A DNA stretch of 64,000 nucleotides from Planctomycetota bacterium (GCA_027001995.1 JALTLO010000017.1:23012-87011); one strand, 5' to 3'. Positions 1 to 64,000 are shown, counted from the first letter of the stretch. Notes: generated from the sequence alone by a model not told the origin. Program-made: numbers and translations.

Positions 1-2
1 TC

Positions 3-575
3 GAGAAAAAGGGTGGGCAAGAGCGTGCCTACGACATCTACTCACGACTTCTCGAAGATCGCATCATTTTCATTGGCAGTGACATCTCAGACTTTGTCGC
101 CAATGCCGTGACAGCCCAGTTGCTCTTCTTGCAGAAGGAAAACCGAGCTCAAGACATCAATATCTTCATCAACTCCCCGGGGGGCTCAGTGACCGCCGGT
201 TTGGCAATCCTGGACACCATGCAATACGTCCAATGTGACATTGCCACCCATTGTTTGGGGCAGGCGGCATCCATGGGTGCCGTCCTCCTCGCAGCAGGCA
301 CCAAAGGCAAACGCTATTCCCTACCCAATTCACGGATCATGATTCACCAGCCCTGGGGTGGAGCTCAAGGCACTGCCATTGACATCGGTATTCAAGCCCA
401 AGAAATTGGCCGCATGAAGACCACCCTCAACCAGATATTAGCGGATGCTTCAGGCAAGGATCTGAGTGTGGTAGAAAAGGATACAGATCGCGACTACTTC
501 ATGTCTGCTGCGGAGGCAGTTGAATATGGTATCATCGATCAAATCATTAAGTCACAAAAAGACGAACTTAAGTAA
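3..575 (+). CDS. clpP: ATP-dependent Clp protease proteolytic subunit (5' end outside window)
   Basis: The frame is open from nt 3 ([25 protein letters not shown]...). Motifs [15 protein letters not shown] (catalytic Ser), MIHQP (His), DRDYFMSA. Directly upstream of clpX. Confidence 0.97.
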
Positions 576-596
576 CAATCGGGAAACGCAGAAGTC

Positions 597-1943
597 ATGC
601 CGAGTCGACGCAAGAATGACACCGAAGTTTGCAGTTTCTGCGGCAAGAGTCGGCATCAGGTCAATAGCCTGATTTCCGGCCCCCCCGGAATCAACATTTG
701 CAATGAATGCATCGACATCTGCAATACGATTCTCTACGAGGAAAACCGGAAACAAGGGCTGACTGATCCTGCATCTCCAGCCCTTGTCAGCCACGACGTC
801 CCCAAACCCTCTGCCATCAAAGCCCATCTCGACGAATATGTCATTGGTCAAGATCACGCCAAACGTGTGCTGAGTGTGTCTGTTCACAACCACTACAAAA
901 GGCTCAACGCCTTAGACGACAGCGACAATGGCGTGGAGATCGACAAGAGCAACGTACTTTTGATCGGTCCCACTGGCTGCGGCAAGACGCTCTTGGCAAA
1001 AACCCTCGCCACCTTCTTGGATGTTCCTTTTGCCATTGCTGATGCCACAACTCTGACCGAAGCGGGTTACGTAGGTGAAGACGTCGAAAACGTCTTGCTC
1101 AAATTGCTGCAGAACGCTGACTTCAATCTGGAACGGGCCCAAAGGGGCATCATTTTCATTGATGAGCTCGATAAAATCGGGCGCAGCACAGGCAACGTCT
1201 CCATCACAAGAGATGTCTCCGGCGAAGGGGTTCAACAAGCTCTCCTGAAGATGCTCGAAGGGACAACCGCGAACATTCCTCCTCAAGGTGGCCGCAAACA
1301 TCCAGAGCAGCAATACATCGCCATGGATACCACCCAGATACTCTTCATTTGCGGTGGCACCTTCGTTGGCCTTCCCGATATCATTGCCAAACGTCTCGGC
1401 GAAACCCTCATCGGTTTTGCTAGTCACGACCAAAAAAGCAGCACCGCTCTCACCGACAAGTATGATGAGAAAGAAAAGCTCAAGCTTCTTCACCAAGTGG
1501 ACACAGATGACTTAGTCCAATTTGGCGTCATTCCAGAAATGCTTGGGCGTCTGCCGATTACCGCCGTCCTGAACCCTCTTTCTGTGGAAGATCTCATCCA
1601 AGTGATGACCGAGCCCCGCAATGCCATCATCAAGCAATACGAGCATTGTTTTGACTTGGAGAAGGCAACCCTCAGCTTCACACCGGAAGCTCTTCGCGAG
1701 TTGGCAGAGAAGGCCATTGCGAAAGAGACCGGCGTGCGTGCCATTCGTTCGATCTTAGAAGACATCTTGCTGAATACCATGTTCGAACTTCCTGACATGA
1801 AAGCGGATGCTGGCCGTAACTTCATTGTAAGCCCTGAGAATGTGCGAGGCGAACAACCAGTTGTGGGCACGCAGAGCCGACGGTCCCCAAGAAAGAAAAA
1901 GCCCAGCACCAAGAAGACTTCGAAACGCAAGAACTCCGCTTAG
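597..1943 (+). CDS. clpX: ATP-dependent Clp protease ATP-binding subunit ClpX
   Basis: N-terminal C4 zinc finger (CSFC...CNEC), Walker A GPTGCGKT, Walker [15 protein letters not shown] and RKHP loops, IGF loop. Confidence 0.98.
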
Positions 1944-2009
1944 CCAACTCCATATTGGGGCTCATCCACATACAGATCATCCACCGACTCACTGGGATTC
2001 AAAGCCACC

Positions 2010-3065
2010 ATGCCCAATCGCCCCACCAAGACGCAGCGACTGTCGGACCTTTCCAAACTCGAAATCGAAGAAGCCACCCAGGCAAGCGGACAACCCGCAT
2101 ATCGCTCCGGCCAAGTTTGGCAATGGATGTCACAGAAAGGCATCTTTGATGTGAGTGAAATGCGGAACGTACCCAAGGCTCTTCGGGAGTTTCTGGGGGA
2201 CCGATACGCCCTCCCTCCATTGAAAATAGCTCACCAGTCCATCGCTAAAGATGGCACCCAGAAAGTCCTCTTCAAACTTGGGGATGGCAAGCTCATTGAA
2301 TCTGTTTTGATCCCTGCAGAGAAAAGAACCACCATATGTTTGTCTTCTCAGGTGGGCTGTGCGGTGGGTTGCCATTTTTGCGCCAGCGGCATTGATGGCG
2401 GCAAAAGAAACCTCAGCAGCGGGGAGATGTTTGAAGTCTTCATGTACATGAGGAATCAAGCCAAGGCGAACGACCGCTCCATCACAAATTTGGTCATCAT
2501 GGGCATGGGCGAACCCATGTTCAATTTAGAACAAGTCATTGTCGCTCTTGACCGCATCAACAGTGAAGATGGTCCCAATCTGGGAGCAAGGCGGATCACC
2601 ATTTCAACTGTCGGCATCGCCCATGGCGTGAAACGATTTACCGCCTCAAAGCGTGCTTATAACCTGGCCTTCTCCCTCCATGCCCCCAACGATCAATTGA
2701 GAAGAAAAATTGTGCCCTTGGAGTCGGCCATGACGGTGGAAGAGATACGTCAAGCCGCACTGGATCACCTGAAGGAAACGGGCCGCGAAGTCACCTTCGA
2801 GTACGTTATGCTCAAAGGAGTCAACGACAGTCCACGAGAGGCTCGAGAACTTCGTAAATTGATGAAACACACCCAAGCGAGTGTCAACCTTATCCCCTAC
2901 AACCCCGTCCCAGAGCTGAACTACCAACGCCCCACAGACGAGGCCATCGACACATTCACTGAAATATTAGAAGAAAGTGGAGTGAAAGTCAGCGTGAGGC
3001 GTCGCAAAGGTGCAGATATCGACGCCGCATGTGGACAGTTAGCACTCAAGAAAAACCGGGAATAG
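2010..3065 (+). CDS. rlmN: Dual-specificity RNA methyltransferase RlmN (radical SAM)
   Basis: SSQVGCAVGCHFC (CxxxCxxC), MGMGEP, SLHAP, NLIPYN, C-terminal DIDAACGQL. Confidence 0.96.
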   Translation: MPNRPTKTQRLSDLSKLEIEEATQASGQPAYRSGQVWQWMSQKGIFDVSEMRNVPKALREFLGDRYALPPLKIAHQSIAKDGTQKVLFKLGDGKLIESVLIPAEKRTTICLSSQVGCAVGCHFCASGIDGGKRNLSSGEMFEVFMYMRNQAKANDRSITNLVIMGMGEPMFNLEQVIVALDRINSEDGPNLGARRITISTVGIAHGVKRFTASKRAYNLAFSLHAPNDQLRRKIVPLESAMTVEEIRQAALDHLKETGREVTFEYVMLKGVNDSPREARELRKLMKHTQASVNLIPYNPVPELNYQRPTDEAIDTFTEILEESGVKVSVRRRKGADIDAACGQLALKKNRE

Positions 3066-3156
3066 ACCTTTGAGACGACCCGGAAAAGTTCATGGTCAAA
3101 AAGAGCAGGGTTAGAACGAGTACCCTGTGAGAAACAGGGCACTCGCAATTGCCAAC

Positions 3157-4485
3157 TCAGAGTTTCTTGACATCAGGGAGACGATGAAGTTTCTGAGGGC
3201 GCGTGTCTTCTTTCTTGCTCTTGGGGAGACCAGGCATAGAACCGGTCAAGGTCAACAACTTGCCCTCCCGCCAAACGGAGAAAACCAATTTGTCATTGGG
3301 CTTGCTCAAGAGAAAACTCGTCTTGAGATCAAGGGGCTTGGAGATTTCGTCACCGTTCAATGACAAGAGAACGTCACCGACCTTCAAACCGACCTGAGCA
3401 GCCAAGGAATTCGGAACAACGCTGTTGACGTAGATCCCCTTGTCGCCGACCCCGGACTTTTCCAGATCAACGCTCAGACGAATTGGTGGCAAGGAGACTT
3501 CAACTCCCAAGACTTTCTTTTTGGATTCGGGAGACAGGCGTTTCAGGCCCAGCCTTGGTCCAAAGAAAGGATCTCTATCAAAGACCCCTGGTCCACGTCG
3601 AGTTCTTTCGAAGAAGGCGCGCAACCTCTGATCCAAGTCTCCATCCAACTCTTCCAAATTGAAGGCACCAAACCGTCTTTCGGACAGATCGCGATCAAGG
3701 AACTTGAATAGTCGTTCGAAATGATCATTCATTTCTTGGTTCATTCCCTGAGGAAAACCACCTCTAAGACGTGGGGCCCCGGGGTTAAGAACTTGGAACT
3801 CAACCCGTGCATTCTCAAAGATCCCCGTATTCTTGTATCTCTCATACTCTTGTGGAAAAGCCTTCTTAAACTCTTCCATTGTTTTGGCCTCGAAGACTCG
3901 CGACTCCTCGGTCTGATCCCGTGTTGTCACCGTCAGTTTCACACCATCGTCACTGTGTTCAAACTTAAGGGATTCATCCCCCATCTGCATAGATGTCATG
4001 GACCTGAAGCGACTCTGCCCCATGAGGTCTCTATCCCATGCGGGGAAATCAAAACGAAATCTCTGAGAACCGTTCTTGCCGTTCAAGAGATCTTCAAAAA
4101 GATGGCTATCTCTTTTCTTAAGGACTCCTTTGCGCAGCTTTCGGGGATTCGATTTCTCGTCACCTCCCTCGATCTTCCGCAGGGGTTTGGGATCTTCCTG
4201 GTCGCCCTCCAAGAGGGCCCGAACCCGAGTTCGAACTTCAAGGTCTTTGTGATCGCGAAAGCTCTGAAGGAAAGGAAAAGCTTTTGCCCCCAAGGATATC
4301 AAGCGTTTGTTGGCACGCTCCCGGGTTTGAAAGTCGGATTTGCCCAAATCGGCCACCAGGCTTTTCACTTCCGATTCCAAGGTGACCTTGGTTTGGCTCT
4401 GAGGATCTGACTGTTTGATTTGAGCCATAGCTTCATGGGCCATGACAGCAATCATCAAAATTAGAATTAAGTTTGTGCGTGTCAT
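3157..4485 (-). CDS. Secreted protein with N-terminal HEAT-like hairpin and C-terminal PDZ domain
   Basis: Signal peptide ending AMA-Q, segment LGKSDFQTRERANKRLISLG, PDZ signature GIYVNSVVPNSLAAQVGLKVGDVLLSLNG. ATG at 4485 is preceded by AAGGAG (the ORF track starts at 4491). Confidence 0.75.
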   Translation of the reverse strand: MTRTNLILILMIAVMAHEAMAQIKQSDPQSQTKVTLESEVKSLVADLGKSDFQTRERANKRLISLGAKAFPFLQSFRDHKDLEVRTRVRALLEGDQEDPKPLRKIEGGDEKSNPRKLRKGVLKKRDSHLFEDLLNGKNGSQRFRFDFPAWDRDLMGQSRFRSMTSMQMGDESLKFEHSDDGVKLTVTTRDQTEESRVFEAKTMEEFKKAFPQEYERYKNTGIFENARVEFQVLNPGAPRLRGGFPQGMNQEMNDHFERLFKFLDRDLSERRFGAFNLEELDGDLDQRLRAFFERTRRGPGVFDRDPFFGPRLGLKRLSPESKKKVLGVEVSLPPIRLSVDLEKSGVGDKGIYVNSVVPNSLAAQVGLKVGDVLLSLNGDEISKPLDLKTSFLLSKPNDKLVFSVWREGKLLTLTGSMPGLPKSKKEDTRPQKLHRLPDVKKL

Positions 4486-5132
4486 TTGCAAACTCCTTTA
4501 CTGCTACTATGACGGCCAAGCGTCAGAATTGCTCCAAAGAAATCTGTGATAATTCGCAAGACGAGGGGCGCTGCGACGTTGACAGCCTGAGAACGACAGG
4601 GCAGAAATGAGGCCGGAAACGTCCTCTGGTGGCCCCAAGATCGTTGACAATGTGCTTAGTCTTCCAGACCACCAAGCTTGGGTCCGAGCTCAGACCAAAG
4701 ATCGATAGAAACGTCCTGCGCCAAAGCGGCACTTTGATCCCGTCCCCAACTTCGAAGAAGCCTAGCGACGCAATCATCACTCATGAGGGAGGACTTTGAA
4801 GACAATGAATTCAGATTGACTGTTTGCGAGTAGATCGGGTCGAAGCCTGGCGATTGTTGCAGATCGTTTGGATGACCGTCGGTCCCGTCACTCGTCCAAT
4901 AGAATCTCGTCATAGAGCCTGCTTTCTAAATTGATTAGGAACAACCAAGATACGGCCCACAGCTCTCCCCCATGGGGAAAACTCAAAAAAATTTGGAATC
5001 TGGGAATGAAATCGACTGACCTGTTTTCCGACGACCACGACATGCCAATGAGGAGCGGTGGAAGGTATTGCTCTTAAGTATCTTATGACGAGTGTAAAGC
5101 TGACTTTCCACATCTTTCAAGAACTTTGAGGG

Positions 5133-6185
5133 TTACTTCTTTTCCTCTTTCTTTTCCCCAGGGAGATCAGATTCTTCATTCTCTTCTTCAACAGCTACCG
5201 GTGCCACGGGTGGATTGTCACCGAAAAGGGCCCCGATTTTGCGAAATCGATCGTAACGTTGATCTAACAAGTCATCCTCAGACAATTGAAGCAGATGAAT
5301 CAACTCACTTTTGATCTTGTTTTTCAGGGTGGCTGCCATGGCTTCGGGATGGCGATGGGATCCTCCCAATGGCTCAGGCAGGACCTCATCAACGACGTCA
5401 AGACTGAACAAATCACTGCTTGTGAGCCTCAATGCCTTGGCGGCTCTCTCGGCCTCACCAGCACTATTCCACAGAATGGCTGCACATCCTTCTGGAGAGA
5501 TAACTGAGTAGTAGGAATGTTCGAGCATGAAAACACGGTCGCCGACACCAATGCCCAAAGCTCCTCCAGAACCACCTTCACCAATAACTGTACAGATAAT
5601 CGGTACCGGTAGATTAGCCATCAGCATGAGGTTTTCAGCAATCGCCCAGGCTTGACCTCGTTCCTCGGCTCCAATGCCCGGATAGGCTCCTGGCGTGTTG
5701 ATGAAGGTCACAATGGGCAGATTGAATTTGGCTGCCAACTTGAAGAAGCGGTGGGCTTTCCGGTACCCCTCTGGATGGGCGCAACCAAAATTGCAGGCGA
5801 TCTTTTCTTTCGTGTCCCGGCCCTTCCGATGGCCAGCAACCAAGACCGGAATTCCGTCCAACTTCGCCAAGCCACAAACCATGGCTTGGTCATCACCGAA
5901 AACACGGTCTCCATGGAGTTCAACGAAGTCATCAAACACCAGGTCTATGTAGTCCGTGGTATTAGGACGAAACTGGTGACGGGCAAGCTGCACTTTGTCC
6001 CATGCATTCAAGTCATCAAAGATGGCTTGAGTGAGTTGCTCTAGCTTGTTTTTGAGGGGCATCATTTGCCCATTCAAATCCATGCCGGTTGAGCGGGAGA
6101 GTTCTTCCAGCTCCTGAATCTTTGCCTCCATCTCGAAAATCGGCTTTTCGAATTCAAGGGGCTGTAGTTTTCGTGCCTCGGCCAT
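5133..6185 (-). CDS. accA: Acetyl-CoA carboxylase carboxyltransferase alpha subunit
   Basis: LEFEKPI, ELHGDR, PEGYRKA, TPGAYPGIGAEERGQ, GEGGSGGALG, YSVISPEGCAAILW. Confidence 0.97.
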   Translation of the reverse strand: MAEARKLQPLEFEKPIFEMEAKIQELEELSRSTGMDLNGQMMPLKNKLEQLTQAIFDDLNAWDKVQLARHQFRPNTTDYIDLVFDDFVELHGDRVFGDDQAMVCGLAKLDGIPVLVAGHRKGRDTKEKIACNFGCAHPEGYRKAHRFFKLAAKFNLPIVTFINTPGAYPGIGAEERGQAWAIAENLMLMANLPVPIICTVIGEGGSGGALGIGVGDRVFMLEHSYYSVISPEGCAAILWNSAGEAERAAKALRLTSSDLFSLDVVDEVLPEPLGGSHRHPEAMAATLKNKIKSELIHLLQLSEDDLLDQRYDRFRKIGALFGDNPPVAPVAVEEENEESDLPGEKKEEKK

Positions 6186-6300
6186 ATCGCTTCTCTACAG
6201 TTTCAGGACGCTCAAACTTGATATCCACATCGAACCGCGCTCCACCAGCAAGATCGGCTGGCAAATTGTAAGGCGCCGATTCCCAATTACAACCGGGACA

Positions 6301-6329
6301 TTGACGCTCATGACCCCCATTGATACCAT
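6301..6329 (+). promoter_or_regulatory. Putative sigma70 promoter for purL-purQ
   Basis: TTGACG (6301-6306), 17-nt spacer, TACCAT (6324-6329) with an extended -10 TG, 84 nt upstream of the purL ATG. Confidence 0.55.
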
Positions 6330-6413
6330 CTTGCGGACGGGATAAACAGCTCTAAAATACGGTGCTCCTGTGACTTAGAAACAGAACAGGAGCCAAAACG
6401 AAGGTCTCAAAGC

Positions 6414-9293
6414 ATGTTGTGGCAATTCGAGATATGCGCCCGATCCGGGCAAGTTGATCCCTATGCGCATGAAATCGAGCGCGATTTGGCTTGGTTAGAA
6501 CTGGAAAAGGCGGCTCCAGTTGAGTTAACGCGGCTTTATCTACTAGGCGGAAAATTGGACAAGAAGAAAGCTATGGCCCTTGGCACGGCCCTTCTCGTCG
6601 ATCCCATCGTCCAGAAAATGACTGTGGCGAAACACAGTGAAGCCCCGGAATCTGATGCCAGAGTGGTCACCGTTTGTCGCAAAGCTGGTGTCACGGCTCC
6701 AGAAGAGGAAAGTCTCCGGCGGGCTGCCAAAAGGATGGACATCGAACTGGACGAGATTCGCACCGGCTATCGGTTTCGATTCTCGGAGACGACAACCACC
6801 GAGGAGATTGAACGCATCTCCCAGGCCCTCTTGGCCAATGGTGTCGTCGACGACATTCAAGTCGGTTCCGCCAGGCTCCCAGCTCACAAGACCCCTGCGG
6901 GGACAAAAAATGAACGCACAGAAATCCCCCTGCCTGAAGACGATGACGAACTCTTAGCCATCAGCGTAAATTTGGGTTTGGCCCTGAACTTGGTTGAGAT
7001 GCAGACGATTCGCGGACATTTCTTCGAACTCGAACGCAACCCCACCGACATCGAGTTAGAGACTTTAGCTCAAACTTGGTCAGAACACTGCAAGCACAAA
7101 ACTTTCGGCGCTGTTATCGATTTTAATGGCAAGACCATCGACAACTTGATTAAGCAAACGATCTTCAAGGCGACAAAAGACTTAGACCGTGATTTTTGCG
7201 TTTCGGTTTTCACCGATAATGCGGGGATCGTACGTTTCGACGACCAATACAATCTCTGTTTCAAAGTCGAGACACATAACCATCCCAGCGCAATTGAACC
7301 CTATGGCGGAGCAGGAACAGGTCTGGGGGGAGTCCTCAGAGACATCTTAGGAACAGGCTTGGGGGGAAAACCTGTGGCCAATGTCGATGTCTTTTGCGTC
7401 GGCGATCTTGAGGCTCAAAGGGAGGATCTACCTATGGGTGTGATCCATCCCCTGCGGGTTCTTAAAGGTGTTGTGGCTGGAGTGCGGGACTACGGCAACC
7501 GTATGGGAATCCCCACTGTCGCTGGTGGCGTTTGCTTCGATCCACGTTACACCGGCAACCCCTTAGTCTACGCCGGTAGCGTCGGCCTCATTCCTGTTAA
7601 TCGATGCGAAAAAGAGGCCCATCCCGGTGACAAGATTGTTGTCTTCGGGGGACGCACCGGTCGAGATGGAATTCACGGTGCGACCTTCTCCAGCATGGAA
7701 TTGCACGAGGAATCGGAGTCCGTCGATGGTGGCGCCGTCCAAATCGGTGACGCCATCACAGAGAAGCGCGCCATGGACGTCTTGATTCAAGCCCGAGATC
7801 GCGGTCTCTACCGGGACGTGACCGATTGCGGTGCTGGAGGCTTCTCATCAGCAATCGGCGAAATGGCAGAGAAAATCGGTGCTCGAGTCGATCTTGACAC
7901 AGCTCCATTGAAGTATCCGGGTCTTTCCTATCATGAGATTTGGATCTCCGAAGCCCAGGAGCGCATGGTCGTTGCATGCCCGCCTGAAAACTTAGATGAC
8001 ATGTTAGCGCTCTGCGCCAGTGAAGACGTGGAAGCCTTCGTCCTGGGGGAGTTCACCGACACAAAACGTTTGGAAATCATGTTTGAAGGTCAGCAAGTCG
8101 CCGACTTAGACCTGGAATTCCTTCACGATGGACTCCCTCGTCCCACCATGAAAGCCACGTGGACGGCTCCCCGCCGCCAGAACCTAAGAGGCTTCCGTGG
8201 GCCTGGTTGCCACGAGACCATCAGGACCCTCTTGGCTGACCCCAATACCGCCAGCAAAGAATGGATCATTCGCCAATATGATCACGAAGTGCAGAGTACA
8301 AGTTGTGTCAAGCCACTTGTAGGAGTGGGAAGCGATGGGCCTTCGGACGGCGCTGTCCATGCTCCGGTCTTAGGTTCAAACAAGGGATTCGCCATCGGCA
8401 TGGGAGTCAACCCTTTCTACGGCGACATCGACCCCTACCACATGGCCCAAGCCGTCATTGACGAAGCCCTGCGCAATGTCGTTTCCGTTGGCGGCGACCC
8501 GGACCAAACATCAATCCTCGACAATTTCTCTTGGGGAAATACCAACAAACCCGACCGATTAGGGGCTTTGGTACGGGCCTCCCAAGGATGCTATGACGCG
8601 GCCATGTCTTTGGGTTTGCCATTCATTTCCGGCAAAGACAGCCTCAATAACGAGTACGCCACCAAGGACGGGACCATCGTAATCCCCCACACTCTTTTGA
8701 TCAGCGCCCTTTCCATTGTGGAAGATGTGACCAAATCGGTGACGATGGACCTTAAAGAAGCGGGCAGTAACCTCTATCTGATCGGTATGACCGACGCTGA
8801 ATTAGGAGCATCCTCCTATCTCCGCAATTTGGACTTACGGGGCAACGAAGTTCCTAAGCTTCATCCTCGGGCCATCGAGATTCATCGCCTTGTCCATCAA
8901 GCCATCCAAGATGAACTACTTCTCTCATGCCATGACTGCTCTGAAGGGGGTTTAGGAGTTGCTGCTGCCGAGGCTGCCTTCGCCGGCGACCAAGGATTGG
9001 AGATCGACTTGGCGAGAGTCATCACCCGTGACACCCGTATGCGGGACGATGAGATTCTCTTCTCTGAGTCCTTAACGCGATTCTTGGTCGAGGTTAACCC
9101 AAGCAACGCAGCTCGTTTCGAAGCACTGATGGAAACCGTCCCTTGCGCGGCCATTGGACGAACCATTGAGCTAGGACATTTTCAGGTCCGAGGGATCTCC
9201 GGCCTTCATATCATCGATGATCCCTTGAAAGAACTCCGCGACATTCACAAGTACAGCCTCACCGAGATTCTGGAGGGCAATGAACATGCCTAA
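6414..9293 (+). CDS. purL: Phosphoribosylformylglycinamidine synthase subunit PurL with N-terminal PurS-like extension
   Basis: QTWSEHCKHK, KVETHNHPSAIEPYGGAGTG, DCGAGG, SEAQERM, QYDHEV, FISGKDSLNN, HDCSEGG. About 160 extra N-terminal residues (LLVDPIVQ, LLANGVVD) resemble tandem PurS-like units. Confidence 0.95.
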   Translation: MLWQFEICARSGQVDPYAHEIERDLAWLELEKAAPVELTRLYLLGGKLDKKKAMALGTALLVDPIVQKMTVAKHSEAPESDARVVTVCRKAGVTAPEEESLRRAAKRMDIELDEIRTGYRFRFSETTTTEEIERISQALLANGVVDDIQVGSARLPAHKTPAGTKNERTEIPLPEDDDELLAISVNLGLALNLVEMQTIRGHFFELERNPTDIELETLAQTWSEHCKHKTFGAVIDFNGKTIDNLIKQTIFKATKDLDRDFCVSVFTDNAGIVRFDDQYNLCFKVETHNHPSAIEPYGGAGTGLGGVLRDILGTGLGGKPVANVDVFCVGDLEAQREDLPMGVIHPLRVLKGVVAGVRDYGNRMGIPTVAGGVCFDPRYTGNPLVYAGSVGLIPVNRCEKEAHPGDKIVVFGGRTGRDGIHGATFSSMELHEESESVDGGAVQIGDAITEKRAMDVLIQARDRGLYRDVTDCGAGGFSSAIGEMAEKIGARVDLDTAPLKYPGLSYHEIWISEAQERMVVACPPENLDDMLALCASEDVEAFVLGEFTDTKRLEIMFEGQQVADLDLEFLHDGLPRPTMKATWTAPRRQNLRGFRGPGCHETIRTLLADPNTASKEWIIRQYDHEVQSTSCVKPLVGVGSDGPSDGAVHAPVLGSNKGFAIGMGVNPFYGDIDPYHMAQAVIDEALRNVVSVGGDPDQTSILDNFSWGNTNKPDRLGALVRASQGCYDAAMSLGLPFISGKDSLNNEYATKDGTIVIPHTLLISALSIVEDVTKSVTMDLKEAGSNLYLIGMTDAELGASSYLRNLDLRGNEVPKLHPRAIEIHRLVHQAIQDELLLSCHDCSEGGLGVAAAEAAFAGDQGLEIDLARVITRDTRMRDDEILFSESLTRFLVEVNPSNAARFEALMETVPCAAIGRTIELGHFQVRGISGLHIIDDPLKELRDIHKYSLTEILEGNEHA

Positions 9294-10068
9294 CGCAAAA
9301 GTTTTGGTACTTCGTGCCGCTGGTGTTAATTGCAATGAAGAAACAGCCTACGCCTTTGAAGTGGCAGGGGCGGAAACAAAGCAGATTCACATCAACCAAC
9401 TGCTGGAAAACCCAAATCTGGTGGATGAATTTGCTGCCGTCGCTCTGCCTGGTGGTTTTTCCTACGGTGATGACATCTCAGCCGGACGCGTCTTAGCTGT
9501 TGAGCTAGACACCCGTTTAGGAGACGTCTTAAGGCAACTCCTCCAACGGGGTGGTCTCATCTTAGGAATCTGCAATGGCTTTCAAGCCCTTATTAAGTCC
9601 GGCCTCCTCACCGGACCAGAATCCAAAGAAATTTCGAATTCAGCGACGTTAGTTGAAAACGAATGCCACCACTACGTTGACCGTTGGGTAACGCTCAAGG
9701 CAAACGGCAAGAAATCACTTTTTGTCGACGGCGATGGGACATTGGAGCTTCCGATCGCGCACGCTGAAGGGAAATTTGTAGCTGCTGATGACGGGAGTCT
9801 TGATTCTCTCTTCGCCGCAGACCGAGTGGTGTTTCAATACACAGATCAGACTGGCTCAGAGACCACAGAGTTTCCCGCTAACCCCAACGGCAGCCAAAGA
9901 GGCGTCGCAGGAATCTGTGATGAAACAGGACAGGTCTTAGGGCTCATGCCACATCCGGAACGATTCATCTTCCCATGGCAGCACCCCCAATGGACCCGAG
10001 ATAAGTCGAGAACAAATTGTGATGGCATGTCCATTTTTCACCACGCAGTCAAGAACCTCAAAGCTTAG
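9280..10068 (+). CDS. purQ: Phosphoribosylformylglycinamidine synthase glutaminase subunit PurQ
   Basis: GVNCNEET, PGGFSYGD, LGICNGFQ (catalytic Cys), AHAEG, NPNGS, LMPHPER. Overlaps the purL stop. Confidence 0.96.
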   Translation: MNMPNAKVLVLRAAGVNCNEETAYAFEVAGAETKQIHINQLLENPNLVDEFAAVALPGGFSYGDDISAGRVLAVELDTRLGDVLRQLLQRGGLILGICNGFQALIKSGLLTGPESKEISNSATLVENECHHYVDRWVTLKANGKKSLFVDGDGTLELPIAHAEGKFVAADDGSLDSLFAADRVVFQYTDQTGSETTEFPANPNGSQRGVAGICDETGQVLGLMPHPERFIFPWQHPQWTRDKSRTNCDGMSIFHHAVKNLKA

Positions 10069-11086
10069 TTCCTATGCGATCCCATTGTTGGACGTCTTTC
10101 TCCTAACAACTCTTCTGTGGTCTTGCGGTGCCCAAAGCGACACGAAAGATTCCACCAAGCCATCGGAGCGGGATTTCGCTAAAGAGCTTGTGCAGCTTTC
10201 CATTCGTCTCGAGACATGTGAAAAATGGCGGGGTGCGACAGTGGAAGACCCTTTCTACCAGAAGACCTCCGTCGAAAAACACCTCAAAGCTCTTCAACAT
10301 CGGGTGAATGGCGACCGTAACGACATCATTCTCTTAGCCAAATATCACCAACAGGCCGTCGAGCAAGGATTGTCAAACGAAGAGCAGATCAAACACAAAG
10401 GAACAACGCTTCAAGGGGTTGAGAAGCGGATCGAACAACTCGAATCGGCCATGAAAATCTTTGAGACTTGGCAGAAGAGAGACGGTGTCGACTTCGACCG
10501 TGTCTGGTCAAATCAAATTCAAATCAATCGAATCAGCGGCCGCTTCGTCAAGTTGGGAATCAAAGATGTAGAGGGCCAAGCAAAAATGCGTGACCACAGC
10601 TCTCGCTTACGCGATGCACGACGCTACTGGACCGACGAATTGACCAACGCCATGCGCGGCGCCCAGGTGGACGGAAAAATGGTCGATCTGGCAAGAGGCA
10701 CACGCAAGGCAATCGAGTCCGCCATGGAGAACATGACCAAAAAGTATCGCGCTGCGGACGCCGACCAAAATAGCCTGATTCAATGTGCTCATTCGATCCA
10801 AGGACGAATCAACTGGGCAGAAGAAACACTCAAACGTGCTCCCAAAGACGACCCATGGCGAATAGAAGCCGAAGAAAAATTATCCGCCTTCAAGGAAGCC
10901 TGGAACAAACACGCGGCGGACTCTGAAAAAGCGGCTCTTTCAGTCCTCGACCGCAGCGCAGAAATGCGACAGATTCGCAAACAAGTGCTCGCTGAGGGTG
11001 TCACGTTGGTCAACCAAATCAACGATGCCTTTATTCCAATGGCCCGCAAGCGGGGATGGCCAATACCCCGTGTCAAACGGAATTAG
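10019..11086 (+). CDS. Hypothetical alpha-helical lipoprotein (start uncertain)
   Basis: Long ORF with a hydrophobic stretch and lipobox-like LLWSC. The rest is charged and helical. The true start is probably near the purQ stop. Confidence 0.6.
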   Translation: MMACPFFTTQSRTSKLSSYAIPLLDVFLLTTLLWSCGAQSDTKDSTKPSERDFAKELVQLSIRLETCEKWRGATVEDPFYQKTSVEKHLKALQHRVNGDRNDIILLAKYHQQAVEQGLSNEEQIKHKGTTLQGVEKRIEQLESAMKIFETWQKRDGVDFDRVWSNQIQINRISGRFVKLGIKDVEGQAKMRDHSSRLRDARRYWTDELTNAMRGAQVDGKMVDLARGTRKAIESAMENMTKKYRAADADQNSLIQCAHSIQGRINWAEETLKRAPKDDPWRIEAEEKLSAFKEAWNKHAADSEKAALSVLDRSAEMRQIRKQVLAEGVTLVNQINDAFIPMARKRGWPIPRVKRN

Positions 11087-11172
11087 AAACAAGAGCCGGC
11101 GGCTTTCCTTTGGGTTGGGCAATGATCCTGATGATTTTGGGCTTGAGCAACGATTGAGCTACCACGCCCACC

Positions 11173-13152
11173 TCACTGCACCGCCGCTACCGTCTCCTCG
11201 AAGGCGAATTTCTCCCAACCATCCACAAGCTTGCGCTCATTGTCGTCCCGTCGGGTGAGCCCCTTTTTGTCGAAGTACTCCAGTAGAGGGATCACATACT
11301 TTCGACTTGCCCCAATAATCTCTTTGAAGTCCACGGGCGTCACGCTACCAACTGAAATGATTCGCTCGACCAAGAGTTTCTCCGCTAGCATAACCCCATC
11401 CAAGTGCAGAGCTAAATCGGGCGTCAATGAAACCAGCCGCCCCATTTGAATCAGCCATTGCATAAGGGCTTTCACCTTTTTTTCCGGCTTTCCTAATTCG
11501 TTCACAATCACAGATTTTATCGGAGCCTTGAAAGGCTCTTCCTCATGCATCCTTTCGATGATGATCACCGCTTTCATGTCTTCTTTAGAAAGCCCCCCCC
11601 GGAAATCGTTGTGTCGCATTTTCCCTGCACCGAGCAAAGTGAACTTACCCCTGTTGACGAGTTCCTGGGTGACCTCTTCGACCACAGCAATTTCAAGTTT
11701 CGTGGCTTTCACAATCTGAGAATTCTGGAAACCAGCGGAAAGGCCCTCGGCTTCATGAAGATCCATCACCGCTTTATCAACTTGTTTGATTGCCGAGCGG
11801 AACATATCCAGGTGAATCCAACTTTTCCCCCGTTCCAATGGACGCAACCTGCCAGAACTGACAAGCTTCGCGACTTCTGCCTTGGTCTCCTCAAGGGACA
11901 ACTTCAAAGTCGTTGCCACTTGACTTGCAGGAACAGCTCGCTTGCCTGCACTCCGAACGACATATTCCAAGTATCCCAGGCGATCGTCCAAGTGCGCTTC
12001 TTTGTTCTCGATATTCTCATTTAACCATGTGCGAAATCTCTTGAATTTCCATTTGGTCTCACCCAAAATTTTGCCGCCACCCAAGGTCACAACTGGACTC
12101 GCTTGCCGAACAACAAAAGGATCACCGGCAGCGCAAACAACTGGCTCTTCCAAACGAATTTGGACCAAAACGTGCTCCCCAGGCAATGCCACTTTCTTGT
12201 CGAGAAGAATGAGCGTCCCACCGATATCCACGGTGCCTAGGTGAAAGCGCACATGGACACCATTGCGAAGTGGTTGAGAAAAATGATCCAAGTATTGCAA
12301 TCGCGCTTCTAAGAATTGGGCGGAGGTGAAGAATCCGCGGGTGGCGATCACATCTCCTCGTTCGACCTCTCGATGCTTCACATCTGCAATGTTGAGGGCC
12401 ACTCGATGTCCAGCATGGGCTGACTTTGCTGGCTCATGATGGACCTGAATGGCGCGGACCCGGGTAGACAGTCCCTTTGGCAAGATTTCCAGCTCGTCCC
12501 CCACATGAACATGCCCCGATAGAGGCACACCCGTGATCACGGTACCGTGACCGCGAATCGAAAAAGACCTTTGGATGGGCATGCGAAAAACGCCGGCCGT
12601 ATTTCTTTCAGGCAAATCCAGCAGCGCTTTCTTGAGAGCAGCATTCACTTCAGGAATACCCACTCCCGTGGTATTGGAAACACAATAAACCGGAGCGTCT
12701 TCCAAAAACGTCCCAAGCAAGAACTCCTCGATGTCTTCCTTCACCAAAAACAGGAGTTCATCGTCCACAGCGTCCGTCTTTGTGATGATGGTCATGCCAC
12801 GATCGACACCCAGAATTCTCAGAATCTGAAGATGCTCTCGGGTTTGAGGCATGACACCATCGTCAGCGGCAATCACCATGAGGACGAAATCAATCCCCGT
12901 TGCACCTGCAACCATGTTGCGAATGAACTTTTCATGTCCCGGGACATCAATGATGCCAGCAGTCAGTTTGTCGTTGACCTGGAATTCCGCGTAACCAATA
13001 TCAATGGTCATGCCTCTTTCCTGCTCTTCCTTCAAACGACTAGGATGGCAACCGGTCAACCGTTCAATCAAGCTGGACTTACCATGGTCAATGTGTCCTG
13101 CCGTCCCGACCACCAGGCTGACAACTGGAGACTCAACATGATCATCTGACAT
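11173..13152 (-). CDS. selB: Selenocysteine-specific translation elongation factor SelB
   Basis: [32 protein letters not shown], and the C-terminal winged-helix motif [13 protein letters not shown]. Start set at ATG 13152 (MSDDHVES). Confidence 0.95.
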
Positions 13153-13528
13153 TAATCCATCCTTCTTTCGTTGCCCCCTGCATTTCAAGCTGACCACCCT
13201 GGCCAACTCACATCCCACCAGAGAAGTCGAAAAATCTCGTCCAAAGAAAAGGACTCAGGGCCAAGATCATACCGATTGATGAGCTTCTCGCCCCGTATAT
13301 TCCAGACATCAAAATAGCCCATTCCGGCAAAACCCTTGATCCATAGGGGCTAACAAGGGGCTCTGGTGAGATTCCCCTAAATCGGTAAGCTAAGAGGAGC
13401 AGTGTTTGAGACGACAATCCCGGCCCAACCCCTTGACGATGGGCTGATTTGTCGGTGAAAAGGGATGCATTTCGCCCTTCCGAGAAACTGCCAGGGAAGA
13501 AACAGGTTTATTGCGAGTTTTCATTCGA

Positions 13529-14734
13529 ATGGACAACTTGAGCGACAATCTCATCGCCGGCCCCATGCATGCGGCCATCAAATCCGCCTCCTGGATTCGA
13601 CAGATGTTTGAAGAAGGAAACCGACTAAGAGAGGAGGTGGGTGCGGAGAATGTTTTCGACTTCAGCTTAGGTAACCCAAGTGCTCCGCCTCCCAAAGAAT
13701 TCCAAGACGCCCTGATCCATGCGGCCAAAGAATCAACGCCTCAAGATCATCGCTACATGACCAATATCGGGCGCTTGGACACTCGCCAGTTCATGGCCGA
13801 ATCCCTCCAGGATGTTCATGGTCCCGGGTTAAACGCAGACCACGTGATCATGACTTGCGGAGCTGCGGGGGGGCTCAATGTCTTCCTAAAATCCGTCCTC
13901 AACCCAGAGGACGAAGTCATGCTTCTCAAACCCTACTTTCCGGAATATCTCTTCTACGTCGGAAATCACGGGGGAAAGACCGTCTTTGTCGACACGGACG
14001 AGGACTTTCAACCAGACCTGGAGGCCATCAAAGCCTCACTCAATGAAAAGTCACGGGTGCTCATTCTCAACACGCCGAACAATCCTTCTGGTGTTGTCTA
14101 CTCCAAGACCGTTGTCGACCAAATCGGCAGCATCATCGAAGACCACGCTGAGAAGATCGGTCGCCCGGTCTACTTGGTCATGGACGAACCCTACCGAAGA
14201 ATTCGCTATTGCGATGAACAACATCCCAGTGTTTTGCAATCTTGCCGTTTTGGCATCGTCATCTCGAGTTTTTCCAAAGAACTAGGACTCGCAGGAGAAC
14301 GCATTGGTTTCTTGGTCTATAGTCCGCAATTGGAAAGCCCTGAAACCTTGGTCAGTGCCATGAGCGTGGCAACACGAACCTTAGGATTCGTCAACGCTCC
14401 AGCTTTCATGCAAAGAGTTCTCTTGGAGTGTGCCACTGCCTGTGTGGATCTAAGCCAATACAAGCTCCATCGGGATATGCTCTACCAAGCTCTCACGGAA
14501 TTCGGCTACAAAATGCCTCGACCTGACGGCGCCTTTTTCTTGTTTCCCAAGGCTCCTGGAGGAGATGATCTGGCTTTCTTAGACGTTCTGAGAAAATTCC
14601 ATGTGCTTTGTGTCCCGGGCCGGGGATTCGGGACTCCAGGTCACATTCGTATTTCCTACGCAGTTCCCACTGAAACAGTTGAAAGAGCCATACCCCTGTT
14701 CAAGAAAGCAATCGACGCCCAAAGAAATTCATAG
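13529..14734 (+). CDS. PLP-dependent class I/II aminotransferase (aspartate aminotransferase-like)
   Basis: SWIRQMFEEG, FDFSLGNP, NTPNNPSG, DEPY, SFSKELGLAGERIG (PLP lysine), VPGRGFG. Confidence 0.92.
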   Translation: MDNLSDNLIAGPMHAAIKSASWIRQMFEEGNRLREEVGAENVFDFSLGNPSAPPPKEFQDALIHAAKESTPQDHRYMTNIGRLDTRQFMAESLQDVHGPGLNADHVIMTCGAAGGLNVFLKSVLNPEDEVMLLKPYFPEYLFYVGNHGGKTVFVDTDEDFQPDLEAIKASLNEKSRVLILNTPNNPSGVVYSKTVVDQIGSIIEDHAEKIGRPVYLVMDEPYRRIRYCDEQHPSVLQSCRFGIVISSFSKELGLAGERIGFLVYSPQLESPETLVSAMSVATRTLGFVNAPAFMQRVLLECATACVDLSQYKLHRDMLYQALTEFGYKMPRPDGAFFLFPKAPGGDDLAFLDVLRKFHVLCVPGRGFGTPGHIRISYAVPTETVERAIPLFKKAIDAQRNS

Positions 14735-14743
14735 AGTTTTCCC

Positions 14744-15439
14744 ATGAAGCAGCAACATTTGTTCATCGATGCCGATGACACTCTATGGTCCAATGCCGTT
14801 CTTTTCGACAACGCTCTGGAAGATTGGCTCAACCTCATGGAAACCCATGGAGCCAAAAGAAACCAAGCTCACTTGCTATTCACAGAGCTGGAAAGCCGGG
14901 GGTTTCGAAGGGGTTGGTATGGCAGTAGACGTCTCGCGATCAACATGAAAGCCGCTGCCAGAAGACTATTGGGCCAAGACATGGTCAGAGGAGTTCCTCC
15001 GCTGATCGACCAAATCGTTACACGGGTTAGCCACCCGGACGTCCTCATCTTCGATGGTGTTCATGAAACCTTGGAGACCCTCTCCGAACATCACACACTA
15101 TTCTTGGTCACTATGGGCGAAAAGAGTGAACAACTCGGCAAGATTAAAGGAAGCGGCTTAGGGAATCATTTTGACGCAATCCACGTCCTCGCTGACAAGA
15201 CCCGCAGCACTTACACAGAGTTGCTCCGCCTGCACAAATTAGCCCGCAGATCCACCTGGATGATCGGAAACAGCTTGGTGAAAGACATTCGTCCCGCCAG
15301 CGCGGCCGGCCTCAGGACTTGCCACTTAGACCACGGCCACGACTTCAACTTTGGCCAATCCACCCATGGGATCCAACCGGATTTAGTCATTGAAAACTTC
15401 CCCCAGTTAAAGCTTCATTTCGCCGGGGAATCACCTTGA
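14744..15439 (+). CDS. HAD-superfamily hydrolase
   Basis: Motif I FIDADDTLW, motif II LVTMG, motif IV MIGNSLVKDI. Confidence 0.88.
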   Translation: MKQQHLFIDADDTLWSNAVLFDNALEDWLNLMETHGAKRNQAHLLFTELESRGFRRGWYGSRRLAINMKAAARRLLGQDMVRGVPPLIDQIVTRVSHPDVLIFDGVHETLETLSEHHTLFLVTMGEKSEQLGKIKGSGLGNHFDAIHVLADKTRSTYTELLRLHKLARRSTWMIGNSLVKDIRPASAAGLRTCHLDHGHDFNFGQSTHGIQPDLVIENFPQLKLHFAGESP

Positions 15440-15440
15440 T

Positions 15441-16508
15441 TCACCGGATGGGTTGCAGCCTGGAAGTGTAGCCCAAGTAGTCTTTGTAACCCCGAAGAAA
15501 AACTGCAAATTTCTGTTCCGCACCCAAGACTTCGGCATCGATAGACCAGCCAGACTTTCGGCTCTTCCTTTTCGCCAATTGCCTGAGCTTCGCCTCCAGC
15601 CCCACCAAGGAAACGGCGCAATCTTTACCAGATTCTTCATCCAGGTCGTGAACTTCCTGAGCCGCTTCCCGCAGCAAACCACTGTCAAGGTCATTTAGGT
15701 TGTCATAAACAAGTATGAGGTTGGGGCGAGCGCGATAGAGAACGCGACAGGTCTTACCGAATTCCCCAAAATAGAAAGCAGCTACGGCGAGAAAACAGAC
15801 TACTGTGGTGAACACAAGAACCCATGTCGTACTTTTTTGAAGCATCAATCGCCTCAACATGTTCGGCCTACTTTGATGCCATGCCTGAGCAAAGAGAAGC
15901 CCAGTAAAAAGCCCTCCCATGTGTCCACCGTTATCGATATTGCTGCTCGAGAATCCGATAGCCACATTGATCATGAGACAAAACATCAATTGCCGATTGA
16001 TGTGTTCAGCTCCCGGAGTTTTTCTGGACCAATAAAGAAGAAAACCAAGAATGCCAAAAAGAGATGTGGAAGCTCCTACGGAACCCGGAACACTCCACAT
16101 GAACTGCCCTTGGTGACTGTAGTACTTCCAGCCAATACTAAGCAACGATCCTCCAATCCCGGCGAGAAGATAGAGAGATAGAAAGCGGTGTGCCCCTAGG
16201 ATTTTTTGGGTGTATGGTCCCAATTGCCAGAGGAAGTAACTGTTCATCAAGATGTGAAAAATGCCGCCGTGCAGAAATGTCGCCGTGAGTATCCGATGCC
16301 ATTGTCCGGCGAGTATGAGGTGAGTCTCACTGCTACCCAAAAGATAGAGAGACTCGCCAGAGGGCCCGAATTCACCTTCCCGTACATCGGCGGAATCGGT
16401 GATCAAGAGGCTCAGGGCGAAGTACGCCAAATTGATGATGAGAATAACGACGACCCAGTTGGGTTCGTTGTATTGCCAATAACGTCGTATCTTTTGAATT
16501 TTGTTCAT
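15441..16508 (-). CDS. Rhomboid-family intramembrane serine protease
   Basis: WHRILTATFLHGGIFHILMN, GASTS (catalytic Ser), DNGGHMGG (catalytic His), multiple TM helices. Confidence 0.9.
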   Translation of the reverse strand: MNKIQKIRRYWQYNEPNWVVVILIINLAYFALSLLITDSADVREGEFGPSGESLYLLGSSETHLILAGQWHRILTATFLHGGIFHILMNSYFLWQLGPYTQKILGAHRFLSLYLLAGIGGSLLSIGWKYYSHQGQFMWSVPGSVGASTSLFGILGFLLYWSRKTPGAEHINRQLMFCLMINVAIGFSSSNIDNGGHMGGLFTGLLFAQAWHQSRPNMLRRLMLQKSTTWVLVFTTVVCFLAVAAFYFGEFGKTCRVLYRARPNLILVYDNLNDLDSGLLREAAQEVHDLDEESGKDCAVSLVGLEAKLRQLAKRKSRKSGWSIDAEVLGAEQKFAVFLRGYKDYLGYTSRLQPIR

Positions 16509-16547
16509 AGTTGACCTGACACAGGGTGTCACAGGGCCAACAGAACT

Positions 16548-16937
16548 TCAACGCATGATGGCGGCAAGATAGCGGAAAAGTTGTTGTTTCGCTGCCCCCT
16601 CAATGCCAGTGAATTGGACTCCCGTCGGAAAAGGGCCTTCCGCCCGGTCGGCGACTGTCCAAGCGACCTTGCACTTCAAATCGAGCGCTGGCTGAGGACT
16701 CGCCGCAGAATCCTGTGCTGGCAGCTTAATGACGAAGGAACTTGGCATCGGGAATTCGATGGGGGCATCAATCCGTGCCCCACCCAAACCGATGTTGCGG
16801 ACTAGCAAATTCCCCTTCATTTGACCGTCCGCCGATTCGAATTCTCCTCGTACATCGCAGGAAAGTCGAAAATGCTTCCGGCGACTCATATCGAGGGCCA
16901 ATCGTTCTTCAGCTTCAGTTTGCAATGCTTCGGACAT
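16548..16937 (-). CDS. Stand-alone PilZ domain protein
   Basis: RRKHFR (RxxxR) and NIGLGG (variant of [DN]xSxxG), ending GVQF. GGAG RBS before ATG 16937. Confidence 0.8.
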   Translation of the reverse strand: MSEALQTEAEERLALDMSRRKHFRLSCDVRGEFESADGQMKGNLLVRNIGLGGARIDAPIEFPMPSSFVIKLPAQDSAASPQPALDLKCKVAWTVADRAEGPFPTGVQFTGIEGAAKQQLFRYLAAIMR

Positions 16938-17098
16938 CGTTTCACTCCAGGACAATCATCAAGGCCACAACCTGAGGTCGGGTTTGTGCGCCGCTATTGT
17001 CCTATCGGGCTCTCAGCCCTTGAGCCTAAACGATTTATGCCCTGATTCGAATAATAATGCCCCCAGATTGGGTGCGAGCGGTAAGAGGTCCGGGAAAG

Positions 17099-17803
17099 CT
17101 ATGCTTCGATGAGGTGCTCGCGCACGGCAAAACGACAAAGTTCGACGCGATCATGGATATCGAGCTTCTTCATGAGGGAGACTTTGTGTTTGTCCACGGT
17201 TTTGTAGGCGATGCTCAGAGCAGTCGCGATCCGCTTTACGCTCTCACCTTGGGCCAACAGCACCAATATTTGCCGCTCTCTTTCGGTCAAAAGCTGCAAA
17301 CGGGTGACGGGTGGTCTTTCCAAGGAGAGCCCCCCAGCTTCATCCATACGAACACGATCCAAAATGGAGGGGGAATAATAGAGCTCTCCAGCCAAGACCT
17401 TGCGCACCCCCTGGATGATGGCATCCAGTTCTTCGTTCTTGACTGCGTATCCTCTGGCACCAACCCGCAAAGCGCTTTCAATGTACTCATCATGTTGGTG
17501 GGCCGAAAGAAACATGACGAGGACCTTTGGGTTTCGGTGGCGGATGGCCTGAGCTGCCTCAAAACAGCCCATTCCGGGAATATCAATATCCATCAGAATC
17601 ATGTCGGGCTTCAACCGCTGGGCCATCTCGACGGCTTTGGTTCCATCGTCCGCCCAGCCCACAACGGACAATCCCGGAATATTGATCTCTAAGTTGGGTC
17701 TGAGGCAATCGACCATCAGTTTGTGGTCGTCCACCAAGAGGACGCGCACCACGGGCGCCCCTGCTTGAGGCAGGGAATCAGATTGATCGGCGCGGTCAGT
17801 CAT
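17099..17803 (-). CDS. NarL/FixJ-family response regulator (REC + LuxR HTH)
   Basis: VLLVDDH, MILMDIDIPG (phosphoacceptor Asp), GARGYAVK, LTERERQIL...KTVDKH...KLDI. Confidence 0.93.
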   Translation of the reverse strand: MTDRADQSDSLPQAGAPVVRVLLVDDHKLMVDCLRPNLEINIPGLSVVGWADDGTKAVEMAQRLKPDMILMDIDIPGMGCFEAAQAIRHRNPKVLVMFLSAHQHDEYIESALRVGARGYAVKNEELDAIIQGVRKVLAGELYYSPSILDRVRMDEAGGLSLERPPVTRLQLLTERERQILVLLAQGESVKRIATALSIAYKTVDKHKVSLMKKLDIHDRVELCRFAVREHLIEA

Positions 17804-18031
17804 GAAATCTCCGAACTCCACTGGACTCAATTGTCCCCAAAAAGAGGCGCGGTTCCTGCACGGTCCATTATGTCCCGATGGCGCAGCTTTGCCATTTCTT
17901 TTTTATTCGCATAGGAAATCCTGACTCCTGACTCGTCAGTGGACCAAATTGAGGCTATAAAGTGGACAGCCCAAACCAAGACTGGGCCATTTGGCCCAAA
18001 GTGCCCAATTTGACCCAGAAAGCACGATTTC

Positions 18032-18424
18032 ATGGAAACATTGTCCATCATCTCCACGACCTTGGCGACTTTCGCCATGCTGCTCATCGTGGCGGGACTC
18101 ATTTTCGCGCGCAACAAAAAAAAACATATTCCCCTGATGATGGCCGCATTTGCCTGCGACATTGCCGGGCTCATTGTCATTGAAGTCGTCGCAAGGATTA
18201 TTGGGGAGACTTCCCCAGTGGATAGCCTCGCGACCGATCCTGACGTCATGAAAAGTGTGCACGCGGCTTTCGCCACAGCTTCTCTCATCTGCTACGGCTT
18301 CCAGATCAACTCAGGACGAAAAATTGTCGCTGGTGAGAGAACAAGACTGCCCACTCACAAATTAGTGGCCAAGATTTTCATTCTGACGCGACTTGGCGCC
18401 TATGTCACCATGTTTCTGTTCTAG
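18032..18424 (+). CDS. Small four-TM membrane protein (DUF420-like)
   Basis: Four hydrophobic helices with His residues spaced as in DUF420 (KKHIPLM, SVHAAFA, THKLVA). Confidence 0.6.
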   Translation: METLSIISTTLATFAMLLIVAGLIFARNKKKHIPLMMAAFACDIAGLIVIEVVARIIGETSPVDSLATDPDVMKSVHAAFATASLICYGFQINSGRKIVAGERTRLPTHKLVAKIFILTRLGAYVTMFLF

Positions 18425-18469
18425 GTGGACCAAAAGAAAACGGCTTGAAGGCCCTGCCCCAGTGAGACG

Positions 18470-19612
18470 TCAGATGCTATCCGGCTCGTCCAGTGGGGCG
18501 CCTTCAACGCCGTAATAAATTTGCTTCCCCACCACCTCACCTCCTTCGAAGTGGCATTCACGCCAAATCGAACCATTGCCGTGAAATTCGTACCAAGCTC
18601 CATCCGCTTGTCCCTGGACGAAATTGCCAACTTGGAGTTTGCCTCCCTGCTCATCCCAAGTTGTCCAAGAACCATCTTGGAGCCCTCCGAGGTAGTGCCC
18701 TTCACTCTGCAGGCGGCCATTCTTGTGCCATTGGAGCCAAGCTCCTTCTAATCTCCCATGGACGTAGTGGCCCAAAGCGGCCTGCTGCTCATTGAGATAC
18801 CAACTTTGGTAGGTCCCGTGGCGGCGAAACTCACCGTTTCCCAGTACTTCCAACTCACAGCGCATGTGCATGTCCTGCCCCACGGGGCCCTCTTCCACCG
18901 GTGGTGGCTGAGGTTCATCGGCGACAAGAGCCTCAGGTTGAGGATTCAAATCAAGAGAAACATCCACTTCCCCTCCTCCGGAAGCTGGACGCAAATGATC
19001 TTTGACATCCTCAATCTCTGAAGCCCCTTTGCTATCAGAATCTGACGATGGCTCCCGGGAAAGGGACTGCTGGGTCGTTGGCTTAAGAAGATCCGGCGAC
19101 TCAAGAACTGAATTTCCTTCTTCTTCAGCCCTCACTTCCTCGCCGAAGTTTGTTTCCTGAGGTCGTGAAGACTCTGGGGAAGTCTCCTTTATCAACGCTG
19201 CTCCCTTCTTGCCCTCACTCAGATTCTCAAGGTCTTCAGACTTAGAGGGAGTGTCGGTAATGGAAACCGTCGCGGCCTTAGACTCACTTTCAACATCACG
19301 GCGAGATTTCTCATCTTCTATTCGTCCGCGAAGCCCATCGAGAGCGGACTTGGCCAAGGCCAAGCTTTCTGCTGTAACGGGTCCTGCCTCTTGGGCCTCA
19401 GGGACCACAGATTTGGCACTCAAGAAGTCCAAGAAGTCATCGTGAGAGACCACAGTGACTCCCCGCCTCTTGGAGCTCACCAGCTCTTGGTTCTTGCAGG
19501 CGGCGCGAAGTGCGGCAATTGACATGGGGCGTCCACCTTCATTCATCAACTTGGCCACCTCCACCAAGGTGTAATTGCGCCCGCTCTTTGCTTTCTTCGA
19601 CTTTTCGTTCAT
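18470..19612 (-). CDS. Protein with N-terminal excisionase-like HTH, acidic linker and C-terminal MORN-variant (YwqK-like) repeats
   Basis: YTLVEVAKLM...SIAALRAACKNQEL...VVSHDDFLDFL at the N-terminus, an E/S/P-rich linker, then repeats such as EGAWLQWHKNGRLQSEGHY and DGSWTTWDEQG. Confidence 0.7.
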   Translation of the reverse strand: MNEKSKKAKSGRNYTLVEVAKLMNEGGRPMSIAALRAACKNQELVSSKRRGVTVVSHDDFLDFLSAKSVVPEAQEAGPVTAESLALAKSALDGLRGRIEDEKSRRDVESESKAATVSITDTPSKSEDLENLSEGKKGAALIKETSPESSRPQETNFGEEVRAEEEGNSVLESPDLLKPTTQQSLSREPSSDSDSKGASEIEDVKDHLRPASGGGEVDVSLDLNPQPEALVADEPQPPPVEEGPVGQDMHMRCELEVLGNGEFRRHGTYQSWYLNEQQAALGHYVHGRLEGAWLQWHKNGRLQSEGHYLGGLQDGSWTTWDEQGGKLQVGNFVQGQADGAWYEFHGNGSIWRECHFEGGEVVGKQIYYGVEGAPLDEPDSI

Positions 19613-19688
19613 AGCCCCATCATCACTCAGGATCGCTAAGCAAACCAGCCCTATTGCCAAAACACAGGAAACTCACGACAATCAAACC

Positions 19689-20147
19689 ATGACACCAACC
19701 ACCAACACCATACATTGGCTTTGGAAGGATTTCGACGACCTTGGCCCCCAATCTTTGTACCAGATCCTCAAACTGAGGGCTGAAGTTTTTATCGTGGAGC
19801 AAAACTGTCCCTATCTCGATCTCGACGGCAAAGATCAAATAGCAAGCCACCTTTTGGGCTACCGGAAGGACAAATTGGTGGCCTACGCCCGCACATTCGT
19901 CGAAAACGACTTCCAATGGTTGGGAAGAATCCTGACCTGTGTTGAAGCCCGAGGCCAAGGGCTTGGGGTTTCATTGATGGAAACAGCCATTCTTCGCCAC
20001 GACACCGAATTCCCCATGGCCATGCACGCTCAATCCCATCTCTCGAAATTCTACGAGCGCTTCGGATTCAAAAGAACAGGGGAAGTCTTCTTAGAAGACG
20101 GAATTCCCCATGTTCTCATGGTTCGACCTCAGAAAAACAGAGGATAA
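19689..20147 (+). CDS. elaA: ElaA-like GNAT acetyltransferase
   Basis: LYQILKLRAEVFIVEQNCPYLDLDGKD, ARGQGLG, HAQSHLSKFYERFGF, EDGIPH. Confidence 0.88.
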   Translation: MTPTTNTIHWLWKDFDDLGPQSLYQILKLRAEVFIVEQNCPYLDLDGKDQIASHLLGYRKDKLVAYARTFVENDFQWLGRILTCVEARGQGLGVSLMETAILRHDTEFPMAMHAQSHLSKFYERFGFKRTGEVFLEDGIPHVLMVRPQKNRG

Positions 20148-20150
20148 AGA

Positions 20151-22298
20151 TCAGTCAAACAAACCACGATAGCGATCCAAGAAAGAGCGAATAACCCCCA
20201 TGGGGCTGGCTTCATGAACGCGCATGATGACATCACCTGCATCATTGATGTCTGTCACCGGTTGAACCCAGAGATTGCGGGGTTTCCTCTTTGACAGGAC
20301 ATAGGCCCGAATATCCAAGAAGCGTTGATTTACCCCGGTGAGATCAGCATAGAGGGCCCGGCCCGCTTTGTCGTCGCCCGTTGCTTTGTAAACGTTCAAT
20401 TGAGTCAAGAATCGCGCCACGGCTTTGGCGCCGACAGTTTCGATCTTTTCTCGATCGAGATGGATGCGCCAATCTCCTTTGTCATCTTGCTTGATTTCAA
20501 TGAAACCGCCACCAGCACGAAGCATGATTTGCAAGATCGCAAAACGAGCCTGCATGTGAGCTTGTCCCCATTTCTTCTTGGCCGGATCAAAGAATGTCAA
20601 AGCGGCAATGCCAGACCGAGCCATGCTCAGCCAATTGATGTAAGCAATGTCTTTGGCTTCTTGCCCTTCGTAACCAAAGATCTTTAGGACGTCATCGTTG
20701 GTACAAAGATGAAGACCAACAGTTTCTGCCCGGCATTCTTCATAGGAGGAGGCGATGGTGGTGAACTTAGAACCCCAAGTTTCACCGGGTTTGTACCAGG
20801 AGGTCACGGGCTTGTTGTCGATGGTGCTCACGACCGACTCGGGGTCAAAATTGAAAGTCCCATCCTTTTCTTCTCGAAGAAGACGCCCTGACCCATGCCC
20901 CAGCAATTCATGCAATCCCACCTGAACTTCGAAGGAATGTCCAGCGAGATGGCGATATAATTCTTGATCATGCTCGCTGATAAAACTGATTGGCCCTTTG
21001 CCACCACCACGGCCACTGGCCACATTGCCTAATGACACATTCTTGAATCCAAAATTCTGGCGGATCTCATTGTAGTTAGGGATGTTAATCCCCAAGGGAA
21101 TGCCGCTGCTGGCAAAGCAAATGACTTCCAGAGAAGTGAAATCTGGTTTGCGAAAGGTCTTTTTCTCAAAGTTCTTCCCCCAAGGAAGAAGAGGGATAAG
21201 GCTTGGGGCGGCGTTCACCAAGGCGGCGAATTTCTTGGTTTGCTCCTTATTAACCACGGCAACCAATCCTTCCCATTCTGCTCGTACAGATTGAGGATCC
21301 CGATAGGTCTCAATGAATCCCAAATTCGTTTCGACAACAGGACCTGTATCCAAAATCCACTGCCGTTGGGACTCTTTATGATCATCAATATCACCACCAT
21401 TGAAGTGATCGATGTAGGCCAAGATCATCCGCCGCTGATGATCATTTGCAGCATGAGGCAAAGCCTTCTTGAAGCAATCCACGACTATTTTCAAAATGGA
21501 CGCATAGTCGCCGTATTCAAGGGTGTAAGAACGGCCACGAAATTCAAGAGTTTGGCTGGGCTGCTCAAGAGCCGATGCGATCTGAATGTGCAAACCACCA
21601 GCTTCGTCTTTGGTCAACCTCGTATTCCAGGCCTCGAAGCCCTTTCCCTTCATGAATGCTGCGCAGTCGTCAATGTCCTTCTGATTGATGTTATCGGAGT
21701 AGTAGGCCGAAACGCCATCAGCCCCAATACCAAGGGACAAGACATCATCATCCAAAGAGTAGATGGGATCCGCCAACATCGACCAAAGTTCAATGAGGCG
21801 ATCCTGCTTCGCTTCTCCTGCTCCCGCGATAGCGAAAACGGCCTTGGCAAACTTCTCCCGACTCAAACGAGGGATGAACTTCGTGTCGCCGAAACTCAGA
21901 TAATTACCACAATTTGCCAACACGCGGGCACCATAAGTGGCCAGGTCACTCAGATCTTCCTCACTGAGACCTGCCCTGGTCGTTGCAGCTCTGAAGTCCA
22001 CCTCACTTCCTTGGTAGAGGCGCATAAAAAGCTCGAGGATGAGGGGGCTTTCCGGCGACAACTGCTCAAAAGTGATGAGGGCTCCCCACCAACTCGCCTG
22101 GCTCATCCAATGGGCATAAAGCTTTTCTTTCGCCGTAAGGCCATCAAAGGCAGCTTGAGCATCCAATACAGTCACTGGAACATTTTGAGCGGTGGTATGG
22201 AGTTCGGCTTTGGTTTGGGCTTCGATATGGGAACAAAGCCCAACAAGAATGACGCAAATAGCGGCCCAACCCCAAATCGGAACAAATTTACGAGACAT
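20151..22298 (-). CDS. Dipeptidyl peptidase III (family M49), secreted, eukaryote-like
   Basis: Zinc motifs HELLGH (20895-20912) and EECRAE, plus GNYLSFGDTKF, GFIETYRDP, PDFTSLEV, GINIPNY, QAHMQAR. N-terminal signal peptide. GGGGAG RBS before ATG 22298. Confidence 0.95.
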   Translation of the reverse strand: MSRKFVPIWGWAAICVILVGLCSHIEAQTKAELHTTAQNVPVTVLDAQAAFDGLTAKEKLYAHWMSQASWWGALITFEQLSPESPLILELFMRLYQGSEVDFRAATTRAGLSEEDLSDLATYGARVLANCGNYLSFGDTKFIPRLSREKFAKAVFAIAGAGEAKQDRLIELWSMLADPIYSLDDDVLSLGIGADGVSAYYSDNINQKDIDDCAAFMKGKGFEAWNTRLTKDEAGGLHIQIASALEQPSQTLEFRGRSYTLEYGDYASILKIVVDCFKKALPHAANDHQRRMILAYIDHFNGGDIDDHKESQRQWILDTGPVVETNLGFIETYRDPQSVRAEWEGLVAVVNKEQTKKFAALVNAAPSLIPLLPWGKNFEKKTFRKPDFTSLEVICFASSGIPLGINIPNYNEIRQNFGFKNVSLGNVASGRGGGKGPISFISEHDQELYRHLAGHSFEVQVGLHELLGHGSGRLLREEKDGTFNFDPESVVSTIDNKPVTSWYKPGETWGSKFTTIASSYEECRAETVGLHLCTNDDVLKIFGYEGQEAKDIAYINWLSMARSGIAALTFFDPAKKKWGQAHMQARFAILQIMLRAGGGFIEIKQDDKGDWRIHLDREKIETVGAKAVARFLTQLNVYKATGDDKAGRALYADLTGVNQRFLDIRAYVLSKRKPRNLWVQPVTDINDAGDVIMRVHEASPMGVIRSFLDRYRGLFD

Positions 22299-22507
22299 GA
22301 ATCTCTCTCCCCTGTCGAAAACAATATCTGAACCAAGGCCAAAAAACCTCAATGGCCACCATAGAGTTGGTCATGGCGGTCAAGATTAACCTGCCAATCG
22401 GATTTGATCGAGCCCCAGCACTTGAGCCTTCCTAAGTTTCCTCTACCATGTGTGAATACTGTCTGGCAGCCATCCAATTGTGCTGCCATCGGCCCAAAGG
22501 AGTTGGA

Positions 22508-23062
22508 ATGTCGAAGAAGCTGAAAATTATCTTGGGTCTGATAGCCGCTGGGATTCTCAGCTTCGTCATCTACGTGGCATTCTTGCCCAATGAAATCTTG
22601 ATCCGGGAAGATATTCGTATCAACGGCAATCAGGAAGAAGTCTATGCTTTCTTGGCTGACGTTCGCAATTGGCCCACCCTCCACCTGGAGCGACCCAATG
22701 CCAAGAGCGAATTCTCCAAGAAAACGACCGGTGCTGGTGCTTGGTGGAGCCAACAACTGCCAAATCGCAAGCGAACAATGAAGATCGTTTCTGCCAACAT
22801 CAAGAATGGCATCAAGTTCGAAATCGATTATGGAGGCTCAAAACCATTAGAATGCCACATGGTGATCAAGAAGCACCTCAACAAAGGCCTCATTTTCGTC
22901 CGGAGTGCCCAAGGAAAAGTTTCCTTTTTTGAGAGACTTCAAAGACATGGGATTCAAAAAGCCATGCGCTCGGAAATCTACATCAGCAACCGCATGCTGG
23001 CCAAGAAATTCGGTACCTACGAAACTGAAAATCAAAAACAGGAAACAAAGAAGGGCTCTTAA
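22508..23062 (+). CDS. SRPBCC/START-like family protein with N-terminal membrane anchor
   Basis: TM helix followed by LPNEILIREDIRING...EVYAFLADVRNWP and GAGAWWS, typical of SRPBCC proteins. Confidence 0.7.
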   Translation: MSKKLKIILGLIAAGILSFVIYVAFLPNEILIREDIRINGNQEEVYAFLADVRNWPTLHLERPNAKSEFSKKTTGAGAWWSQQLPNRKRTMKIVSANIKNGIKFEIDYGGSKPLECHMVIKKHLNKGLIFVRSAQGKVSFFERLQRHGIQKAMRSEIYISNRMLAKKFGTYETENQKQETKKGS

Positions 23063-23094
23063 CCCTCCCCAACCGCGAGACACAGGCCGAACAT

Positions 23095-23868
23095 TCAGGG
23101 CTTTCGCCCCATCTTGCGGTCGAACCTGCGGCTGAGGGCACGCCAAAGCTCCTTCTCTCTCCCTTTGCCTGCCAAATATGAACGCAAAAATAACAGACGT
23201 TCACTCCTCGATACCCAGGGAGTCCGTCGATTCAAAGCATCCAAATCGAATAATCTTGCCCTCCCCCGGCAAAATGCCTGTCTCATTTTCTCCAGATCGA
23301 TCAAAGAAATAGGATTCTCAGGAGAAGACAAACGACAGAACAAGTGCTTGGGATACAAGGAGCCATGGCGGTATCCAGCAGAATGAATCGACTTCACCAC
23401 CGTGGCGGCGTTACGAATTGTTTCCCGACGACTTTGAGAACCAATCCCTCCAGGCCCCCACCACTGATCCTCCAGATCTGACAGGGGGATTTGCCCCGAC
23501 AAATCTTGAGTCACCAAAACAGCCCGCCAGCCATCCTCACCCTTCTCTTCAGCGAAATAGACAACCTTAGGCACAGAGAATCCCAAATTGGCAAGAGCTT
23601 GGAGGTTGTCAAATTCGCGGGAGGCTGTTGGCCGCCGTAGGAAAGGCAATACAGCCCGAGTCAGATGGTCTCTTTGTCGCTTCACGAAAACCTTGACTTC
23701 TGACCCTTCCGGTGATTTCAGTTCGGTGGCTATAACCCCACTCACGCCACCACGATCCTCGTTGGGCGATTCCACCAGATCCCCTTCCAATCGCCAAAAT
23801 TGATCAAAATGAAGGATCCCCTGCCCCCTCAAGGCTTCTTGCCAACCATCCTGAAACCACTGTGCCAT
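23095..23868 (-). CDS. Lipopolysaccharide kinase-like protein (InaA/Kdo/WaaP family)
   Basis: VESPNEDRGGVSGV, FVKRQ, PTASREF, HGSLYPKHLF, LIDLEK. Confidence 0.85.
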   Translation of the reverse strand: MAQWFQDGWQEALRGQGILHFDQFWRLEGDLVESPNEDRGGVSGVIATELKSPEGSEVKVFVKRQRDHLTRAVLPFLRRPTASREFDNLQALANLGFSVPKVVYFAEEKGEDGWRAVLVTQDLSGQIPLSDLEDQWWGPGGIGSQSRRETIRNAATVVKSIHSAGYRHGSLYPKHLFCRLSSPENPISLIDLEKMRQAFCRGRARLFDLDALNRRTPWVSRSERLLFLRSYLAGKGREKELWRALSRRFDRKMGRKP

Positions 23869-23977
23869 GAAAATTCGATCACTTTTTAGGTTTGAGCTGT
23901 CAAATCTGCCCTTTGCTGGCTTTTCAAAGGAGCACGATCCGTTAATCTACCCCCACTTCTACATGGAAAGAAACCCT

Positions 23978-24568
23978 ATGGAAACATCACACTCAGATTA
24001 CCATCGCAGAAACGATAGCAACGTCTTGGGAGTCGTTGGCTTCGTTTTGTCCTTCACTTGCATTTTGGCCTTTGTCGGGCTGCCTATGTCTCTCTTCGCT
24101 TTGAGGAAAAGGCCGAGAGGCTTTGCCATTGCCGGAACAATTTTCGGCCTCATTTGGGTAGGAATTCAGGTCACCGCCTTTGTCATGGCCAGCATCTTCG
24201 CAAAAGAACACAACTACGAAACGGCGAAAAACTTCTGGGTCATGCTCATGGACTCCACCGCCATTTCCCAAGAGGCGACCAACTACAAACTCAAAAATGG
24301 CGAATTCCCTGAGACAATCAACCAGTTGACTCTTGCCGAGAAAACGAAGACTGATCCTTGGGGCACGCCCTATCGCCTCACTTTGATCACCGATCGCCAA
24401 GGCAACCTACGCATGACGGCTCGCAGCGCGGGAATCGACAAAGTCTGGGACACAGAAGACGACCTCACCCCCCTTATGGATGCTGAGAATGACCAAGCGA
24501 CTCCGAAAAACCAAACTAAGAAACCAGCAGTAAAAGAAACTCCGAAGAAACCTAACAAAGACAAATAA
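23978..24568 (+). CDS. Membrane protein: DUF4190-like TM segment fused to a GspG (T2SS pseudopilin) C-terminal-like domain
   Basis: NVLGVVGFVLS...GFAIAGTIFG TM region, then YKLKNGEFP...DPWGTPY...RSAGIDKVWDTEDD. Confidence 0.65.
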   Translation: METSHSDYHRRNDSNVLGVVGFVLSFTCILAFVGLPMSLFALRKRPRGFAIAGTIFGLIWVGIQVTAFVMASIFAKEHNYETAKNFWVMLMDSTAISQEATNYKLKNGEFPETINQLTLAEKTKTDPWGTPYRLTLITDRQGNLRMTARSAGIDKVWDTEDDLTPLMDAENDQATPKNQTKKPAVKETPKKPNKDK

Positions 24569-24609
24569 CTGACTTCCCGAAGTCACGACACCCATTTGAG
24601 GAAATCCCC

Positions 24610-26685
24610 ATGAGTCGCACGCGATCCTATCTCCTGCTTCTGATTCTCATCATATCGACCCCCAGTCTTGCCAACGGCCAAGACAATTTTGAACTGGGAA
24701 AAATGTGGACCTTCGAGAACGCTCCTCGAGCGTACTTCCTGAAAGAACACGGACTGAACCTGACTGACGAATGGCTCGATTCCGTTCGATTGTCCTATCT
24801 CAAGTTTGGCGGGGGCTGCTCATCTTCCTTCGTTTCTCCCCGCGGCCTCATCATGACCAACCATCATTGCTCTCGAGGTTTCATCGCTACCGCCTCTCCC
24901 GCAGGAAGCGATTGGGTCAAGAACGGCTACATAGCCAAGACCATCAACGATGAAGTTCCCTTGGCGGGTCTCGTCTGTCGGCAACAAGTGGGCATGCACG
25001 ACATCACCCAGATGATGAACAAAGGAATCAAAGCAACAGATGATGACAAGACGGTGGCGGAAAAACGCGACGCCAACAAGAAGGCCATTCTAGCTGATGC
25101 CCAGAAAAAGCACCCGGAGTTAGAGCCAGAGGTGGTCGCCCTCTATCAAGGTGGCATGTATCAACTCTACCTCTATCGCAGCTTCTCTGACATCCGATTG
25201 GTCGCAGCACCGCATTTGCAAACAGCCCATTTCGGCGGCGACCCAGACAACTTCACTTATCCTCGTTTCGGCATCGACTTCACGTTCGTCCGTGCTTACG
25301 TTGATGGCAAACCCTTTGACAGCAGCGCCCACTATTTCCACTTCAACCCCCAAGGTGCAGTGGAAGGCGAATCCGTCTTCGTTCCTGGAAACCCTGGTTC
25401 CACCAACAGACTGATGACCAAAGCAGAATTGGAATATTGGCGGGACGTTCGTGCCCCCGTAATCCGCGACATCATCCGTATGCGTGGTGCCTATTTAGAG
25501 GCTCGAATCGCCGAAAACCCAAGCTTAGAACCTTCTCTGCGTCCCCAAGTCTTGAGCAATGACAAAGGCAAAAAGGCCTGGGCAGGCTACCACAATGCCC
25601 TTCTCTCTGACGACTTCATGGCTTACAAGTCAAAAGCCGAAGAGATGTTCAAGAGCAAAATCCAGAAGGACCCAGCCCTCAAGAAAAAGTATGGCAAGAC
25701 ATGGGACAGGATCGCTGATATCGCTCGAGGACAGCGAAAAATGTTGGCGCTCAATCGAGCCCACAACACCCTGCGAAATCCCTTATTATCTCGAGCATTG
25801 AATTTGGTCCGCGTCAACGACCCCAGTCTTTCAGCAAAGGAAAAAGGGGCAGCCAGGAAAGCTCTAACCGGAAGGGGCGGCCTGAAAGACATAGCTCTCG
25901 CCAAAGGAGCAGACCTGATTAACCTAGGTTTATGGTTGGATCATGGCCGTACCTGGGCGCCGAAAAATGATGCTTTCATCGCCGCCATCTACCCAGAATT
26001 ATCCCCTACAGAGGCCGTTGCCCAGTTGCACGCCAATTCTCCGTGTGCCGCCGGAAATACCGCCAAGGAATTAATGGAAGCTGGAATGGATGTTCTCAAG
26101 GGCAGCAAAGATGCAGCCATCCAAGCAGCTCTCATCCTCCATAAGATGACTCAAGCTGAAAAAGGCAAAATGCAAGAGTTGGGAACAAAGCTCAAAGTTC
26201 AGAAGACCAAAATTGGACAAGCTCTCTTTGCTGTGTACGGCACATCCGTGAGTCCAGATGCCACCGGTACTTTGCGAATCTCTGATGGCAAAGTAAAAGG
26301 TTTCCCAATGAACGGTACCATTGCCCCATGGAGAACAACTTTCTATGGCCTCTACGGAAGAGCCACCGCCTTCGACAATCAATACCCTTTTGATCTGCCC
26401 CAGGTTTGGTTGGACAAGCGCGACAAGATCGATCTCGCGAAACCAGTGAACTTCGTCGCCACCAACGACATCATCGGTGGCAATTCCGGAAGCGCTGTTA
26501 TCAATGCGAAAAGAGAAGTTGTGGGCCTCATTTTCGATGGCAACATCGAAATGTTGGGAAATAACTTTGTTTATCGCAGTGACATCCCCCGGAGTGTCTC
26601 CGTTCATACCGCGGCAATCCTGGAAGCTCTCCAGAGAATCTACAATGCCGATCGGGTTGTTTCTGAGCTTCTTAGCTGGATGTAG
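24610..26685 (+). CDS. Family S46 dipeptidyl peptidase (DPP7-like), secreted
   Basis: Signal peptide, GKMWTF, GGCSSSFVS, TNHHC (His), FGGDPDNFTYPR, PDATGTLR, DIIGGNSGS (Ser), GLIFDGN. Confidence 0.93.
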   Translation: MSRTRSYLLLLILIISTPSLANGQDNFELGKMWTFENAPRAYFLKEHGLNLTDEWLDSVRLSYLKFGGGCSSSFVSPRGLIMTNHHCSRGFIATASPAGSDWVKNGYIAKTINDEVPLAGLVCRQQVGMHDITQMMNKGIKATDDDKTVAEKRDANKKAILADAQKKHPELEPEVVALYQGGMYQLYLYRSFSDIRLVAAPHLQTAHFGGDPDNFTYPRFGIDFTFVRAYVDGKPFDSSAHYFHFNPQGAVEGESVFVPGNPGSTNRLMTKAELEYWRDVRAPVIRDIIRMRGAYLEARIAENPSLEPSLRPQVLSNDKGKKAWAGYHNALLSDDFMAYKSKAEEMFKSKIQKDPALKKKYGKTWDRIADIARGQRKMLALNRAHNTLRNPLLSRALNLVRVNDPSLSAKEKGAARKALTGRGGLKDIALAKGADLINLGLWLDHGRTWAPKNDAFIAAIYPELSPTEAVAQLHANSPCAAGNTAKELMEAGMDVLKGSKDAAIQAALILHKMTQAEKGKMQELGTKLKVQKTKIGQALFAVYGTSVSPDATGTLRISDGKVKGFPMNGTIAPWRTTFYGLYGRATAFDNQYPFDLPQVWLDKRDKIDLAKPVNFVATNDIIGGNSGSAVINAKREVVGLIFDGNIEMLGNNFVYRSDIPRSVSVHTAAILEALQRIYNADRVVSELLSWM

Positions 26686-26716
26686 TAAGTAGAGTTCGAG
26701 TTTAGAAGGAACAGAG

Positions 26717-28762
26717 ATGAAAACGTCACTCTTGCTTTGGGCATTTGTCTTCAGTGGCTTCCTTTGGAGCCAGTCACCCCAAGATGGGCTCACCCCATTC
26801 GACGTCGCCACTTTGCGAACGGTCTATCAGGTCATCCCGGCGCCTGATGGCAAGAGCGCCGTTTTCACTCGTTCCGAGCCCAGACTCGCCGGCGACCCCG
26901 CTGGCAGCAATTATGTTCATTTGTTTCAGGTTGGACTCTCCGGCGAATTCCGCCCTGAACTTTTGATCGGCGGCAAAACCCAAGTCCATGGAGTGAGCTT
27001 CTCTCCGGACGGCCAATGGATCACCCATCTTGATCGCCAAAAAAAAGATAAGTACCAGCAGATTTATCGCATCAAGGCCCAAGGAGGAAAAAGCGAACGG
27101 CTGACAAACGCGCCTTTTGGTGTCGCCTCATACAAATGGCGAGAAGATGGCAAAGCCATCGCTTTCACTGCGCGCTTACCCAAACCCCAGCACCGCATAG
27201 ACGCCAGAAAATCCGGATTCAAACCTATCTTTGTTGACGAAGGTTTATCATCGATGGCACTTTTCCTTTGCGACGAGAAAGGTCGCAACGTCAGAAGACT
27301 GACCACGAAGAATAGCGTCGTTGACTTCGTCTGGTCTCGGGACGGCAAGAAGATCGCGTTTTCTGCAGCCCCAACAAGCTCTATCGATGACCGTTACGTT
27401 GGCTGCAAACTCTACCAGCTCGATCTGGCCTCAAGTGCCGTCAAATTAGCAGCTGACAATCCAGGCAAACTCGGCAATTTCGCCATTTCCCCAGACAACA
27501 AGAAATTGTGTTGGATCGGCGCCGTGGACAAGCGAGATCCCCATGCTGGCATGTTGCACATCACCGATCTAAACAACCAGAAAACATCGCTGGTCACTCA
27601 GAAATTCTCCGGCATGGTGCATCAGATCATCTGGCGGGACAATAAGAACCTTGTTGTCGTTGCCAGTTATGGTGCGCGTACTTATGTGGGTGCACTCGAT
27701 CTTTCCAACGGTCAAATCACACCTCTGGGGGGGGGCAAGGGGCTGGCCTTCAAGCACATTGCCCTTGTGCCAGGAGATCCAAACAGCCTAGTGACAGCCG
27801 CATCCCACGCCCGTTTCCCCGCAGAGGCTCATCGCTTTGTTATTGGGGGCCAACCCGTCCGCTTAAGCTACTCGAATGAGTGGTTGGATGATTACGCTTT
27901 GGGGAAGCAAGAAACTCTCACCTTTCCGGCACGGGATGGTTTGCCCATCGAAGGGCTCTTGATTTATCCCCTCAACTACGACAAGACCAAACGCTACCCC
28001 CTTGTGGTCGTTGCTCATGGGGGTCCAGAATCTCACTTTTCAGAAGGCTGGAATACCTCTTACTCATCGTGGGGCCAGATGTTGGCGGCACGGGGTTATT
28101 TCGCTTGGCTCCCTAACTACCGTTCCAGTACAGGATATGGCGTGGCCTTTGCTAAGAAAGACCACGGCGACCCCATGGGTGCGGAGTTCAACGACCATTT
28201 GGATGCAATTCAGTTCTTCGCCAAGAAGGGTCTCATTGACATCAAGCGAGTCGGTATCGGAGGGGGTTCCTATGGCGGCTACACAGCGGCATGGGCGGCA
28301 ACAAAGCAGAGCAAACATTTCGCCGCGGCAGTGAGCTTTGTCCCCTTCACCCACATCAGAAGCAAATGGTACACAACGGACATTCCCAAGGAATTCTTCC
28401 ATGTTCACTACGAGGAAAAACACCCCCACGAACAGAAAGCTTTCTTGGATTCCCGAAGTCCCTTGGAATTTGCCGAGTTGTGCACCACACCCCTTCTGCT
28501 CTTGGGTGGCGACAAAGACCCCCGGGTCCATCCTTCCCAACCCTTCATGCTCTACCGAGCAGTAAAAATGGCCACGAAGACACCAACACGGCTCGTGCAA
28601 TACGCCAATGAGGGCCACGGAAATCGCATCAACACCAATCGCTACGACTATGCCGTCAGAACCTTGCGTTGGTTTGATCACTATCTGAAGAAAGGGAACC
28701 ACCGAACTGATCCCCTCCCTCCTCTCGATGTGGATTACTCGGGCTGGCGGGCTCAGAGGTAG
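26717..28762 (+). CDS. Family S9 peptidase (DPP5/acylaminoacyl-peptidase-like) with beta-propeller, secreted
   Basis: Signal peptide, repeats SPDG/WSRDG, HGGPE, NYRSSTGYG, GGSYGG (Ser), DPRV (Asp), EGHG (His). Confidence 0.93.
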   Translation: MKTSLLLWAFVFSGFLWSQSPQDGLTPFDVATLRTVYQVIPAPDGKSAVFTRSEPRLAGDPAGSNYVHLFQVGLSGEFRPELLIGGKTQVHGVSFSPDGQWITHLDRQKKDKYQQIYRIKAQGGKSERLTNAPFGVASYKWREDGKAIAFTARLPKPQHRIDARKSGFKPIFVDEGLSSMALFLCDEKGRNVRRLTTKNSVVDFVWSRDGKKIAFSAAPTSSIDDRYVGCKLYQLDLASSAVKLAADNPGKLGNFAISPDNKKLCWIGAVDKRDPHAGMLHITDLNNQKTSLVTQKFSGMVHQIIWRDNKNLVVVASYGARTYVGALDLSNGQITPLGGGKGLAFKHIALVPGDPNSLVTAASHARFPAEAHRFVIGGQPVRLSYSNEWLDDYALGKQETLTFPARDGLPIEGLLIYPLNYDKTKRYPLVVVAHGGPESHFSEGWNTSYSSWGQMLAARGYFAWLPNYRSSTGYGVAFAKKDHGDPMGAEFNDHLDAIQFFAKKGLIDIKRVGIGGGSYGGYTAAWAATKQSKHFAAAVSFVPFTHIRSKWYTTDIPKEFFHVHYEEKHPHEQKAFLDSRSPLEFAELCTTPLLLLGGDKDPRVHPSQPFMLYRAVKMATKTPTRLVQYANEGHGNRINTNRYDYAVRTLRWFDHYLKKGNHRTDPLPPLDVDYSGWRAQR

Positions 28763-28796
28763 TCATGAAACAGCTCAGGCATCCACAAACAGCCAC

Positions 28797-29831
28797 CTAC
28801 CAACCCATCATCGCAGCCCGAGCTTTTTCTTTGACACGGACACTCACATTCGGGTCATTCGCAAGGTTCTCTAATGCCCGTCTGGAGGCAGGGGTTTTGA
28901 CGTGGCCATAGTATTTGACGGCCGCGGCATTGATCCGCGCTCTCTCACTGTCGTTACCATTATCCGCAAATCGTGCAACAGCGGCGTCAATCAAAGGTTG
29001 GGATTCTGGATTCGTAAGAACGAAAAATGATTGGGTCAGTACGTCTGCATGTTTGCTGTTTTCGTCGTTGTAGTAGTCCAAAAGCTGTTGGACTCCATTC
29101 TTGTTTCCTTGGCGGGCCAGACCAAAAAGCGAATTCACTTTCACTCCTTCATCTTTAGTCTCAGCAACAAGCTTTTCTAAGGCTGCCCCCGCTTCTTTGT
29201 CATCCATGCGCATGAGGACTTGAGATGCCATGGCCTTCATGGTCTCATCCCCATTCTCCAATGCCATCTTCGTCAAAGGATCAATCGACTCCACTGAGGC
29301 CATTCCCTGGAGCATCAGGACGACGCCAAGCATCTGCTCATCTCCGTCTTCTGATGCCAATAAAGCTAAAACAGCCGCCTGACCTTGAGGCCCCTCTTGA
29401 AGAAGGTCCGCCACGAGTTTCCCGATTTCATTGTTCGAAATCAGTGCACCGATGCCCTTGCCCCGGAGTTTCTTGAACCGATCTTCGATGGCCGCCATCC
29501 TCTCCTTTTTCTTCAGATCTCCCGCATCCACCCTGGCAGTCATTTCAGCATTTTCTCCTTTGACTTTCTTGAGCTCGGCGAGCAAAGCACTATTCTCAGT
29601 CTTGGCAACACGAGCAGCGGAACGGGATTCTTGCGCATCGCCTTTGAGCGCCGCGATCGTTTTCTTGAGTCGACCAACGATTTCCATATGTTCCGCTTGG
29701 GTCATGCCGACCATTTGCTCCGAGTCCTGGGAGTCAATCCTGTCATCCGTTCCATCGGCGACAAGATTGTGGCCTCCCCAGCCGATGATGGCCCCGACGA
29801 CAAGAGTCAAAATTGGTAAGCTGGCTTTCAT
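28797..29831 (-). CDS. Membrane-anchored or secreted coiled-coil + HEAT-repeat protein
   Basis: N-terminal hydrophobic helix, coiled coil, HEAT-like repeats (VKVNSLFGLAR). GAGGAG RBS. Confidence 0.75.
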   Translation of the reverse strand: MKASLPILTLVVGAIIGWGGHNLVADGTDDRIDSQDSEQMVGMTQAEHMEIVGRLKKTIAALKGDAQESRSAARVAKTENSALLAELKKVKGENAEMTARVDAGDLKKKERMAAIEDRFKKLRGKGIGALISNNEIGKLVADLLQEGPQGQAAVLALLASEDGDEQMLGVVLMLQGMASVESIDPLTKMALENGDETMKAMASQVLMRMDDKEAGAALEKLVAETKDEGVKVNSLFGLARQGNKNGVQQLLDYYNDENSKHADVLTQSFFVLTNPESQPLIDAAVARFADNGNDSERARINAAAVKYYGHVKTPASRRALENLANDPNVSVRVKEKARAAMMGW

Positions 29832-29963
29832 GATATGGTTCTCCTCTTATGATGGATCGGCACTTGATTCGTTTTGCCAACTTCTTTGCTCTGCCATTGT
29901 CATTCCGGTGACAGAAGTCTGATATTTCTTGTACGAAGGCCGAATCTAAGATAATTACACCCA

Positions 29964-30542
29964 ATGACCACCGAGAAAAGTTTCAAGACGAGCTACACTC
30001 AGGCCCGAGAAGGCAATCAAGAGGCCCAATCCATCCTCTTAAATGGTGTGCGGGATCGCTTAATTCGATACATTGAAAAAAGAATGGGACTGGAAGCTCG
30101 GCGCAAAACAGAAGCGGAGGATGTGGCTCAATCTGCACTCTTAGACCTATTGGAGCGATTGGAACGATTCCCGAAGGACTTAAGTGAAACTGAATTCTTG
30201 GCCTATGCTTTGCAACTGGGACGTTGGCGTCTAGCAAATCTTTTTCGCCGTCAGAGAAACGATGTCGGGGCATCTCAAATTCCGAGTCCGCCAGCAGCCC
30301 CTCATCCCAGCACTGGCATCGTGACCCGGGACGATGATCGCATCTGGACCCACAAACTCATTGCCGACCTAGATACGCTCTACTCATCGGTGTTAAACTG
30401 CTACCATATCCGCCTCATGACAGTTGCCGCAACCGCCAACCATCTTAATATCTCGGAAGCCGCTGTTAAACAACGTCTTTCTCGGGGACGTAAGTTACTC
30501 CAAGATAAGATGTCCAAAGAATGGAATCGTCGAGATAGATGA
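29964..30542 (+). CDS. ECF sigma factor (Ser/Thr kinase-associated type)
   Basis: Sigma2 region RLIRYIEKRM...TEAEDVAQSA, sigma4 HTH TANHLNISEAAVKQRLSRGRKLL. Overlaps the kinase start. Confidence 0.9.
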   Translation: MTTEKSFKTSYTQAREGNQEAQSILLNGVRDRLIRYIEKRMGLEARRKTEAEDVAQSALLDLLERLERFPKDLSETEFLAYALQLGRWRLANLFRRQRNDVGASQIPSPPAAPHPSTGIVTRDDDRIWTHKLIADLDTLYSSVLNCYHIRLMTVAATANHLNISEAAVKQRLSRGRKLLQDKMSKEWNRRDR

Positions 30543-32641
30543 CTGAAAAACATGATCAAATCAAAGAGCAGTTCCAACGACTATTCTTGGCGGAATTGGA
30601 AGCGGGAACTCAAAGGGAATTAGAAGACTATCAGCGGCTTTTCGACGGTCACCATGATTTGATCGAGGAACTCTATCTGCGCATGAATCTGGATGCTTCC
30701 GACCCCTCTACAGGGGAAAGCTGCAACATCCCAGGTATGATTTTTAGGATCGCAGAAACAGGAGACACAGTTGGGCGCTATCTCTTGGGGCCTGAAATTG
30801 GCAGAGGGGGCCAAGCTGTTGTTTTTTCAGCTAAAGATCAGAAGCTCGATCGTACTGTGGCTATCAAGATACTGACACGAGTCGACTTGGGCAGTGAGTC
30901 CACCCTTCGTCGCTTTCAACGAGAGGCTGAATTGTGTTCCAAGCTCAATCACCCGAGTATCTGCACTGTCTTTGAATCCGACATTCATGACGGCATGCCC
31001 TACATCGCCATGGAACTGATTGAAGGCACCTCAATCGCCAACCAAATCGAAACCCAGCGCACCAGAGGAGCTACAGAGTCATTCGAAAATTCGGAAGAAG
31101 AGAATGAGTCTCCGAACGAAGAGATCTTTTTTCCATCAATTATAGCGGATGAAAGTCCACGTGAGCTCGCCGCCACAACTGCGGGCAAAATCGTCAACAC
31201 AGTCCTGCCAAACAAAGAGGCGCTTCGTTCGATTCTTAGAACATTCGAAAGAACAGCCTTGGCACTCCACGAAGCCCATACCGCTGGCATTATTCACCGA
31301 GACATCAAACCAGGAAACGTCATGGTGCGAAAAAATGGAGAACCTGTCATTCTTGATTTTGGATTGGCCCACGACGAACAGTCCGAACGCATGGATCTCA
31401 CCCAGACTGGCGACTTCTTCGGAACGCCGGCTTACATGTCGCCGGAACAATTATCCGCCCATCGAATTCGCCTTGATCACCGTACGGACATTTTCTCCTT
31501 GGCTGTCAGCCTCTATGAAGCGATTACATTGCAACGACCCTTCGCTGCACCTACAAGAGAAGAGATCTATCAGGCCATCCTGACGAAGGAGCCCGAGGAC
31601 CTACGAAAACTCAACAAAGACGCCCCCAAAGACATCGCAACTGTTGTTTCCAAGGCAATGGAGAAAGATAGGGATCGACGCTACGCCACATCCTTAGAAT
31701 TTGCTGAGGACATCTCCCGGGTACTCAAGATGCACCCCATTCACGCCCGTCCTGCCAGTGTTGCAGTCAAGTTGACCAGATGGACCCAAAGAAACCGCAC
31801 TCTGGCCATCTTTGCCTTCGCCCTCCCCGTCGTCGGACTCCTCAGCGTCCTCGCTACAGATGAAGTGCAACGAAGAACAGAGCAAACACGATCCGCCGCC
31901 GAATTCCAGCAACGATGGCGGGACTTCCAATCATCCTTTGATCGTTTTGTTGAGATTCAAGACAACTCCGCCCTAGGGCTTATTCTTCAGGATCGTTCCC
32001 TCAGTCAAATAACCAAAGAAATCGATTTTTTCGGAGCAGTGGCCAAGAGTTGGATTCGCCAGAAATTGGAAGACGAGAATGATGGCGTCCGTTTAGCAGC
32101 CATCCGCATTCTGATGCAAGTGGGAGACGAGGCATCTGCACAATCTCTTACCGATCACTGCCTCAACGATTCGAGTAAGCTCATTAGAATCTGGTGTTCC
32201 CAAGCACTTTTCCGAATCCCTGACGACAATGTGGTACCTTTCTTGCGGCAAGTCCTTGAAGAGACAGAAGACGGTGCCTGTCGTGTAAACGCCCTTTTCG
32301 GACTAGCGGCATTTCGGACTGCCGACGCCGCTGAATTGGCTCTATTATTCTTCCGAAATAAGGAAAATCCAGAAGCATTGCGCTACGTTATGGCTCAAAA
32401 TGTCCTCTTAGTAGGAATGCCGGCCATGAGAACCATGGCAGAAGAATTTGAATCCACCCTACGGACAAATGATCTTCAAGGCTGGGGGACCATCTTGGAA
32501 TACTACAAACATCAATCCAAAGACATAGCCTTGCCAAAGTTGGAGAACATCGCAGGCAAGGAGACACTTCTCAAAGACATTCAGCTTCAAGCCCAAAAAA
32601 TGTTGGATGAGACCAAAAAGACCAATGTGGACGAGAATTGA
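30539..32641 (+). CDS. Membrane Hanks-type Ser/Thr protein kinase with C-terminal HEAT-repeat domain
   Basis: GRGGQAVV, VAIK, HRDIKPGN, DFGLA, GTPAYMSPEQ, TM helix (LAIFAFALPVVGLLSVLA), then HEAT repeats. Confidence 0.95.
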   Translation: MTEKHDQIKEQFQRLFLAELEAGTQRELEDYQRLFDGHHDLIEELYLRMNLDASDPSTGESCNIPGMIFRIAETGDTVGRYLLGPEIGRGGQAVVFSAKDQKLDRTVAIKILTRVDLGSESTLRRFQREAELCSKLNHPSICTVFESDIHDGMPYIAMELIEGTSIANQIETQRTRGATESFENSEEENESPNEEIFFPSIIADESPRELAATTAGKIVNTVLPNKEALRSILRTFERTALALHEAHTAGIIHRDIKPGNVMVRKNGEPVILDFGLAHDEQSERMDLTQTGDFFGTPAYMSPEQLSAHRIRLDHRTDIFSLAVSLYEAITLQRPFAAPTREEIYQAILTKEPEDLRKLNKDAPKDIATVVSKAMEKDRDRRYATSLEFAEDISRVLKMHPIHARPASVAVKLTRWTQRNRTLAIFAFALPVVGLLSVLATDEVQRRTEQTRSAAEFQQRWRDFQSSFDRFVEIQDNSALGLILQDRSLSQITKEIDFFGAVAKSWIRQKLEDENDGVRLAAIRILMQVGDEASAQSLTDHCLNDSSKLIRIWCSQALFRIPDDNVVPFLRQVLEETEDGACRVNALFGLAAFRTADAAELALLFFRNKENPEALRYVMAQNVLLVGMPAMRTMAEEFESTLRTNDLQGWGTILEYYKHQSKDIALPKLENIAGKETLLKDIQLQAQKMLDETKKTNVDEN

Positions 32642-32673
32642 ATTTTTGACTATCTGAAATAGGCCGAAAGAAA

Positions 32674-32913
32674 ATGACCGACGGAATACCAAGAAAATAC
32701 GACGCCCTCATCCGTGTAAGAAAAGAACTAACTCAGTGCTCTGAATGTGGCAAAACCTATACCACCGTGAATGCAAATAGCCACAAGACGAGCACTGAAG
32801 AAGAAAGCGTACGATTCTATTTTCAGTTTATCCACGAAGACGAAAGTGAATGCATTGGACAAGTCATGGCGGTGGATTTCAACAATTGGATAAAGGAAAA
32901 GTTGGGGCAATAG
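32674..32913 (+). CDS. Small hypothetical protein, possible zinc-binding
   Basis: 79-aa ORF 32 nt after the kinase stop, with CSEC and a later H-x5-C. Confidence 0.45.
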   Translation: MTDGIPRKYDALIRVRKELTQCSECGKTYTTVNANSHKTSTEEESVRFYFQFIHEDESECIGQVMAVDFNNWIKEKLGQ

Positions 32914-33031
32914 AGACACGAACAGACAGGCGAAACCGCTTACCCAGCCTTCAAATCGAATCGGGCCCCTCGCTTCCCCCATCAAGAAAGGGAAGGAAGG
33001 GTTGCGGTTGCCATAGGAAAACACAGCCAGC

Positions 33032-33520
33032 TTAGATCCGTCGCGTGTAGTCCATTTCGAAGGACTTGACCTCCCCATGCTCCGTGGTCATGTACATGCG
33101 CAACTTGTGGTGATTGTCGTCAACGAATTCATGCTCAACTCGTTGTGGGATCAATTCGCCATCCGCTGGGTTTGGGCCTTCACCTTTCAAGTCAAGGGTC
33201 TTGGTCGCTTCATCATATTGACCTTTGAGAGTAAACATGAAAGTCGACATAGAGTCGATCCATGTACTGATGAAACAGCCTTCCTTTGGTAAATAACCAA
33301 GTTGACCAGATCCGGCGAAAGGCATGCCCATGAAATCCGCTTCGAAACGGCCTACAGTCCAGAATTGACCAATGGCGCTAATGGTATCCACCCCTTCGCT
33401 CTCCAGTGGCGGCTGGTCTGGGCCCATAAAGAAACGACATTTGACATCCCACACCCCCGCATTCTTCACAATCATCTCGTGTTCTTGGCTGGGTTCCGGC
33501 ATCGCGCATTCTTGATTCAT
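33032..33520 (-). CDS. DUF1579-like protein
   Basis: PSQEHEMIVKNAGVWDV, FMGMPFAGSGQLGY, STWIDSMST, C-terminal MDYTR. Confidence 0.8.
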   Translation of the reverse strand: MNQECAMPEPSQEHEMIVKNAGVWDVKCRFFMGPDQPPLESEGVDTISAIGQFWTVGRFEADFMGMPFAGSGQLGYLPKEGCFISTWIDSMSTFMFTLKGQYDEATKTLDLKGEGPNPADGELIPQRVEHEFVDDNHHKLRMYMTTEHGEVKSFEMDYTRRI

Positions 33521-33932
33521 TCTAATCGTCCTTATCGAATCACTGCAAACTGAGGCACAACAACTGCTTACCCCTTCCTTTCGAGGCTAATCCCTGACTC
33601 GGCTATTAGCAAGAAATCGAATCACCACGAACAAAATCTCCCCACCGACAGGCCTCCTTCCTTCAAAATCATCCAAGAAAGGGAGAAAATAGCCGCGAAA
33701 ACACGGGCGTCAGAAGCTCTTTGCACGGAATCAAAACAACTTACGAGTAAAAAACGCACACCTCATGAGTACAAAACGACATTGTTAGAAATGTTCCTTG
33801 CAGGATTCCCAGCAAGAATTTAGGGTCTGGATGTGCGTTTGTCCGCAAATGACAAGTCAAGATCGCTCAGGCCGTGCCTAAGAAGCAGACCCCAACACAT
33901 GTGAGCGACGTATTTCGAAAAGGTGAACACCC

Positions 33933-36068
33933 ATGCAAATCAGGCTCCGCGAGGCAGTTAGGCTTACACTCCTATTCTGCGCATTCCAAGTTGCGCTTCA
34001 GGCTCAACGCCCAGAAATTCTCTATCTACGTTTCAGTGAAACAAGCGGGTCGGTCACAGCAGACCGTGCTTTCCCTGGCCTTCCTGGCGTTTCGCCAACC
34101 ATCCAGAATGGTGCTGCCTTCAACACGAACACAAATAGCACTGGTGGCGTTGTTTTGGGGCCAGCGTGTCTTAAGACAGCAAATACCACGGCGGATCCCT
34201 GCGTCATTAACACTGCCTTCTCCGTCACCGGTGATTGGACGATCGAGTTTTGGATCATTGACACAGAATCGTCTCCTAGCACGACGCGCTACGTCTTTGG
34301 CGACCCAACAATTTCGAACTTCAGGTGCTACCGCGATCCCTCTGGCCCCAACTCCACTCTCACATTGGAGGGAGCTGGCATAAAGAAAGTCGCAATTACC
34401 ACAGCGGTTCAGTTTGCAACTTGGAAGCACGTAGCGTTGGTTCACGACTCCCGGGCCTTGACGATCACGCCTTATGTAGATGGAATCGTACGTCCACCCG
34501 TCACGCAGCCTGCCCCTATCGACTTGGTAGGAAGCGGCACGACTGGTCTGATCATCGGCGGTTTCGGTCCTGGCAATGCTACTTGGCGTGGGCGCATTGA
34601 CGAATTCCGCGTTTGGGACCGAACTCTTTCAAGCTTAGAAATTGGAGCGCAAGCTCTGGGTCATCTCAATCTCGTAACGGACGACATCGCCTGTTCCTCG
34701 ATCACAAGCCCAGTCACCCGCCCGACTAATTGCAAGACACTTTCGGCGTCTGAAACAATCAGCATCGCAATCTCCAACACGGGCACAAATCCCATTGCCG
34801 CTGGAACCGTTATTCCCGTGGAAGTCCGGGTCAACACTGTCTTGGTGCTGTCTGACATGATCACCACGACGCAAATTCTCAACACGGGCGACTCCGAAGT
34901 GCTGAGCATTCCCACGCCAGTGGATCTCTCTATGACCCCCGCCTTGACCATGACGGTCACAACGATGTTCCCTGGAGATGTCGTCAACCTCAATAACACC
35001 GCAACCCGAGTTCTGGTGACTAATGAGGTACCTATCGCAGCGTTTCCTTATGTGGAAGATTTCTCTGGGATCGCTTCAAATCAAAGTATTCTACCACCGG
35101 CAGGCTGGGTCCAAGATCCAGATGACTCTTCTGGTCCCGATTCCGAATGGATTTTCACCAATCAAGCCACACCCACTGTGGGAACTGGCCCCATGGCAGA
35201 CTTTTCAACGGGTCTCACCGGAGGCACAGGCTATTACGCTTATGTGGAAGATGCTGGCAATCACAGTGCCGTCAACTTAGTTACAAGATGTTTTGACTTC
35301 ACCAATACATCCAATCCCAGTCTCAAATTCTGGCTCTATAGTGCAAATGCGAACGGCACCGGAGGAGCCAACGAGAACTTCCTTTCAGTGGATGTTATCA
35401 CCTCACCAGGTGGTGCCATTACTTTGGATGTATTGCCACAAACCGGGCATGTCGGCTCCTTGTGGCAACCCTATGTTGTCAACTTAGGGGCCTTCAATGG
35501 TTCCTTGTGCCGTCTCGTATTCCGAGGCCGGAGCGACGGTGGAGGTGACACACATGACCTTGCCATCGACGACATTACCATCTTCGATTTCGTACCAGGT
35601 ATTGGCCAAGCTCCTCAGCCAGGAGTTGCCGTTATGGACATCAATAACGCCATAAGCCCAGGTTTGGCCGCTGTCTCTTCTGGTGACAAGGGCCCTTACA
35701 CCAGCAATGTGGATGTCGGTGATTTGTTGACGTTTGATTTTTCAGGCGAACCAAATCAAACAATCATCCTTCTCTTGGGCACCAAGAACCCCAATGCCGC
35801 GATCTTCCCTGTTGTTGGTAGCATTGACATTGGTGGCCCCATTGATCCCATGAGTATGCTTCCTACGGGAGTCGTCATCTTCGCAGATGGCTCGGTTCCT
35901 TCGGGCTTCAATCCGTTCTTCAATACTACATCTGCAGGAACCGCCAACGTGTTCTTCACTATGCCCCCTGTGCCACCTGGAATTTTGACGACATTCCAAG
36001 CAGCACTTTTGAACTCAACTCCTTCGGGAGTCGGCATGACGAACGCGATTGAAGTGACTGTCAACTAA
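33933..36068 (+). CDS. Secreted protein: LamG/ConA-like + Ig/CARDB-like + MAM-like + conserved C-terminal domain
   Basis: Signal peptide, LamG motifs (WTIEFW, WKHVALV, GRIDEFRVWDRTLS), MAM-like motifs (TGPMADFST...GYYAYVE, LAIDDI). Confidence 0.8.
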   Translation: MQIRLREAVRLTLLFCAFQVALQAQRPEILYLRFSETSGSVTADRAFPGLPGVSPTIQNGAAFNTNTNSTGGVVLGPACLKTANTTADPCVINTAFSVTGDWTIEFWIIDTESSPSTTRYVFGDPTISNFRCYRDPSGPNSTLTLEGAGIKKVAITTAVQFATWKHVALVHDSRALTITPYVDGIVRPPVTQPAPIDLVGSGTTGLIIGGFGPGNATWRGRIDEFRVWDRTLSSLEIGAQALGHLNLVTDDIACSSITSPVTRPTNCKTLSASETISIAISNTGTNPIAAGTVIPVEVRVNTVLVLSDMITTTQILNTGDSEVLSIPTPVDLSMTPALTMTVTTMFPGDVVNLNNTATRVLVTNEVPIAAFPYVEDFSGIASNQSILPPAGWVQDPDDSSGPDSEWIFTNQATPTVGTGPMADFSTGLTGGTGYYAYVEDAGNHSAVNLVTRCFDFTNTSNPSLKFWLYSANANGTGGANENFLSVDVITSPGGAITLDVLPQTGHVGSLWQPYVVNLGAFNGSLCRLVFRGRSDGGGDTHDLAIDDITIFDFVPGIGQAPQPGVAVMDINNAISPGLAAVSSGDKGPYTSNVDVGDLLTFDFSGEPNQTIILLLGTKNPNAAIFPVVGSIDIGGPIDPMSMLPTGVVIFADGSVPSGFNPFFNTTSAGTANVFFTMPPVPPGILTTFQAALLNSTPSGVGMTNAIEVTVN

Positions 36069-36113
36069 GGATTCGTCACAAGAAACCTTGTTGACCACAA
36101 AGGAGAAAACAAA

Positions 36114-38066
36114 ATGAAATTTAACCAGTCCTTTTTGAGCCTTTTGCTACTCGTTGCATTCATCGCTGTGAGTACAACCCAAGCCGAGGCCCAATCCCCA
36201 TTGACCACAACCTTTGCCGACAATAACGGTTCCACAGGTAACATGTTCGATGTCAAATCGCTCACCGGTGTGATTATCAATGACTTCGACATCAACACGG
36301 CTGTCACCACAGGTGACTTCGAAGTTTGGGCCCTCATCACACCCAATGTTTCCTATGTGAACAACCGCATGAGCAACGCCAACTGGACCCTTCTTGGGAC
36401 AGCAACTGGTGTTGTAGGTGCAGGCGCTGGCAACCCAACACCTTTGGGGCTCAACCTGAACTTCCCTATTTTCCCTGGGGACACCCAAGCATTCTATATA
36501 ACCGGCATCAACGGTGCTAGTGTCAGATACACCACCGGCACCGGTGCCCCTGGCACTCTCTATGCATCCAATACAGACCTGGAATACTATCAGGGTTACG
36601 GCGGAGGTTATTTCAATCTGACGTTTAATCCCCGCATCTGGAATGGCAACATTCATTACACCAACCAAATGCTCTTCTCCGATGACTTGGCGACAACGAA
36701 GATCCTTTCGCCTGTGAATGACCCTCTTAGTTGCGCCGCGGGATCGTCGACAGAAGTGGTCTCATTTGAGTTTCGTAATTTCGGCACAGTGACTGTTCCT
36801 TCAGGCACCGTGATCACCGTGTCCTTCACTGTCGATGGCGGCCCTCCCACCTTCGAGTTTTTCCCTTTAGCTGCCCCCCTTGCATTAGGGGATACAGCCT
36901 CATATACATTCACGGCCACCGCCGACCTCTCAACAATCGGCGCCCATACAGTGACCTGTACGGCCAGTGGTTTGATTGACTTCGACACTTCGAACGACAG
37001 TTTGACCGAAACCATCTACAGTGGTGGTGAAACCCGCATTGTCCTTTTTCCCTATACTGAAGACTTCACGGTCACAGGAGTCAACGGTTCAACCGTAGCT
37101 CCCGCGGGTTATGTCCAAGAGACAACCGAGGCTAGCGGATTTAACTCGGACTGGTTATTTAGAAACGACGCGACCCCTACATTCAACACAGGTCCCTCCG
37201 CGGACAACACCACAGGGGTCGCCGGTTCTGGTGGCTACGCCTACGTCGATGATGACAGCAATCATGCGGCCATCAATCTTCGATCTCCGTGTTTCGATCT
37301 ACTGGGAGCCTTCAACCCAAGTTTGCGATTCTTCATTTATTCCAACAGTGCCACCGGCCCGACACAGCAAAATTTGTTCTCGATTGATGTCATTAGCCAA
37401 CCCAGTGGCCTCATCACGACAGATGTTTTTGGTCCTCAGGGCCACATTGGCCCGAACTGGACCTTCCAAGCTTTGAGCCTCAACGCCTTCGCAGGGCAAA
37501 CGATCCAGTTGGTGTTGAGAGGGGAAACGACCAATAGCGGAAGTAACAACCATGACATCGCCATCGATGATCTTTCTGTGCTTGAGGTCCTATCAACCCC
37601 CGGGCAAGCTCCCCAACCCGGTTTAGCCGTCTTGGATATCAACGACCCAAGGAATATCAATACAGACCCTCTGACCTTTGGTTTTGGTGGTCCCTACTTC
37701 ACCAACGTCACAGAAGGCGACATCTTGCAATTCAAGATGGAAGGTGAAGCACTTCAGCCAATCATCCTGTTCTCAGGGCCCCTCAATCCCAATGTTGCCT
37801 CCTTCCCTAATGTGGGCAGTATTGACATGGGTGGTCCCATTGACCCCGTGAGCGGCTTGCCAACTGCCTTGACTGTCCTAGCGGATGGCACAGTAATAGG
37901 AGGTCTCAACTCCTTCTTTATTACGGCAGCAGACGGAATTGCCAACATTGGTTTCAGTGTTCCTAATTTGCCAATCGGGGTTCTCGGATCATTCCAATGT
38001 GCCTTCTTCACGACTGGAGGAGCTGGGGTTGCCCTCTCCAACGCCGTGCAAGTAACGGTTATGTAG
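36114..38066 (+). CDS. Secreted protein: N-terminal beta domain + Ig/CARDB-like + MAM-like + conserved C-terminal domain (paralog of upstream gene)
   Basis: Signal peptide ending AEA-Q, AAGGAG RBS, TGPSADNTT...GGYAYVD, IAIDDL. The C-terminal 154 aa are colinear with those of 33933..36068. Confidence 0.8.
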   Translation: MKFNQSFLSLLLLVAFIAVSTTQAEAQSPLTTTFADNNGSTGNMFDVKSLTGVIINDFDINTAVTTGDFEVWALITPNVSYVNNRMSNANWTLLGTATGVVGAGAGNPTPLGLNLNFPIFPGDTQAFYITGINGASVRYTTGTGAPGTLYASNTDLEYYQGYGGGYFNLTFNPRIWNGNIHYTNQMLFSDDLATTKILSPVNDPLSCAAGSSTEVVSFEFRNFGTVTVPSGTVITVSFTVDGGPPTFEFFPLAAPLALGDTASYTFTATADLSTIGAHTVTCTASGLIDFDTSNDSLTETIYSGGETRIVLFPYTEDFTVTGVNGSTVAPAGYVQETTEASGFNSDWLFRNDATPTFNTGPSADNTTGVAGSGGYAYVDDDSNHAAINLRSPCFDLLGAFNPSLRFFIYSNSATGPTQQNLFSIDVISQPSGLITTDVFGPQGHIGPNWTFQALSLNAFAGQTIQLVLRGETTNSGSNNHDIAIDDLSVLEVLSTPGQAPQPGLAVLDINDPRNINTDPLTFGFGGPYFTNVTEGDILQFKMEGEALQPIILFSGPLNPNVASFPNVGSIDMGGPIDPVSGLPTALTVLADGTVIGGLNSFFITAADGIANIGFSVPNLPIGVLGSFQCAFFTTGGAGVALSNAVQVTVM

Positions 38067-38089
38067 ACCAAGTCGGGTTTTCTTCAATC

Positions 38090-38125
38090 AGGCCGACTCC
38101 AATGAATCATTGGGGTCGGCTTTTT
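38090..38125 (+). terminator. Rho-independent terminator after the MAM-protein pair
   Basis: 13-bp stem GCCGACTCCAATG / CATTGGGGTCGGC (one G-U pair), 3-nt loop, followed by TTTTT. Confidence 0.85.
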
Positions 38126-38306
38126 ATCTGCCTATCCAGGAGCAAACCTGCCGAAACGAAGTCCTGACATGGTAGAAGAAGGTGAGGCGTCCCATCACCA
38201 CTAAGTCCGGCCTTCGACTTGACATAGCTTCTCCTTTCGCAAGAATAAAAGCGCAATCATCTAAGAGCACAGCTACCTGATTCCCGCAAATGAAAGCCTC
38301 CAATTC

Positions 38307-39503
38307 ATGCGTCGACGAATTCCGATTAACCGAGTAGCCAAGATCCCAGATCGAATTCGCATAGAACGCTACCGGAGAGCCCCCGAATTAGGTCCCAAAA
38401 TTCTCTTTTTCTCTGGTGGCTCTGCCTTGCGCGAGGTGTCCAAGAACATCAAGGAATACTCCTTCAATAGCTGTCACTTGATGACTCCCTTTGATTCAGG
38501 TGGCTCATCTGCAAGTCTTCGTGAAGCATTCGCCATGCCAAGCATTGGTGACATTCGCAATCGACTATGCACTCTTGCAGACGACAATTTGTCGGGCAAC
38601 GACGAGATTCGAAAGTTCTTCGGATTTCGATTTCCAGAAGATGGGGACTCCATGGTTTTGCAAGAGCAATTGGCTCAACTTGACTTGGGACGAGACCCCT
38701 TGATGGAATCAATCCCCCAACCGATCCGCAACTTGGTTGGAAGTCATCTGCGTTCGTTCTGCCAAGAAATGCCGAGAAATTTCGACCTAAGCGGCGCGAG
38801 CTTGGGGAACTTGACGCTGGCAGGAGCCTATCTTCAAAGCAATCGCGACATCGATGCTGTCACCTACCTTTACTCTCGCTTGCTTGAAGTAAGAGGATCC
38901 GTTCGAGCAACAGTCAATGCTCATTTAGACCTATGCGTTCGGCTCGAGGATGGCACGTCCTTGGTACGACAACATCTCTTCACTGGAAAAGAAAGCGCGT
39001 CCATCAAGTCCCCCATCGAACGCATATTCTTAACGGATCGTGAGAACCCCCAAGCACCCGTCACATGCGTATTAGAACGGAGCATTGGCGCCGCCATAAC
39101 AGAAGCTGACTTGATCTGCTTTCCCATGGGAAGCTTCTACTCCAGCCTGATAGCAAATCTGTTGCCCAGTGGGGTTGGTAAGTCCATTCGGAGGGCACGA
39201 GGTCCTCGAGTCTACATTCCGAACACCGGTCATGATCCGGAGCAATATGGGATGTCGGTTGAGGCCTGTGTCGCAACACTCATCGCTTACTTGCGTAGAG
39301 ATGCCGGTGAAGACACAGCTACCACGGACTTTTTGGACTTTGTTTTGATCGACTCAGAACGAGGAAAGTACTTAAACGGAATTGACGTGGAGGCCATTGC
39401 GGCTCAAGGAGTTTCAGTGTTGGATCTGGACCTTGTCAACGAGCAAGACCCTCAAAGCTTGGATGGGGCCAAGATCAACGAGACTTTGCTTTCTCTGACT
39501 TAA
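38307..39503 (+). CDS. CofD/YvcK-superfamily protein, GAK-system CofD-like type
   Basis: ILFFSGGSAL, TPFDSGGSS, IGDIRNRL, ASLGNL, PMGSFYSSLIANLLP. The N-terminal RYRRAPELGPKILFFSGG matches my recollection of the GAK-system subfamily. Confidence 0.8.
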   Translation: MRRRIPINRVAKIPDRIRIERYRRAPELGPKILFFSGGSALREVSKNIKEYSFNSCHLMTPFDSGGSSASLREAFAMPSIGDIRNRLCTLADDNLSGNDEIRKFFGFRFPEDGDSMVLQEQLAQLDLGRDPLMESIPQPIRNLVGSHLRSFCQEMPRNFDLSGASLGNLTLAGAYLQSNRDIDAVTYLYSRLLEVRGSVRATVNAHLDLCVRLEDGTSLVRQHLFTGKESASIKSPIERIFLTDRENPQAPVTCVLERSIGAAITEADLICFPMGSFYSSLIANLLPSGVGKSIRRARGPRVYIPNTGHDPEQYGMSVEACVATLIAYLRRDAGEDTATTDFLDFVLIDSERGKYLNGIDVEAIAAQGVSVLDLDLVNEQDPQSLDGAKINETLLSLT

Positions 39504-39526
39504 ACAAGCTCATCAACTGCGATGGA

Positions 39527-40309
39527 TCAGCGAGGGGTTGGAGCCCCCATGGCACCCAGGAGGATGTCAGCCACTTTGAGACAAGGACCATCCATGGATT
39601 CTTCGATCAGCGAAGGGTCATATTCGATGTCGGCGTTCTCCAGCGCCAAACATCTCTCAAAGAGTCGCACCATCTGGTAGTGAAGAGCTTCATAGACCAA
39701 TGATTGAGGTACAATGGCCTGGTCCGAAAGAGCGACGCCCAAAGGAGCGCGCCCTTGATTGCCTTGACTCAAGAACTTCGTCAACAGGTCTTTGTCGATG
39801 CCGAATTTTCGAATCAAGATCTCACCCAAGCGAAATCCCGGAGGACTGTTAGTGCTGAATGCGCTCATCAGAGTCCCCTTGTCTAAATTGAGGACAAATG
39901 ATTCCTGGGGCCCATCAACCCGCACGCGGCCACTGCGCCTTGTATCAGCTAGAAACTGTAGGATCTCGGCTACTGAGAAAATTCGACCGTCGAAAGTGAA
40001 GGAACCTTCTGCGTCTTCCGCCTGCCCAAGTGTATCAACATCCACCGAACCGAGGACATCTTCGAATGCCTGGGCCAAGATCTTCTGGGTTTTCTCTCTT
40101 TGGGTCGTTTCCTTACCGGCCGCAGCCGATTTCTTCATGTGAGTGACAACCCGACCAAGCTCATTCACGACCGAAACAACCTGATTCAGTTGGCTCAGCT
40201 CTTCAGGCCACCGCGTGAGACGTTTCGTATGGTCATTGACTCGGACGACCAAGCTCGAACACATCCTAGCGATCTTCTCTTGTAGCTCAATGAGGTCCAT
40301 TCCGGACAT
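39527..40309 (-). CDS. DUF4388 (PATAN-like) domain protein with N-terminal coiled coil
   Basis: FSVAEILQFLADTRRSGRVRV, RLGEILIRK, LGVAL. Confidence 0.7.
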   Translation of the reverse strand: MSGMDLIELQEKIARMCSSLVVRVNDHTKRLTRWPEELSQLNQVVSVVNELGRVVTHMKKSAAAGKETTQREKTQKILAQAFEDVLGSVDVDTLGQAEDAEGSFTFDGRIFSVAEILQFLADTRRSGRVRVDGPQESFVLNLDKGTLMSAFSTNSPPGFRLGEILIRKFGIDKDLLTKFLSQGNQGRAPLGVALSDQAIVPQSLVYEALHYQMVRLFERCLALENADIEYDPSLIEESMDGPCLKVADILLGAMGAPTPR

Positions 40310-40660
40310 GGGCGCAAATCCCTTCTTCAATTACGAGGCCAAGATACGTCACTTGGACTCCGTTTCCTTCTCATCGGCAGTTGAACCCCATTTCCCTGAG
40401 TCAAGGAGACATTATTAAAACCTGAGATAGCCCACCGTCCGGACATGGGGTAAGCAATGATGTGAGATCGGGCGTGAGCCCAGCCACACCGCCAATGAAG
40501 CCCAAATTCTCCATCCTTGCATAAAGATGCAGAAATAATCCGGCTTCCATCTGAATTGATTTCTGCAGGTAACCCCGAAGCTTACAAATGAGGGTAGCTT
40601 CCTCCTCACTTTGATGCGAGAATGGCGCTGGAAACACATGGAAGATAGAGATTTACGTCA

Positions 40661-41791
40661 ATGACCGGTACGCGCCCCAACCCTGAAGATCACAAACCCG
40701 CGTCCCGGGCTGGGCAGGCCATCATTTTGATGAGTACCGCCGTCACATCTGCCATTGGCGTCTTGGCATTGTCAGAGCTCCAAGGGGTCATTCGGCCTTT
40801 TATCATTGCCATCTTCTTGTGCTTCTTGATCAAGCCCCTGACCGCCAAGCTGAGTCGACGAGCTGGGATCTTTGGTTACGCTTTTGCTTTTGCCTTTCTC
40901 TTCGGCCTCTTCTCGATCGCCGAAGGTGTGATCTCCAATGATTTGGCGTCCTTTAGCAAGAACAACGAGGGCCATTACCAGAAGAACATCGCTTCATTCC
41001 AGAAGAACATCGATGAGTATCTCGAGGGACATGAAGCATTGGTAGACTTCTTGTCATGGGACAAAATCGACCCCATTGCCGACCGCAACAAAACACCCGG
41101 CGAAAAAATCATTCCCAGGGAACGCTTGGAGGAGCTTGCCAACCCGGCCATGATTTCAAGAATTCTCGGTACCGGAGCCTCTTTCTTCTTCGGTGTCTTT
41201 GGAGAGATGCTTGTTGTCTTGGTCATGATGATGCTCCTTCTCTTAGAGTCAGACAAACTGCCAGCCCGCCTCAAACAAGTCTATGGCGATGAAAAGGCAG
41301 AGGGGATCTTAGATGTATTCCGAGAAGTTGGTCTTAGTGTCACACGTTATGTCTCTCTCAAAGTATGGATTAGTTTGCTCACGGCCATATCAGGTATTGC
41401 CGTCATGTGGGCATTCGGCCTCCACTACGCTGTGACATTTGGAATCATCATTTTCGTTTTCAATTTCGTTCCTTATCTAGGCAGTGTCATCGCCACCCTT
41501 TTTCCTTGTTTCATTGCCCTTCTCCAATTTTCTCCCATCACAGCCCTGTGGCTCGGAGTATCACTCACTATTGCCCAACAAGTAATCGGAAATTTTGTTG
41601 AACCTCGGGTGGTGGGCAAAGGGTTGGCAATCAGCCCCGTCGTTGTGGTTCTTTCTCTGGGTTTCTGGGGTTGGCTTTGGGGAATCGGTGGCATGATTTT
41701 GGCAGTCCCCATCACCGTCACCCTCCGAATCATTCTGGAGCACTTTGAGACAACACGCCAGTTCGCCTTGATGATAGGCGGAGACGAATAA
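40661..41791 (+). CDS. AI-2E family transporter (PerM/YhhT-like)
   Basis: Multi-TM protein with FNFVPYLGS, IGNFVEPRVVG, WGWLWGIGGMILAVP. Confidence 0.9.
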   Translation: MTGTRPNPEDHKPASRAGQAIILMSTAVTSAIGVLALSELQGVIRPFIIAIFLCFLIKPLTAKLSRRAGIFGYAFAFAFLFGLFSIAEGVISNDLASFSKNNEGHYQKNIASFQKNIDEYLEGHEALVDFLSWDKIDPIADRNKTPGEKIIPRERLEELANPAMISRILGTGASFFFGVFGEMLVVLVMMMLLLLESDKLPARLKQVYGDEKAEGILDVFREVGLSVTRYVSLKVWISLLTAISGIAVMWAFGLHYAVTFGIIIFVFNFVPYLGSVIATLFPCFIALLQFSPITALWLGVSLTIAQQVIGNFVEPRVVGKGLAISPVVVVLSLGFWGWLWGIGGMILAVPITVTLRIILEHFETTRQFALMIGGDE

Positions 41792-41842
41792 AATGAATTA
41801 TTTGGGCCCCTACAATCCTTCCTTAAGAAGAGGGAACAGACG

Positions 41843-43885
41843 ATGAAGTGCCCCAATTGCGGCGCCAATCTGGATATTGATCAAACCCGGGCCCATTTCG
41901 CAGTCTGTGGATACTGTCAATCTTCCATTGTTGTTGACCAAGAAGCTCTCAAACTCTCAGGCAAGATGGCAGTTCTCCGCCCTCCTCTTGGGCCTTTAGC
42001 ACTTGGATTCACCGGCTCAATTGCCGGACGTGGTTTCGGCGTCCGAGGACGTGTCCGTTACGCCTACGATGCTGGTTTTTGGGACGAGTGGTACGTCGAA
42101 TTTGAAGATGGAGAATCCGGGTGGATCTCACAGGACGAAGACCGATTGGCCTTAGAAGAGCTGTCCCAAGATACGGAACTCTCGGCGACCTATTCCCAAC
42201 TTGAGGTTGGAGACATCCTGACCCTCAAACAGAAGGATTTCGTCGTCCGCGAGCTTGGTGTGGCCACCACTGAAGCTGCGGAAGGTCAATTGCCTTTCCC
42301 GATCATTGCAGGAGAAAAGCACCCTTATATCGACTTGGTTGGCCCAGAAGGTTCATTTGCCACCATTGAAATTGATGGACAAGAAACACGATGCTTCCTG
42401 GGGAAACAACTGGCGCCCAAAGACCTTCGCGTCGACCAAGAGTTTTCTCCAGACCAAAAAGATTCTCTTGAAACAGAGCATAGGGGAAGTGGCGAACAAA
42501 GACAGCGTGTGGTCAAGAAGTCTGGCCGGGAGTTAGCCCTCAACTGTGAATCCTGTGGTGGCTCTCTTGAGCACCCGGAAGGAAACCTGGACTCTCTCAC
42601 CTGCAACCATTGCGGAGCCATCGTTGATCTAAGCCTGGAGCGAGTTCCCTGCCCCAACTGCCCTGCATCCGTAGCGATCCACAATCCAGAAAGGGCCGTT
42701 CAGCTCACCTGCCAGAGTTGTCACGCCAATTTTGAATTAAACCCTTCAGATATCCCTCTCATTGGTCTTGCTGACCCAGACAAGAAACGCCCATCCCCAT
42801 TCATCCCAATCGGATCGGCCTGCCACCTCTTCGGCCAAGATTACCGCATCGTTGGCTACCTAAGAGTCTACGAGCGAGACGAAGGTGTCAAATACTTCAC
42901 CGAAGAATATCTCTTGTCCTCCCATGCCGCTGGATACCGTTGGCTGAGCGAATACGCCGGGCACTTCACCTTCTTGAAAGAACTGGAAGAATTCCCCCAG
43001 GTGAATCCCAAGACCTTGCGCAGAGCCCAAAGCTTCGAATTCAAAGGAAGAAAATGGAAGGTTCTGGAAAAGGGAACTGTGACGATTGATGCTGTAGACG
43101 GTGAATTGCCCTGGGTTGCCACCGTAGGAGACAGAAATCGTTATGCAGACGCCATTCAACCTCCCTACATGTTGTCTGCAGAATGGACAGGCCATGAAGT
43201 CTCATGGTCGCAAGGACAGTATGTTGATCGAGATGAAGTCGCCCAAGCATTCGGCATCAGCATCAAAGATCTGCCACCTGCCCGTGGCGTAGGCGCCTGC
43301 CAGGAATACATAACAACTCCATTCAAGAAGCAATCCCTTGTCGTCATGACCTTCTTTTGCTGCTTAAGCATCCTGCTTCTGGTGTGGTCCACCACCACGG
43401 GCCAAAGACTTAAAGACGAAATCTACTTAGAGCGAGCTCAATACGATCAAGAATTCGTCACCAAGGAATTCGAAATCGCCACCGCACCCTGCCTCGTTGA
43501 GTTTGAATTCCGGTCGAACATAAACAACGAATGGGTCTATCTCGATGTCGCCCTTGTGGACGAAGAGGACCGAGCGGTCATGGATTTCTCAACCCAGATG
43601 TCATACTACCACGGCCCCGATTGGTCGGAGGGCAGCCGAGAAGACACTGTGCCAGTTCGTATCGAGAAGCCAGGACTCTATAAGCTCCTAGTGAAGGGGG
43701 TTGCGGGCTCTGGAGAAACCGCGGACAACCAACTCACGAATCAAAATTACAACGTCACTGTTATTGTTCGAGAAGAAATCATCCTCAGCCGATACTTCGT
43801 GATTCTCATGGTCTTTTGCCTCATATGGATCTTCATCATACTCATTCCCAAACTCACGTTTGAAGGCAAACGTTGGAGCGAATAA
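41843..43885 (+). CDS. DUF4178-domain membrane protein with multiple zinc ribbons
   Basis: Six CxxC pairs (CPNC, CGYC, CESC, CNHC, CPNC, CQSC), two DUF4178-like domains (GRVRY...WDEWY...EGQLPF and GYLRV...EEYLL...DGELPW), two TM helices flanking a C-terminal domain. Confidence 0.8.
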   Translation: MKCPNCGANLDIDQTRAHFAVCGYCQSSIVVDQEALKLSGKMAVLRPPLGPLALGFTGSIAGRGFGVRGRVRYAYDAGFWDEWYVEFEDGESGWISQDEDRLALEELSQDTELSATYSQLEVGDILTLKQKDFVVRELGVATTEAAEGQLPFPIIAGEKHPYIDLVGPEGSFATIEIDGQETRCFLGKQLAPKDLRVDQEFSPDQKDSLETEHRGSGEQRQRVVKKSGRELALNCESCGGSLEHPEGNLDSLTCNHCGAIVDLSLERVPCPNCPASVAIHNPERAVQLTCQSCHANFELNPSDIPLIGLADPDKKRPSPFIPIGSACHLFGQDYRIVGYLRVYERDEGVKYFTEEYLLSSHAAGYRWLSEYAGHFTFLKELEEFPQVNPKTLRRAQSFEFKGRKWKVLEKGTVTIDAVDGELPWVATVGDRNRYADAIQPPYMLSAEWTGHEVSWSQGQYVDRDEVAQAFGISIKDLPPARGVGACQEYITTPFKKQSLVVMTFFCCLSILLLVWSTTTGQRLKDEIYLERAQYDQEFVTKEFEIATAPCLVEFEFRSNINNEWVYLDVALVDEEDRAVMDFSTQMSYYHGPDWSEGSREDTVPVRIEKPGLYKLLVKGVAGSGETADNQLTNQNYNVTVIVREEIILSRYFVILMVFCLIWIFIILIPKLTFEGKRWSE

Positions 43886-44085
43886 TGAACAAGAAAACGT
43901 GGGCACTCGTTGCCCTCATGGTTGGCCTATCATACACAGCAGTCCGAGCATCTGCCTCCGGATTGGGAATCCCAAAACCAGTCAAGAAACCCATCAGCAT
44001 TCGGGAAGGATCTGCCAAGACAAATAGGCGTGGTCGCTATCGCACCCGTTACTTCATGGGCGGCGGACTTCTTCGAGGCAAGTAA
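43885..44085 (+). CDS. Small basic secreted or membrane-anchored peptide ending GGGLLRGK
   Basis: ATG overlaps the upstream stop (TAATG). 66 aa: signal-like segment ending ASA, then a 42-aa tail with 12 K/R. Confidence 0.7.
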   Translation: MNKKTWALVALMVGLSYTAVRASASGLGIPKPVKKPISIREGSAKTNRRGRYRTRYFMGGGLLRGK

Positions 44086-44115
44086 GAAACAGACGGAAAT
44101 AGGAGAGAACATTTC

Positions 44116-44331
44116 ATGAATTGGTCACACGAATTCAACCAGATTTTACTGACAGTCATCTATGCCATTTTGGGCTTTTTGCTCTTAGGTTTCGGAATCA
44201 TTGTGATGGAGAAGGTCGTCCCCTTCTCCATTCGCAAAGAAATCGAAGAAGATCAAAATACGTCATTGGGGATTATCATTGCCGGAGCGATGATCGCCAT
44301 TAGCATCATGATCGCCGCCGTCATTCGCTAA
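44116..44331 (+). CDS. DUF350 family small membrane protein
   Basis: Two TM helices around PFSIRKEIEEDQNTSLGII. AGGAG RBS. Confidence 0.88.
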   Translation: MNWSHEFNQILLTVIYAILGFLLLGFGIIVMEKVVPFSIRKEIEEDQNTSLGIIIAGAMIAISIMIAAVIR

Positions 44332-45902
44332 TGAACGAATTCACAGAAGAGTCGCAACAGACGGCGATGGCCTCGGCAGTTGTCTTGACGTCAGTATTCG
44401 TCATTGCGATCTGCGGCTTAGTGTATGAGCTCATTGCTGGCACGTTGTCTTCTTACCTCTTAGGGGACTCGACGACTCAGTTCTCATTGACGATTGGGCT
44501 ATTTCTGACTTCCATGGGAGTAGGATCCTTCCTGAGTCGTTTCTTGAAGGATCATTTAGTTTTTTGGTTCGTGACCATTGAGCTCCTCATTGGCGTGGTT
44601 GGGGGATTCAGCGCCCTCGCCGGATTCGCCTCTTTCGCGTTTACAGACCTCTATGTTCCAGTTCTCATTGCCCATGTTTTTATCATTGGCGCTCTGGTTG
44701 GCTTAGAGATACCCCTTGTCATCCGACTGTTAGAAGAAGTGCGGTCATTGCGGGTCACGGTGGCCAATGTCTTCTCCGTCGACTATGCCGGAGCTCTGGT
44801 CGCTTCCATTGTCTTCCCATTCTTCCTCTTACCTCAGTTGGGCTTAGTACGATCTTCCCTGGTCGTCGGCATTACCAACGTCTTGGTAGCGGCCATCCTC
44901 CTACACAACCTCAAAAGGCAAATGAGAGGTCGGCAAAAAGGTCTGACGATTGCCGTCATCATTTCACTTGTCACACTCATCACTGCAACCGCCGTGGCCG
45001 GAAGCATGGTGAAAGAATTCGAGAACCGTGTCTATCAAGATGAGGTGATCTTCTCCTCAGCCAGTCGCTATCAACAAGTCGTCTTAACTCGTTGGAGAAA
45101 TGACACACGCCTCTATCTGAACGGACATCTCCAATTCTCGAGCGTCGATGAATATCGTTATCACGAAGCTTTGGCCATCCCCGCCCTCTCATCCGCAGAA
45201 AAGCGTGATGAAGTTCTCATCCTCGGTGGTGGTGACGGTCTACTCGCTCGACAAGTGCTGAAATTTGGGGATGTAAGAAGAATCACCTTGGTGGACTTGG
45301 ACCCCATGGTCACCGACCTGTTCTCCAACCGCGTGGTGCTCAGGGAACTCAACGACAACTCTCTTCGTTCTGAGAAAATGCGAATCCAAAACACCGATGC
45401 CATGGCCTTCTTAAGTGAAACCAACGAGGTTTTCGACGTTATCTTGATCGATTTGCCTGATCCATCGGAGAGCGCCCTCTCGAAACTCTACTCCGAAGCT
45501 TTCTATCGCCTTTGTTTGAGTCATCTTGCAGAAAATGGGACTCTTGCTACCCAAGCCACCAGCCCCTTCAGGTCCCGAGAAGCCTTCTGGTGTATCAACA
45601 AGACTCTCCAGTCTGTTCGGACCACAACAGGAGGAGGGATGAGCGAACGATTCTACTCAAGGCCTTACCATGCTTATATTCCAACGTTCGGAACTTGGGG
45701 TTTCGTCATGGCCTCCCGGCGCCCCATCGATGTCGATAGCATCAAGATATCGGTGAAAACCAACTTCCTCACCACTGAAACCTTGAGCAGCCTATTCAAC
45801 TTCCCGAAGGACATGGAACCCGTGCCAACGAAGATCAATCGCCTCAATGACCCCGTCTTATCTCAGCTCTACCGCAGCGGTTACCACAAGTATTTGGACT
45901 AA
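44331..45902 (+). CDS. speE: Membrane-anchored polyamine aminopropyltransferase (spermidine synthase-like)
   Basis: About 7 N-terminal TM helices (CGLVYEL, GLEIPL, DYAGAL), then LYLNGHLQFSSVDEYRYHE, LILGGGDG, VDLDP, IDLPDP. TAATG overlap with DUF350. Confidence 0.9.
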   Translation: MNEFTEESQQTAMASAVVLTSVFVIAICGLVYELIAGTLSSYLLGDSTTQFSLTIGLFLTSMGVGSFLSRFLKDHLVFWFVTIELLIGVVGGFSALAGFASFAFTDLYVPVLIAHVFIIGALVGLEIPLVIRLLEEVRSLRVTVANVFSVDYAGALVASIVFPFFLLPQLGLVRSSLVVGITNVLVAAILLHNLKRQMRGRQKGLTIAVIISLVTLITATAVAGSMVKEFENRVYQDEVIFSSASRYQQVVLTRWRNDTRLYLNGHLQFSSVDEYRYHEALAIPALSSAEKRDEVLILGGGDGLLARQVLKFGDVRRITLVDLDPMVTDLFSNRVVLRELNDNSLRSEKMRIQNTDAMAFLSETNEVFDVILIDLPDPSESALSKLYSEAFYRLCLSHLAENGTLATQATSPFRSREAFWCINKTLQSVRTTTGGGMSERFYSRPYHAYIPTFGTWGFVMASRRPIDVDSIKISVKTNFLTTETLSSLFNFPKDMEPVPTKINRLNDPVLSQLYRSGYHKYLD

Positions 45903-45916
45903 ACGCAAACCATACA

Positions 45917-46267
45917 ATGACTCAATCAATCGGAACCCATCTCATCGCTGACATCAATGAAGTCAGCCCAAAGCTCCTCGGGGATCGGGCTACTGTGGCG
46001 AGCATGTTAGTGAAGGCACTTAAATCCGAGCAATTCACGATCCTCAACTCCGTCGGCCATGACTTTCCCGGGGGCGGATTCACCACCCTCATTTTGCTCT
46101 CGGAATCCCACGCTTCTCTCCACAGCTACCCAGAATTGGGATACCTGGCGTTCGACCTCTTCAGTTGCGGTCAAAAAAGCCCTGAGAAGGTCTTGAACAG
46201 TCTCATGAAGGATCTGGGCACCAATTCCGCTGAGATCAACAAAGTCAAACGGGACGCCAAGACCTGA
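45917..46267 (+). CDS. speD: S-adenosylmethionine decarboxylase proenzyme (short class)
   Basis: GTHLIAD, LLSESHASLHSYPE (E|S autocleavage site), DLFSCG. Confidence 0.9.
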   Translation: MTQSIGTHLIADINEVSPKLLGDRATVASMLVKALKSEQFTILNSVGHDFPGGGFTTLILLSESHASLHSYPELGYLAFDLFSCGQKSPEKVLNSLMKDLGTNSAEINKVKRDAKT

Positions 46268-46370
46268 ATTCCACCTTATTTGCTGGCCTAAAACGCGATA
46301 ACATAGGCAGAATTTACCTCACCATGGCGGTGGGGCCTCTTGGAATTTTGCTACTCAGGGGAGTCCAGCT

Positions 46371-47069
46371 TTGTTCAACCGATGCCTTATCCTTGTCTTA
46401 CTTCTTACCATAGGCGCATGTGGTGATCAGGAATCTAAGCCCGAACCCTACAACTACACTCCAGGGACAGACCTTCTGGGCGTGGCAGCTGCCGACAAAT
46501 ACATCAATGATTTTGTCCAGCTGGGCATGATTGACAAGAGTCAACCGAATTGGAAAACCGCTCTGCCCGAGCCCAACATGATCAACTTCGATGACAAGAA
46601 GAACTACTTTTGGCTCCTGAAAACTTCCAAAGGTGAAATCAAGATCAAGTTCATGCCGGAAGTTGCCCCTTATCACGTTTCCAACGCCATTTATCTGACT
46701 CGTTTGGGCTTCTATGACGGCCTCTACTTTCATCGAGTCATGAAGAATTTCATGATGCAGGGCGGCTGCCCTTTGGGTAATGGTATGGGAAGTCCAGGCT
46801 ACAAGTTCGAAGGCGAATTCGACACCGGAGTCGTCCATGACAGAAAAGGGCTATTGAGTGCCGCGAACGCTGGCCCGGGGACTGATGGCTCTCAGTTCTT
46901 CATTACTTTCGCCCCAGCTCGCCATTTGGATGGTAAACACACGATTTATGGTGAAGTGGTGGAAGGTTTCCCCACTCTGACAAAGGTCGAGGCCCAGGCG
47001 ACGCCGTCTCAAAAACCCAAGAGAATCATCACTCTCGAGAAGGCAAGTATTCTCGAAGAAGACAAATAA
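46371..47069 (+). CDS. Cyclophilin-type peptidyl-prolyl isomerase, lipoprotein
   Basis: Lipobox [46 protein letters not shown]. Confidence 0.92.
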
Positions 47070-47124
47070 GACGAGATGCTCACGCGTCTCTTACCAACTC
47101 ACTGCAGTCCAAGCTGGAATCATC

Positions 47125-48216
47125 ATGACCGTATCCTGTGGCATCGTCGGCCTTCCAAACGTCGGCAAAAGTACCATTTTTAACGCTCTCACCGCCGCAG
47201 CGGCAGAGCAAGCTAACTATCCCTTTTGTACCATCGAACCGAATGTGGCCATCGTCGACGTACCCGACGAAAACCTCACCGCCATTCACACCAGGATCAA
47301 CACCCAAAAAGTGATTCCTGCCAACCTGCGAGTGGTGGACATCGCCGGCCTCATTGCCGGTGCTTCAAAAGGCGAAGGCATGGGCAATCAGTTCTTGGCC
47401 AACATCCGGGAATGCGATGCCATCATGCAAGTCGTTCGCTGCTTCACCACCCCTAGCGTGGTGCGAGAAGGTCCCGTGGACCCCATCACCGACATCGAAA
47501 TTATCGAGCTGGAACTCATCTTGGCGGATTTGGATACCGTGAGCAAAGCGACCGAACGCGTGCGCAAGAAGACGCGGTCTGGTGACAAAGATGCCATTGC
47601 TGAATTAGCTGTGATGGAGAAAGCGAAAGCGGTCCTTGAAGCTGACCGGTTGCTGAGATCAGAAGAGTGGAAGCCCACAGACATAAAAATGCTAAAACCT
47701 CTCTGCCTCATGACCATCAAACCCATGCTCTACGTCGCCAATGTTAGCGATGATGATTTGGATGGCTCCAGCGAACACGCCCAAAAGGTTGCGAAGAAGG
47801 CAGCAGCTACGAAAGCATCCTGGATTCCAATCTGCGGAGACTTGGAATGTGAACTGAGGACCATGGAAGACGACGATCGAAGCATGTTCATGAGCGACTT
47901 GGGAATCGAAGTCTTGGGACTCGAAAGACTCATTGCGGCCACCTACGATCTCCTCGGACTTCAAACCTTCTACACCGCAGGCGAAAAAGAAGTACGGGCC
48001 TGGACAGTGCACAAAGGATGGGAAGCACCGAAAGGGGCGGGCGTTATCCACACGGACTTTGAAAAGAAGTTCATTCGAGCTGAGATTTATTCCGTGGATG
48101 ACCTCATTGAGTTCAATTCGGAGTCAGCAATCAAAGCTGCAGGTAAATTGCGCACGGAAGGCCGATCATACATCTTGCAAGAAGGTGACATTTGTCACTT
48201 CCTTATTGGCCCCTGA
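47125..48216 (+). CDS. ychF: Redox-regulated ATPase YchF
   Basis: GIVGLPNVGKST, NYPFCTIEPN, DIAGL, GEGMGNQFLANIRE, TAGEKEVRAW, IHTDF. Confidence 0.97.
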   Translation: MTVSCGIVGLPNVGKSTIFNALTAAAAEQANYPFCTIEPNVAIVDVPDENLTAIHTRINTQKVIPANLRVVDIAGLIAGASKGEGMGNQFLANIRECDAIMQVVRCFTTPSVVREGPVDPITDIEIIELELILADLDTVSKATERVRKKTRSGDKDAIAELAVMEKAKAVLEADRLLRSEEWKPTDIKMLKPLCLMTIKPMLYVANVSDDDLDGSSEHAQKVAKKAAATKASWIPICGDLECELRTMEDDDRSMFMSDLGIEVLGLERLIAATYDLLGLQTFYTAGEKEVRAWTVHKGWEAPKGAGVIHTDFEKKFIRAEIYSVDDLIEFNSESAIKAAGKLRTEGRSYILQEGDICHFLIGP

Positions 48217-48252
48217 CCCGGATGGGGAGTCCCTCCCCTCTATTCGGACCAA

Positions 48253-49842
48253 TTAGCTGATCACCAGGACAATGGCGTTAGTAACGCTGAAATTGCCCGT
48301 CGTTTCTTCGACCACACCTTGGAAAGTAAGAGTCAAAGGGAAGAAGACCGGAATTTGAGGGCCGGAATTCCAAGGGGTTGGGTGAGACACAATCAACTGA
48401 CCACAAACATCAACGGCAGTTGAATTGGTGAAAGTGAACAACAGGGGGTGTCCCCAAGGATAAAGTGGGCATGGCAACACAATCATGTCTCCAATCCCAA
48501 AAGGGAGACTCACGGAGTCATGGGGTCCTGGTATCCCAAAGAATCCATAAACCGCGAAATGAGAAGGCACAAGATTGGTGGGAGGATGCAGCATGCTCAT
48601 GGAGTTGCTCTGTCCTATGGTGGCTTCGACTCGCCGATCAGCGCCACCATCTTCGCCGTTGATCAACAAGACAGGCCCGTTCGCCATCGCTCCGGGGGAC
48701 AAATTGCCGCCAACAAATGGAGAGGCAGATATGTCGCTAACCTCGAAAGCCCCCAAATCTGCTGCCCCGTAAAGTACTCTCTCCTCTCCCACCAAGTCGA
48801 GTTGAGCCATAAAAGGCGAACTGTTCGCGCCAGCGTTAATCCCCGGTGAACCTGGAGACAAACGAAAATCGTCCATAGCCAAGTCAACGAACATGGGATC
48901 AGCGTCAATCATCTGGAGACCAGCGTAACCGTTTTCGATGTCTGTGTAGCTCATCTGCGCAACGCCACTGACGGAAGCAATCGTCGCTCCTACGTTGTGG
49001 TAAATGATCGAGTTGTTCACGCTCAAGAAGGCAATGCTCCCATCACATCCGATCGTGGCGCCAGCACTCGTGGTATTAGCCGCGATGGTAGAACCTTCAA
49101 CGATCATCGCCGTTCCCCCACTGGCCAAATAAATCGCGCTGCCGGTTGCAAATGCCATGTTCGCCGGGACTGGGGCCAGAACATTACAACAGATCAAGCA
49201 ATTGACAACCAGCAGATTGCTCCCCGCTGCACTGGCGATTCCCGCACCATAAAGGTTGGAAATGTTGCGCATAATGCGGCAGTTAAGAAGAGTGGGAAAT
49301 CCTGTCGGTAATACGCTCAAACCGCCACCGGCCCCCGTGGCCGTATTGTTGGAGAAAGTGCAATTCTGAAACAAAGGGGAGCCAGAGATTTCAGCCCCCC
49401 CACCTCGGGTTGCTTGATTCCCAGTAATGATGCAATCGCGAACGATCGGAGAACTTGAGGAGCAGTAGATTCCTCCTCCGGCAGTCACTGGCCCATTGGG
49501 CCCTATGACGACCTGGGTCCCAAGTCCATTTGTCAGAGTGAATCCTTCTAAAACAGATCCCGGGCCTTCGCCGAAAACGAATATCGCCACAGGAAGCAAG
49601 CCACCACCATCCAGAGTCGTGTTGGATGCTCCGTTAACTCCTCGGACTGTAATCGCCTTGCCCAAGAAGTTGATGTTTTCGACATAATGGCCGGGGGCCA
49701 CTTCGATTACGTCGCCAAAAGACGCCGCAACTATGGCTCCTTGGATCGTCGCGACACTTCCTGGTACTGAAATGGTTGCTTGTCCAAACGCCACAAATCC
49801 AAGGTGAATGACGAAAAGGAAAGTTAGGAATGATTGGCGCAT
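48253..49842 (-). CDS. Secreted right-handed parallel beta-helix protein with conserved C-terminal domain
   Basis: Signal peptide from ATG 49842, TIQGAI...VAPGHYVENINF, GGG/N-x-A repeats, DPMFVD...DFRLSPGSPGINAG. Ends FQ...TNAIVLVIS. Confidence 0.8.
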   Translation of the reverse strand: MRQSFLTFLFVIHLGFVAFGQATISVPGSVATIQGAIVAASFGDVIEVAPGHYVENINFLGKAITVRGVNGASNTTLDGGGLLPVAIFVFGEGPGSVLEGFTLTNGLGTQVVIGPNGPVTAGGGIYCSSSSPIVRDCIITGNQATRGGGAEISGSPLFQNCTFSNNTATGAGGGLSVLPTGFPTLLNCRIMRNISNLYGAGIASAAGSNLLVVNCLICCNVLAPVPANMAFATGSAIYLASGGTAMIVEGSTIAANTTSAGATIGCDGSIAFLSVNNSIIYHNVGATIASVSGVAQMSYTDIENGYAGLQMIDADPMFVDLAMDDFRLSPGSPGINAGANSSPFMAQLDLVGEERVLYGAADLGAFEVSDISASPFVGGNLSPGAMANGPVLLINGEDGGADRRVEATIGQSNSMSMLHPPTNLVPSHFAVYGFFGIPGPHDSVSLPFGIGDMIVLPCPLYPWGHPLLFTFTNSTAVDVCGQLIVSHPTPWNSGPQIPVFFPLTLTFQGVVEETTGNFSVTNAIVLVIS

Positions 49843-49983
49843 ATCTGACTCACGGTCCATCTGGGTAGAAGGCTCATTCAACCAGCCCATCAAGTCGTGG
49901 ACAAGAGTTAAAACGAAATTCGACCCTCTGGCACCCAATCAGCCACAGAGCCCCACTCTTTGATCGGATGAATCCAAGACAAT

Positions 49984-51144
49984 CTACAGAAAATAACTGA
50001 GATCAAGAGCCATGGCATCTGCCACCGCCAAGCCAGAAACAGTTGGTCTCAACACCCCTCGCTTTTTCAACAAGAGACCAGCATCTTCGTGTTTGGCAAT
50101 AACGTCCCCAGCTTCGGCCGCCAAGTCCACATCAAACCGCTGGTAGAAGTTATCCAAGTCAAGGCCAGTGGTGCGTCTGAGAGACAACATGATCACCTCG
50201 AGAGCGACGTCGTGACGAGACAAGGTTTCTCGCTCTTCGATGCCATTCCCAAGAAGATGAACCTGTTCGGACCACGCTACAAGGGAACCATGATTCCAAA
50301 ACCGATCTCTGCCATTGAAGGAGTGGGCGGAAGGTCCAAAACCCCAATAGGGAATATGACCCCAGTATTTCTTATTGTGTTTCGATTGATGACGAGACGC
50401 CCGGGCAAAATTCGAAACTTCATATGCTTCAAACCCCAAGGCGGACATGCGCCCATGGACCTCTTCAAAGAAGACCCCTTGTCCATCATCCGAAAGCTCA
50501 TGGAATCGCCCCAGGGCGGCCCGCTTAGAAAACAAGGTCCCAGGTTTCACGTTCAACTGATAACAGGAAACATGGTGTACCCCGGACACAGCCAAGTAGT
50601 CAACTTGAGACAACCAAGCCTGATTCACTTGCTGGGGCAAACCAAAAATGAGGTCCACCGACAACGTTTCAAATCCCACATGTTGGGCAACGTCCATGGC
50701 ACGCTTGGCTTCAGCCCCGTTATGGCGACGCCCCAAGAATTTGAGATCATCGTCGTCAAAGCTTTGAATGCCTAAACTCAAAAACTTGACCCCCGCATCC
50801 TTGAGTTCCGACAGATAAGACTCGGTCACATCCTCCGGATTGACTTCCATGTGAATTTTGCAGGAAGAACTGAGATCGAATCGGTCGTTGAGAGCCCTCA
50901 CGATACGGACAACCGACTCAATGGATAGCACGCTGGGAGTCCCGCCACCGAAATAAATGGTATCAACAGCCTGCCCTTGACCAGGGGAATGAGCGATCTC
51001 AGTTATGAGCGTTTTTGTGAAGCTATCGATTTCACCGGCTTCGAGCCTCTTGACAGCGAAATCACAGTAAGGACAGACAAAGGAGCAAAAAGGAATGTGG
51101 ACGTAGACACCCGCCAATTCCTTTTCGCTTCCGCCCACACTCAT
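49984..51144 (-). CDS. hemW: Radical SAM heme chaperone HemW (HemN-like)
   Basis: YVHIPFCSFVCPYCDF, YFGGGTPS, YEVSNFA, HNKKYW, GPSAHS. ATGA overlap with lepA. Confidence 0.9.
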   Translation of the reverse strand: MSVGGSEKELAGVYVHIPFCSFVCPYCDFAVKRLEAGEIDSFTKTLITEIAHSPGQGQAVDTIYFGGGTPSVLSIESVVRIVRALNDRFDLSSSCKIHMEVNPEDVTESYLSELKDAGVKFLSLGIQSFDDDDLKFLGRRHNGAEAKRAMDVAQHVGFETLSVDLIFGLPQQVNQAWLSQVDYLAVSGVHHVSCYQLNVKPGTLFSKRAALGRFHELSDDGQGVFFEEVHGRMSALGFEAYEVSNFARASRHQSKHNKKYWGHIPYWGFGPSAHSFNGRDRFWNHGSLVAWSEQVHLLGNGIEERETLSRHDVALEVIMLSLRRTTGLDLDNFYQRFDVDLAAEAGDVIAKHEDAGLLLKKRGVLRPTVSGLAVADAMALDLSYFL

Positions 51145-52943
51145 TTTTTGTCGGTATCAGAGCGAAGAACTGCCAAAAAAGCTTCTTGCGGGATATCCAC
51201 AGAGCCAATGGTCTTCATCTTCTTCTTGCCCTTTTTCTGTTTCTCAAGCAACTTGCGCTTACGAGAAATATCACCGCCATAGCACTTGGCGGTCACATCT
51301 TTGCGGAAGGCATTGATAGTTGTTCGGGCAATCACAGTTCCCCCGATCGTGCCCTGGATAGGAATCTTAAACTGTTGCTTCGGAATCGTCTTGGCCAACT
51401 TCTCACAATATTGCAATGCACGGGGACGGGCCTTATCTCGGTGAACAAGTTGAGCCAAAGCATCCACCTGTTCCTTGTTGACCAAAATATCGACCTTCAC
51501 AATATCGGAGGTTCTGTAGTCTGTGACTTCGTAGTCAAAAGAGCCGTAGCCGCGGGTTACGTTCTTGAGCTTGTCGTAGAAATCAAAGAGAACCTCCCCA
51601 AGTGGCATTTCGCTTTTCACTTCAATACGACCCACCGAAAGATAGTTAAAGGACGTCTCCGCTGCGCGATGCTCCCGGCAAAGCTCCATCACCTGTCCCA
51701 AGAAACTCTCGGGGATAATGATAGCTGCACGAATGAAAGGTTCTTGGAGTTCCTTGATGGTAGACGGATCAGGGAAGTAAGAAGGATTATCAACTTCAAT
51801 AGACTCCCCATTCATCAATTCGATTTTATAGAGAACACTGGGGGCCGTCAGCAACAAAGACATATTGAATTCGCGGCTCAGCCTTTCTTGAATAATGTCA
51901 AGATGCAAAAGACCAAGGAAACCACAGCGAAATCCGAATCCGAGAGCAGCCGATGTGTCCTTCTCGAAAGTCAAAGCAGCGTCGTTGATACTCAGCTTCT
52001 CCAGGGCCTTCGCGAGATCATCGTAGTCGTCACGAGTCATGGGATAAAGGGAGGAAAACACAACAGGCTTGGCTGGGACGTAACCAGGAAGAGGCTCTTC
52101 AGCTGGATCATCCGCCAAGGTAAGCGTATCTCCAATAGCCACATCCCGAATCGTCTTGACGCCACAGATGATATAGCCCACCTCACCGGCTATCAAACAA
52201 TCTTGAGCCTCCGGTTGGATTCGCAGATAGCCCAGTTCATCTACCACATACTCACTTTCCGTATGCATGAACCGTACTTTTTGCTTCTTGTTCAAAGTGC
52301 CAGCACGAACGCGACAGTGAAGAATAACACCGCGATAGGAATCGTAATGGGCATCAAAAATCAAGACCTGAAGTTTGGCATTGGGATCGCCTTTGGGTGC
52401 TGGCAGTTTCTCAACAATAGCTTCGAGGATGAGATCAATGCCGATGCCCTTCTTCGCCGAACATTCAATGGCCTCAAACGGATCTAAACCCAAGTCCGCA
52501 TCAATCTCTTCCCGTGCGCGATCTGGATCGGCGGCGATCAAGTCGATCTTGTTGATGATCGGCAGCAACTCTAAATCATACTCGAGAGCCAGATAGAGAT
52601 TAGCCACCGTCTGAGCTTCCACCCCTTGGGCTGCATCGACGATTACCAAGGCTCCTTCGCAGGACATAAGGGAGCGGCGCACCTCATGAGAGAAATCAAC
52701 ATGGCCTGGAGTGTCAATCAAGTTGAGACGATAAATCTTGCCGTCCTTCGCTTTGTAAGACAACGAAATCGTGTTGCTCTTGATGGTGATTCCGCGTTCC
52801 CGCTCAATGTCCATGGAGTCCAGAATCTGGTCACGGAACTCACGGTCAGCGACACCACCGCAGGACTGAATCAGACGGTCAGCCAAAGTCGACTTGCCGT
52901 GATCAATGTGAGCAATGATACAAAAGTTACGAATGTCCTCCAC
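51141..52943 (-). CDS. lepA: Translation factor LepA (EF-4)
   Basis: IAHIDHGKSTLADR, DTPGHVDF, GFRCGFLGLLH, RKDVTAKCYGGDISRKRKLLEKQK. Confidence 0.98.
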   Translation of the reverse strand: MEDIRNFCIIAHIDHGKSTLADRLIQSCGGVADREFRDQILDSMDIERERGITIKSNTISLSYKAKDGKIYRLNLIDTPGHVDFSHEVRRSLMSCEGALVIVDAAQGVEAQTVANLYLALEYDLELLPIINKIDLIAADPDRAREEIDADLGLDPFEAIECSAKKGIGIDLILEAIVEKLPAPKGDPNAKLQVLIFDAHYDSYRGVILHCRVRAGTLNKKQKVRFMHTESEYVVDELGYLRIQPEAQDCLIAGEVGYIICGVKTIRDVAIGDTLTLADDPAEEPLPGYVPAKPVVFSSLYPMTRDDYDDLAKALEKLSINDAALTFEKDTSAALGFGFRCGFLGLLHLDIIQERLSREFNMSLLLTAPSVLYKIELMNGESIEVDNPSYFPDPSTIKELQEPFIRAAIIIPESFLGQVMELCREHRAAETSFNYLSVGRIEVKSEMPLGEVLFDFYDKLKNVTRGYGSFDYEVTDYRTSDIVKVDILVNKEQVDALAQLVHRDKARPRALQYCEKLAKTIPKQQFKIPIQGTIGGTVIARTTINAFRKDVTAKCYGGDISRKRKLLEKQKKGKKKMKTIGSVDIPQEAFLAVLRSDTDKK

Positions 52944-53261
52944 GAGGCTCCTCCATATGAAAGGGATGCTACAAACTAACGAAACATGAGCTCCCCTCCC
53001 AGAGCCTCAAATTCCGCCCCCCAGTCCCCGTGGTTCGAGACGGACCAGCGCTCGGCCAAGAATCTGAGGAGGAAAGCTGGATTCCGCTTGTATTTGAAGG
53101 CTCACCACCATTGAATCCACATCATCACGCCCCAAATGTTTGGCAAAGAAGAGGTAAGAAGAGAGAATACGAAAAGAAATGATGGAGTTTTCCTGAGACA
53201 TGAGACGTTTTCCCTCGTCCGGTTATTGAAACGGTCAAATTGAAGCTCAAGGAGCCTTCCT

Positions 53262-53951
53262 ATGCCTGTCCTCTTCCTCAGCATTGTCTTTATTTTTTCC
53301 GCCTACTGCCCCAGTACCCCGGCACAAATTCTGGACACTCTGCCTTTCAGGAACTCACAGGAGAAACGGCTCTATCGTGTCTGCGCCAATCGTTTGAAAC
53401 ACACAGGCCTAAACATTGACTGGAAAGACATCTCCTTTCGTGATGCCATCGCAGATCTCAGGCGACAAACCAGCTTGAACTTCATTGTCACCCCCAAAGC
53501 CGACGAAAAGGAAATCGAGAACCTGACGTTACGGTTGAGAAACGTAAGCGCGCGACTCTTGCTCCACTTTCTCTCCGAAAGTGGCGACGTCGTTTTTCAA
53601 TTTCGCCGAGGAGCCATTTTTGTCACCTCCAAGAGCGACGCCATCAAGCGTGCCAGCGTTCTTCAGTTCTATTCCATCCATGACCTTCTCTATGTTCCGC
53701 CCGACTTCCCTGCCCCACGCATTGGTATCAACCCACTCCCTCCGGGTGAAAGAGAGGAGGAAGCGGCAGAGAAACGAGATGGTCACGATCCGGAACGGAT
53801 CATCGAAATCATCACGATGGCCACCGGTGAATCAAACTGGGAATACGATTTTACGTCGATACAAATTCACAAAGGTCGCATGATTGTACGCCACACCCCT
53901 GCCATGCAGAGACGGGTAAGAAACATGATCGCAGCGTTAGGGTCGATCTGA
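53262..53951 (+). CDS. Secreted protein resembling secretin N-terminal (STN/N0, N1-like) domains
   Basis: Signal peptide, LNIDWKDISFRDAIADLRRQTSLNFIV...LTLRLRNVS, FYSIHDLL, MIVRHTPAMQRRVRNMI. No secretin beta-barrel. Confidence 0.55.
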   Translation: MPVLFLSIVFIFSAYCPSTPAQILDTLPFRNSQEKRLYRVCANRLKHTGLNIDWKDISFRDAIADLRRQTSLNFIVTPKADEKEIENLTLRLRNVSARLLLHFLSESGDVVFQFRRGAIFVTSKSDAIKRASVLQFYSIHDLLYVPPDFPAPRIGINPLPPGEREEEAAEKRDGHDPERIIEIITMATGESNWEYDFTSIQIHKGRMIVRHTPAMQRRVRNMIAALGSI

Positions 53952-53979
53952 GTTCAAGAACAGCGAAAAGAAAAACGAG

Positions 53980-55464
53980 TCATTGGCCATCAAACCACGT
54001 CCAGAACTTCTTCTCTAACTCTTGAAAATTCATCCCAAAGGACGATGAAAACCGAACCACAACATCAGCAGACCCTTTGTCTTGGACGAAGGAGCGGAGG
54101 CCAGCTTTGTGTTCCTTTGACAAGTAATCAAGAAGAAAAATACTCTGCGCCTCGTGCAAAGGTGTCATCCCGCCGGACGTGGTCTTAAAAAGGCGTCCTA
54201 AGTCAATGGTCTCCCCTTTGGATCGGGCGGCCACCAACATTTTCTTTGCTTCCCCCAAAGAGCGGTATTTTCTTTGGGTCACACTCCTCTTGTCATAGCG
54301 ATTCGTTGACACAAAGTGGATTCGAATTTCCTTGAGAGCAAGGAATTCAGCTATCTGCCCAGAAGCCACATAAAGACAAGGAGGAGCCATGAAGTCTTCA
54401 TGCCCCCAGTATCGCATCATGGCCGCCCCTAATCCCGCGATTATGGTGTTCTTCCACAGGGGCTCCTCTTGGTGGGAGACACGACTCAAAGGAGAGAAAC
54501 TCATAGAATCTCGGGTCAAGCATGACTTAACCTTGGCGGAGTCAGCGCCATGGAGGGTAGATCCGCGGGTCAGAAACCGCTCATAGGCACTGCGCTGGCT
54601 TAGGATGACATAGAGACTTGAGGGGCCACTGGCAAAGCTCTGACCCTGAGGGAGAAAAAGGTCATCAAACCAACGCCTCGTTTTCTGAATATCCTTGAGA
54701 AGCTTCTGAGCTTCTCCCCGACGTCCTTGAATGACAACGCGTGTAGGACTTTTTTCTGCCCCCTGAAAGTCCCCCCCCACGGCTTCCTCAAACTTGCGCA
54801 GATCTTCGACCAAAGCTTTTTCGGATGGTTTGTACCAAGCGTCTTTCCACATGATCATGTGGCGCTCCTTCATGAGCTCATCGGTCAAACGCCAATGCCT
54901 TTTCCCATCCAACATGAAGGCCCCAGGATTCTTCAAGAAATTGCGTTTCTCCGTACTCTTCAACCACGCGCCTTTGAGGTAAACAAAGCCCTGTTGTCGT
55001 TTGATTTTTCCGAATTCTCTGTCAGCGGATTTTTGATTCTTGTACCAGATGCCCCCCATTTTCACTTGCCCCAGGAACAAACGAGCTTTTTCGCAGTTGT
55101 TGTCCAAAGCCAAAGCTCGACGGGCCAAACGCAAGCGATCTTTCTTGAGGCTCTTTTGATCTTCCGCCCAAGCGACTGCGGCCATCAGTTTGTCAGGAGA
55201 CTTCTCATGTCCAAGAATATGGGCCGCCAACTTGCGGTTGAGTGCACGGCCAATTTTCACCACGTCCACTTCTGACTGATTGACGACAACGAGCTCTGCC
55301 TTTCTGGTGACAATCTCAATCACTTTTTCATCTTGATGGATAACCTCCCCACGCACTTTCTTGCCAGAAACCAGAGCAACGACGTCCTGGGCTTGGGTCA
55401 AGGGGGAAGCCAAGAAGGCAACGACAACAGCCAAAAGGTAAACCGGCATAAGATCTCTCGTCAT
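53980..55464 (-). CDS. Secreted hypothetical protein
   Basis: Signal peptide (TQA-QD), DVVALVSGKKVRGEV, ARLFLGQVKMGGIW. ATGA overlap with the upstream sulfatase-like gene. Confidence 0.7.
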   Translation of the reverse strand: MTRDLMPVYLLAVVVAFLASPLTQAQDVVALVSGKKVRGEVIHQDEKVIEIVTRKAELVVVNQSEVDVVKIGRALNRKLAAHILGHEKSPDKLMAAVAWAEDQKSLKKDRLRLARRALALDNNCEKARLFLGQVKMGGIWYKNQKSADREFGKIKRQQGFVYLKGAWLKSTEKRNFLKNPGAFMLDGKRHWRLTDELMKERHMIMWKDAWYKPSEKALVEDLRKFEEAVGGDFQGAEKSPTRVVIQGRRGEAQKLLKDIQKTRRWFDDLFLPQGQSFASGPSSLYVILSQRSAYERFLTRGSTLHGADSAKVKSCLTRDSMSFSPLSRVSHQEEPLWKNTIIAGLGAAMMRYWGHEDFMAPPCLYVASGQIAEFLALKEIRIHFVSTNRYDKRSVTQRKYRSLGEAKKMLVAARSKGETIDLGRLFKTTSGGMTPLHEAQSIFLLDYLSKEHKAGLRSFVQDKGSADVVVRFSSSFGMNFQELEKKFWTWFDGQ

Positions 55465-58400
55465 CTAAGTTTTAGGCTCCAAAGAGCCATTAAGCATTCT
55501 GAACTTTCCTCGGACAAAAGACTACTCCTATCGAGGCTTAGTTTGAAAGTAAATCGATTCATCCCCATCGAATTGTACTTCCCACTTAAGCCGCTGAGCA
55601 CGATTTTCTCTCGTCGCCGCCCCGCCTTCAGCTCAAGCGTCCCCAGGACATGGCCCCAAAGCTTCAACTCCAAGAGACAAGGAACTCCAGGGGGCGTGAT
55701 CTCAATTTCAATGGTGTCGTGATCAACTCCATTGCCCACCAGAACCAATGAGCCTGTTCCTTCCGGCAAGAAACAGCAATCCGACTGTTCCAAATTCGTC
55801 CGCCAGTCCCCCGTCATCCTTTGCAGAACCAATGGCATGGACAAGTTCTCAGCTTGGCTCGGCCACAAATCGAACTTCGTTTTCAAATTGAAGAGGCTTG
55901 CCAAAACCAAGCCGACATCTTCCCCTTCCTTCCTGCTATCCGACGTGACCATCACAGAAAGCGGCCAGGTTACGGGAGTCTTCTTGGGTAAAAGGTCACA
56001 GCTGATAAGAAAAGTGCGTCCACGGCAGAGGCGATCCAAAAGGCGTTTCCCTGTGGCATCTTCGACAACGATATGGTCATCCCTGTTCCGTGGTTTGACC
56101 TGGCGGACCAGAGTGACCAAGAGACGTCGATTCACTCCATCATTCTCATAGTCCTTGGGGAGAATGAGTTCATGGCGTTTGCCAACAGATGTCTTTTCTC
56201 TGATTTCGAGCTGCTTCTCATCCCAATTCCACAACTCATTTGGGAAGCGATCTGCCAAGAGGTAACCCAAAGCAAGAGACGATTTCGGGTAAGCCACGAG
56301 GGCGTCAAGAAGAGCCTTCGCCGCCTTAGGTCCACCATGGGACGCCAGTTGCTTGGCAGCATCGATGCGGATACTCCGCCCAACTTCGTGACGGACGACC
56401 TGGCACAGCATGTCAATCAGCCAACTCGACTTGGGAAAATTCCTCAAAGCATGGACCGCAGTTGTGCGTATGGTGTATCGATCGAGTCTTAAGAGTTTCC
56501 GAATCACATCCCGACGATAAGTCGAGTCAACGGCTCCCAAGTGTTCAATCATGGCATGGGTAATAGGTGTATCCGGGCCCCGGAGAGTCTCTTCAATCAA
56601 GTTGTCAACTGCCTTCGAATCCAAAGACATAAGGCTAATAATCAACCTGACAGATACATCACCGGAAAGATGTTTGGCCGCATTCAAGAGGATTTTGGGG
56701 TCAATCCCATCATCAAACTTGGCGCGGGCGGCCAAGAGATCCCCCCGCACCGCCTCGTCCTCCTCTACCTCCAATCGTTCCATGATCAGTTCCTTGGCAA
56801 AAGGAAGAGTCGCTAGATGCCACAGGACTTGAGCTACTCGCTGACGATCTTTCCCATGGGAGTGACCGCAGAGTTCAATTGCTTCATAAAAAGGCCGTCG
56901 TTCTTCTTTCGCATTGAGTAGGTCTCTGAGGCCCAGAACTCGCGGAGCCAATCCATCTTCAGCTTCAACTCCTAAACCGTCTGGGTGTTCAATTTTCCCC
57001 CGCATTTCCAAGTCGAACATCATCTCCGCTGCTAAATCACGCTGTTCTTGGGAGCCTTGCCGGAGAAAGGAAGCCAATTCCGGAATCCTCTGCTGACGAT
57101 CTAAGAGGATATCCGCCCGCAAAGCAGCAAATTCTGGACTCATCTGTGAACTGCTTCCTTCACGAAAAATACAATCTTGCCGCCATTCCCGATAGAGCTT
57201 CCCCATGGCACGAGCCAAAAGAGGCCTGCTCGCGGATAGGTCATTTCTTTCCAAAGGATCTTCGTTGAGGTCAAACACCAAATGCAAGTCGGAATCGAGG
57301 TGGTGACGAATCTTGTGAGGTCCTCGAACCAAAGCAGAAACAGAAGGAAAACTCTGTCGATCCAAATACGAAGGACGTTCCACCACGGCATAGTAATCAG
57401 AAGGATCACTTTGTCCGAGCATAAGGGGCAGGAGGCTCGGCGCCTCGCTATTGGCCAGTTTTCGACACCCCATGATGTCAACAAGGGTCGGCGCCAACGA
57501 AGCCAAAGAAACACTTCCCTTGATTCTCCGGCCCTCCTTGAATTGTGGCAATCGAATGAGGAGCGGCACCCGACATTGCTCCTCAAATGGCACCCCCCCA
57601 TGAAGAAAAGCTCCATGTTCACCGAAAGCCTCACCGTGGTCAGAAGTAACCACGACAACTGTGGAATCCAACAGATCCAAGTCTCTTAGCCCATCTACAA
57701 GAACACCGAGCTGAGAATCCACATGGGCGATCTCGCTGTCGTAGGCATCAATCTCTTCCATTCCGAAATCAAATTCTGGATGTCGGTCATAGGGGAAATG
57801 GGGGTCCATGAGATGGGTTAGGACGAAGGTCGGTTTCTTGCTTCGCTTCAAGACATCCAAGACCTGCCCAACCATGACTTCAGATTTCTCCTCGCTGAAA
57901 ACAAAGTGGTCTTGCCCTAAACGCAGGTCAGGGGTGGGCCAATCGTTGGGACGAGCCGTGAAAACACTATCGGTGTAGACACCTGTGCTTGCCACACCAA
58001 TCGATTTGAGCGCTCGCCCCAAGAGATCCGGGTCTTGGCCTCGTCGCCGGCTGATACTGCTGGGATAACAACCGCTCAATAGGCTCATGAGAGAAAAAAA
58101 GCTCGACGTCGACGGCGAACGAGCGTCCTCAAAGACAAAAGAGCTCTTGGCCATTTCAGCCAAGAATGGCGTTGTTCTTCGGCCATAGCCGTGAAGAGTT
58201 GTGTGATCTCGACGAACCGCATCAATGGAGACAACCAAGAGATTGAGCTTTGAAGTACCCCGCCAATCTCGAAAACTCTTCCGGGCCTCTTCCCGCTCAT
58301 TCCTCCACTTGACACTTCTCGGGGACAAAGAGATTGGAGCCTCCAGTTCTTCTGAAACCCGCTCATATGGCAACAAGCGACTCAGACTTTTGCTCAACGT

Positions 58401-59141
58401 CAGCTTCTCGAAAATGAGAAGGCGCTCAGGAGCCAAGCCACGAAAAAGAAAACTGAGATGAAAGAAAGACAGAAAAAACGCCATGATGAGGCCTACGACG
58501 AAACACCTTTTCGCCAATCTGTTCCGCACCAAAGGCCTGAGTACAGAAGTGACCAAAAGACTCAAACAGAAGAAAGTGACGATAGCCAAGATCTGGTGCA
58601 AATAGCGATAGAGCCCCAGATAGAATGAGGCATCCAAAAAGAAAGTAAGTCCCCCAATCCCAAGAAGAAGAACAGCCTTCCATCCTGGGCGCGATCGCCA
58701 GGTGAATTGCCAACACCGCAGCAAGAGAACAGAAGCGAAGATCAAGGCCAAGAAAACCAGATAGGGAGCCTGTCCCTCCAAGTCATGGCTTTTTGCCCAG
58801 CCACCTCGAAACAACCGTTGAGAGAGCCACCAACAGACGGGCCACGCCGGCAAAGAGATCAACAGACAAGATGAGAAAGAACGCCACTTTCCTTGAGGGA
58901 CGCCCAGAGCTTGACTTAGAAAGCCCCCAATGGCGACGACAAGGCCCAGGACAATGGACCAACAAGAGGCAAAACCAAGGAGAGCAATCGCCAACCTGAG
59001 CTGAACAAAGGTCTGCTCGCGAAATGTGAATTCAGTCAACAAAAGAAGGGAAATGGCAACAAAGCTGGCGGTGATCGACAAGGAAACACGCCCCAAAGGG
59101 CTCATGGTTTCCGAAATTAACCTCCCCCGATTCATGTCCAT
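55461..59141 (-). CDS. Membrane-anchored sulfatase-like (alkaline phosphatase superfamily) hydrolase/transferase with HEAT repeats (start uncertain)
   Basis: Several TM helices, NLLVVSIDAVRRDH, HLMDPHFPY, YDSEIAHVD, TSDHGEAFGEHG, DPLERNDL, then HEAT repeats and a C-terminal beta region. Confidence 0.8.
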   Translation of the reverse strand: MDMNRGRLISETMSPLGRVSLSITASFVAISLLLLTEFTFREQTFVQLRLAIALLGFASCWSIVLGLVVAIGGFLSQALGVPQGKWRSFSSCLLISLPAWPVCWWLSQRLFRGGWAKSHDLEGQAPYLVFLALIFASVLLLRCWQFTWRSRPGWKAVLLLGIGGLTFFLDASFYLGLYRYLHQILAIVTFFCLSLLVTSVLRPLVRNRLAKRCFVVGLIMAFFLSFFHLSFLFRGLAPERLLIFEKLTLSKSLSRLLPYERVSEELEAPISLSPRSVKWRNEREEARKSFRDWRGTSKLNLLVVSIDAVRRDHTTLHGYGRRTTPFLAEMAKSSFVFEDARSPSTSSFFSLMSLLSGCYPSSISRRRGQDPDLLGRALKSIGVASTGVYTDSVFTARPNDWPTPDLRLGQDHFVFSEEKSEVMVGQVLDVLKRSKKPTFVLTHLMDPHFPYDRHPEFDFGMEEIDAYDSEIAHVDSQLGVLVDGLRDLDLLDSTVVVVTSDHGEAFGEHGAFLHGGVPFEEQCRVPLLIRLPQFKEGRRIKGSVSLASLAPTLVDIMGCRKLANSEAPSLLPLMLGQSDPSDYYAVVERPSYLDRQSFPSVSALVRGPHKIRHHLDSDLHLVFDLNEDPLERNDLSASRPLLARAMGKLYREWRQDCIFREGSSSQMSPEFAALRADILLDRQQRIPELASFLRQGSQEQRDLAAEMMFDLEMRGKIEHPDGLGVEAEDGLAPRVLGLRDLLNAKEERRPFYEAIELCGHSHGKDRQRVAQVLWHLATLPFAKELIMERLEVEEDEAVRGDLLAARAKFDDGIDPKILLNAAKHLSGDVSVRLIISLMSLDSKAVDNLIEETLRGPDTPITHAMIEHLGAVDSTYRRDVIRKLLRLDRYTIRTTAVHALRNFPKSSWLIDMLCQVVRHEVGRSIRIDAAKQLASHGGPKAAKALLDALVAYPKSSLALGYLLADRFPNELWNWDEKQLEIREKTSVGKRHELILPKDYENDGVNRRLLVTLVRQVKPRNRDDHIVVEDATGKRLLDRLCRGRTFLISCDLLPKKTPVTWPLSVMVTSDSRKEGEDVGLVLASLFNLKTKFDLWPSQAENLSMPLVLQRMTGDWRTNLEQSDCCFLPEGTGSLVLVGNGVDHDTIEIEITPPGVPCLLELKLWGHVLGTLELKAGRRREKIVLSGLSGKYNSMGMNRFTFKLSLDRSSLLSEESSECLMALWSLKLR

Positions 59142-59303
59142 CTGTCGCTTCGCTCCAAACCTCAAGATGCCAACTATACTGGATTGACGCCATCGATAAA
59201 ACGCATACCATACTTGCAGGGACAAAATGTTTGGTCATGCTCCAAAAACAGTCATCCTCAAACACATCATCATCAATCGTTCCTTTCATTTTCGGTGCTC
59301 ACC

Positions 59304-60575
59304 ATGTTCCAATCCGCTCTCACTCTCATCCAAATCACATGTGTTTGTTTTTGTCTCAGAGGCTTAGGTATTGCCCAGGAACGAATCCCAGTGCCCAAAG
59401 GAAAGAAACTCAAGAAAATCGTCCAAATTTACCTGGCTGCTTCCCACCAGGAGCGCATTGACATGAGACGGGAAGCCGACGAGCGTTACCTGCCTCTTGC
59501 GCCTGGGAGGAAGCTAAAATCACTTCGCAGTGAAATGCTCAAGTACGCCCGAAAAACCGGAAGAAAGCTGAAGGGATCTGGGACCAATTATTTCTACGAC
59601 AAAAAGACAAAGCGGGGCAAGTACATCGCCAAAGGGAAAGGCAAGAAAGGCTTCTTTGTCGGTCTCCACGGCGGTGGGTTGGGATCGGGGGATGCGGGCT
59701 CTATGGCAGGTTCCATGGGAGGCGGCGGATGGACATGGATATTCCCAGAGGTTTTAGAAAAGACCGAGTACGGCTGGACCACGTCGGGGACGGAAGAATT
59801 CGTCATTGAGCTCATTGAGGCCGCCAAGCGCAGCGGTAAAGTGGACCCAAACCGAATCTACATCTCAGGGCACAGCATGGGCGGCTTTGGGTCATGGACT
59901 CTAGGCGCCCATCACGCAGACATCTTCGCTGGCATCGCTCCCTATGCTGGGGCTCCCACACCAATCTGGGAAGGAAAAGAAGCCGTGGCGATCGCCCCTG
60001 GCGTTATCCCAAACCTCTACAACTTGAGGATTCACTTCTTTCAGAGCATGGACGACAGAAACGTCCCGCCAGCAGCCAATGAAAGAGCCCACGAAGAACT
60101 CAAGACCTGGAAGAAAGACCATCCGGGTGGATTTGATTTCCGTTATCTTCGTGTCAATGGGCGGGGCCACGCAGCTCCGAAAGCTGGCTACTTACCCACA
60201 CAAAAGTGGGTTGCTCAGAAGACAAGAAACGCCCGACCAAGTAAGATAATTTGGCAACCAACACTGAAGTGGAAGAAACACTTCTATTGGCTCTACTGGG
60301 AACAGGCCGCCCTCAAGTCTATCATTGAAGCCACAACCAATGGCTCCAACAGAATTGAAATCAACTCAATCGAAAGTCACAAGTCAATTGAAGGTATAAC
60401 TGTTCTCCTGGGCTCACCCATTGTCGACTTGACTCAGGAAATCACCATCAAGGTAGACGATACTGTCAAGTTCAAAGGAAAAGTGGAGAGGACGTTTTCG
60501 ACCCTGCTTCTGACAATTCCTCGATATGATGAGGACCTTCTCTTCGACGCCCGTATTGACCTGCCATCCCAATAG
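59304..60575 (+). CDS. Secreted alpha/beta hydrolase (esterase/peptidase-like)
   Basis: LHGGG, DPNRIYISGHSMGG (nucleophile Ser), DRNV, GRGH. Confidence 0.82.
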   Translation: MFQSALTLIQITCVCFCLRGLGIAQERIPVPKGKKLKKIVQIYLAASHQERIDMRREADERYLPLAPGRKLKSLRSEMLKYARKTGRKLKGSGTNYFYDKKTKRGKYIAKGKGKKGFFVGLHGGGLGSGDAGSMAGSMGGGGWTWIFPEVLEKTEYGWTTSGTEEFVIELIEAAKRSGKVDPNRIYISGHSMGGFGSWTLGAHHADIFAGIAPYAGAPTPIWEGKEAVAIAPGVIPNLYNLRIHFFQSMDDRNVPPAANERAHEELKTWKKDHPGGFDFRYLRVNGRGHAAPKAGYLPTQKWVAQKTRNARPSKIIWQPTLKWKKHFYWLYWEQAALKSIIEATTNGSNRIEINSIESHKSIEGITVLLGSPIVDLTQEITIKVDDTVKFKGKVERTFSTLLLTIPRYDEDLLFDARIDLPSQ

Positions 60576-60609
60576 GCGGCGCCAAAGAGATTTCCTGACC
60601 GAGAGGGAC

Positions 60610-62076
60610 TCAGAACTTGAACACCAGCGATCCCGGAACCCAGCCCTTTTGTCCTGATTCGAAGGCAATGTGATAGCGGATTATTGTCGCACCACCCTGC
60701 TCAAGATAGCAGTGTCCAAGCAATTTGCCAGATGTACCTTTGGCCACCCGGGTCATCGACCTGTCGCCTTTCTTCCAATCTGCTTGGGCAAAAACGTGGA
60801 CCTCAAATGATCCTTCCTTCTTGACGTAAACTTCTGACCCGACCTTCAAAGCTTGAGGGCGGGATTTGAAATAGGACTTGTGGATAGAAACTCCGGCACG
60901 CAATCCACTCCAATTGCTTTCTTCGAAATCTTCTGCCTTAAGACTCCCTGGATCAGCGGACTTAGCGGGGATCACCCATGCTGTACCCGCCTGAGGAATT
61001 TTGTCACCTTCCCGAATGAGATGAATGATGGCCCCTTGGGCACCGGACCGCTCAAGCAGCTGCCAAGCAGCCGTCTTGGCCCAGGATTGGGCCTCACTCG
61101 CCTCCAATCCATCATCCAAGATCACATTGGCCTCAATCACATAGACCCCTTCAAACCGAGGACTGCGTTTACTTCCTTTCAGGCGATAGCGTGGCTTTCG
61201 CTCACCCATCCCAAGCCAACCTGTCGGTAGAAGATAGGGGATCAATTTGGGATCTTCGAGGAGTCTGTGTTTCTTTCGCCCAAAGTCCTGTAGCTCCGCC
61301 CACCCCAAAGCCATGGGAGCCTCTCCGGCGATATTGATTACGGCAATACGAAACCAAGTCTTTTCGCCCAAAACGAGTTTTCTGTGGATGAAGGCCAAGG
61401 TGCGATTGGGAGCCTCAAAGAGTTTGACCTGCTTGGCCCCACTCAAGACCATGGGTGAACTCCACAGAGGAACTCTTTGTCGCAATCCATAGATAGAACC
61501 AACTTGGAACGCGGCCGCTTTCACCCGAACCGATTTCTTAGAGCGCTTCTTGGGTTTCTTGGCTTTGGCTTCTTCCAGCGAGACATAACGAATCACTTTA
61601 ACGCCACGATAAGGGCCGTCATGCCGGACCTGACTTCCAGACAAATCCCGATTGTATGGGCCAAAATCCTCGTTCTTTTGACTCTGGCTTAGAACTATGC
61701 GCACCTGAATTCGGCCATCGAAGTGATCGACCTTCACGGCCCCCCGTCCCGCAAGGCGGCTCATACCACTCAATCTCGCGATTTCTTTTTCTTGAGCCGA
61801 TTTTGAAATCACAATGGACAGCCCTTTATCAAGATCCTTGACGGTGACTTCTCGAGAATAGTAGTCCAAGGAGTAGGAGGAAGTCTCGCCCTTGCGCCAA
61901 TAGCGATGACTTACTGTGACGGACACAGTAGCATCCTTTGGTAAATCGCTCACCACACGAAGGGCAAGCTGATGATTCGCTACCTGCATCTTGACATCAA
62001 AACGATTACATGTCACTTGGGCTGGAGCCGATACAAGAAACTGACCAAGGACCACGAGAAACAAGAGTTGCCGCAT
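60610..62076 (-). CDS. Secreted hypothetical protein with possible SH3-like domains
   Basis: Signal peptide (APA-Q). Two segments end in GW (WFRIAV...LGWA and RYHIAFESGQKGWVPGS), resembling SH3b. AAAGG RBS. Confidence 0.6.
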   Translation of the reverse strand: MRQLLFLVVLGQFLVSAPAQVTCNRFDVKMQVANHQLALRVVSDLPKDATVSVTVSHRYWRKGETSSYSLDYYSREVTVKDLDKGLSIVISKSAQEKEIARLSGMSRLAGRGAVKVDHFDGRIQVRIVLSQSQKNEDFGPYNRDLSGSQVRHDGPYRGVKVIRYVSLEEAKAKKPKKRSKKSVRVKAAAFQVGSIYGLRQRVPLWSSPMVLSGAKQVKLFEAPNRTLAFIHRKLVLGEKTWFRIAVINIAGEAPMALGWAELQDFGRKKHRLLEDPKLIPYLLPTGWLGMGERKPRYRLKGSKRSPRFEGVYVIEANVILDDGLEASEAQSWAKTAAWQLLERSGAQGAIIHLIREGDKIPQAGTAWVIPAKSADPGSLKAEDFEESNWSGLRAGVSIHKSYFKSRPQALKVGSEVYVKKEGSFEVHVFAQADWKKGDRSMTRVAKGTSGKLLGHCYLEQGGATIIRYHIAFESGQKGWVPGSLVFKF

Positions 62077-62341
62077 GAAACTTACCTTTCTTGGCCACGA
62101 TTCAAATCACGGACCAAGGACGTCTAGAAAACTGATGAATTAGATTAACACATTTGACTCGTTTTTGGCCGAAACAAGATCGAAGAGAAATCGAACTTGG
62201 CGTTCGGCACTCGTCCGGAACAGTCAGAATTGTTATTGAGCGACTGAGGGCCTCGTGAACCATGGCTTGTGGCTTTTTCGTCATGAGCATTGAAACTGTC
62301 CACGGGCCGGACACGAGCCGAAAGAAAAGGTGGAGTTGGCC

Positions 62342-63586
62342 ATGAATTGGGGTGTCTTTTGGCGCGGTTTGTGTATGGGTGTAGCGGATGTGATCCCCGG
62401 GGTCAGCGGTGGCACCATGGCTCTCATTTTGGGCATCTACGGTCGCTTTATTTCTGCGGTTAAGTCTCTCAATCCGAAACCTATTATCGCTCTGGCCTCC
62501 TATGTTGTCAGTGGTTTCAAAGCTGAGAAAAAGGCAGCCATCCCCCGGTCCATGGACACCGTTGATTGGCGTTTCCTCGTACCCCTCGGGCTGGGCATTT
62601 TCTCAGCCATGGCCATGGGGTCTATCATCATCCCCACCCTCATGGACAACCACCCAGAAATCATGCGGGGCCTCTTCTTTGGTCTCATTTTGGCCAGTGT
62701 CGGAGTCCCATGGCGGATGATGCCCAAGGAGAATGGCAGCCCAAAGGCTCTCGGGTTGATCATGGCCCTTGTGTTCGGAGTATTCGGGTATGCGGTCACT
62801 GATCCGAACCGCGACATCAATACAACCGGCACCTGGGTTGAAGTTCAAGCACCCCATGGGGAGTCCTCGACTTTGAAGGAACTCATTCGCCAGGGGCCAA
62901 GCTCTCTGAATGCCGCGGAAGTTTATTGGTCCCCCCAGAATCAATCATTGAGAATCGCCCACTTAGCTCAAGACCCGGAAGGTGCTCGCCAGTTAGCTGT
63001 CCGCCATGAAATGAACGCAAGCATTCCCAAGAGCGACAAGAAAGCGCGGAAAGACGAAGCAAAGCATTACCAAGATATCTCTCTCAGCCATGTGATTGTT
63101 CAAGTGCCTCGCCCTTCATTTTGGTTCGTCTATATTGCTGGCGTGATCGCAATTTCCGCCATGGTCTTGCCGGGCATCTCCGGCTCCTTCCTTTTGCTCA
63201 TATTAGGGTGTTATTATTTCGTCCTGAACGCTGTGAAGGGCACCATCAGTGGTCTCCTTCATTTCCAGATTCATCCGGCACCCATCATTTCCGTTTGCCT
63301 CTTTGCTTTGGGCTGCCTCACAGGTCTCGTGGGATTCTCTCGAATTCTTTCCTACCTCTTGCGCGAGCAACCAGTCCCCACCTTCGGAGCGTTAATCGGT
63401 CTTATGATTGGTTGTCTCCGAGGTGTCTGGCCATGGCGATTTGTTTCTTCCACGGGCGACTTAATCAATCAGGTCCCTGAAACCCTAGGCCATGGCAACT
63501 GGCAGGCCCTTTTGGCCTTGCTCGTGGGAATCAGCATCGCCCTCGGCCTTGAATCTTTAGGTTCTCGAACAGGACAAAAGGCATAA
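62342..63586 (+). CDS. DUF368 family membrane protein (putative undecaprenyl phosphate translocase)
   Basis: MGVADVIPGVSGGTMALILGIY, FFGLILAS, AMVLPGISGSFLLLILG, LRGVWPW. Confidence 0.9.
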   Translation: MNWGVFWRGLCMGVADVIPGVSGGTMALILGIYGRFISAVKSLNPKPIIALASYVVSGFKAEKKAAIPRSMDTVDWRFLVPLGLGIFSAMAMGSIIIPTLMDNHPEIMRGLFFGLILASVGVPWRMMPKENGSPKALGLIMALVFGVFGYAVTDPNRDINTTGTWVEVQAPHGESSTLKELIRQGPSSLNAAEVYWSPQNQSLRIAHLAQDPEGARQLAVRHEMNASIPKSDKKARKDEAKHYQDISLSHVIVQVPRPSFWFVYIAGVIAISAMVLPGISGSFLLLILGCYYFVLNAVKGTISGLLHFQIHPAPIISVCLFALGCLTGLVGFSRILSYLLREQPVPTFGALIGLMIGCLRGVWPWRFVSSTGDLINQVPETLGHGNWQALLALLVGISIALGLESLGSRTGQKA

Positions 63587-63907
63587 AGTTACCTTCTCCG
63601 ACTTGTCCCACGAGGGTTGCTGGACGAAATTCGACAGGGCCCAGAACTCCACGAAGTCCCCAAGGCCCGTGGTCAAAAGACCTTAGGTACCCAAAACCAC
63701 CCCCGGGTAGGGTCCCTCTTCCCTTTTGGGATCCCACCACGGTTCGGCAAATCATGCATGGACACAGAAAAATCAAATCAAACTTTGGGTATATATTTCC
63801 CTGTGCCAAGAGTCGTCATTTCCCCTACAATGCGCCCTGTTACCCGGATGACCTATCACCGTCATCCACTTGCTAACAACCGAAATACAAAGTGCAGAGA
63901 GAAACGT

Positions 63908-64000
63908 ATGGGACGTATCCAAGACGCCCTCCATCGTGCCCAGGCAAAACGACAAGACAAGAGATCAGAACCAACACAGTTGGTTCGCCTTCTCCATCAA
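63908..64000 (+). CDS. 5' end of a gene running out of the window, possibly a CpsD/CapB-type tyrosine kinase
   Basis: Open frame MGRIQDALHRAQAKRQDKRSEPTQLVRLLHQ. The M-x-[RK]-I-x-x-A-L-x-[RK]-A start resembles stand-alone polysaccharide tyrosine autokinases. Only 31 codons are visible. Confidence 0.4.
   Translation, partial: MGRIQDALHRAQAKRQDKRSEPTQLVRLLHQ

Follow-up and report, generated by a model that had tools for sequence, protein, structure and literature searches.

The five-gene operon examined here, in a window of 64,000 nucleotides from a Planctomycetota bacterium, probably encodes a system that aminopropylates the C-terminal Lys of a small basic peptide. In this reading, to which we give a probability of about 0.6, the membrane half of the transferase would dimerise and export decarboxylated SAM, and the enzyme would modify the terminal Lys on the outward side of the membrane, so that the tail would come close to mimicking one capped with spermidine. 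If so, cells would carry a new kind of protein modification at their surface. The first-pass annotation had proposed a dedicated, membrane-bound acceptor other than putrescine. That proposal fits the evidence, and tail counts and topology narrow it to the C-terminal Lys at the outer face, but it is not a new idea. The operon type is already known, and aminopropylation of a non-putrescine acceptor has already been suggested (PMC11237479).

Table 1. Operon features, in positions of the window.
Feature	Position	Strand	Basis
680-aa DUF4178 protein	41843..43885	+	Pfam DUF4178, two stretches, E 6e-34; weak zinc-ribbon matches; hydropathy
66-aa peptide, proposed acceptor	43885..44085	+	homologues at same operon place
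Codon of terminal Lys66, proposed aminopropylation site	44080..44082	+	terminal Lys conserved across carriers
71-aa half-size DUF350 protein, 2 TM	44116..44331	+	PF03994 E 3e-13, one repeat only
523-aa PRK03612-family membrane aminopropyltransferase	44331..45902	+	NF002956 618 bits; AF2 mean pLDDT 92.2
Enzyme membrane part: six-helix MFS bundle (about residues 10-201) and TM7 (205-225)	44358..45005	+	VIA-align, conservation
Spermidine-synthase-fold catalytic domain, residues 236-523	45036..45899	+	alignment; hhalign to E. coli SpeE; fold; loop charges
116-aa class 1b pyruvoyl S-adenosylmethionine decarboxylase (SpeD)	45917..46267	+	TIGR03330 above cut-off

The coordinates bear out the earlier description of five ORFs, all on the + strand, with TAATG overlaps at 43885 and 44331 and gaps of 30 nt (44086-44115) and 14 nt (45903-45916). 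The motifs GGGDG (299-303) and IDLPDP (373-378) in the enzyme and SESH (62-65) in SpeD were likewise where that description had them. Promoter and terminator scans gave results at chance level. An AI-2E transporter gene, a cyclophilin gene and ychF flank the operon but were not accepted among its parts; flanking neighbours of similar size and C-terminus recur, among the rows listed, only in the closest relative, L006. The gene-neighbourhood check that had been proposed showed co-occurrence of DUF350 and the enzyme far above chance, a same-strand DUF350 lying near the enzyme in 58/80 related loci (the discovery set) and in 14/20, 19/23 and 7/9 loci of further sets. DUF4178 and DUF350 co-occurred with the enzyme as faithfully as the peptide's tail did in the discovery set, and SpeD was near the enzyme in only 21 of the 58 DUF350-bearing discovery loci. 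In three phylum samples, the enzyme family was found in 24/201, 21/201 and 10/201 genomes. The earlier suggestion of a stress system is not supported for the present copy. PspA is absent from the five genes, the genome, 92% complete, gave no PF04012 match, and a link to PspA was therefore rejected for this copy, which does not belong with the PspA-linked envelope-stress operons that form a second group in PMC11237479. No match to an ornithine/arginine decarboxylase or a ureohydrolase was found on the contig, as had been reported for the neighbourhood. Since the genome has SpeA and ureohydrolase-family genes at other places, nothing about the substrate follows from this absence.

The enzyme belongs to the NF002956/PRK03612 family (617.9 bits against a cut-off of 472, residues 5-521). 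AF2 models supported the seven transmembrane helices roughly counted before, and hydropathy alone gave six. With VIA-align, the six-helix bundle matched one half of the MFS carrier SLC37A4 (Z 18.5, rmsd 2.4, 175 residues), and the top rows were MFS carriers, whereas Foldseek gave no MFS-fold match at E 0.001. The chain has one bundle and TM7 rather than the two MFS bundles (12 TM), and therefore a dimer would be needed. Residues E33, E84, E126, D151, Y32, Y152 and N183 are conserved and membrane-embedded. The fold suggests that the membrane half may dimerise into a carrier of decarboxylated SAM. Mean K+R per loop alternated across 56 sequences (0.18, 2.30, 0.27, 3.27, 0.23 and 3.64), which argues that the loop before TM7 is inside. 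The termini of MFS halves are cytoplasmic. Loop charges and fold both predict a catalytic domain outside the cytoplasmic membrane, on the side where the tail also appears to lie. Sister operons add an amine oxidase, in many cases with a twin-arginine-like N-terminus, which was counted in favour of the outward topology.

The catalytic domain has the aminopropyltransferase fold (Z 35 against the T. thermophilus enzyme), with D302 of the GGGDG donor site, the catalytic Asp of DxxD (D374, D377) and the first active-site Tyr, Y277. Q248, Q268, H278, D322 and D356 are also kept. The second active-site Tyr (human Tyr241) is replaced by Phe453, conserved in at least 90% of 56 sequences, and R276 is invariant, an addition to the classical enzymes. 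D377 is invariant in the alignment and aligned to human Asp176, which binds the far amine of putrescine; such invariance is as a diamine substrate would need, a point against a lysine acceptor. The enzyme scored too low for the two soluble SpeE models (TIGR00417, 122.4 vs a cut-off of 249.55; PRK00811, 149.2 vs 260), and was the only strong spermidine-synthase-domain match genome-wide. In the model, residues 202-234 form one helix, and residues 235 and 238 align to MtTSPS residues 28 and 47. The N-terminal beta-hairpin appears to be absent, as these aligned ranges leave no room for it. This hairpin is the bottom wall of the aminopropyltransferase tunnel (PMC6514230), and because it seems to be missing, the putrescine tunnel seems open-ended.

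SpeD scored 94.3 bits against the TIGR03330 cut-off of 75.65 and carries the SESH cleavage motif of class 1b enzymes. It is the sole SpeD homologue in the genome and adjoins a transferase. Some SpeD homologues, also in Planctomycetota, decarboxylate ornithine or arginine; these were picked from genomes without a partner enzyme or with two homologues (PMC10407285). The present protein is probably the cytoplasmic maker of decarboxylated SAM.

The 66-aa peptide matched no Pfam or NCBIfam family and only unnamed clusters in the ESM Atlas. A basic N-terminus is followed by a hydrophobic anchor or signal segment (about 6-21), a basic linker and a tail rich in Gly with the C-terminal sequence GGGLLRGK-stop; the pI is 11.8, with 15 K+R against one D/E. 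Of the 58 DUF350-bearing discovery loci, 57 contain an ORF on the same strand whose last two residues are GK or HK; in the single exception, no more than 225 bp of sequence is available upstream. Counted antisense as a control, such ORFs were found in 7/58 loci, and the genome background was 217/51,254 ORFs. In a non-circular check, GK was the top terminal dipeptide (49/58 loci), followed by RR (23), and Gly-rich-ended ORFs had a terminal Lys in 45/79 cases. Held-out DUF350-bearing loci carried the GK/HK tail in 12/14, 18/19 and 7/7 cases (37/40 in total); the held-out L253 ORF (39 aa) is probably a chance match, and two Planctomycetota tails resemble those of discovery loci L011 and L014 and are therefore not independent. 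The terminal Lys codon was AAA (36) or AAG (26), and all three stop codons occurred. A conserved terminal Lys could also be a docking or cell-wall-linking residue.

The carriers of the Lys tail are unrelated: micro-peptides, a DUF4247 lipoprotein, DUF4178 fusions and Zn-ribbon proteins. Tails fused to DUF4178, found in several lineages, keep the terminal Lys. None of 75 carriers had more than one hydrophobic segment at the threshold used (62 had one, 13 none), and the tail always followed the segment; TM boundaries were set by hand and signal peptides judged by eye. These features suggest that the tail is exported and flexible, on membrane-anchored carriers. Where the enzyme gene lies apart, a GK/HK tail stood beside DUF350 elsewhere in 14/25 genomes. 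In G426, G406, G471, G472, G473 and G477, a search out to 1.5 kb from DUF350 turned up no tail, the DUF350 of G257 is ligase-type with a GG tail, and G474 and G476 had no DUF350 match. Complex prediction for enzyme and peptide scored 0.26, short of the 0.32 mark (the runs gave 0.01, 0.33 and 0.26), and was counted neither way on binding.

The 680-aa protein has two copies of a Cys-pair zinc-ribbon-like segment plus DUF4178, then a TM helix (499-517), a roughly 130-aa domain without a name that is probably outside the membrane, and a second TM helix (651-669). Its C-terminal part matched only unnamed or DUF4178-labelled clusters in the ESM Atlas. It may act as a scaffold or sensor. The 71-aa protein is the sole DUF350 copy in the genome. 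A DUF350 profile from these loci matched both halves of E. coli YjfL, so that the 71-aa protein equals one YjfL repeat. The DUF350 alignment had no Lys conserved at 60% or more.

The proposed mechanism has five steps. SpeD, assigned by family, would make decarboxylated SAM in the cytoplasm. The six-helix MFS half, whose fold and buried acids come from models, would pair with that of a second copy and carry the decarboxylated SAM cation out. Two lines of evidence predict an outside position for the catalytic domain, which follows TM7. There, the conserved Gly-rich tail would thread the terminal Lys side chain into the putrescine tunnel, and D374 would activate its epsilon-amine. The product, Gly-Lys(epsilon-aminopropyl), would be a close likeness of Gly-spermidine, the cap expected on GG-ended partners from the action of YjfC/YgiC ligases. 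DUF350, which many transferase operons and many ligase operons have in common, would act as reader or presenter of the tail once capped, and DUF4178 might, speculatively, be a cytoplasmic partner in envelope upkeep.

The E. coli yjfL-yjfM-yjfC and ygiB-ygiC operons, whose peptide-spermidine ligase names come from RefSeq annotation, share with the present operon DUF350 (in the yjf operon), a basic Gly-rich partner tail and a polyamine enzyme. They differ in having an ATP-grasp ligase instead of a transferase and a tail ending GG instead of GK. The natural substrate of YjfC/YgiC-type enzymes is described as not known in a passage of PMC11762307. Both YjfM and YgiB end in GG. In ligase loci, the partner tail ended in GG in 20/26 and 5/9 cases (25/35 together), the rest having a Ser end (8/35) or no tail found (2/35); no Lys-ended tail was among those identified. 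Matches from a PF03738 search around G001 were for the most part distant ATP-grasp proteins, and of the 25 loci from this search only L168 was used. The 80 loci from a metagenome scan with YjfC were left out, their identity to the E. coli protein being 79-100%. The present operon, with a transferase and a GK-ended partner, is not of this ligase type, defined by an ATP-grasp ligase and a GG-ended partner. Mutual exclusion of the two systems was not significant (1 shared genome vs 2.6 expected, P 0.23).

We tentatively suggest, at somewhat less than even odds, that bacteria reach a single, so far unrecognised envelope signal by two routes that are not homologous, the signal being a flexible membrane-anchored protein tail whose end is capped with a polyamine. 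An extracytoplasmic lysine aminopropyltransferase fed decarboxylated SAM by its own half-MFS dimer would act on GK, an ATP-grasp ligase would add spermidine to GG, and DUF350 would be the common reader. This would mean a new bacterial protein modification, and an example of a SAM-derived group being transferred beyond the cytoplasm by way of a carrier that the enzyme itself contains. The ligase depends on ATP and is presumably cytoplasmic, whereas its partner tail is presumed exported, which speaks against convergence. The ligase partners with a Ser end or no tail found, and the lack of significant exclusion between the two systems, also count against it.

Alternatively, the enzyme might work outside the membrane but take as its acceptor a small-molecule amine, such as lysine or an exported diamine, or the amino head group of a lipid; the Lys tail would then be a ligand that docks to or activates the enzyme or DUF350. 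The invariant far-amine residue D377 would suit this, SpeA and the ureohydrolase-family genes would make diamines available, and the exported flavin amine oxidase of sister operons could act on free polyamine. Nevertheless, we consider it unlikely, since it leaves unexplained why the tail end switches from Lys to Gly/Ser exactly as the transferase, which needs an amine, gives way to the ligase, which needs a carboxylate. The putrescine precursor genes elsewhere in the genome would equally serve an ordinary spermidine pathway of SpeD and SpeE, merely tethered to the membrane, as the database name suggests. For this speak also the genome's only SpeD and only strong spermidine-synthase-domain match in one operon, and a mycobacterial homologue called 'spermidine synthase' in passing (PMC11841054). 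With the catalytic domain predicted outside, scores below the soluble SpeE cut-offs, and tail and DUF350 left unexplained, such a pathway is scarcely credible. Moreover, the genome has a deoxyhypusine-synthase-family gene, a family that can supply homospermidine, which could be made instead. Against both accounts stand the experiments reported in a passage of PMC12803844, citing Li et al. 2019, in which bacterial membrane-protein/APT-like fusions made no spermidine or spermine.

Braun's lipoprotein has a terminal Lys that is its cell-wall anchor, and a Lys-terminal tail that seems exported and flexible on membrane-anchored carriers could be linked to peptidoglycan likewise, directly or after aminopropyl lengthening, DUF350 then being no reader. 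This is quite improbable, as no transpeptidase gene was found among the five genes or the scanned sister-locus neighbours and the GG tails of ligase operons would be unaccounted for. The version with prior aminopropylation is compatible with modification of the terminal Lys as proposed here. It is very improbable that the acceptor is another operon protein (the DUF4178 outer loop or DUF350), or that the membrane half imports, for instance to recover methylthioadenosine. The equally faithful co-occurrence of DUF4178 and DUF350 would agree with the former, and the direction and cargo of the MFS half, both putative, leave room for the latter, but DUF350 lacks a conserved Lys at the threshold given and the DUF4178-fused tails retain theirs at the terminus.

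The aminopropyltransferase family is widespread and annotated as polyamine synthase, yet related fusions were reported without spermidine synthesis. The tail rule names one testable residue in each system, the transferase type and the E. coli YgiC/YjfC type. The present five-gene copy has no PspA or oxidase and has its own SpeD, and is therefore a minimal reconstitution set. No published statement of the Lys tail, the outward face or the GG tail was found in the literature.

Li, Kurihara, Kim, Liang and Michael (2019, Biochem J 476:2579) reportedly described clusters of AdoMetDC, an MFS/SpdSyn-like fusion and DUF350. The shared core is class 1b SpeD, a membrane-fused spermidine-synthase-like enzyme and DUF350. 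To our knowledge, the acceptor is named nowhere in that work, and what the present study adds is a tail with a terminal Lys, a catalytic domain predicted to face outward and the idea of a half-MFS dimer. The soluble aminopropyltransferases (E. coli SpeE, T. thermophilus 1uir, MtTSPS 6bq2) share the fold (Z 29-35) and the donor-site and catalytic residues, whereas the present enzyme is membrane-fused and predicted to be extracytoplasmic, appears to lack the hairpin, and has Phe for the second Tyr and the invariant R276. The closest description (PMC11237479, mSystems 2024) covers operons of a PRK03612 enzyme with DUF350, DUF4178 and SpeD, has 7TM-spermine-synthase operons of the Shewanella SO_3765 region, of the Rv2597-region type with DUF4247 and DUF2617 and of a band-7 type, and mentions 'aminopropylation of other substrates'. 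Its supplement labels the partner tail only 'Low-comp', with 0 occurrences of 'lysine'. The present operon, which combines a 7TM enzyme, DUF350 (YjfL family), DUF4178 and an exported partner, is of that 7TM-spermine-synthase type, for which a link between polyamines or aminopropylation and the envelope was proposed there. It differs in having no PspA, CesT/Tir, band-7, DUF2617 or oxidase, and in that its partner is a 66-aa peptide, its DUF350 is half-size and its DUF4178 is doubled with zinc ribbons.

The first-pass annotation had described five genes on one strand, with two TAATG overlaps and gaps of 30 and 14 nt, and reading of the sequence bore out this arrangement. Profile searches placed the genes in DUF4178, DUF350, NF002956/PRK03612 (618 bits against a cut-off of 472), and TIGR03330 SpeD, and they returned no family match for the 66-aa peptide. 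The operon is real and belongs, in a minimal form, to a known, unsolved operon type. The closest related locus, from Planctomycetota, shares 71% identity. Contig C17, which holds the window, is part of a 5.2 Mb genome (92% complete) in which PspA gave no match. A genome-wide search found SpeD and DUF350 in single copy, and the spermidine-synthase domain gave one strong match and six weak ones. A SpeA-type arginine decarboxylase, two genes of the ureohydrolase family, and a deoxyhypusine-synthase-family gene are encoded on other contigs. Five more long ORFs of the same genome (533-981 aa), on C177, C182, and C174 (loci L002, L004, and L005) and in two further matches on C76 and C177, have weak spermidine-synthase-domain matches and may be membrane fusions of a second class. 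Among the loci listed, a neighbour similar to the AI-2E transporter beside the operon was seen only in the closest relative, L006.

Features of the window in and upstream of the operon
Feature	Position	Strand	Details
Two large ORFs	33933-38066	+	711 and 650 aa; signal-like N-termini, C-terminal halves alike
GAK-system CofD-like protein	38307-39503	+	TIGR04357, 488 bits against 340
DUF4388 protein	39527-40330	-	weak MshE-type c-di-GMP-binding motif
AI-2E family transporter	40661-41791	+	ends 51 nt upstream of the operon
Operon	41843-46267	+	DUF4178 (680 aa), peptide (66 aa), half-size DUF350 (71 aa), aminopropyltransferase (523 aa), SpeD (116 aa)

The 66-aa peptide ends in a Gly-rich tail with Lys66 as its last residue. 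Reading of 80 related GTDB loci, the discovery set, showed that a Gly-rich stretch with a final Lys closes a neighbour of the aminopropyltransferase gene in nearly all of them. The rule was defined as an ORF of at least 35 aa that ends in GK or HK and lies on the same strand, between 4.5 kb upstream and 3.5 kb downstream of the enzyme gene. It was satisfied in 57/58 discovery loci with a nearby DUF350 gene versus 5/22 without; the antisense-strand control gave 7/58 and 3/22, respectively. Because the rule was derived from the discovery set itself, it was checked without naming Lys and on held-out samples. The commonest terminal dipeptide was then GK (49 of the 58 loci), followed by RR (23), and Lys was the last residue in 45 of 79 discovery ORFs with at least four Gly before the last residue. 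Each of the three held-out samples was assigned to a phylum inferred from the genome at its centre or from the phylum of the window. In Pseudomonadota (20 of 21 matching genomes; G257 was excluded as already in the discovery set), 12/14 DUF350-bearing loci satisfied the rule; one of the 12 matches is probably due to chance, and the misses were an RVK end and a contig edge. The window's phylum (23 loci, 1.5-kb flanks) gave 18/19, with two tails resembling those of discovery loci L011 and L014, and Bacteroidota (9 loci, G003 excluded) gave 7/7. These counts are given without a P value because kin loci are not independent.

The proteins bearing the tail are non-homologous across loci. They include peptides of 43-102 aa, lipoproteins (lipobox judged by eye), DUF4178-TM fusions in Clostridia and locus L245, and Zn-ribbon proteins. 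One of the lipoproteins is a DUF4247 protein, a family predicted to be N-terminally anchored or exported (PMC3726780, PMC8854784). After removal of eight chance-looking discovery-set ORFs, 75 carriers were tallied at a hand-set threshold: 62 had one hydrophobic segment, 13, including the window's own peptide, had none, and none had two. At locus L082, a single enzyme gene is preceded by a tandem array of two GK-ended peptides and two DUF4178 genes.

The tail was also found with DUF350 where the operon is split. Twenty-five genomes were chosen mostly for an enzyme gene without same-strand DUF350. DUF350 was present somewhere in 23 of them, and a GK or HK tail lay beside it in 14 (30 of 39 matches read), including all 10 myxobacterial genomes. 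In these 10 (L041, L042, and L279-L288), the enzyme gene stands apart and a peptide ending FMGGK accompanies DUF350 elsewhere in the genome; a SnoaL-like gene lies beside the lone enzyme gene in the two loci scanned. In genome G335, an HK-ended ORF next to the enzyme gene runs in the opposite direction. At L244 and L246 (G335 and G426), the opposite strand carries a full-length DUF350 gene in head-to-head orientation to the enzyme gene.

The AF2 model of the enzyme was confident (pLDDT 92.2; membrane part alone 95.5). In VIA-align, the predicted membrane part resembled a single six-helix half of an MFS carrier (Z 18.5, rmsd 2.4, 175 residues), and such carriers filled its structural match list; Foldseek alone gave no match for it at E 0.001. 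Mean K+R counts of successive loops in 56 homologues, with hand-set helix limits, were 0.18, 2.30, 0.27, 3.27, 0.23, and 3.64. This alternation places loops 2-3, 4-5, and 6-7 inside, so TM7 leads outside, and the catalytic domain is very likely outside in the model. Decarboxylated SAM, the donor, arises in the cytoplasm and so must cross the membrane. Conserved acids of the half-carrier, E33, E84, E126, and D151, would suit a cation. Aminopropyltransferases are mostly dimers (PMC6514230), and an enzyme dimer could complete a 6+6 carrier. Export of the donor by such a dimer is slightly favoured.

Alignment and profile comparison showed that catalytic and donor-site residues are retained. D377 is among the residues retained, and its position is that of the far-amine binder (PMC13619349); this counts against the terminal lysine as acceptor. 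The enzyme differs from classical ones by Phe453 in place of the second Tyr and by an invariant R276. The AF2 model is helical over residues 202-234, its first strand begins at 238, and 3 of its residues take the place of about 19 in MtTSPS. These data are suggestive of an apparent absence of the N-terminal hairpin; in plant SPDS, this hairpin makes up the bottom wall of the tunnel for the polyamine (PMC6514230). We consider the terminal Lys the probable acceptor, and the best explanation is that the C-terminal lysine is aminopropylated extracytoplasmically (probability about 0.6).

A flavin amine oxidase accompanies 9/9 HK-type discovery loci (L044, L050, L065, L073, L075, L078, and L083-L085) versus 10/51 GK-type loci, and many of these oxidases have twin-arginine-like N-termini. 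Such an oxidase could remove the proposed cap or turn it into an aldehyde by oxidation. No such gene was found in the window's own genome.

A full-text literature search, with most subscription journals outside its scope, found no paper stating a terminal-Lys acceptor in its title or abstract start. Two works, Li 2019 and Pederick 2023, may be relevant to how new the idea of the tail is. Further background is given in PMC11237479, PMC12803844, PMC11107197, PMC10407285, PMC12568646, and PMC11841054.

The E. coli peptide-spermidine ligases encoded by yjfL-yjfM-yjfC and ygiB-ygiC have no known natural substrate according to PMC11762307. The gene yjfL encodes DUF350, and both YjfM and YgiB end in GG. 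We examined 26 single-domain ligase loci, namely L168 and 25 from a search giving 30 loci for 36 matches. A GG-ended ORF was found in 20/26; the partner ends in GS or SS in four, and no tail was found in two. The sole GK-ended ORF was a 43-aa frame within a ligase gene. Bacillota ligase loci had a GG end in 5/9 and a Ser end in 4/9, and bifunctional GspS loci had GG in 1/5. In contrast, the aminopropyltransferase loci in this same Pseudomonadota sample, compared at equal flank, had GK/HK in 13/21 and GG in 1/21. Therefore, the last residue gives an amine to the amine-needing enzyme and a bare carboxylate to the carboxylate-needing enzyme. Full convergence of the two systems, in which DUF350 would be the common reader, is a tentative reading that we hold somewhat less probable than its opposite; the tail of the ligase partner is probably outside the cytoplasm, which counts against it. 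The tail reading reduces two open substrate questions to single-residue tests. By simple chemistry, the proposed product Gly-Lys(epsilon-aminopropyl), Gly-NH-C5-NH-C3-NH2 plus a carboxylate, is close to N8-glycyl-spermidine, Gly-NH-C4-NH-C3-NH2.
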